Positions 1-32,864 are shown, counted from the stretch's first letter. The stretch is DNA of 32,864 nt from Candidatus Thermosaccharophagus tengchongensis (GCA_032161105.1 JAVHTD010000028.1), one strand, 5' to 3'. Program-made: numbers and translations. The notes: generated from the letters alone by a model not told the origin.

Positions 1-1782
1 AAGGTTTACGAGGTGACGGAACAGAAGTTGTGTCCTGGAAGTTACGATTTCACATGGGATGGGACTATGAACACTGGCAATTACGAAGGAATGCCTGATG
101 GGGAAGAGCCAACAAACATAGCACCTGCAGGTTTATACACCTTTGATGTTGAAGTGACAGGAGTTGCCCCTTATGACCATGATTGGTTAAGGAGCAAGGA
201 ATTGAAGGTTGTTCCAGGACCTGTTGAGTATTGCGGTCGTGATGATGGAGGGACACCTGATGATGAGAGTGATGACAACTACCTTTACTACTTGAGATGG
301 TATGCATTGCATAGCGGAAGGGATGCGACATGGGGAGAAATATGGTTGTATGACCCTGATTTGATGAGGGTATCAACATGTGCTGTTCCGATATTAAAAT
401 GTGTTGTTCATGGATGGAATGATGGGTTGGTAGCGAACCCGAATGGTGAAGTTCATGGTGTTATAATCCCAGTTCCAGTGAGTGTGATGGATAAGGTAGG
501 GACATACAGGTTTGTTTTGCACTTTTATGATGACTATGCTGACGGTTACAAGAACCATAAAGTAAAACCTGCTTTGGAGGTGAATGCAAAGTACGATAAT
601 CCATTAATTGAATTCGTGCGTCAAGATGGTGATTGGCAATCCCAAGTCTTTGTTCGTATCGACCATGTCCATATTGCCCTTTGGGAAAACTCTTTTGACG
701 CTAACAACATGGTCAGGCAATTCTTTACCCGATATGATGACCGTCGTTTCTTTGTTAAGGTCACCGACAAATCCCAAAATAGACCTGGAGTGTTGCACCT
801 TCATTCTTTCAAACGTGGCGCTAATCCCAAAACGAGCAATCCCGATGACCAAATCAACAATATGAGTTTCCATTCGGATTTTAGCAAACCCAACGAAGGC
901 ATTTTCATCACCCGTCCTTTGATAGCGGTTGTAGACAATGACATCATTGATGATGACTTTGACGATGACCCTTCAGGTCAGAACACTGAATATGATGGCA
1001 CAGATGACGGAAGTGATGACCGAACGATATGGGCAGAGTTAGAAGGGGTATTAAGGGCGAAATATTATCGTGGCGGGAAATTGGTAGCAGAAAGGCAAGT
1101 TACAGTGTGCACTAGGCAGCACCGGAGGTTGGTAAGATTGAACATTATATCCATGAGAAGCCGAACGAATAATCAACCTTATTGGACAAAACAGGAGATT
1201 TTAAGGGAGATAAGGAGGTTAGAGGGTGAGATAAATAGCGGTCGTGCGAATAAGGCATGGGCACAGGCGTGCATCCGGTTTGTGAACAGAAATGGACAGG
1301 AAATCACGGAAGCAGACATTCATGAAAGAGACCAACCGCAAGGGGTTAACCTTGACGACCAACATGGACTCGATGATTTCACACAAGATCCCTCTGGTAA
1401 TATACAAGAAACCGATGAGGAGAGAGCTCTTATCAGCGCAGTCAAAGATAATGACGATTTAACAATAGATGTCATTTTCATAAATCGCATGCGGTCTGGA
1501 TCTCGGGGAGAAGCTTTCAACGATGTCTATACCGTTGCTCCTAACGCAGATCCAAACCACAGGAGAACAATCATAATTGCATTAAATCGGACACCATTCA
1601 CGACACCACATGAAATCGGTCACATTCTCTTGAATAGTGGTCACTTCCAGTCGCCAGATATTAATGAGGAATACAGAAACTTAATGAGGTCGGGGACTTC
1701 TGATACAGACGCCGTCAATGAATCTAAGAGACTTACAACAAGTCAAATCGACACAGCACGGCAAAGCCCATTAATGCAATAG
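1..1782 (+). CDS. 5'-partial putative polymorphic effector/toxin: FlgD-Ig-like N-terminal region plus C-terminal zinc metalloprotease-like domain
   Basis: The frame is open from base 1 (KVYEV...), so the true start lies upstream of the window. 'FTWDGT...APAGLYTFDVEV' resembles an FlgD-type Ig domain. The junction motif HKVKPALEVNAK is shared with the ORF at 2703. HEIGHILLNSGH (1609-1644) and a downstream NLM (1678-1686) resemble a metzincin zinc motif and Met-turn. Confidence 0.75.
   Translation, partial: KVYEVTEQKLCPGSYDFTWDGTMNTGNYEGMPDGEEPTNIAPAGLYTFDVEVTGVAPYDHDWLRSKELKVVPGPVEYCGRDDGGTPDDESDDNYLYYLRWYALHSGRDATWGEIWLYDPDLMRVSTCAVPILKCVVHGWNDGLVANPNGEVHGVIIPVPVSVMDKVGTYRFVLHFYDDYADGYKNHKVKPALEVNAKYDNPLIEFVRQDGDWQSQVFVRIDHVHIALWENSFDANNMVRQFFTRYDDRRFFVKVTDKSQNRPGVLHLHSFKRGANPKTSNPDDQINNMSFHSDFSKPNEGIFITRPLIAVVDNDIIDDDFDDDPSGQNTEYDGTDDGSDDRTIWAELEGVLRAKYYRGGKLVAERQVTVCTRQHRRLVRLNIISMRSRTNNQPYWTKQEILREIRRLEGEINSGRANKAWAQACIRFVNRNGQEITEADIHERDQPQGVNLDDQHGLDDFTQDPSGNIQETDEERALISAVKDNDDLTIDVIFINRMRSGSRGEAFNDVYTVAPNADPNHRRTIIIALNRTPFTTPHEIGHILLNSGHFQSPDINEEYRNLMRSGTSDTDAVNESKRLTTSQIDTARQSPLMQ
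454..592 (+). repeat. Direct repeat copy 1 (conserved junction preceding the variable C-terminal domain)
   Basis: Gap-free alignment to 2736-2874 (offset 2282). 27/46 aa identical. 554-592 vs 2836-2874 is 37/39 nt identical and 486-507 vs 2768-2789 is 21/22 nt identical. Confidence 0.9.
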
Positions 1783-1794
1783 GGGGATTAAACT

Positions 1795-2618
1795 GTGAGG
1801 ATAATAACAGTCAAGGCGTTAGCCATTACATTGATGCTTGCCACCGTCGCAGCGACGACGGTATCGTTGGAGGTGAGTAATTTGGACAAAAGAAAAATTA
1901 TGCAACTGCTCTCTGCCGAAGAGTTTAAGAACAGGGAGCGCTTAGAATTACTCAGGATGGGTGAGCGAGCGAAAATTGTGTTACGGGACATCATCAGAGA
2001 AAATAAGCCCCCTTCTACCTTGTAGAGCGAGCGGTCATCGTTTTAGGTGAAGTCTTTCGTGACCGTGCTTCGGTAGATTTGATCCGTCCTTTGCTCAAGC
2101 ATCCAAACTCAGACATACGGGCGGGGGCGGCAAGAGCATTGCGATACATCGGCGACGAGAGCGACCTGCCCACGCTGTTGCAATTGCTTCAGGATGAGGA
2201 AACATTCGTCAAATTCTCGGCAATGGAGGCGCTCAGTTACATCGGCAGTCCCAAAGCCCTTCCAGCACTGAGGCAAGCGTTTGCCAAGTTTCATCCCTAC
2301 TCGCGTCCATTGGTGGAACGTGCCATTAGGCGCATCGAGATTTGGAACTCCCCCCGGCGCAACGAGGAATTACAAACTGCCATCCTAAGCGAAGACAAGG
2401 AACTTGCCTGCTGGGCGGTTCAAAAGATTGCCCAGTTAGGCTTAAAGGAAGCCTTACCTACCTTAAGGAAAGCTCTTGAGAGTGTGCGACCAGCTTATGG
2501 GGCTGATAGATTGCGGATGGAAATGGAAATACTTAGTGCCATCAAGAAGTTAGGTGGTACACTGTCATCAGAAGAAATCGAGAAGTTAGAGGAATTTCCG
2601 CCTGAGACGCTGCGGTGA
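1795..2618 (+). pseudogene. Exported HEAT-repeat protein (candidate immunity/partner), split by a 1-nt frameshift or sequencing error
   Basis: GTG start with a GGGGGA RBS 12 nt after the ORF1 stop, and a signal-peptide-like N-terminus (MRIITVKALAITLMLATVAA). HEAT-like repeats (IRAGAARALRYIG, VKFSAMEALSYIG). Adding one C to the C5 run at 2008-2012 joins 1795..2025 to 2079..2618 through ...KPPFYLVERAVIVLGEVFRDRASVDLIRPLL, giving ~274 aa. Confidence 0.8.
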
Positions 2619-2702
2619 TCTGGTGGGTAGGTTAAGGAGATAGCCTTTGGCGTAAGGTGGTATAGATTTTAGGGAGTTTGTTTTGTTCATTGGAGCACAA
2701 TT

Positions 2703-3998
2703 GTGTTGGTTTGGTGGCAAGTTTGTGGAGTAAAGTATGGCGTTCTATTGCCCGTTCCTATTACTTTGATGGATAAGGAAGGGACATACTATTTTGTCAT
2801 CTTTGCATGGGACAATCATGCTCACTTACACAAAGACCATAAAGTCAAACCTGCTTTGGAGATGAATGCAAAGTGGAGAAAATGGCAAATTACAGATGTC
2901 GGCTTTTATTATGACCTTAACGGTAATGGTAACCCTTACGAAGACCAAGAGAAACTCAAATGGGACGGCAACGACCCAAGTAACCCCCAACGTGGAGAAT
3001 TCACTATCTTGCGGCAACAACCAGAAGGCAATGTCCTTTTCATCCTTGCTCACATCTCCTCTCCTGACCCGCCCCCTTCCAACGCAAAGGTGGTTGTCAT
3101 GTTAAAGACATCTGTGACTGATCAAAAAGGGATTAAAGTGACCCTTCATTACAGTGGGGCATGTCCTCAAGGGAATGGCTATCACTTCCATAAACCTTAT
3201 GGGCAAGAGATAAAGATGGTTAAACCACCTGAGCAAAGCATAGATGATATTCAAATCCAAGTTCACATGAGTGGGGACAACACGGCGGAAGTTACGACTT
3301 ATGACCACGCTATTTCTCCTACTTCAAATTATCTGGATTCTGCAGCGATAGAGGTAGGTTTGACCGATCGTCAGAGGAGGGGGAGGGCAAGGGACAGTAA
3401 TTGGGAGATGAAGACGCCGACCCTGCCAACCCTCCTTCGTTTCATCCAAGCAGCAGGGGTGGAGAAGATAAAAGTCTATGACCCTCATAAACCATCGGTG
3501 AACCATGAATTACCGGTTAAAAACCAAGCGGACATTTTGTATTACAGCGGGCACGGGAGTAGAGAAACAGGTGAGCTAATAAGCGTGTTTGACAGCGGGG
3601 GAACTATCCATCCTTCGGAGATTAACGCCGCCATCAACTGGGGAGAAGATTTGGAATATTTCATCATTTCAGCATGTGGAGTGCTTGACCCTGACTCCAA
3701 AGGCATTTCATACTGGGCAAAACCTATCGTCAAAAATGGACCTCTAAAGGGACTAACAGGCTACTACGGCTCAGCGCCACGAGATATTCCACCTCCTGGT
3801 AAGCCCTCCTCTGTTGAAGTTGCTGATAGGTTCGTTACTAACCTTAACTCTAATCCATCCTATGACTTTGATACCGGTGACTCGGTGTTAAACGCTTGGC
3901 TGGAGTCTAATGCATATTACCAGCTGCCTGCCGTTGCATATACTAAGACATCCGTTTGGTGGGTAGTAGAAGCATTTGAAGGGTGGTGGGGGTCATGA
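2703..3998 (+). CDS. Orphan C-terminal cassette: junction stub plus DUF6345-like caspase-fold (His-Cys) domain; probably lacks a functional start
   Basis: Begins with a ~46-aa homolog of the ORF1 junction. 'ADILYYSGHG' (His 3552) and 'WGEDLEYFIISACGVL' (Cys 3675) match the caspase-hemoglobinase/DUF6345 pattern. No convincing RBS before the GTG at 2703 or the ATGs at 2769 and 2862. Confidence 0.7.
   Translation: MLVWWQVCGVKYGVLLPVPITLMDKEGTYYFVIFAWDNHAHLHKDHKVKPALEMNAKWRKWQITDVGFYYDLNGNGNPYEDQEKLKWDGNDPSNPQRGEFTILRQQPEGNVLFILAHISSPDPPPSNAKVVVMLKTSVTDQKGIKVTLHYSGACPQGNGYHFHKPYGQEIKMVKPPEQSIDDIQIQVHMSGDNTAEVTTYDHAISPTSNYLDSAAIEVGLTDRQRRGRARDSNWEMKTPTLPTLLRFIQAAGVEKIKVYDPHKPSVNHELPVKNQADILYYSGHGSRETGELISVFDSGGTIHPSEINAAINWGEDLEYFIISACGVLDPDSKGISYWAKPIVKNGPLKGLTGYYGSAPRDIPPPGKPSSVEVADRFVTNLNSNPSYDFDTGDSVLNAWLESNAYYQLPAVAYTKTSVWWVVEAFEGWWGS
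2736..2874 (+). repeat. Direct repeat copy 2 (junction stub of the orphan cassette)
   Basis: Homologous to 454-592. Similarity stops abruptly after AATGCAAAGT. Confidence 0.9.
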
Positions 3999-4037
3999 AG
4001 AAGAAGCAGCAGAACTATTAACATAATCCTGAGGTGA

Positions 4038-5147
4038 ATGACAATGATGCGTTCCTTTGTCCTAAAACGGTTTGTGGCAAGCCTTTTTGTCCTTCCACCT
4101 ATAGTAGTTTGCGCAGTGATAGGTCTTATAGCTCTTAAGAATGGTGGTGAAACAGTCGCCAAAGTCTTTGAAGCACCAAGAGGTTCTCGTTTCACTATTT
4201 TGTATCCATCTTCTGATGGACAGAAGGTTTGGGCTATGTTTGTTAGCGTCTCAAGAACTCAAGATTCCTCGGACGCAATTTTCTCGGTTATCCAACCAGT
4301 TATAGCTTTGGATGCCTTCTCCCATGCCATTATCAATCGAGTCAACATTAATGTATCAAATCCTTGGTCATCGTTTATTGGATTGGCACGTGGCATTTCT
4401 GCTGATATCTTTCCTCTTGTGGAACAGTTTCGTAATTGGGTGATTGATAAAGATGGCAAGGTAATATATGGAGTGGTGTCAAGTCACTTATGGGATGAGC
4501 CACCCTCGGATGATTCTGTCATCAAAGCTATTGAAGTTACATCCCGTAAGCAACTTTGGGAGAGGGCGATACCCAAAGTAAGTGCTCTTGCACTTTCCTC
4601 TGAGAGGCATCAACTTTGGGTAGCCTCTGACCAGCCGATCCTGGTTAAAGATATTGAAACTTTGCCTCGTGATTTTCCAAAATTTTATTATATGGATGAA
4701 GCACGAGTGATATATGTGATAGATACTCGGGATGGAGCTATACTAAAGCGCATCGGTTACATTAGTGGAGATGGTGCCGATAGCATAGTGTTCTCGCCCG
4801 ATATGAAGAGAGCTATCTGCATTGCCCGTGGTGGGCTAGGTGGGCTGTTGGTCATAGATGCTGAACGCCTTGAGATTGAAGAGGGATGGTGCGAGTTGCG
4901 ATTCAGCATGTTCTCACGGGGCATGGATGGATGTTGGAGTCAAGATGGAAAATATCTTTACATCTTGGATCGTGGCTTTGACAGTCCTCCATCTGTTCAA
5001 GTTTATGAAGTTCCGAGGAAATCGCTTATTGGCAAGATTACTTTACCTACGAAAAGTCCAGCCCGAACAATGGTGTTATCTAATCCAGCTAATAAGTTGT
5101 TCATTGGTGCTGATGATGGCATCTATGTTGTGAACCTCGCTAAATAG
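4038..5147 (+). CDS. Exported or membrane-anchored beta-propeller-like (YVTN/YncE-like) protein, candidate partner of the orphan cassette
   Basis: 369-aa ORF with a GAGGTG RBS (true start may be 4044 or 4047). Hydrophobic N-terminal segment. Blade-like repeats: SIVFSPDMKRAI, WSQDGKYLYI, IYVIDTRDG, IYVVNL. Confidence 0.65.
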   Translation: MTMMRSFVLKRFVASLFVLPPIVVCAVIGLIALKNGGETVAKVFEAPRGSRFTILYPSSDGQKVWAMFVSVSRTQDSSDAIFSVIQPVIALDAFSHAIINRVNINVSNPWSSFIGLARGISADIFPLVEQFRNWVIDKDGKVIYGVVSSHLWDEPPSDDSVIKAIEVTSRKQLWERAIPKVSALALSSERHQLWVASDQPILVKDIETLPRDFPKFYYMDEARVIYVIDTRDGAILKRIGYISGDGADSIVFSPDMKRAICIARGGLGGLLVIDAERLEIEEGWCELRFSMFSRGMDGCWSQDGKYLYILDRGFDSPPSVQVYEVPRKSLIGKITLPTKSPARTMVLSNPANKLFIGADDGIYVVNLAK

Positions 5148-5155
5148 TCATCGTC

Positions 5156-5228
5156 TGTAGGAGTGGCTTTAGCCCCGAAGAAAGAGGATGGCTATTCAGG
5201 ATTGTTCGCGGCTAAAGCCGCTCCTACA
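5156..5228. repeat. GTAG-type REP doublet (REPIN-like inverted repeat); may also act as a bidirectional terminator
   Basis: The left arm TGTAGGAGTGGCTTTAGCCCCGAA (5156-5179) and the reverse complement of the right arm (5205-5228), TGTAGGAGCGGCTTTAGCCGCGAA, match at 22/24. The spacer is 25 nt. Each arm has a GTAG head and an internal palindrome (GCGGCT-TT-AGCCGC). It lies between convergent genes. Confidence 0.8.
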
Positions 5229-5271
5229 AAGGGGTGCCAGATGTGCAGGTCATGGCATAAGTTGAGTGTGA

Positions 5272-6204
5272 CTATTCCTGCCAGGTGGAGAACTGTTGTG
5301 TCTGCTCAAGCAGCGGCTTGAGTTGGCTCTCAATTTCATCCTCATCTTCGCCCACATGTATGCCCTTGAATAGGAACCAATGCTCAACATGCTCAATGCA
5401 TTCACCATGCTCAATGCGCTTTAGCGGGCTGAGCGTTTCAAGTTCAAGCATCCTCTCGTTGGTGAAGACCTCAGCGGAGCACCCGAAATCCGGGTATGGC
5501 ATTCCATCAAAGTGCTTGTGCCGCTTGATGAATAGATGTCCGTTGCGCGCATATGCTAACCAGCCCTCGTGATTTGCTACGCCAAGCTTTAGCGGCTTAG
5601 CATTGTTCACATCCTGACGAAGGATGATGAACTTCCTTCCCCAGCGCCACCTTGAATCGCTCATATCCGTGTAATGCCAGATTGCCATTGCCCTTGCTGG
5701 AAGCAACTTCTCCTCGTGCGGTATGAATGGAGGCTGTGGTAGTATAGCCCTTCCGCCCGGTGCCATGACTGAGAGCGCCCACGCAGCAAGTTCAACAGAC
5801 CAAAGGTTGAAATTGCGCAGCCTGTGGATAACCACCACATGTGTCCCGCCTTGTGGGAGCTCTATTTGCATTTCCTTCTGTATCCCGGTGAGCCTCTCAA
5901 CTGGCTGCACGGCGAGGAGGGAGTTGTCTTTTGCGCTTACATCAACCGGCTCATTGTCTGGTGCATATGTTCTTGGGCGTGCTTCTGGAGCATGCCAAAG
6001 CCTATGTCCTCCGTAGATACGCCACTCATCACCGCCCCTCAATCCGAGCTGCTCTTCAAATTCGGCGAACTCATTCTCATCACCGATGAACCCGAAGCGG
6101 ATAATCCTCGGACCGACATCCGCCGTCACTATTAGCTCAACATCGTCATTGAACAGCCTGTAGCAATTTTCCCATCCGCCATAGCTCACCCTCTCCGTTG
6201 GCAT
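5272..6204 (-). CDS. DUF4380-like / galactose mutarotase-like fold protein
   Basis: 310 aa. Motifs VGPRIIRFG, YGGHRLWHAPE, YPDFGCSAEVF and ELETLSPL are typical of this conserved hypothetical family. GGGGTGA RBS. Confidence 0.7.
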   Translation of the reverse strand: MPTERVSYGGWENCYRLFNDDVELIVTADVGPRIIRFGFIGDENEFAEFEEQLGLRGGDEWRIYGGHRLWHAPEARPRTYAPDNEPVDVSAKDNSLLAVQPVERLTGIQKEMQIELPQGGTHVVVIHRLRNFNLWSVELAAWALSVMAPGGRAILPQPPFIPHEEKLLPARAMAIWHYTDMSDSRWRWGRKFIILRQDVNNAKPLKLGVANHEGWLAYARNGHLFIKRHKHFDGMPYPDFGCSAEVFTNERMLELETLSPLKRIEHGECIEHVEHWFLFKGIHVGEDEDEIESQLKPLLEQTQQFSTWQE

Positions 6205-6219
6205 GATGTCTCACCCCCG

Positions 6220-7284
6220 TTAACTGCGCTTATCCTCGCACACCTTGAATTTGTCCGCGCCGCGCATGTGCAATGCGACCGCAGTTGTAGCCAAGTAAAT
6301 TAACCCCCCCGGTAAAGCGGCAAGCCATGTGATTATGCGCCAAAGCAAGGACCAAAGTATTGCAGCCTCCTTAGATGCGCCGAGCATAACCCAAAGTTGT
6401 GATGCCGTTATCTCCCTGACGCCGAGTCCGTGTATGGCAATCGGAAGCGAGCTTATAGCTGTCAGGCTTGATATCATCGCCACATATGTTGCATAGCTCA
6501 TTTGCATCCCAATTGTCCACCCGAGCGCAAGCAGCATAGCGTCAAGGCACAAATGGTATATGAGCGCTATGCCGAAGCTTAGGGCGGCATATCTTGGCTG
6601 CGCAAGGAACATAAGGGCACCCTCACCGAAGCGCGCAAGTCGCCTTCTCCAGATGCTCTTTGAGTCGCGCCATATCAACAGCGTTGCGATAACAATGGAA
6701 GCCATTATGAGCAGCGTTAGGAATGCAGTGAGCGTTGCGATGATGAACTTCTGCGTCGCCTTGCTCAACCAAAGTGCAGCAATGCATCCAACGAGTATCA
6801 TTGAGGTAAACCCAACAGCGCGCTGCGCATACACAGTCCCCATGATGATGGACAGCGGTTGTTTGGAATGCTTGCTGGCAATGTATGCGCGCACCATGTC
6901 GCCGCCGACTATGCCCGGTAGGAAAAGGTTGAAGAACATCCCGACGAAGAAGGCAACGACTGCGCTCACCGGGCTCATTAGCATCCCAGTGGAGCGAATT
7001 ATCACCCACCAATTGAGCGCCGATAGCGATTGCAGCAAGCAATATGTGAGGACGCAAAATAGGAGCAGGCTAATTGGCACCTCATGGAGTTTGCTGAAGA
7101 TGCCCTCGCTGTAGCCGAGAACGATCACCCAAGAAAATAGCGTAAGCGAAACCGCCACTTGCAGGTGCAGTTGCAAGCGCTTAAGTGAGCTTGCAAGCTG
7201 TGCGGTTGATCCCTTTGCGCCGCTCTGCCCGTGTTTTCCCCCGTTCCCCTCTTTGACGCCCCCATTTGCTCCGCACACCGCCAA
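6220..7284 (-). CDS. Lysylphosphatidylglycerol synthase TM-domain (UPF0104, flippase-like) membrane protein
   Basis: Multiple TM helices. Motifs FFNLFLPGIVGGDMVRAY and LPIAIHGLGVRE. Start codon uncertain. Confidence 0.85.
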   Translation of the reverse strand: MAVCGANGGVKEGNGGKHGQSGAKGSTAQLASSLKRLQLHLQVAVSLTLFSWVIVLGYSEGIFSKLHEVPISLLLFCVLTYCLLQSLSALNWWVIIRSTGMLMSPVSAVVAFFVGMFFNLFLPGIVGGDMVRAYIASKHSKQPLSIIMGTVYAQRAVGFTSMILVGCIAALWLSKATQKFIIATLTAFLTLLIMASIVIATLLIWRDSKSIWRRRLARFGEGALMFLAQPRYAALSFGIALIYHLCLDAMLLALGWTIGMQMSYATYVAMISSLTAISSLPIAIHGLGVREITASQLWVMLGASKEAAILWSLLWRIITWLAALPGGLIYLATTAVALHMRGADKFKVCEDKRS

Positions 7285-7537
7285 TCTACCCCCTGTAAGG
7301 ATGCAAACGCACCGGTGAGTTTGACAGCCTTATGCGACTTGTGTGGCGGCAAATTGGTGCTCCCCAAAGGAGCATTTCGTCTCCTCATAACCCTTTGACT
7401 AACCTTCTTCACCGTCGGCGCGTTGGGAAGCGCTTAGACAGCGATTAGCCTCTGCGAGGCAGTGTTGAAGTGGTGCGCTAATATTGCTGGCGAGCGGCAA
7501 AAGCGATTCCGTTGGAACATCATCGGGGGTGATGAAA

Positions 7538-8548
7538 ATGTCGTCATCTGATGAGGGAAAAGGGAGGGCAAAGGTGCGCGTTGCAGTGATCGGGTGCGGT
7601 GCGCATGCCAATTCCGTTCACTATCCATCGCTCACCGAGCTTGAAGATGTTGAGCTTGTTGGTGTGTGCGACCTTATCCCGGAGAGGCTTCATTCAACTG
7701 CCGACAAGTTTGGCATTGATGGGCGCTTCACCGATTACAAGAAGATGATTGAGCAAACTGCACCAGAAGCCGTCTATGTCATCATGCCACCGCATCAACT
7801 GTTTGATATCGTCGTGCATTGCCTTAGGCAGAAGTTGCATGTGTTCATTGAGAAGCCTCCGGGGGTGTATTCCGAGCAAACGCGCAACATGGCTAAGCTC
7901 GCCGAACGCAACGGGTGTTTGACCATGGTCGGGTTTAACAGGCGCTTCATACCGCTTCTCAGGTTGCTCAAGCGCTTTGTGGGAGAGAGGGGACAGATGC
8001 AACAATGCGTAGCCACCTTCTACAAGCACCATGTGGGTGGCGAACCATACTACGGTGGTGCTGTGGACATACTCACATGCGACGCCATACATGCAGTTGA
8101 TTCGCTCAGGTGGATGGCTGGCAGCGAAGCCAAAAATGTGGTGAGCAGCGTGAGGGCTGTGGCATGCGATTTCCCCGATAGCTTCAATGCGCTCATTGAA
8201 TTTGAAAATGGCTGTGTCGGTGTGCTGTTGGCAAACTGGGCTGCCGGCAAGAGGGTGCACACATTTGAGATGCACGGCATAGGGATATCGGCTTTTGCCA
8301 ATCCGGATCCGGATGGCGAGGGTGTGGTTTATGCAGAGAACGGCAAGTTCGTTAAGCGCATCACGCCACAGGAAGCAGCTATGAGCAATCAATGGCATAG
8401 GGTCTACGGCTTTTACGATGAGAATAAGCATTTCATTGACTGCATCAAATCTGGGACATTACCGCAGACGCATTTTGGCGATGCCGTCAAGACGATGGAG
8501 CTCGTTGATGCGATTTATCGCAACCGAATTTCACAGGCGATAATTTGA
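7538..8548 (+). CDS. Gfo/Idh/MocA family oxidoreductase
   Basis: VAVIGCG Rossmann motif, HVFIEKP, VGFNRRF and IHAVD. Start placed at ATG 7538 after a GGGGGTGA RBS. Confidence 0.92.
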   Translation: MSSSDEGKGRAKVRVAVIGCGAHANSVHYPSLTELEDVELVGVCDLIPERLHSTADKFGIDGRFTDYKKMIEQTAPEAVYVIMPPHQLFDIVVHCLRQKLHVFIEKPPGVYSEQTRNMAKLAERNGCLTMVGFNRRFIPLLRLLKRFVGERGQMQQCVATFYKHHVGGEPYYGGAVDILTCDAIHAVDSLRWMAGSEAKNVVSSVRAVACDFPDSFNALIEFENGCVGVLLANWAAGKRVHTFEMHGIGISAFANPDPDGEGVVYAENGKFVKRITPQEAAMSNQWHRVYGFYDENKHFIDCIKSGTLPQTHFGDAVKTMELVDAIYRNRISQAII

Positions 8549-8560
8549 CCGGCTTTATGC

Positions 8561-9340
8561 TCAGTCCGTCTGAGCTGCATGCAATTGCCCTTTCAGCCAA
8601 TCACATGTTATCCTGATGACATGCTCTTCGTGGTGGCATTTTGCGAATGTGTGGTCAGCGCCCTCAATAATGTGAAGGTCTGCCCTGTTACCGAGCGCCT
8701 CAGCATAAAGTTGAGCATCATCAACTGGCACGACCGTATCGTAAGAGCCGTGCACTATTAGTGCTCGCCCTTTGAAATGCGAGACCAGTTCAACCGGTTT
8801 CACATTTGGCAGCTCATCAAAGAATGCCCTGGATACTTTCAACCCGCCAATGTCAATCCAACCCTTTTCCTCAAGTTCGTTCATGGCATCGCCGCACAAG
8901 TGGCGCCTGAGTATCTCATTGGGGCGTGCAACTGCAGCCCAAAGGGCAAGCGCCTTTATGCGCTCATCAGTGGGTGCATAGCATGCCGCAATGCATCCGC
9001 CGAGGCTCAACCCGAGTAATGCTAACCGATTCGCATCCACACCCCCAACTGATGAAATGAAGTTGACGGCAGCACGCAGGTCTTCAAGTTCGCTCGTTAT
9101 TGTGATGTCACTGAAGTCGCCCTCGCTTTCGCCCGAGCCACGAAAGTCAAACCTGAATGCGGCTATACCATAGCGCACAAGCTCCCTTGCGGCTTTCACA
9201 AACAGCCTGTGCGCTTCAATTCTGTGCCCTGTAAAGCCGTGACAGAAAATAACGCACGGATAACAACCGCTGCCCGGAATGTGCAGCATCCCATAAAGGC
9301 TCATCCCGGCAACTTCAAATCTGACTTGCAATTCGCCCAT
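8561..9340 (-). CDS. Alpha/beta fold hydrolase
   Basis: CHGFTG, FDFRGSGES, nucleophile motif GLSLGG, HGSYDTVVP and GADH. ATG at 9340 is preceded by GGGTGA. Confidence 0.92.
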   Translation of the reverse strand: MGELQVRFEVAGMSLYGMLHIPGSGCYPCVIFCHGFTGHRIEAHRLFVKAARELVRYGIAAFRFDFRGSGESEGDFSDITITSELEDLRAAVNFISSVGGVDANRLALLGLSLGGCIAACYAPTDERIKALALWAAVARPNEILRRHLCGDAMNELEEKGWIDIGGLKVSRAFFDELPNVKPVELVSHFKGRALIVHGSYDTVVPVDDAQLYAEALGNRADLHIIEGADHTFAKCHHEEHVIRITCDWLKGQLHAAQTD

Positions 9341-9445
9341 CGCTTCAATCACCCGTTGGGTCAAAATGAATTGATGGCACTATGCCAAAGTATGAAGCAA
9401 TGTGGGTGTTGCAGCTTGGAGAACCACAGAACTTGGGGGCGAAGA

Positions 9446-11881
9446 ATGGCGATGTCGCAGATGGCATCCAGTTGGCGCGTTGCTGTGATGCTCGCCCTGT
9501 TTTCCGCTGTCGGTTGTGCGTGCGGGCTTGACCGGATCAAACTCTGCGATGAAGTGATGATTGACCCTGGGAGGACGCACACATGGGTTATCCATGTCCG
9601 AAAGCTTAATGGAAATGAAGCGGCTGCAGAGGAGCGTGCGAATGCCCTCATCATACCAGAGGGTAAAGCCGCTCTGCTTGAGATGTGGGCGAGGTTGCAT
9701 TATGAGCGGTTGGCTGGCTCAACAACGGCGATGGTGATAAGAATTAACGGCATGACTTTGGATGCCGAGCAGCTTGTTAACAAGCCGATGTCCTTTCAAA
9801 CTCGCGGCGGCGCTGCGCTCACATGGTATGGCAATGGCTCTTGGCGCATACTCTATAGCCACGACTTCAAAGCAGCCATTGAGGATGTATCAAGCCCATA
9901 CAGCGTCATTGGCGCCGACCCTTACAGGTTTGCGTTTGACATTGCGGACCTGCTCACGGATGGAAAAAACACAATAGCAGTAAGCCATACCATCCCGAGC
10001 ATAACGAGCAGGTTGATGCTAAGTGATGTTGTTGTGCGCGTTGGCGAAGTTGTGAAAGCCATGCGAAGGAGAGGCGATGAGCTGCCGACATATGTGCCGA
10101 GGGTGCCGCAGCCATTCGGCTATTCTGTGCAATGGCTTGATGGCGGCGGGATGAGGATGGACATTTTGGGTGAGCGCTTCCTCATAGGCACTGAGATATC
10201 CATTCCGGGCGGCGGTTGGCATATGCTCAGCGACGGCGAGTTGCGAGCACCTTGTCCCTTGCGCATCCAAATTGAGAGGCGAACGAAGCATCACCTCCTG
10301 ATGAGGGCTGAGTGCGTCCATTACTCAATTGAGCGCGCTGCTGAGTGCTACGGTGAGTGGATTGATGTGCATGATGAGATAAGGAACCTCACCGATGGTG
10401 AGCTGGGTGTTTGCATACGGCATGTCGTTGAGCCGGAAGATGGCAAGCCGAACAGCGTTTACTTGGGTGGGCTGAGGATACAATCGCATCAGTTCAAGCG
10501 CCGCAGCAGCAACATGACGGCACTGCTTGTCGGTGAGAGGGCAATGGTTGGCATTCTACCGCTTGACGATGTGTTTCGCCTCCACTGCGTCAATTTCAAA
10601 GAGGGCGATGCATGCGGCATTTCTGATTCAGAGCTTGTCCTGCCACCGAATGGGAGCATCAAAATGCGCTGGCGAGTTCACCCGTTGAGTCGTCCGAAGC
10701 CGATTGAGTTTGAGCCCGATGCCGACTATTGGGTGTTCATCAACTCGGTGCGCAGGGGGTTAAATGTCAATTTCACTTTGGACGGTCCGTTCGCTTTCCT
10801 CTCGCCAAAGATGCTCAAGTGGAATGACGAGGAGCTATTGCGTTGGCTTGAGTTGCGCAAGGTGAAGTTTGTATCAAGCACCATCGGGAGATTGCCCAAT
10901 GGAGGATATGCTCATGGGACTGCGTTCCTGAGCGCTAAGGGTGACCACGAGCTGTGGAAAGGGTTATTTGCGAGGGTGCGCTCGTTGCTTCCCAGCGTGA
11001 AATGCCTGATGTATTTTCACTGCTTCATCAGCACGGAGGGGGAGGCTTCGGAGAAATACCGTGACTCCCGCTTTCTGGATGCCTCCGGGAAGCAAGTTGC
11101 ATATCCTCACTCAACTTATCTGCCGCTATTCTACCCGACACTTAAGAACAGTTATGGGGCAATGGTTGCGCGCTATTTTGATTTGGCTCTGGATTGGATC
11201 GGCGCTGATGGTATCTATTGGGACGAGATTGAATACAGCGCCACGATGTGGACTTATGACTGTTGGGATGGATACAGCGCCGATATTCATCCAACCACAT
11301 TCTCAGTGCTGCGAAAGAAGGCAGCCATACCACTCCTGACACAGCAGTGGAAAGTGGCGCACGCTGAGAGGCTGCTCAAAGCCGGCAAGGTGATCATAGG
11401 CAATGGCATGCCGCTAACTGAGACGATGGCAAGGTTGTGCGTGCCGAGGTTTCGTGAGACGGCATCGCTCTTCAATTTGCTTGATAGCCACATATACACC
11501 CCACTTGGATTGGGCGATCACCTCACGCAGCGTGCCGAGCAGGATGTGATTGACCAGATAAGGAGAAACCTCAATTTCGGTGCGCTGTATTACTACTACT
11601 CCGCCGATGTTCCCCAATCGCATGCTAACTTGACCGAACATATGTTTCCATTCACGCCGTTGGAGCTACATCATGGCGTGTTAATCGGGCGAGAGCGCAT
11701 ACTCACAAATCGTTCGGGCATATTTGGGTGGGGCGAGAAAGCCAACATTAAGGTGTTCGTATACGATGACAGGGGCAGGCTCGTCCAATTTGAACCGACA
11801 ATTTACGATGACCATGATGCGACATTTGTCAAACTTAACTTGCCGCCTCGCTATGTAGCGGCGATAGTGAGGCAGCAGTAA
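9446..11881 (+). CDS. Large secreted hypothetical protein, glycoside-hydrolase-like
   Basis: ATG 9446 follows a GGGGG RBS. Signal peptide or possible lipobox (VMLALFSAVGC). Beta-sandwich-like FDIADLLTDGKNTIAV. Barrel-like DGIYWDE at 11207-11227. Confidence 0.6.
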   Translation: MAMSQMASSWRVAVMLALFSAVGCACGLDRIKLCDEVMIDPGRTHTWVIHVRKLNGNEAAAEERANALIIPEGKAALLEMWARLHYERLAGSTTAMVIRINGMTLDAEQLVNKPMSFQTRGGAALTWYGNGSWRILYSHDFKAAIEDVSSPYSVIGADPYRFAFDIADLLTDGKNTIAVSHTIPSITSRLMLSDVVVRVGEVVKAMRRRGDELPTYVPRVPQPFGYSVQWLDGGGMRMDILGERFLIGTEISIPGGGWHMLSDGELRAPCPLRIQIERRTKHHLLMRAECVHYSIERAAECYGEWIDVHDEIRNLTDGELGVCIRHVVEPEDGKPNSVYLGGLRIQSHQFKRRSSNMTALLVGERAMVGILPLDDVFRLHCVNFKEGDACGISDSELVLPPNGSIKMRWRVHPLSRPKPIEFEPDADYWVFINSVRRGLNVNFTLDGPFAFLSPKMLKWNDEELLRWLELRKVKFVSSTIGRLPNGGYAHGTAFLSAKGDHELWKGLFARVRSLLPSVKCLMYFHCFISTEGEASEKYRDSRFLDASGKQVAYPHSTYLPLFYPTLKNSYGAMVARYFDLALDWIGADGIYWDEIEYSATMWTYDCWDGYSADIHPTTFSVLRKKAAIPLLTQQWKVAHAERLLKAGKVIIGNGMPLTETMARLCVPRFRETASLFNLLDSHIYTPLGLGDHLTQRAEQDVIDQIRRNLNFGALYYYYSADVPQSHANLTEHMFPFTPLELHHGVLIGRERILTNRSGIFGWGEKANIKVFVYDDRGRLVQFEPTIYDDHDATFVKLNLPPRYVAAIVRQQ

Positions 11882-11966
11882 TGCCGTTGCATGAAGCCGA
11901 TGGAAAGCCCGATTGCAGTTGCTGGAGCCGCTTTTGAATCTTGTTTGAGCGGGGGCAAAGTCACTC

Positions 11967-12968
11967 GTGATGTGTGGGCAGTTGCCATCGTGGGCTATTA
12001 TCGGCGCTGGCGGGATAGGGCTCACATTCGCAACGATGCTCCGAGAGAGCGGTCACATTGTGTATCTCGTCTGCCGCCCCTGGCAGGTGGAGGCATTGCA
12101 ATCTGAGGGCGCATTTGTCGTCGGTCTATTCGGTGAGCATCACTCTCACCCGCTCGTGGTTGACGATGTGGCTGCATTGCCATCTGGGCTTGATGTTTAC
12201 GGCGTGGCGACAAAGGCATATGATACCGAGGCAGTGGCTGCATCGCTTGCGAAAGTCATTCATCAAAGCGCTATCGTGGTGTCACTCCAAAATGGTCTTG
12301 GCAATGTGGAAGCTCTTATGGCTGCATTGCCGCATTGCCGAGTCCTCGGCGCCCGCATCATCTTCGGAGCTGAGCGAATTGGCGCAAACAGGGCTAAGGT
12401 GACGGTGTGCGCTGATGATGTAGTTGTTGCCCCCCTCGGAAGGAGTGAATGGGTTGAGGATGCGAAGCTTGTGGCATCATCCTGTAGTTACTCTGGCATA
12501 CCGTGCCGAAGCGACCTTGACATAGCGCCATGGCTGTGGGCAAAGGTGCTATACAATGCCGCGCTTAACCCATTGGGTGCCCTTCTTAACATGACATACG
12601 GTGAGTTGGCTGAGAACGAAATTACCCGTGCAGCGATGAACGCCGTGATTGAAGAGGCTTTCTCTGTTGCAAGTGCAGTTGGTGCGCCGCTTCAATGGCA
12701 CAGCGCCAAAGAGTATATTGAGCACTTCTATGGCAGGCTTGTGCCACCAACTGCCGCGCATAGGTCTTCAATGCTTCAGGATTTGGAAGCTGGGAAGCGC
12801 ACCGAGATTGATGCGCTGAATGGCGCTATAGTCCGCCTCGGGGAGCAACACGGCATACGAACGCCGATAAATTCGGCTTTGGTAAAGTGGATGAAGAGGC
12901 GTGAGAGGGGTGAATGGATTGACGCAGAGCAGCTGCAAGCTGAGCTCAAGTCCGTTCTCAACTTGTGA
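11967..12968 (+). CDS. panE: 2-dehydropantoate 2-reductase (ketopantoate reductase family)
   Basis: IIGAGGIG, ATKAYD, SLQNGLG, WAKVLYNAALNPL and SSMLQDLEAGKRTEIDALNG. Confidence 0.92.
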   Translation: MMCGQLPSWAIIGAGGIGLTFATMLRESGHIVYLVCRPWQVEALQSEGAFVVGLFGEHHSHPLVVDDVAALPSGLDVYGVATKAYDTEAVAASLAKVIHQSAIVVSLQNGLGNVEALMAALPHCRVLGARIIFGAERIGANRAKVTVCADDVVVAPLGRSEWVEDAKLVASSCSYSGIPCRSDLDIAPWLWAKVLYNAALNPLGALLNMTYGELAENEITRAAMNAVIEEAFSVASAVGAPLQWHSAKEYIEHFYGRLVPPTAAHRSSMLQDLEAGKRTEIDALNGAIVRLGEQHGIRTPINSALVKWMKRRERGEWIDAEQLQAELKSVLNL

Positions 12969-12990
12969 TAACACTGCAGCTGATGCTGCG

Positions 12991-13884
12991 GTGGAAGTGC
13001 TCAATGCCATTTTTGCTGCGGCGCTTATCATGCTCATCGCCATCGCGAGCTTGGGCTGCGGGAGAAGGGACATCGTTGCAAGTGTTGACGGGGAGGCAAT
13101 TTACAGGGATGAGTTTGAGGTTGAGTTGCTGAAAAGGGCAGGTGAACATGTGCTTAGGGAGATCATCACCGAGAGGCTCATAAGGCGCGAGGCTGAGAGG
13201 AAGGGCATTTCCGTTAGCCGCTCAGAAGTGGATGCCGAAATTAAACGCAGGCAATTGAGGCAAGGTGACAAGGCAAGTTTGGAGGAGTTGAAGCGTGAAG
13301 TTGAGCTCAGTTTGTTGCTGAGGAAGTTGTGCATGAGCGACCCGCAAGCCATGCCGAGCACGCATGAGGTCATCAGCTATTACGAGAGTCACAAGGATGA
13401 GTTCACAATCCCTGAGAGGGTGAAGCTGCGCTGCATCGTCGCTGATGATTTGAGCAGCGCCATGAGCATATACGATGCTGTGATGCGCGCCAAAGATAGC
13501 TTTGCCGAATTGGCTTGCGAGTTGTCCGTTGATGAGGCGACTAAGGACAAGGGCGGAGATATGGGCGTTTTAATTGTGCGCAATCTTTCGCCGAAGCTGC
13601 GCGCCGCAGTTGAAGGGATGAGTGTCGGCGATGTGAGCAAGCCGTTTGAGCTTGATGGGCGTTGGTGGATAATCAAACTTGAGGGGCGCATGCCAGCACG
13701 ACAACAATCAATTGATGATGTGCGCGTGATGATATCGCAAATGCTGCGCGAGCAGAAGGCACAGGCGTTGCAACCGATTTACATACGCAGGCTATGGGAG
13801 AGGGCTCGCGTGGAAGTATACATTCCAGAGCTCAGCAAGCGCATCTTGGGAAATCGCTCACGGGTTGGAGGGCACGCAAGGTAA
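12991..13884 (+). CDS. PrsA/SurA-like parvulin peptidyl-prolyl isomerase, probable lipoprotein
   Basis: Lipobox-like IASLGC, VASVDGEAI, YYESHKDEF and FAELACELSVDEATKDKGGDMG. Start is probably GTG 12991 or 12997. Confidence 0.85.
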   Translation: MEVLNAIFAAALIMLIAIASLGCGRRDIVASVDGEAIYRDEFEVELLKRAGEHVLREIITERLIRREAERKGISVSRSEVDAEIKRRQLRQGDKASLEELKREVELSLLLRKLCMSDPQAMPSTHEVISYYESHKDEFTIPERVKLRCIVADDLSSAMSIYDAVMRAKDSFAELACELSVDEATKDKGGDMGVLIVRNLSPKLRAAVEGMSVGDVSKPFELDGRWWIIKLEGRMPARQQSIDDVRVMISQMLREQKAQALQPIYIRRLWERARVEVYIPELSKRILGNRSRVGGHAR

Positions 13885-13964
13885 TGGGTGTGGAGGATAA
13901 CCCAGCTGATGAATTGTCCAATGGCGGGTGCCATGTCTCCCCCCAAAATGCGTGGTGATGGGAT

Positions 13965-14303
13965 GTGAGCGATGAGCGCTCGTCAGGCGAACTTACGCCA
14001 GAGGAGCTTGAAGCGCAAATTGAGAGGTTAATTGATGAGGTTCTCGGTGGGGAGCCGAGGGCGGAGCAGTGGCGTGAATGGCGTCAGGCGCTTGAAAAGC
14101 GATTGAAGCATTTGCGAGAGATGCGCTCAAAGGGCATCAATGAGTTTGAGAACATGGACGAGGTCATACGGGACATTGAGGAGAAGGTGAGGGTATTGCG
14201 TGAGGAGGAAATCATCACTGAGTTCGTTGAGCAGCAGGTGAGGGCGATCATTGGCAAACTTAGGCTGCAAAGGAGGCTTGGCGAGGAAATTGAGCTCATT
14301 TGA
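13965..14303 (+). CDS. Hypothetical helical/coiled-coil protein
   Basis: 112-aa ORF with a GGTGA RBS, Glu/Arg-rich helical composition and coding-like bias. Co-oriented with the upstream operon. Confidence 0.7.
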   Translation: MSDERSSGELTPEELEAQIERLIDEVLGGEPRAEQWREWRQALEKRLKHLREMRSKGINEFENMDEVIRDIEEKVRVLREEEIITEFVEQQVRAIIGKLRLQRRLGEEIELI

Positions 14304-14352
14304 GCGGCGCTTCTTCGCCGTCCATCTTCGTTACGACTTTGAATGGGAGGCG

Positions 14353-14904
14353 CTAATCTGGACGTTCAGTTGAGATATCTGTTTCTTCGCTCGTGGAAGC
14401 AATCTCACGCTCAAGCTCTTCACGGCTGTTTGAGATGATCTCCCTCAACTTGTTCACAGTCTGCTCAAGCTTGTTCAAGACCTTCAACGCATACTCAAGC
14501 GCTTCACTTCTCCTCCTTGATGCCTCTTCACTGGCTCGCCTGCGCTTCTCATCAGCCATTTGCTCAGCTCGCCTGAGCAACTCGTCAGCCTTCTGCTCGG
14601 CTGATTTCATTATCTCGCTCTCCGCGACTTTTCTCTCAGCCTCACGCTGTGCACGCTCAAGTATGCGCTGTCTCTCCTCCTCGGCTTCACGAACGATTCT
14701 TTCTGCCTCCTCCTGTGCGGCTCGTATGCGCTTATCGCGCTCTCTAACGATCTCTTCAGCCATGCGCAACTCGCTTGGCAGGGCAACTTCAATCCTCCTG
14801 AGCAGCACCGATATCTTTTGCTCGTCAACTAAGCGCCAGTGTCCAAACCCTTTGCTCCGCTCTATTTGCGTTTCAAGTTCCTTGAGCAGATTTCGGATTT
14901 GCAT
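14353..14904 (-). CDS. Coiled-coil protein of the family usually found downstream of coaD (SepIVA/DivIVA-like, often annotated as ATPase subunit-like)
   Basis: LPSELRMAEEIVRERDKRIRAAQEEAERIV pattern. ATG 14904 is 1 nt after the coaD stop. Conserved rsmD-coaD-X order. Confidence 0.75.
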   Translation of the reverse strand: MQIRNLLKELETQIERSKGFGHWRLVDEQKISVLLRRIEVALPSELRMAEEIVRERDKRIRAAQEEAERIVREAEEERQRILERAQREAERKVAESEIMKSAEQKADELLRRAEQMADEKRRRASEEASRRRSEALEYALKVLNKLEQTVNKLREIISNSREELEREIASTSEETDISTERPD

Positions 14905-14905
14905 T

Positions 14906-15415
14906 TCATAGTCCTGAATGGCTGATGCACCCCCTTTCAACCAGCTTCTCCCTCAACCTCGGCAGAACTGGTGGCGGGACTAATCCCTCAATGCACCCGC
15001 CAAGCATCGCCACCTCTTTTATGAGGCTTGAGCTGAGATAGGCATACTCAAGGCTTGTCATGATGAACACCGTCTCAATATCGGGAGCGAGCTTTCGGTT
15101 CATGGATGCCATTTGAAACTCGTAATCAAAGTCCGAGATGGCTCGCAGCCCTTTGACTATGACCTTCGCGCCAACGCTGCGGGCGAATTCAACGAGCAAG
15201 CCATTGAATGTCTCCACACTCACATTCGGCAAATGTGCACATGCTTCCCTAACCATCTGTGCCCTCTCCTCAAGCGAGAACAAAGGCTGTTTGGCTGGGT
15301 TTGTGGCGACAGCAACGATGAGCTCGTCAAATATCCTTGCAGCTCTCTCAATCACATCCAAGTGACCGTTTGTAATGGGGTCAAATGTTCCCGGATAAAC
15401 TGCTCTTGCCACCAT
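14906..15415 (-). CDS. coaD: Pantetheine-phosphate adenylyltransferase
   Basis: [32 protein letters not shown] and LSSSLIKE. Confidence 0.97.
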
Positions 15416-15487
15416 TATCACCCTGTGCCAATGTGATGACTTTCAGTATGACCGTTGGATGATGAAAATGTGCCTTGCACACCAAAC

Positions 15488-16060
15488 TCAAGCCATACCG
15501 TCGCTGCGATTGACAACATAAAAGCTGAAAGCCGTCTCACCGACGCAGTGCCTCTTGATGAGCCTCAATAGACCGCACTCAACCGGCAAGGATTGCCTCA
15601 CCGAATGTTGAATGATGACAAGACCGCGCTCGGTAAGCAAGTCAGCGTTATCCGAAAACCATTGCAGCAGCTTCATTGTGAGCTGTCCCTCATAAGGTGG
15701 GTCAGCGAAAACGATGTCAAACCTTTCCCCAGCCTTCATCAACCGCTTGAGAGCCAATAGCGCATCTGAATGCATCACCGTTGCCTGCCGTTCACAATTG
15801 CATCTGGCGATGTTCTTTTTTAACGCCGCAACGCATGCGGCATCGCGCTCAATGAACACAACATTTTCAGCGCCCCTGCTGAGCGCCTCCAAGCCAACGG
15901 TGCCCACACCGGCACACACATCAAGGAAACGGCAACCGACGATATGCTCTCGCAAGATGTTAAACAGCGCTTCTCTTGCCATGTCGGATGTTGGGCGCAA
16001 ACCCTTTAATGCTGGTGCTGTCAACTTCCTGCCGCGCAGCCTCCCAGAGATTATGCGCAT
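15488..16060 (-). CDS. rsmD: 16S rRNA (guanine(966)-N2)-methyltransferase
   Basis: MRIISGRLRGRKL, RPTSDMAREALFN, LEALSRGA and FADPPY. Adjacent to coaD. Confidence 0.95.
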   Translation of the reverse strand: MRIISGRLRGRKLTAPALKGLRPTSDMAREALFNILREHIVGCRFLDVCAGVGTVGLEALSRGAENVVFIERDAACVAALKKNIARCNCERQATVMHSDALLALKRLMKAGERFDIVFADPPYEGQLTMKLLQWFSDNADLLTERGLVIIQHSVRQSLPVECGLLRLIKRHCVGETAFSFYVVNRSDGMA

Positions 16061-16078
16061 GCCTCTCACCGGGAGCAG

Positions 16079-16507
16079 TCAGACTAACCCATAAATTGGC
16101 AGCGGTATTTTCATCCCAAAGATGATGCAAAGGCGAATCACCCAACACAGCAACAAGCACACCATGAAGGCAATGAGTATCGTCCTTATCGCCCTCTCGT
16201 TAAACCTGAGAAGCCTCTTTCCCGTCATCGCCTCAAGTGAGAGCGCAAGCGCGCCTCCAACTTCGGCTGCAAACAAAACTACTCCCATAGGGTGCCACGA
16301 AAATGCCTCCTTGAATCTCCCGTGAGCTGCTGCAAACAGCGACCTCGTCATGCCGCATGATGGGCATGGCAACCCGCTAAATTTGTGAAACATGCACTGC
16401 CACAGCTTAGGTGGCTGGCTTAGAAACGCCATCCAAGTTATTGTGCCAAACAAAACCAACGCCGCTATTAGCCTCTGTCCTCTAAAGCTCAAAAGCCACT
16501 TAGCCAT
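16079..16507 (-). CDS. DUF2752 family membrane protein
   Basis: CMFHKFSGLPCPSCGMTRS motif with flanking TM helices. Confidence 0.85.
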   Translation of the reverse strand: MAKWLLSFRGQRLIAALVLFGTITWMAFLSQPPKLWQCMFHKFSGLPCPSCGMTRSLFAAAHGRFKEAFSWHPMGVVLFAAEVGGALALSLEAMTGKRLLRFNERAIRTILIAFMVCLLLCWVIRLCIIFGMKIPLPIYGLV

Positions 16508-16785
16508 GCCTTAACCCACCGGTATACACGACCCCCATTTCGCCCGTGGTGAAGCTTAATGCAGTTCTTCAACGGTGTGTTCGCGCAGCGGACAATTCAA
16601 CTTCACGGCAATACCCCCTCCCCCTCTCCGTGTTGAAGCCACCTCATCACCGATAACGCGGGCGCATTGTTGGATGCAGCGATGCTGACCTATATGGCTC
16701 ATCAATTCATATGGTGACAACATTTCGCTGTGAAGGGAAATGGCTTGCATGGCTGATGTATCATCAACACTTGGGTGGACAAATC

Positions 16786-17490
16786 ATGGTCGGCAGACTC
16801 GCCAGAATAAATCCTTGGGATGAGTTTGTGAGTGCCCTATCCGAGTGTGAGGATATAGCGCAGTGTGCGGCTGTGCTCGGGCGCGAGTTCTACAATGATG
16901 ATGTGCGTCGTGTGGCGATGCGCATTCTGGGCAAGCTCCTTATGCGCGAGATTGATGGCACGATTTGCGGCGGCATAATCGTTGAAGTTGAAGCTTACCT
17001 TGCAAGCGGCGACCCGGCAAATCATGCCTATCGCGGTTTGACCGAACGCAACCGGTCAATGTTTGGACCTCCCGGATGCGCCTATGTTTACCGAATCCAT
17101 CAACAGCACTGCTTAAATGTGGTCACCGAACCAGAGGGGATACCGAGCGCTGTGCTCATACGAGCCATACAGCCAATCTGGGGAGTTGAAATGATGCTAT
17201 CCAACAGGGGTAGAAGAACCGTTTGCGGCTTGACTGACGGACCGGGTAAAGTCTGTCAGGCGCTTAAAATAGACCTTCGCTACGATGGGTGGGATTTGAC
17301 CCTCGGGAAGGAGTTATGGGTTGCCGAGTTGCCATGCGAGATCAATCCGCCGGAATTTGTGATCGCCGTTTCGGAGCGAGTTGGTGTCACCGCGGCAAAG
17401 GAGCTGCTTCTTCGCTTCTTCGTCCTCGGGAATGAGTTCGTCAGCAAGCCAATAAATGCGCGCAAGTTCGTTAGATGCAGTGACCTTTAG
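16786..17490 (+). CDS. mpg: DNA-3-methyladenine glycosylase (MPG/AAG family)
   Basis: IVEVEAY, MFGPPGCAYVY, AVLIRA, LTDGPGKVCQAL and RVGV. Start uncertain; ATG 16786 follows GGGTGGA. Confidence 0.93.
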   Translation: MVGRLARINPWDEFVSALSECEDIAQCAAVLGREFYNDDVRRVAMRILGKLLMREIDGTICGGIIVEVEAYLASGDPANHAYRGLTERNRSMFGPPGCAYVYRIHQQHCLNVVTEPEGIPSAVLIRAIQPIWGVEMMLSNRGRRTVCGLTDGPGKVCQALKIDLRYDGWDLTLGKELWVAELPCEINPPEFVIAVSERVGVTAAKELLLRFFVLGNEFVSKPINARKFVRCSDL

Positions 17491-17667
17491 CCGGCAAGGT
17501 TTTTATCGGGTTTGCTTCAGCTGGTTCTCGTGGCGAGAATGGTCTGGAGCGCGTTGGCATTCAATTTGGCGTGCTTGCGGCGTTAAAATGGTCAGCTTGA
17601 AGCGGGACGCAGTCAGTGGTAGCAGTTTTCAATTTTGATGTGCTTGCCATCCCAAGGGGTGATCGGA

Positions 17668-17997
17668 TTGGGCACGCATGGTGGAACTGAAGCTATAATC
17701 CCGATGCTGATATATGTGGCGGCGTTGTTCTTCTTCATTTACATCTTCCTCATTCATCCGCAAAGGAAGCAGCAGCGTGAGCGGCGCCGCTTCCTTGAAT
17801 CGCTAAAGAAGGGTGACAGAGTTGTGACCGTGGGCGGCATATGCGGGCAGATAGTGAACCTTGACGAGGACATAATCACATTGCAGGTAGCCGACGGGAT
17901 TGAGCTTCAGGTATTGCGCTCCGGTATTCATCGCCGCCTTGAACAGGACGAAGCCGCTAAGGTGAAGGAGCTCTGGAGCAAGCGTCGTAGGCGATAA
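17668..17997 (+). CDS. yajC: Preprotein translocase subunit YajC
   Basis: TM helix followed by LIHPQRKQQRE...SLKKGDRVVTVGGICG. Start uncertain; TTG 17668 follows GGGGTGA. Confidence 0.92.
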   Translation: MGTHGGTEAIIPMLIYVAALFFFIYIFLIHPQRKQQRERRRFLESLKKGDRVVTVGGICGQIVNLDEDIITLQVADGIELQVLRSGIHRRLEQDEAAKVKELWSKRRRR

Positions 17998-18019
17998 GGT
18001 CATAGGGAGTGGTCTTGAA

Positions 18020-19474
18020 ATGCCCGTAAGGTGGCGAGGGCATCTCAGTTCATTCCCGATGGTGAGGGTGGCGATAATTTCTGCGCTTGCCTTGATGGCT
18101 TTCATGAGCGCATGCATGCGCCTTATCATCCAATCAACCAGACCATCACCAATGAGCCGTGAAGCCGATAGGGCGCAACTGTTGACAGCGATGCGCATTA
18201 TCGCAAAGTCCATCGTCATCATTGAGCCGGCATTGCCGAAGGTGGGGCACAGCGAATATGCAAATGCAATGTCCAGATTGGATGACCTTCTCAGAAGCAT
18301 CGTTAAAAGCGGTGATGCGGATGCGCTGAGAGCGGTGGGCATACTTTACGGCTACTTGGGCATGCAAGAGCGCGCTAATGAGTGCCTCAATGAATTCATT
18401 CGGTTGAAGGAAGCCGGCGGTGGAATCACCGAGGGAGAGCTAAAGCTGTGGCGCAGGATGCTTATGGAGAAGCCGGTTGCGCTGGATGAGCTCAAAACGC
18501 TTGAGCGCGGAATTGATGGGCTGCAGCTCGGCTGGCTTGGGCAGGTGGCTAAGGCTTGGCTTTACGAGAGGGCTTTTATGTTCGTCCAAAGCGAGCGGAT
18601 GAAATCAAGCTTGCGCGCATCAGCTATCAGAAGCCTGCTTCCGCTGTTCTTGCTTCTCATGGTGGTTGGCATGTTCTGCCTTTTTGGAATCGTTCTCTCA
18701 CCTGTGTTGCTCATCTTGCTCTTCAGGGGGTTGCGTTTGCGCCGACGAGGCACTGGCGATGTTTCGGCAAATCCTCATTTGCTCTTTGAGGCGTTTGCCG
18801 TTTACCTATTCCTGATGGAGATCGTGACGCCGATGGTTGTTCGTGCCCTTCCACATCGTGTCGCTGCTCAAGATGTCACAGTGAGTTTGATTGCAGTGAT
18901 GATTGCCAATGAAGCGATCAGCGCCTTGAGCATTCTTTGGCTTGCGATGCTGCTATATGCCCGTTCTTCCAATATGTCCGCTGTCGGGCTGAAAGTGGAT
19001 GCCATTGCGAAAGATTTGCTACACGGCTTTATCACATACATTTCCATGTTGCCATGGGTATGGCTTGCGTCAGCGCTCAGCATGCTCATTTCAAAGTGGC
19101 TCTTTGGCAGGTTGAGCGAGCCAGCTCATCCAATCGCGCAAGTGATGATGTTCGCAAGCTCAAAGGCGTTCATCATCACCGTGTTTTTAACCGGCGTGCT
19201 CGCCGCACCGGTGATTGAGGAATTGATTTTCAGGGGTGCGCTTTATAGCGCTTTGAGGCAACGCATGGGTGTGCTTTCGGGGGCTGTCTTAAGCTCGTTG
19301 CTGTTTGCCATCCTCCATCCGCAATCAATTGTCGGTGTGCCGCCACTTTTCATCGTCGGCATTGCTCTCTCACTGCTATATGAGCTGCGCCGCTCCGTCA
19401 TCGGGTGCATTTTTGCCCACGCTCTCATCAACTTCTTCTCGCTGTTGATATTAACGCTGCTCACATCCCTTTAA
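18020..19474 (+). CDS. CPBP (CAAX protease/Abi) family intramembrane glutamic endopeptidase with a long N-terminal extension
   Basis: APVIEELIFRG, FAILH and HALIN motifs, with many TM helices. Confidence 0.88.
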   Translation: MPVRWRGHLSSFPMVRVAIISALALMAFMSACMRLIIQSTRPSPMSREADRAQLLTAMRIIAKSIVIIEPALPKVGHSEYANAMSRLDDLLRSIVKSGDADALRAVGILYGYLGMQERANECLNEFIRLKEAGGGITEGELKLWRRMLMEKPVALDELKTLERGIDGLQLGWLGQVAKAWLYERAFMFVQSERMKSSLRASAIRSLLPLFLLLMVVGMFCLFGIVLSPVLLILLFRGLRLRRRGTGDVSANPHLLFEAFAVYLFLMEIVTPMVVRALPHRVAAQDVTVSLIAVMIANEAISALSILWLAMLLYARSSNMSAVGLKVDAIAKDLLHGFITYISMLPWVWLASALSMLISKWLFGRLSEPAHPIAQVMMFASSKAFIITVFLTGVLAAPVIEELIFRGALYSALRQRMGVLSGAVLSSLLFAILHPQSIVGVPPLFIVGIALSLLYELRRSVIGCIFAHALINFFSLLILTLLTSL

Positions 19475-19587
19475 CGGATGGCACATAACCACGATTGCTT
19501 TGCCTTGTCCCGAAGCGGGATTCTGAGCTGGCATAATTAGTTATGGACGGCTTCGCCCGAGGCGAAAAATGGAGTTGATACGGCGCC

Positions 19588-20499
19588 ATGAATATGAAAT
19601 GGTGGACAATCTGCCTCATTGCGATGTGCGCCACAATGGCTGATTGCGCATCCCTTGAGAGCCTTTGGGATATAGCGAAGCGGATACCGGACGAGTTTGA
19701 TGGCTGGAGAGCCGATGGCAATTGGAGGCGCTATGACCGTAACACGCTCTTCCAACACATAGACGGTGGTGCGGAGCTTTACCTCGCGTATCGCTTCAGG
19801 GAGGCACTCGTGAGGCGATATTTGAGGGATGGTGGGATGGAAATTGCCGTTGACATTTATGACATGGGTTCACCCGAGGACGCCTTCGGTGTCTTTAGCG
19901 TTGAATGCTATGGTGAAGAGGTTGGCATAGGTCAGGGTTCGGATTACATTGAGGGCTTGCTGCGTTTTTGGAAGGGGCGCTTCTTCGTCTCATCTCTAAC
20001 GCGCCTTGAGACGGATGAGAGTAAGGCGGCAGTGCTTAAGCTCGGTAAGTTGATAGACGGTTCCATAACGACTGTGGGCAAGCTCCCGGAGCTCTTGTCA
20101 TTGCTCCCGAAGGACGGCTTGAAGGAGCGGAGCGTCCGTTTCTTCCGCAGGCATACGATCCTCAACCGCATATACTTCATCGCCGATCAGAATGTCCTTC
20201 AACTCGGCGACGATACTGAGGGTATTGCTGCGGAGTATGAGCGTAAGGATGGTAAGGGGCTCTTGTTGGTTGTGCGATACACGGATATAAAGAGGGCAAG
20301 GGCAGCACTGAATGGTTTCACTAAGGCGCTCATACCGAGGGCTAAGCAGGCGAGGATGGCAAGGCTTAGCGATGGCAAGTGGATAGCCGTTGATGCGGTT
20401 GGCGAATTTTTATTTGCGGTGCTTGATGCAACAACGAGGGACCTTGCATCTCGTTTGATTGGAGCAGTTCGGGATGCCGTAAAGGGGGTGAGAAAGTGA
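19588..20499 (+). CDS. DUF6599-like secreted protein
   Basis: Signal peptide. Motifs LFQHIDGGAELYLAY, DIYDMGSPEDAFGVFS and FWKGRFFV. Confidence 0.72.
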   Translation: MNMKWWTICLIAMCATMADCASLESLWDIAKRIPDEFDGWRADGNWRRYDRNTLFQHIDGGAELYLAYRFREALVRRYLRDGGMEIAVDIYDMGSPEDAFGVFSVECYGEEVGIGQGSDYIEGLLRFWKGRFFVSSLTRLETDESKAAVLKLGKLIDGSITTVGKLPELLSLLPKDGLKERSVRFFRRHTILNRIYFIADQNVLQLGDDTEGIAAEYERKDGKGLLLVVRYTDIKRARAALNGFTKALIPRAKQARMARLSDGKWIAVDAVGEFLFAVLDATTRDLASRLIGAVRDAVKGVRK

Positions 20500-21392
20500 T
20501 GGATGGCGAATTCGTCAGGTCAAAGTTAACGAGGCGCGACTTTATTCGCCATGCAGCATATGCGGCGCTTGTGACGGCATCGGGAGCTGAGATGTTACAT
20601 GCTGGCGATGCCGGGGCGAAGGTTAAGGTTGTCTTGGTGCGCGATGAGGGTGCGTTGGACAGGAGCGGGAACCCAAATCCTAAAGTGATACTGAGCATGC
20701 TTGATAAAGCCGTTTGCGAACTCGTCGGGGTAGGTGACCCGGTTGAAGCATGGCGCCGTTTGGTCAAGCCAAATGACCTCGTCGGTATAAAGACGAATGT
20801 TTGGTCTTACCTCCCCACCCCAAAGGAGGTTGAGGATGCAATAAGGCGGCGATTGAAGGATGCGGGTGTGCGAGATGATAGGATCCTGATGGATGACAGG
20901 GGCGCATACAGGACTTTGGCAAATTGCACGGCGCTGATAAATGTGCGTCCGCTGAGAACGCATTACTGGGCTGGCATTGGTGGGTGCATTAAAAACTACA
21001 TCCCGTTTGTGCCAGACCCATGGCGCTATCATCCGGACACATGCGCGTCTCTTGGGCATGTATGGACATTGCCATCGGTGAAGGGTAAGACGAGGCTGAA
21101 CATACTTGTGGTGTTGACACCGCTGTTTCACGGGATCGGTCCGCACCATTTCTCACCGAAATACATATGGAACTACAAGGGCTTGATGGTCTCATTTGAC
21201 CCAGTTGCAATAGATACCATTGGTGTAAGGTTGCTCTTAGCCAAGCGGCGCGAATTTTTCGGTGAGGAGAAGCCGCTGCCATACAACACCCACCACATCA
21301 TTTATGCGGACAAAAAGTATGGCATTGGGACAAGCGACTTGAGCAAGATACAGCTTGTCAAACTCGGATGGCTTGAGGGTGTGCTCATCTGA
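20496..21392 (+). CDS. DUF362 domain protein with twin-arginine (Tat) signal
   Basis: LTRRDFIR Tat motif, VGIKTN, GGCIKNY and DPVAID. Overlaps the upstream stop (GTGA). Confidence 0.8.
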   Translation: MMDGEFVRSKLTRRDFIRHAAYAALVTASGAEMLHAGDAGAKVKVVLVRDEGALDRSGNPNPKVILSMLDKAVCELVGVGDPVEAWRRLVKPNDLVGIKTNVWSYLPTPKEVEDAIRRRLKDAGVRDDRILMDDRGAYRTLANCTALINVRPLRTHYWAGIGGCIKNYIPFVPDPWRYHPDTCASLGHVWTLPSVKGKTRLNILVVLTPLFHGIGPHHFSPKYIWNYKGLMVSFDPVAIDTIGVRLLLAKRREFFGEEKPLPYNTHHIIYADKKYGIGTSDLSKIQLVKLGWLEGVLI

Positions 21393-21462
21393 TGAACTGG
21401 TGCCGGTGACACTCAAAGTGAAGGGGGTTAGCACAGTGCCCGAGGAAGAGGATGTAACAGCA

Positions 21463-22524
21463 ATGCAAGGACCCGAATTGCGCCGTGACCCAATAGTTGG
21501 TAGGTGGGTGATAATCGCGGCAAGAAGGGCTAAGAGACCCATGGCAAAGGTAAGTTGTTGTGAGGGGGAGATGGATGTTGAGCCGGGCAGCTGCCCATTA
21601 TGTCCGGGCAATGAGAGCGAGACGCCGCCGGAGGTGTTTGCGATACGCCCGGATGGCAGTAAGCCAAATTCGCCGGGGTGGTTGGTGCGAGTTGTTCCAA
21701 ACAAGTATCCGGCATTGGTAATTGAGGGCGACTTGCAAAGGCGCGGGCTTGGCATGTTTGATTTGATGAACGGCGTTGGCGCTCACGAAGTCATAATTGA
21801 GACACCGAACCATGAAGCGCTGCCGGATTTATCGGTGGAGCAAATTAAGCTCATTCTATTGGCATACAGGGAGAGGATAATTGACCTGCGCAACGATAAG
21901 CGCTTCCTTTATACGCTCATCTTCCGAAATTACAGGGCGGCGGCTGGTGCAACGCTTAAACACCCACACTCACAGCTCATCGCCATTGCCATCACTCCAG
22001 AGGTTGTCAAGAGGGAACTTGAATCGGCAAGGTCACACTTCATGGAAAAGCAACGCTGTCTGTTTTGTGACCTGCTCAATCAGGAGTTGAGGCTTGGAGA
22101 GAGGGTTGTGCTTGAGACGGAGCATTTTGTTGTCCTATCGGCTTTTGCGGCGCGCTTCCCATACGAACTTCACATTTATCCGAAAGCGCATTGTCACGAC
22201 TTTGTCCTGATGAACGATGAGCAACTTGAGGACTTTGCGAAGACGCTGAAGCGCACCCTGCGCTGCGTGAGAAGTGCATTGGATGACCCACCATATAACT
22301 ATGTGCTTCACACATCCCCAAATCCTGTTCCTCGTCCCGGCAGACCTGACTACTGGCAGACGCTCCCATACGACTATCATTGGCATCTTGAATTCATCCC
22401 GAGACTCACGATGGTGGCTGGGTTTGAGTGGGGAACTGGACTTTACATCAACCCAGTTCCGCCGGAGTTGGCTGCAGAGGTGCTCAGGGACGAGCTAAGT
22501 CGCGAGGGTGCTTCGCACGATTAA
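21463..22524 (+). CDS. galT: GalT-family hexose-1-phosphate nucleotidyltransferase
   Basis: ELRRDP, CPLCPGNE, VVPNKYPAL, GAHEVIIE, the HPHSQ active site and AGFEWGTG. An alternative start is GTG 21436. Confidence 0.88.
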   Translation: MQGPELRRDPIVGRWVIIAARRAKRPMAKVSCCEGEMDVEPGSCPLCPGNESETPPEVFAIRPDGSKPNSPGWLVRVVPNKYPALVIEGDLQRRGLGMFDLMNGVGAHEVIIETPNHEALPDLSVEQIKLILLAYRERIIDLRNDKRFLYTLIFRNYRAAAGATLKHPHSQLIAIAITPEVVKRELESARSHFMEKQRCLFCDLLNQELRLGERVVLETEHFVVLSAFAARFPYELHIYPKAHCHDFVLMNDEQLEDFAKTLKRTLRCVRSALDDPPYNYVLHTSPNPVPRPGRPDYWQTLPYDYHWHLEFIPRLTMVAGFEWGTGLYINPVPPELAAEVLRDELSREGASHD

Positions 22525-22554
22525 GCTCTGCCGTGTCAACAGGGGGGCGTAAGG

Positions 22555-25500
22555 ATGGCATTGAAGGGCGGTGAGTTGAGCCATCTTGAGTTAATGCTGA
22601 GGGACAAAATGGTGCGCCTCCTATCAAGGCACAGCGGGGAGTTTTTGAGCAAGTGGCGTGAGGAGCTCAACTGGCGTTTGTCGGATGATAGCTACAGGGA
22701 GCGCGCTGGGAAAGTGATAAACCTAATCTTCGCACACATGTTGGACTGGCTCGCAGACCCGAGAAGGCACTCATCGGTAAATTCGCTCAAGCGGGCGCTC
22801 AAAAGATACATCGCTGCTGGAGTCAGCGTGGGCGTCAGTATGGCTCTCATGTTCGCTCTAAGGGATGCGTTAACTCAGACGCTTGAAAGGCACATCAACG
22901 AATTGCGCATGGATGCGGATTGGAACAAAGTTGTTCGCATCATTGATGCCTCAATTGAATCAGCGGTGCAATTCATCGCCTTGTGCTATGAGGATATGCT
23001 CTCAGAACGCCTAAGCGATGCGGGTGAAAAGTTTGCGGCGCTCTTTGAGCATGCCGGAGATGCGATATTGCTTCTTGACCCAGAAGGGAAGATACAGATG
23101 GCAAACATGGCGGCGGAGGATATGTTTGATCGCGAAGTGGGGGAGATAGTGGGCAGGAGGATCACCGATTTTGTGTCACGGGATGCAGTTTCGGAGGTTG
23201 AAGGGGCGATAGAGCGCTCCCTTAAAGAGGGCTCAGTTACATTGCATGGGATCGGCATTCAAAGGGTTGATGGGACGGTTATACCAAGCTGCCTTTGCAT
23301 AGCGAGTATCCCGACCTCTGATTGCCCACAACTTGCGTGCATCATACGGAATTTGTCCGAGGTCTATAGCCTTCAGATGGAGCTTGAGGCATCAAAGCGC
23401 TCACTTGAAGAGCAGGTAAAGGAGCGGACACGAGAGCTTGAAGAGTTATATGAGCGCCAGCGCAAGCGCGCTGAGCAGTTCCGTTTGCTTGCGAGGATTG
23501 CTCAGGAGGCATTGAGCGTCTTTGATACGGACAGGCTTTTTGAGTTTGTAGTGAAGGAGTTGCACGGGCACTTCGGATATTATGATGTGGCACTGTTTGA
23601 GGTTGATCCGTTAAATGGTGAGCTTGTGTTGGTGGCTCATTCTGGGGCGTATGAGGGTTCGTTGCCAAAGGGCTATCGCCAAAAAATCGGCGTGGGGGTT
23701 GTCGGGTGGGTGGCACAACATGGTGTGCCACTTTGCATTGGCAATGTTCTCTCAGATCCAAGATATGTGAAAGCCTCCGAGGCAGAAGAGGCGACTCGCT
23801 CCGAATTGGCAGTGCCGATAAAGGTGGCGAATGTCACTAAGGGCGTAATTGATGTTCAAGCTCCGATTGAGAATGCATTTGACACAGATGACTTGGAGAT
23901 GCTTCAGGTAGTTGCCGATCAGGTTGCCAATGCCATCCAAGGTATACGGCAGTTTCAGCGCGCACAAATGCTGCGGGAATTGAACGAACGCATAATTGAT
24001 AGCTTTCCCGAAAGCATAGCGGTGTTGAACAGGGCTGGCATAGTTGTCGCCGTCAACCCTAAGCTTTGCTATGAGGTGGGGTTGAAAAGGGAGGAAATCA
24101 TTGGCAAGCCAATTTGCGACATCGTTGACCAGTCGCTCGTTGAGGAGCTCGGTCTCAAATCGGCAATAAAAGCGGTTGTGGAAACTGGTGAACCGAGACA
24201 TTATCTTGGTGTGCATCACTTTTCCCCGAAGCATCCGGCAAAGTTGCTTGACATACACATAATGCGCCTGCAGGCAGCTGGGGATACAAGGGTGCTATTC
24301 CTCGCTGATGATGCAACTGAGCGTTCAAGGCGCGCATACAAGCTTGAGGTGCTACTCCAAATCACGAGAGCATTGGGGGAGACGCTTGAGCTTAACAGGT
24401 TGCTGCATGCCATACTCAAGTCGCTCACAGCTGGTCCGGGATTGGGATTCAACAGAGCCATTTTGTTCCTCATCAACGAGAAAGGTGAAGAGATGGAGAC
24501 GGCAATGGCGGTCGGACCGGCGACGAGGGAGGAGGCTTTTGAGACTTGGGCGAGGCTCGCTCGTGAGAAATGGACACTGCGCCATTTCATTGATGACTAT
24601 CCGGGGGAGGATGGGATGTGGGAATCACCATTTCCACAAGCCGTGCGCGGCATACGGATATCGTTAAGCGACAGCGAAGATTTGCTTGTTCAGTGTTTGA
24701 TGAGTAAAGAGGTGCGCAGGATTTCACGCCCAATTGAGTGCCCAAATCTTCACCCCAAGTTAAAGGAATTGCTCGGCGAGACAGAGATTGTATGTGTGCC
24801 ACTTGTGGCAAAGGATAAATTGCTCGGGCTAATCATCGCTGATAACGCTTTCTCCAGACACCCGATTACTGATGAAGAGATTGAAGTGCTCAAGTTGTTT
24901 GCCACATCGGCAGCGCTTGCCATAGACAATGCAAGAGCATACCAACAGATTCAAAGGCAAGCGCTTGAGCTATCAAATGCTTTGAATGACCTGCGTGAGG
25001 CGCATGAGAAGTTGATACGCTCAGAGAGGCTTGCCGTCATCGGTGAGGTTGCCGCAAGGGTTGCCCATGAGATAAGGAATCCGCTTGCGACAATAGGCGG
25101 ATTTGCGAGGGCAATACTTAAAACGCCGTATGACATAGAGCGCGTGCTGCGGAACGCGAACATCATCTATCATGAGGTGCGAAAGCTTGAGGAGTTGCTT
25201 CATGAGCTGCTTGACTTCGCCTCTCCAAGACCACCCCAGCGTAAGCCGGTTAACTTGAACGAGTTGATCTGGACAGTTTGCGCCAAACACAGAAGCGAGT
25301 GGGAGAGGGAAGGTGTTTATCTCGTTCTTGACTTGGCTGACGACTTGCCGACGGCTATGCTTGACGAGAACCAAATTGAGCGCGTGCTGATCAACCTGAT
25401 CCAGAATGGGTTGCATGCCATCGGCAAGAGCGGTCAATTGACGATAAGGACATGGTTTGAAGAAGGCAGCATCAAACTCTCCGTCTCAGATACAGGGCAT

Positions 25501-25689
25501 GGCATACCGCCGGATATGCTTCAGAGGGTTTTTGAGCCCTTCTTCACAACGAAGCCGGAAGGCACAGGGCTCGGGTTGGCGATTGTCAAAAGGACCGTTG
25601 AGGATCACGGTGGGAGTATAGATGTCCGAAGCCGAGTTGACCACGGAACGACATTCATAATTTCGTTTCCGCACGGGTCGGAGAGTTAG
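22555..25689 (+). CDS. Soluble multi-sensor histidine kinase (helical N-domain, PAS, GAF, PAS, GAF, HisKA, HATPase)
   Basis: H-box VAHEIRNPL, N-box NLIQNG, DTGHGIP and FFTTKPEGTGLGL. PAS (LFEHAGDAILLLD) and GAF (RSELAVPI; GLGFNRAILFL) segments. No obvious TM helix. Confidence 0.93.
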   Translation: MALKGGELSHLELMLRDKMVRLLSRHSGEFLSKWREELNWRLSDDSYRERAGKVINLIFAHMLDWLADPRRHSSVNSLKRALKRYIAAGVSVGVSMALMFALRDALTQTLERHINELRMDADWNKVVRIIDASIESAVQFIALCYEDMLSERLSDAGEKFAALFEHAGDAILLLDPEGKIQMANMAAEDMFDREVGEIVGRRITDFVSRDAVSEVEGAIERSLKEGSVTLHGIGIQRVDGTVIPSCLCIASIPTSDCPQLACIIRNLSEVYSLQMELEASKRSLEEQVKERTRELEELYERQRKRAEQFRLLARIAQEALSVFDTDRLFEFVVKELHGHFGYYDVALFEVDPLNGELVLVAHSGAYEGSLPKGYRQKIGVGVVGWVAQHGVPLCIGNVLSDPRYVKASEAEEATRSELAVPIKVANVTKGVIDVQAPIENAFDTDDLEMLQVVADQVANAIQGIRQFQRAQMLRELNERIIDSFPESIAVLNRAGIVVAVNPKLCYEVGLKREEIIGKPICDIVDQSLVEELGLKSAIKAVVETGEPRHYLGVHHFSPKHPAKLLDIHIMRLQAAGDTRVLFLADDATERSRRAYKLEVLLQITRALGETLELNRLLHAILKSLTAGPGLGFNRAILFLINEKGEEMETAMAVGPATREEAFETWARLAREKWTLRHFIDDYPGEDGMWESPFPQAVRGIRISLSDSEDLLVQCLMSKEVRRISRPIECPNLHPKLKELLGETEIVCVPLVAKDKLLGLIIADNAFSRHPITDEEIEVLKLFATSAALAIDNARAYQQIQRQALELSNALNDLREAHEKLIRSERLAVIGEVAARVAHEIRNPLATIGGFARAILKTPYDIERVLRNANIIYHEVRKLEELLHELLDFASPRPPQRKPVNLNELIWTVCAKHRSEWEREGVYLVLDLADDLPTAMLDENQIERVLINLIQNGLHAIGKSGQLTIRTWFEEGSIKLSVSDTGHGIPPDMLQRVFEPFFTTKPEGTGLGLAIVKRTVEDHGGSIDVRSRVDHGTTFIISFPHGSES

Positions 25690-25723
25690 ATGACAGCGAT
25701 GGCATTGGGGGAGGAAAGCCTTC

Positions 25724-26128
25724 ATGGAGGTGATGATAGTGGCTGGAGAGAAAATTCTCATAATTGAGGACAACGACATGCAACGCCTTTTATACCGTGA
25801 GGAGCTTGAAGCACTCGGCTATAGCGTGATTGAAGCAGCCGATGCTATGAGAGGGATTCAGTTAGTTGAGGAGGAGCAACCGCATTTAGTCATCCTTGAC
25901 ATCTGCATGCCCGGCATGGATGGTTTGGAGGCATTGACGAGGATACATAACATCAATCCGAGGCTGCCCGTCGTCATAAACACAGCTTACTCAAGTTACC
26001 AAGACCAGTTCATCTCTTGGCTTGCGGATGCTTATGTTGTTAAGTCATCAAATGTGGACGAGCTGCTTGAAGTTGTCCAAAAGGTGCTGAGGGAACGATA
26101 TGATGAGGAAGCCAAAGGGGGCAGATGA
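25724..26128 (+). CDS. Single-domain response regulator
   Basis: ILIIED, LVILDICMPGMDG, NTAY and VVKSS. No output domain. Start may be GTG 25739. Confidence 0.93.
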   Translation: MEVMIVAGEKILIIEDNDMQRLLYREELEALGYSVIEAADAMRGIQLVEEEQPHLVILDICMPGMDGLEALTRIHNINPRLPVVINTAYSSYQDQFISWLADAYVVKSSNVDELLEVVQKVLRERYDEEAKGGR

Positions 26129-26132
26129 GTGA

Positions 26133-27374
26133 ATGCACCAAAAGAAAGATGTGCTCACTTTCATCCTATCGGGAGGCGCCGGGCAAAGGCTATACCCACT
26201 CACAAAGAACAGGGCGAAACCGGCAGTCTCATTTGGCGGCATTTACCGCATCATAGACTTCACCCTCTCAAACTGCGTTAACTCGGGCATGATGCGAATA
26301 TATGTGCTCACACAGCATAAATCAATCTCGCTCAATAGGCACTTGAGGGAGGCGTGGCAAATATTCAGGTCCGAATTTGGCGAGTTCCTTGATACGGTCC
26401 CGCCGCAGCAGTTTATCGTCTCACGATGGTATGCCGGCACTGCAGATGCCATCTTCCAAAACATTCACCTGCTTGAAGAGGAGCGCCCAAAGTATGTGCT
26501 CATCCTTTCAGGAGACCATGTTTACAAGATGGATTACAGGGTGCTGCTTGATTGGCACATCTCAAAGGACGCCGATTTGACAATAGCGTGCATTGATGTT
26601 GAGCGCAGTGAGGCACCACGGTATGGCGTCGTGGAAGTGAATGATGACTTTCGCATTGTGGGCTTCTCTGAGAAGCCGCGCAATCCAAAGCCGATGCCGA
26701 ATAACCCTCAACGGTGCCTTGTCTCCATGGGCGTCTATGTGTTTCGGACGGAGACGCTCGTCAGGGCTGTCATAAGGGATGCAAAGCGCGACAGTGAGCA
26801 CGACTTTGGAAAGAACATCATACCGGATTTGGTTGCATATGCGAATGTCTTTGCATTCCCAGTGAGGGAATGCATGCCGGAGTCAATGCATTATTGGCGC
26901 GACATCGGGACAGTTGATAGCTACTATGACGCTCAAATGGAGTTACTTCACCCATCACCGCCATTTGACCTGTTTGACCAATCTTGGCGCATAAGAGCGC
27001 ATATTGGGCAGCAAGCGCCGACGCTCATCAGCGGGGGCAAGTGCAGGATTGAAAGCTCGCTCCTCAGCCCCGGCGTGGTCATAGATGATGCGGTCGTCAT
27101 CCGTTCCGTAATCTCGCACGGTGTGCAGATCAGGTGTGGCGCAACTGTGAAGGATTCCGTATTGCTGCCCGGTGTAGTGGTGGGGGAAAATGCTTCACTG
27201 CAACGCACCATCGTTGATGAGGGCGTCACCATACCGGCAGATACCGTCATCGGAGTTGACTTGGAGAGGGACTCAAAGCAATTCTTTGTCACAAAAAATG
27301 GTGTGGTCGTAGTCCCAACAGGCGTAGTGGCATTTGAGCAACAGCATGTGCAGGCGATGAAAGTGCAGTGGTAA
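26133..27374 (+). CDS. glgC: Glucose-1-phosphate adenylyltransferase
   Basis: LSGGAGQRLYPLTKNRAKPAV, WYAGTADAIFQN, LSGDHVYKMDY, DFGKNIIP and YWRDIGT. Confidence 0.96.
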   Translation: MHQKKDVLTFILSGGAGQRLYPLTKNRAKPAVSFGGIYRIIDFTLSNCVNSGMMRIYVLTQHKSISLNRHLREAWQIFRSEFGEFLDTVPPQQFIVSRWYAGTADAIFQNIHLLEEERPKYVLILSGDHVYKMDYRVLLDWHISKDADLTIACIDVERSEAPRYGVVEVNDDFRIVGFSEKPRNPKPMPNNPQRCLVSMGVYVFRTETLVRAVIRDAKRDSEHDFGKNIIPDLVAYANVFAFPVRECMPESMHYWRDIGTVDSYYDAQMELLHPSPPFDLFDQSWRIRAHIGQQAPTLISGGKCRIESSLLSPGVVIDDAVVIRSVISHGVQIRCGATVKDSVLLPGVVVGENASLQRTIVDEGVTIPADTVIGVDLERDSKQFFVTKNGVVVVPTGVVAFEQQHVQAMKVQW

Positions 27375-27440
27375 GCGAATTGCATGGTGAGCAGCGCGGG
27401 CATCACCACCTATAGCGACATCGGTTTTTGAAGGTGCAAG

Positions 27441-29537
27441 ATGCTCCCAACCATTGAAGTTGGTGAACAGCAGCTCCACGATTTAGACCGAGCGATAAAA
27501 CTTGAGTGGCTTGAGACAAACGGCATTGGCGGTTATGCTTCATGCACTGCCGTTGGAGCGAATACAAGGCGTTATCACGCCCTCCTCGTCGCCTCACTTA
27601 AGCCGCCGAGACAAAGGATGGTGCTGCTTGCAAAGCTCTCCGAAAGCTTGTGGGTCAATGGCATTGAGTATCAACTTGACACTAACCTCTACCACCCGAA
27701 CGCCGTTCATCCGCAAGGCTATTGGCTGCTCAAGTCGTTTAAGCTCTCGCCATTTCCAACGATGCAGTTTGCCGTTGGAGGTGCAACTCTCACAAAGCAA
27801 ATCATCATGCCACACATGCGCAACAGCACGATTATCTCTTATAGACTTGATGCCCCAAAGGATGCCCTCATGAGGGTTCGCATATTCCTCAACGCACGCG
27901 ACCATCACCACATCACACGCTACGATGCCTCATGGCTTAGGGAAGCCGAATTAAGCGTGCTGTCTCGGTGCGTTCGCATCAAGGCGCGCTGGTATGCGCC
28001 GCCGCTAACAATATCGTTTACGCAAGGGCGCTTCATTGAGAGCCGTGATTGGTATTACAACTTCCGCTATCCAATCGAAGCCGAAAGGGGTTTGGAGGAT
28101 GCCGAGGACTTGCCCACAATCGGATACATTGAAGCCCGCCTTTCTCATGGCAAACCTTTGCACATCGTCGCTTCGGTTGACAGCCTTCATGCCGATGATG
28201 CTGAGGAGGTCATAAACGGTGAGCTTGAAAGGAGGGCAAGGCTGCTTAACACCATCCCGCACGAGAAGCTGCGAAGTTCGGTTGATGAGCTCACTCGCGC
28301 TCTCAACCTGGTGGAAGGCGAACAGCTTGACGCCGGCGATATTGGCAATCTCTCGGATTGCCTTCTTAGGAGGCTATGGCTCTCCTCCGACAGCTTCATT
28401 GTCAGGCGACCGGGTTCATTCACCTCTGTGATCGCTGGGTATCATTGGTTTGCCGATTGGGGAAGAGACGCAATGATATCGCTTCCCGGCTTAACTCTCG
28501 TTACAGGGCGATATCAATTGGCGAGGGATGTGCTCCTGCATTTTGGGGAGCACATGGATGGCGGAATCATACCCAACTTTTTCTCGGACGACGATATCCC
28601 AGCCTACAACACGGTTGATGCCTCCCTTTGGTTTGCGCATGCTGCCTATAGCTATCTCAGGCACACACGCGATTTCGGATTCATGCGCTCGTTCGTTTAC
28701 GAAAGGTTGCGCCAGTTGCTCCATTGGCACATTCACGGAACGCGGTTTGGGATAAAGGTTGATGACGATGGCTTGATTAGTTGGCACGCTGATGGCGTGG
28801 CGCTCACTTGGATGGATGCAAAGGTTGGTGGCGTTCCAATCACGCAGAGGCAGGGCAAGCCTGTTGAGGTAAACGCGCTGTGGCTGCACTTCTTGTGGTT
28901 TGCCTCACGCCTTTCCGAGGAGCTCAGGGACACGCCAACCAAAGCCATTTCCAAACGCCTTCATAAAATTGCGACTGAGTCATTTCACAAGCTGTTTTGG
29001 AATGAGGAGCTCGGCTGCCTTTACGATGTGGTGACCGATGATGGCGCCGATGCATCTGTGCGCCCAAATCAACTCATAGCTTTGATGCTTCCGAGCATTA
29101 AATTTGATGGGCACCGCGCCCACAGTATCCTCAGGATGGCTGCAAGGCATTTGCTGACACCTATGGGCTTAAGGACGCTTGCGCCGGATGACCACCGCTA
29201 CATCGGAAAATACATTGGCAATCAAGCTGCGAGGGATGCTGCATACCACAATGGCACTGTGTGGGCGTGGCTCCTTGGAGCGATGTGCACAGGCTATGCA
29301 AGATATAACGGGCGCTCAATCGGAGCACGCTTAACTGCGGCTAAGTGGCTCTATGGCATGCTCAGGCATCTGAAGGAGGCTGGCATCGGATACATCTCCG
29401 AGATCGCCGATGGTGATCCACCACACGCACCACGAGGGTGCATTGCACAGGCTTGGAGTATCGCCGAAATCCTGCGTTCACTCGTTGAGGATGTCTTCAA
29501 CATCCGAAAGCCAAAATTATGGGATGAGGATGATTGA
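27441..29537 (+). CDS. Glycogen debranching enzyme (amylo-alpha-1,6-glucosidase, GH133-like)
   Basis: EWLETNGIGGYA, IAGYHWFADWGRD, LTWMDAK, RPNQL, YHNGTVWAW and AQAWS. Confidence 0.93.
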   Translation: MLPTIEVGEQQLHDLDRAIKLEWLETNGIGGYASCTAVGANTRRYHALLVASLKPPRQRMVLLAKLSESLWVNGIEYQLDTNLYHPNAVHPQGYWLLKSFKLSPFPTMQFAVGGATLTKQIIMPHMRNSTIISYRLDAPKDALMRVRIFLNARDHHHITRYDASWLREAELSVLSRCVRIKARWYAPPLTISFTQGRFIESRDWYYNFRYPIEAERGLEDAEDLPTIGYIEARLSHGKPLHIVASVDSLHADDAEEVINGELERRARLLNTIPHEKLRSSVDELTRALNLVEGEQLDAGDIGNLSDCLLRRLWLSSDSFIVRRPGSFTSVIAGYHWFADWGRDAMISLPGLTLVTGRYQLARDVLLHFGEHMDGGIIPNFFSDDDIPAYNTVDASLWFAHAAYSYLRHTRDFGFMRSFVYERLRQLLHWHIHGTRFGIKVDDDGLISWHADGVALTWMDAKVGGVPITQRQGKPVEVNALWLHFLWFASRLSEELRDTPTKAISKRLHKIATESFHKLFWNEELGCLYDVVTDDGADASVRPNQLIALMLPSIKFDGHRAHSILRMAARHLLTPMGLRTLAPDDHRYIGKYIGNQAARDAAYHNGTVWAWLLGAMCTGYARYNGRSIGARLTAAKWLYGMLRHLKEAGIGYISEIADGDPPHAPRGCIAQAWSIAEILRSLVEDVFNIRKPKLWDEDD

Positions 29538-29571
29538 GGAGTAAGGTTGGCAGCGGCAAGGAGTGAAACTC

Positions 29572-32500
29572 ATGCGCTACATGAGGCATCTCATCGGGGC
29601 TTTCCTTCAGCAACTTGCGGTCTTGATTGGGTTGGGATGGCTTGTTGTCGGCGTTGCAATGCTGGTGATGAGTGAACATCCGAAGGCATCTCTAAGCGGC
29701 TCCGCTGTAAGTTCCGTCACAGGCAAGCCAATACCCAAAGCCTTCGTCAGGCTGCGCCTCGTGAAATCGTTGGACGGTAAAGGCTGCAGGGCATTTTTCA
29801 CACGGTGCAATGAGCATGGTGAGTTTTCATTCCGCTCAATACCAGCGGGAGTTTACGAGATTGAGGCTCACACATTGGCGCACTCGCTATCTCCAACTCA
29901 GCTTGAACTCAAAGAGGGTGCCGAGGAGAAAGTCACACTTGAGCTGTCACCGAGGGAGCCATGGATTCATTTCATATTGCCACAACGCACATTCATATGG
30001 GCTGAGCCGGTGCGCATCAAAGTGACCGGATTTGTGCTTGAGGATGAGATGACGCTGCGCTTGTGCGAAATTGACGCACAGAGCTTGCTCGCCTCCGGGA
30101 GGCGTGAAATGTTAGAGCAGATAATTGCACCATGGGAGAGCAGAGGCTGTGATGCCACATTGAGGGAGTTCCTAAACCGCTATAGCGGGGGTGTCCTCAT
30201 AAGCGATGTGCCGATAACTGGGCGTGATAGCGAGGGCATCTTCACGCAATATGTGGATGTGCCAGTCAAGCACAGCGGGATTTACCTCGTTGAATTATCG
30301 GCAGGCAAAGTGGAAGCCTTTACAAGCATCATCGTCACAAACATAGGGGCACTGGTCAAATGGGGTGGAGGGAGGGCTTTAGTTTATGTTTGTGACTTGC
30401 GGAGTGGCGCACCACTCCCCGGCGCAAGGGTGTTTGGCGCAGGCGGAGCAAATATGGGATTGAAGTTGCTCGGTGTCACCGGCAAGGATGGTGTGGCGCT
30501 CATTGATGCGAATAAACTCACCGATGAATCAGAGGCAACACTGTTCGTGAACTTTGATGGACAGTTATGCGTTGTAGGCTTCTATGGCGGCATGAGCTTG
30601 TCCCACAAATACAAGGTGCACATCTACACTGACCGCCCCGTGTATCGTCCCGGCGATGTCGTTTACTTCAAGGGGATTGTGAGGTTGCAAAGTGCCAATG
30701 GTTACATTGTTCCGAAGGCGACAAATGTTGAGCTTGAGTTTCGTGACCCGCGTGGGCACAGGATTTGGTCTGATGCGGCGCGCACAAACTCATTTGGAAC
30801 TTTTCACGGAAGCCTCGCTCTGCCACAGGAAATAGCCACTGGCGATGCTACAATTGCGGCGGCAATTGACGGCGAGCAGCATGAGTGCACGGTGAAAATT
30901 GCATCGTATCGGAAGCCGGAATTCACGGTCAAAGTGAAAGCGAAGCGAAAGGAGTATCTCCCAAACGAAGTTGCGCATGTTGACATTGAGGCTCAATACT
31001 ACTTTGGCGTGCCGGTAAGGGGTGCAAAAGTGCAATATGTCGTGCACCAAGTTGAGATGCCGGAGTGTGAGATGGTTGAGGGCGATAGCGCCGATGAAGG
31101 ATGGTGCGAGTGGGAAGAAGGTTATGGGAGCGAAGTGGCATCTGGGGAAACGGTGACCGATGGGAATGGCAGGGCAAGGATAAGCTTCAAGATGCTGTAT
31201 CCGAAGGAGTTGGCCCATGTCGCCATAAGCGGCGCAGGTGAAAAGGTGCAAGTTGTCAAGCCGGTGACATATCGCCATCTCGTTCGCATAAGCGTGACTG
31301 ACATTGGGCAGCGGGAAGTTGTGCAGGAGATTTCTTTGAATCTTCATCCGGCATCGCTTCGCCTGTCCATTGAGCCTCAAAGTCATCTTGTGAGTCCGAA
31401 TGAGCCTGTCAGAGTGAGCTTCAAAGTGACCGATTTGAGCGGTAAGCCAGTAAGCAGGGCGAGGATAGAAGCCGCGTTTGGGGAAGTGGTGTGGGAGTCA
31501 GATGAAAAGGGCAATTGGAGCTCATACCTTAAGCCGGTTAAAAGCATAACGCTGACCACATCGCAATTCGGCACCGCCACTTGCTCCGTCAAGCCAACGA
31601 GTGAAGGTGAGTGGTGCGTATACGCCATTGTTGAGGACGAAATGGGTTGGCGTAACGCCGATTCGGAATACATTTATGCTTGTGGCGGCGTGTTGTCGTT
31701 GCCGGCTGGTCGTATGGAGTCTGAGATAGAGCTTGTGCCGGCGAAGGATTCGTTTGCGGTTGGAGAGAGTGCAAGGGTATTGCTTCGCTCCGGGAAAAGG
31801 GATGCACATGTGCTCGTTACAGTTGAGGCAGAGCGTGTTTACCGCCATTGGGTCGTCAGGCTTGATGGGAAGCCGAAGTTAATTGAGTTTGATGTGCAAT
31901 GCAATTACATCCCCGGCGTTTGGATATGCGCGGCGCTTGTGGAATCAAAAAAGCTCTCCGAGGCGAAGGCGTTCATCGGCGTCTCAAGGGCTGCGAAGGA
32001 ATTGAAAGTCAGCTTACATCCGAGCAAGAGTCAATGTGCGCCGGGTGAGAGCATTGAATGGACTATTAAGGTGACAGACGAATCAGGTGAGCCAGTTAGA
32101 GCCGAGCTTTCGCTATCAGTTGTGGACGAGGCTATCTATGCGATAAAGGATGAGCCGTTGGATGAGTTAGTGAGGGCATTCTATGGGCGGAAGCAACATG
32201 AAGTTATGACGATTTGCTCTTTCCCCGAGCTATACATGCAGGCGAACAAAGCCGGTATAGCAAGCATACGGAAGCACTTCCCCGACACCGCATTTTGGGC
32301 GCCGTCACTTTACACCGATGAGAACGGCACAGCGCGCGTCAATGTGAAAATGCCGGATGCGATTACTACATGGCGAGCCACAGTCAAAGCGGTAACTGTG
32401 GATACATCACTCGGTGCTGCGCTCAGCAGGGTCATCGTAAATAAGCCATTGATGGTGCGCTTGCAGCTGCCACGCTTCCTCGTTGAGGGCGATGAAGTGA

Positions 32501-32864
32501 GCATTGTTGGTTTAGTCCACAACGAATCTGACCAGCGAAAGGATTTAACAGTGCGCCTATCATGCGATGGGTTGAATGTTGACGGCGATAATAAATGCCA
32601 TGTGGTGGTGAGACCGCATGGCGTTGCAAAACTTGCATGGAAAGCGAAGGCAACAAAGCATGGTTGTGCGAAGATCACCCTCAGTGCGGTGTCAAACGAC
32701 GGCTGCAGCGATGCCGTCCAAAGGCAATTGCAAGTGCTGCCGCTCGCTGTCCCATACACATTCACGAAGTCAGGTAGGTTAAATGCCGGTGAGACAAAGA
32801 GGCTCTCCCTTTTCATCCCAAGCGATGTGGTGAGGGATGTCGGTGAGCTCAAGATATTGCTTTC
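29572..32864 (+). CDS. Alpha-2-macroglobulin family protein, 3'-partial, with an N-terminal carboxypeptidase-regulatory-like domain
   Basis: ATG 29572 follows AAGGAGTGA and the frame appears open to the window end. MG2 motif YTDRPVYRPGDVVYFKG (~30625), YRKPEF, YYFGVPV, VDEAIY and RKHFPDTAFW...MPDAITTW. Absent from the ORF track, presumably because there is no stop in the window. Confidence 0.92.
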   Translation, partial: MRYMRHLIGAFLQQLAVLIGLGWLVVGVAMLVMSEHPKASLSGSAVSSVTGKPIPKAFVRLRLVKSLDGKGCRAFFTRCNEHGEFSFRSIPAGVYEIEAHTLAHSLSPTQLELKEGAEEKVTLELSPREPWIHFILPQRTFIWAEPVRIKVTGFVLEDEMTLRLCEIDAQSLLASGRREMLEQIIAPWESRGCDATLREFLNRYSGGVLISDVPITGRDSEGIFTQYVDVPVKHSGIYLVELSAGKVEAFTSIIVTNIGALVKWGGGRALVYVCDLRSGAPLPGARVFGAGGANMGLKLLGVTGKDGVALIDANKLTDESEATLFVNFDGQLCVVGFYGGMSLSHKYKVHIYTDRPVYRPGDVVYFKGIVRLQSANGYIVPKATNVELEFRDPRGHRIWSDAARTNSFGTFHGSLALPQEIATGDATIAAAIDGEQHECTVKIASYRKPEFTVKVKAKRKEYLPNEVAHVDIEAQYYFGVPVRGAKVQYVVHQVEMPECEMVEGDSADEGWCEWEEGYGSEVASGETVTDGNGRARISFKMLYPKELAHVAISGAGEKVQVVKPVTYRHLVRISVTDIGQREVVQEISLNLHPASLRLSIEPQSHLVSPNEPVRVSFKVTDLSGKPVSRARIEAAFGEVVWESDEKGNWSSYLKPVKSITLTTSQFGTATCSVKPTSEGEWCVYAIVEDEMGWRNADSEYIYACGGVLSLPAGRMESEIELVPAKDSFAVGESARVLLRSGKRDAHVLVTVEAERVYRHWVVRLDGKPKLIEFDVQCNYIPGVWICAALVESKKLSEAKAFIGVSRAAKELKVSLHPSKSQCAPGESIEWTIKVTDESGEPVRAELSLSVVDEAIYAIKDEPLDELVRAFYGRKQHEVMTICSFPELYMQANKAGIASIRKHFPDTAFWAPSLYTDENGTARVNVKMPDAITTWRATVKAVTVDTSLGAALSRVIVNKPLMVRLQLPRFLVEGDEVSIVGLVHNESDQRKDLTVRLSCDGLNVDGDNKCHVVVRPHGVAKLAWKAKATKHGCAKITLSAVSNDGCSDAVQRQLQVLPLAVPYTFTKSGRLNAGETKRLSLFIPSDVVRDVGELKILL

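Follow-up and report, generated by a model that had tools for sequence, protein, structure and literature searches.

What kind of system does a locus encode in which two genes are alike up to a common junction and then carry different C-terminal enzymes (tips), each followed by a partner gene? The locus occupies positions 1-5147 of the window, the whole 32,864-nucleotide stretch of DNA that was analyzed. As the initial annotation described, its order is conserved N-region with tip 1, partner 1, junction stub with tip 2, and partner 2, all four segments (ORF1, partner 1, ORF3, and ORF4) being read on the + strand. This region, from a hot-spring bacterium of the Fervidibacteria (Armatimonadota), is probably the downstream end of a Sec-dependent polymorphic effector/immunity island with a new carrier, for which we infer toxicity and delivery. 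The polymorphic-toxin features that are present comprise a conserved region joined to many tips, a co-varying downstream gene, and orphan cassettes that retain a stub. The features of the locus are as follows.

1-1782, + strand: ORF1, 593 aa, 5' open
1..555, + strand: carrier N-region, 3' part; closing portion of a FlgD-Ig-like domain and most of a ~130-aa pre-junction ("pre-toxin") domain
556..591, + strand: ORF1 junction motif HKVKPALEVNAK, the last conserved residues ahead of the variable tip
592..1782, + strand: tip 1 (CT1), in two halves, one beta-rich and prodomain-like, the other a metzincin-type zinc protease
1795..2025, + strand: partner 1, N-terminal piece, 76 aa; signal-peptide-like segment and first helices
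2008..2012, + strand: C5 run, site of the partner-1 frame break in this assembly
2079..2618, + strand: partner 1, C-terminal piece; 179 aa with HEAT repeats that match HEAT_2 of Pfam (E 1.9e-20)
2673..2873, + strand: ORF3 orphan stub, the last ~50 aa of the pre-junction domain with a second junction type, YYFVIFAWDNHAHLHKDHKVKPALEMNAK
2703-3998, + strand: ORF3, 431 aa
2874..3998, + strand: tip 2 (CT2), DUF6345-family domain with YYSGHG and Cys
4038..5147, + strand: partner 2 (ORF4), 369 aa; N-terminal membrane anchor or signal segment and probable beta-propeller

The carrier region and its junction

ORF1 is open at its 5' end because the window begins at base 1 of contig C28, and no assembled copy of that end was found anywhere in the genome. 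The conserved N-region is represented in the window by its last 195 aa only, so that ORF1 may be either the main expressed gene or a long-stub orphan. Homologs of the N-region were found in 18/61 related genomes and in 77 database proteins. In relatives, full-length carriers of about 650 or about 1300 aa have signal-peptide-like N-termini. The description of the carrier as FlgD-Ig-like applies to the family, with a match above the Pfam cut-off in one relative (28.5 bits) and precomputed FlgD_ig annotation of 20/77 carrier homologs, whereas ORF1 itself scores 16.3 bits, below the cut-off of 27. In full-length relatives, the pre-junction domain ends in K(N/D)HxVKxALExNA. Counted over 67 distinct sequences, residues C134, H137, H152, and D177 (ORF1 numbering) are near-invariant, as are the junction residues H186 (65/67) and K189 (65/67). 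Neither the carrier nor the ~130-aa domain ahead of the junction matched a toxin scaffold in Pfam or NCBIfam or a sequence in the PDB, in line with the initial proposal, and no literature was found on the carrier N-region.

ORF1 and ORF3 have in common a segment of ~50 aa ahead of HKVKPALE(V/M)NAK, in which 28/50 aa are identical (tblastn of ORF1 aa 134-198 against the ORF3 stub, 56% identical across 50 aa at E 1e-11). The pre-junction DNA is 74% identical over 138 nt, and the final 39 nt of the junction are identical at 37/39 positions, where the probability of at least 37/39 on a 70% background is 1.4e-4. Past the junction, only 17/39, 12/39, and 9/39 nt are identical in consecutive 39-nt blocks, in agreement with the initial observation that the two tip-bearing ORFs are alike only up to this point. 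The ORF3 stub matched positions 28-77 of 77 (E 1.4e-21) of a junction HMM that had been built from the loci it afterwards scanned; neither a signal peptide nor the upstream N-region is present in ORF3. Its junction type also occurs on carriers of 1279-1303 aa in two related genomes (G008 and G016). Since the tip-2 family sits behind at least three different junction variants in an alignment of 22 sequences, these comparisons identify the junction as a real exchange point for tips.

Tips and partner genes

The AF2 model of tip 1 (pLDDT 90.5, pTM 0.90) has the fold of a zinc protease of the profragilysin/adamalysin kind, and protease activity is predicted. Foldseek returned profragilysin-3 as the best match to this model (E 3e-5), followed by adamalysins and ADAMTS, with a probability of 1.00, and a tip-1 profile matched Bft in the PDB (E 4e-4). 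TM-scores were 0.30-0.35 for the full chain; normalized to targets consisting of the catalytic domain only, they were 0.56-0.59. Tip 1 has in common with profragilysin-3 and the adamalysin/ADAM metzincins (PDB 7pol, 3p24, 1iag) a prodomain and a metzincin catalytic domain with HExxH, of which H342, E343, and H346 do not vary across 33 sequences; in the window, HEIGH lies at 1609-1623. It differs from them in its low sequence identity (10-16%) and in the placement of the third His, since tip 1 reads HEIGHILLNSGH, a spacing one residue longer than the classical HExxHxxGxxH, with a conserved NLM downstream, both features being read from sequence only. Unlike these proteases, tip 1 is fused behind a carrier and has a HEAT-repeat partner downstream. 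Homologs of tip 1 occur as C-terminal modules in secreted proteins with adhesin-like and carbohydrate-binding scaffolds, not Rhs, CdiA, or LXG, and include proteins with carbohydrate-binding, fn3, PKD, and Calx-beta domains and some with GH25 lysozyme, PG_binding_1, or OmpA.

The proposal that the two tips are proteases of different catalytic classes is borne out for tip 1 by its zinc-protease fold; tip 2 is probably a clan-CD-like cysteine peptidase, to judge from its motifs and from a DUF6345 match that is borderline. H284, G285, and C325 are invariant in the alignment of 22 tip-2 sequences, and in the window the His of YYSGHG is encoded at 3552-3554 and the Cys at 3675-3677. The window tip scored 26.8 bits against DUF6345 (PF19872), for which the gathering cut-off is 26.9, and DUF6345 matched 20/22 tip-2 homologs at E<=1 (best 2.6e-8). 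Peptidase_C25 gave weak matches in 2/22 members (E 0.012), and one homolog is labelled "Gingipain domain-containing" by UniRef. The AF2 model of tip 2 was poor (pLDDT 52.8, catalytic stretch <50), and a tip-2 profile search of the PDB returned no match.

Partner 1, which the initial annotation treated as one exported protein, is present here as two ORFs in different frames, the first of which has the hydrophobic N-terminus (hydrophobicity 2.14). Both pieces are collinear with one intact 277-aa protein on metagenome contig L069, the N-terminal piece being 55% identical to its residues 12-77 and the C-terminal piece 61% identical to residues 99-276, and contigs of runs X2 and X3, from two other studies, contain one additional C behind position 2007. 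These alignments show that one HEAT-repeat gene encodes partner 1 and that a frameshift in the C-run interrupts it here. ORF4 reaches a hydrophobicity of 2.76 at residue 16; both partners thus look exported, as was initially suggested, and export is predicted. An N-terminal hydrophobic segment occurs in 21/25 cassette partners. The C-terminal part of ORF4 is a probable beta-propeller; Atlas feature matches to WD40/PQQ/BamB-like clusters (0.93) are a lead only.

Arrays, co-variation, and strain variation

The relatives belong to the Fervidibacteria, Armatimonadota, and their arrays hold up to 7 junction stubs, as judged from comparative data that consist only of metagenome bins, where contigs are broken, or may be wrongly joined, at repeats. 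One array (G023:C212) has 7 junction-bearing ORFs, all on one strand, whose tips differ and which are each followed by a gene, and a second (G008:C29) has a main carrier and 3 orphans; orphan stubs in the two arrays are 10-132 aa long. The stubs of the G023 array share 86-94% DNA identity in the 180 nt that precede the junction, and identity falls to 26-33% beyond it, with the exception of one related pair that is 56% identical past the junction. The start and end of the G023:C212 contig carry identical sequence.

Post-junction sequences of at least 100 aa, from 73 database proteins and 29 loci-derived or window sequences, provided 102 tips, which formed 18 BLAST sequence clusters behind one junction HMM. 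The tip therefore varies among homologs. Most tips in relatives are hydrolases that resemble NlpC/P60, amidase, M54, C39, or NAGPA enzymes, and precomputed Pfam annotation of the tips includes NlpC/P60, NAGPA, Peptidase_M54, DUF6345, Peptidase_C39_2, and DUF7689. Each tip gene precedes its own fast-evolving gene, which encodes a partner with an N-terminal signal or anchor segment. Partners co-vary with tips, in line with the initial annotation: in the 300 pairwise comparisons of 25 cassettes (14 tip clusters, 13 partner clusters), tip and partner were both homologous in 15 pairs and neither in 270, the exceptions being 6 tip-only and 9 partner-only pairs, so that homologous partners accompanied 15/21 tip-homologous pairs versus 9/279 others. 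The ORF3/ORF4 pair recurs in G008:C29 (tip 66% and partner 23% identical; partner E 5.6e-9), and the pair of tip 1 and HEAT partner recurs in L069 (tip 81%, partner 55-61% identical).

These genes might instead encode a diversified family of secreted degradative enzymes, proteases and cell-wall hydrolases with which the cell feeds on protein or on dead mat organisms. Every enzyme would have a cognate periplasmic inhibitor or chaperone to protect the producer during export, and the pattern would reflect modular enzyme evolution instead of warfare. This alternative, which we regard as unlikely, would account for the resemblance of tip 1 to a zymogen protease with its own prodomain, for the carbohydrate-binding, fn3, PKD, and Calx-beta domains that accompany its homologs as C-terminal modules, and for the failure to find linked delivery machinery, and it suits Fervidibacter, described as a polymer degrader with many secreted enzymes (PMC11535203). 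However, truncated orphan cassettes that lack signal peptides would be unexpected among working paralogs, as would stub DNA of 86-94% identity beside unrelated tips, one-to-one co-variation of tip and partner, and strain-level presence and absence, all of which are hallmarks of polymorphic toxin loci.

The locus has a GC content of 0.44-0.48 versus 0.50-0.55 elsewhere in the window. The island is absent from the same site in 3/3 sister species (whose genes next to the site lie on G000 contig C39), and tip 1 is present in 1/24 genomes of the order. In three other hot-spring data sets, contigs with the tip-1 cassette had depths of 40, 6.9, and about 2, compared with 200, 141, and 479 for the tip-2 cassette and 318, 282, and about 760 for the flank, and alternative joints at the junction were also seen in contigs. 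A 13-nt deletion in the X2, X3, and X7 contigs truncates tip 1 ahead of HEIGH. The additional C restores an intact partner in X2 and X3, while in this assembly tip 1 is intact and partner 1 is frameshifted. Because partner 1 is broken here and tip 1 is truncated in the X2, X3, and X7 contigs, the tip-1 cassette may be decaying or unexpressed.

It is very unlikely that the copy in the window is a decaying, non-functional island remnant, made up of pseudogenised cassettes that have no present function in this strain. Such a remnant could contain the frameshifted partner 1, an ORF3 devoid of signal peptide and N-region, an ORF1 whose 5' end is assembled nowhere in the genome, and, in other populations, the truncating deletion of tip 1, and two degenerate stub remnants without tips are found on contigs C31 and C6. 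Nevertheless, ORF1, ORF3, and ORF4 are long open frames of 593, 431, and 369 aa, the catalytic motifs of both tips are intact, silent orphans are normal for polymorphic toxin systems, and the frameshift is a single base in a homopolymer at a contig depth of about 9.6x, where an assembly error is possible. A cassette system of the lysis or tail-fibre type, borne by a phage or mobile element and with no relation to interbacterial toxins, which the low GC, the island-like insertion, and the cell-wall hydrolase tips would fit, is extremely improbable given carriers with Sec signal peptides, partners predicted to be exported, and the lack of phage, integrase, or transposase genes in the 32.8-kb window or the examined flanks of relatives, which hold housekeeping genes.

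Known systems and a proposed mechanism

The polymorphic effector/immunity island has counterparts in several known systems. In MafB/MafI of Neisseria, a variable C-terminal toxin has its immunity gene directly downstream and alternative cassettes nearby, an arrangement found here as variable tips, downstream partner genes, and neighboring tip cassettes. In contrast to MafB, the present carriers have neither MAFB-N (DUF1020; no match in full-length carriers L019:4127-6076 and L020:2970-6809) nor another listed N-terminal domain, but FlgD-Ig-like beta domains and a ~130-aa pre-junction domain of their own; most of the tips are hydrolases that act on the envelope, the partners are predicted to be exported, and the host is a hyperthermophilic Armatimonadota lineage. 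In CdiA-CT/CdiI and Rhs-CT/RhsI, a junction motif bounds the tip, orphans keep a pre-tip stub through which they recombine, and content varies between strains. The conserved junction, orphan stubs, and between-strain variation are common to the loci described here, whereas the carriers are short, the junction motif is KPALExNA instead of the VENN of CdiA, and PxxxxDPxGL is absent. Pfam and NCBIfam gave no TPS, FHA, VENN, or CdiB matches in ORF1 and four full-length or long carriers, RHS/YD repeats were not matched in ORF1 or the carriers examined, and TssC, indicative of a T6SS, was not found in this 97%-complete genome.

Colicin M/Cmi and pesticin/Pim are modular, with a C-terminal enzyme directed against the envelope and periplasm-facing immunity; they have no signal peptide, are released by lysis, and orphan arrays are atypical of colicins. 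The modularity and an exported or anchored immunity protein are proposed here as well, but the carriers have a Sec signal peptide. Tae/Tai are T6SS amidase effectors paired with periplasmic immunity proteins. Peptidoglycan hydrolase tips with periplasmic partners, predicted here, are shared with Tae/Tai and with the Tox-NLPC/P60 entries of PMC3482391, the differences being that this genome yielded no T6SS sheath gene and that export would use a Sec signal peptide. HEAT-repeat immunity proteins and NlpC/P60, C39, and caspase-like tips are listed in the same catalogue of polymorphic toxins, as is a signal-peptide-only "T2SS/Sec" class (Zhang et al., 2012; PMC3482391). That class and MafB/MafI resemble the present carriers, which rely on a signal peptide and lack a dedicated secretion domain. 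These sequence comparisons largely support a reading as polymorphic toxins with a new class of carrier; the concept itself is a known one. The initial suggestion that KPALExNAK may mark an undescribed class gains support from the arrays, tip diversity, co-variation, and absent scaffold match.

As seen in full-length copies from relatives, the carrier consists of a predicted Sec signal peptide, beta-rich domains including the FlgD-Ig-like one, the pre-junction domain, and an exchangeable enzyme. In the proposed mechanism, ORF3/ORF4 would be a silent orphan cassette. Homologous recombination through the stubs would place a new tip and its partner on the expressed carrier. Sec would then export the effector to the periplasm of the producer, where the cognate anchored or periplasmic partner would neutralize it. 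Once released, the effector would attack peptidoglycan or proteins in the envelope of competitors without the partner. The class is diderm by cryo-EM (PMC11535203). This genome has four secretin genes, and upstream of four main carriers unrelated housekeeping genes occur and no secretion or translocation gene is linked, which counts against the proposed steps out of a diderm producer and into a diderm target.

A more speculative idea, which we consider doubtful, is that the pre-junction domain, beyond serving recombination, is an active metal-dependent or autoproteolytic release or translocation module that cuts at KPALExNA. If so, it would define a new, machinery-free route for Sec-exported effectors from one diderm cell into another. 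A (CT)n tract between the start codon and the signal peptide might act as an on/off switch of carrier expression. The near-invariant Cys134, His137, His152, Asp177, His186, and Lys189 lie in this domain.

The window locus and its junction

The carrier locus starts at the first base of the window, which is also the first base of contig C28 of the source genome, so the 5' end of ORF1 was cut by the assembly. The open reading frames are as follows:

1-1782, plus strand: ORF1, 593 aa, 5' end cut, carrier with tip 1
1795-2025, plus strand: 76-aa open reading frame, N-piece of partner 1
2079-2618, plus strand: 179-aa open reading frame, C-piece of partner 1
2703-3998, plus strand: ORF3, 431 aa, orphan stub with tip 2
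4038-5147, plus strand: ORF4, 369 aa, partner 2

This is the gene order of the initial annotation, which erred in treating partner 1 as one ORF. Judging from their sequences, one HEAT-repeat gene with a signal peptide has been split at a run of five C residues (2008-2012) into the 76-aa and 179-aa ORFs, which lie in different frames. Both pieces are collinear with an intact 277-aa protein of metagenome contig L069 (55% and 61% identity), and the run is one C longer in contigs of two other studies. The annotation had also described ORF1 and ORF3 as sharing a segment before the junction and diverging afterwards, and this was correct. The two proteins have a single local similarity (50 aa, 56% identity, E 1e-11; as DNA, 138 nt, 74% identity) that terminates in HKVKPALE(V/M)NAK. 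The final 39 nt match at 37 positions, for which the probability is 1.4e-4 given 70% background identity, and identity past the junction is at the random level.

Full-length relatives are modular, consisting of a signal-peptide-like N-terminus, a β-rich region of ~430 aa with a FlgD_ig match, the junction, and a 200-470-aa tip. In a second type of carrier, ~1300 aa long, another N-terminal part (with a Big_1 domain) precedes the same pre-junction domain, which is therefore the common denominator of the family. This ~130-aa domain found no relative in Pfam, NCBIfam, or PDB sequences, including a profile search against the PDB. Its residues C134, H137, H152, D177, H186, and K189 (ORF1 numbering) are near-invariant among 67 distinct sequences. 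An Atlas search with one full-length relative returned only FlgD_ig-type leads at 0.85, with structural TM ≤0.33. As had been proposed, the carrier belongs to none of the named toxin scaffolds: in Pfam and NCBIfam scans, no CdiA, Rhs, MafB, or LXG scaffold was found in it or in the relatives scanned. Two full-length relatives used to seek the first ~240 aa of the carrier in its own genome found nothing outside C28, and a promoter/terminator scan of the locus gave no signal above shuffles.

In relatives, a short (CT)n-rich tract of variable length, GGCT[CT]5-14GGAG, separates an upstream ATG from the part encoding the signal peptide in seven carrier genes:

L019:7584-7640, (CT)n tract
L018:3511-3560, (CT)n tract
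L032:3201, (CT)n tract
L042:2401, (CT)n tract
L008:814, (CT)n tract
L021, minus strand, oriented position ~3005, (CT)n tract
L038, minus strand, oriented position ~4720, (CT)n tract

The nearest ATG is in frame in only two of the seven, and three have no in-frame ATG, GTG, or TTG ahead of the signal peptide. The tract could serve phase variation through slippage, imply that a frameshift is needed, or mark copies that are silenced.

Arrays, tip exchange and co-variation

The family forms arrays. On contig C212 of related genome G023, seven ORFs with a junction share one strand; their stubs are 10-132 aa long, their tips all differ, and a further gene lies behind each. Contig C29 of G008 holds a main gene of 1279 aa and three orphans. 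A pre-junction HMM (77 positions) found 40 matches in the window and 30 loci, 37 of them extending to the junction, a census that is partly circular because the model was trained on 13 of the scanned sequences. The matches lead into varied tips with their own partner genes, as the polymorphic reading of the locus had predicted for the source genome and its relatives. The 14.7-kb contig of the G023 array (L017) has the same cassette sequence at both ends (3-611 and 13591-14629), for which either an assembly artefact, tandem or circular, or a genuine duplication could account; one NlpC/P60-type tip there is split across two overlapping ORFs.

At the DNA level, stubs of the G023 array match one another at 86-94% in the 180 nt leading up to the junction; past it, identity falls to 26-33%, with the exception of one related pair (56%). 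The tip-2 family stands behind three junction variants (YYFV..HKDHKVKPALEMNA, YRFVLHFYDDY..KDHQVKPALEINS, and YLFLVHAVDDH..HRRKPALPLNA), and exchange therefore occurs at the junction. Altogether, 102 tips from the loci and database proteins fell into 18 clusters.

Tip and partner co-vary. The set comprised 25 cassettes with a tip of at least 100 aa and a downstream gene of at least 150 aa, after removal of two in which the apparent partner was really the C-terminal half of a frameshifted tip; the tips of the 25 fell into 14 clusters and their partners into 13. Among the 300 cassette pairs, 15 had both tip and partner in common and 270 neither; six shared only the tip (two NlpC/P60 subgroups with unlike partners) and nine only the partner. 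Both window pairs recur elsewhere, ORF3/ORF4 in the G008 array (tip 66%, partner 23% identity) and tip 1 with its HEAT-repeat partner in L069, at 81% for the tip and 55-61% for the partner; another carrier stub lies downstream there. In both cases the partner has diverged faster than the tip.

Tips and partners

Among 1.84 billion representatives, 197 are related to tip 1 (window 586-1779) at E ≤ 1e-3, and in most of them it forms the C-terminal module of a secreted protein, behind N-terminal parts that include β-helix, Calx-beta, PKD, fn3, and LTD domains, GH25 with CBM, and PG_binding with OmpA; no Rhs or CdiA scaffold turned up in the 30 proteins scanned. Across 33 tip 1 sequences, HExxH is invariant, as are one Asp and one Arg. 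In Foldseek, the AF2 model (pLDDT 90.5, pTM 0.90) was nearest to profragilysin-3 over ~300 columns covering both prodomain and catalytic domain, followed by the catalytic domains of adamalysin, ADAM, and ADAMTS proteins (E values as low as 3e-5; TM 0.56-0.59 when scaled to targets consisting of the catalytic domain only), and the sequence profile reached fragilysin (E 4e-4). Tip 1, suspected from the outset to be a protease, is therefore by predicted structure and profile a metzincin-like zinc protease, one half of which resembles a prodomain.

Tip 2 had been taken for a protease of a different catalytic class, a view that its invariant YYSGHG and downstream Cys favor. It has 28 relatives; in an alignment of 22 sequences, 20 matched DUF6345 and two matched Peptidase_C25 weakly, and one homolog carries the UniRef name 'Gingipain domain-containing.' The profile of this alignment met nothing meaningful among PDB sequences, and the clan-CD assignment stays at probable because the AF2 model of ORF3 from the same alignment was poor (pLDDT 52.8).

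The partners appear to be exported, as was first supposed, in that 21 of 25 have an N-terminal hydrophobic segment, as does, outside that count, the N-piece of window partner 1. ORF4 gave only β-propeller-type leads. The 1279-aa main carrier of the G008 array (L020) has a weak Peptidase_M10-like tip with HEIGH followed by two HEAT-repeat genes (6755-7519 and 7486-8184), paralleling the window pairing with sequences that are barely alike. In hhalign, the alignment of the two tips is limited to 27 columns around HExxH (probability 48%), and the two HEAT partners are only faintly similar (E 0.001), so the parallel of a metalloprotease with a HEAT partner is suggestive only.

The window assembly has an intact tip 1 and a frameshifted partner 1; in other populations tip 1 is truncated and the partner intact. 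Contig sets X2, X3, and X7 from other hot-spring runs lack 13 nt (window 1454-1466), so that tip 1 stops ~5 codons on, before HEIGH; X2 and X3 also have an added G at 1781 and an added C in the C-run (2007) that makes partner 1 a single frame. Tip and partner are thus reciprocally broken in different populations.

Island behavior, distribution and proposed role

The locus behaves as a variable island. GC content is 0.44-0.48 at 1-5000 and 0.50-0.55 in the remaining window, where the genes downstream of the island are housekeeping genes. Each of the three sister species has an ortholog of the flanking gene (5272-6204), next to which lie a conserved gene of ~640 aa and efflux genes; none of the three has a junction match at the site. 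These neighbors sit on contig C39 of the source genome, whose start faces an assembly gap and has no recognizable carrier start. Of the 24 genomes of the order, one carries tip 1. Contig depths from three other hot-spring studies (per-contig values, a rough guide only) were 40, 6.9, and about 2 for the tip-1 cassette, 200, 141, and 479 for the tip-2 cassette, and 318, 282, and about 760 for the flank; stretches of 937-2574 without contig cover in X7 do not indicate absence. At the junction, these contigs also show alternative joints, and the probable source run has a 2635-base contig with a junction copy at either end.

Degenerate stubs without tips lie at C31:1440-1800 and C6:1-261 of the source genome (L003 and L004), probably as ends of further effector islands broken by assembly. 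The two copies are 98.9% identical across 261 nt, with KGHKVKPHLEVNE, a 1-nt indel, and then non-coding-looking DNA; the C31 stub directly follows a gene of 417 aa whose product has a hydrophobic segment at its N-terminus and belongs to no Pfam or NCBIfam family. A paralog of the flanking gene (36% identity) at C11:58519-59478 (L064) has one in-frame TGA, and SelB was seen in a relative.

As far as searched, the family is confined to Fervidibacteria (thermophilic Armatimonadota). Relatives of the ORF1 N-region occur in 18 of 61 related genomes, the source genome counted, all in a few families of one phylum. Among 77 matching database proteins, the named ones are Candidatus Fervidibacter or Armatimonadota, plus three Aquificaceae-labelled hot-spring bins and one Bathyarchaeia, which may be mis-binned. 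A scan of 185,579 species genomes found seven credible loci (E ≤ 9e-28), six in Fervidibacter, Fervidibacterota, Armatimonadota, or Thermosaccharophagus bins and one on a 4.7-kb contig in a Thermocrinis bin; the range is a lower bound because only two peptide patterns were used. Three more hits (E 2e-4) span 15-19 acidic residues and are probably spurious.

The concept is that of known polymorphic toxin systems, and the carrier is what is new. The catalogue of Zhang et al. (2012; PMC3482391) already includes a class that has only a signal peptide, immunity proteins built of HEAT repeats, and tips of the NlpC/P60, C39, and caspase-like kinds. In the article texts covered, no description of the carrier or of DUF6345 was found, and no link of toxins to Fervidibacter, of polymorphic toxins to FlgD, or, beyond a single mention, of polymorphic toxins to Armatimonadota.

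The effector would be exported by Sec into the periplasm of a diderm producer, as F. sacchari is by cryo-EM (PMC11535203). The anchored partner would neutralize it there, the released effector would attack envelopes of cells without the partner, and stub recombination would change which tip is expressed. Three features are unexplained by this effector reading or count against it: no secretion or translocation genes linked to the carriers were found, nor TssC in the genome; tip and partner are reciprocally broken; and tip 1 looks zymogen-like, as an ordinary secreted protease might, a reading that also fits.

The carrier and junction domain are unannotated and no linked secretion machine was found. 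Under the effector reading, the tips would be directed at the cell envelope with antidotes exported. Polymorphic toxin systems shape competition at strain level; to our knowledge, every new carrier class so far has shown new delivery logic, and we know of no interbacterial weapons described in Fervidibacteria. The family is testable because Fervidibacter sacchari is now cultivated. It offers a catalogue of putative thermostable peptidoglycan hydrolases and proteases, each with matched inhibitors, and its loci, which break assemblies in hot-spring metagenomes, are useful there as markers of strain diversity. The same genome that carries these protease-tipped candidate effectors also encodes, at window 29563-32862 and past the window end, a large protein of the α2-macroglobulin type (MG2, A2M_BRD, and A2M domains), a broad protease trap.
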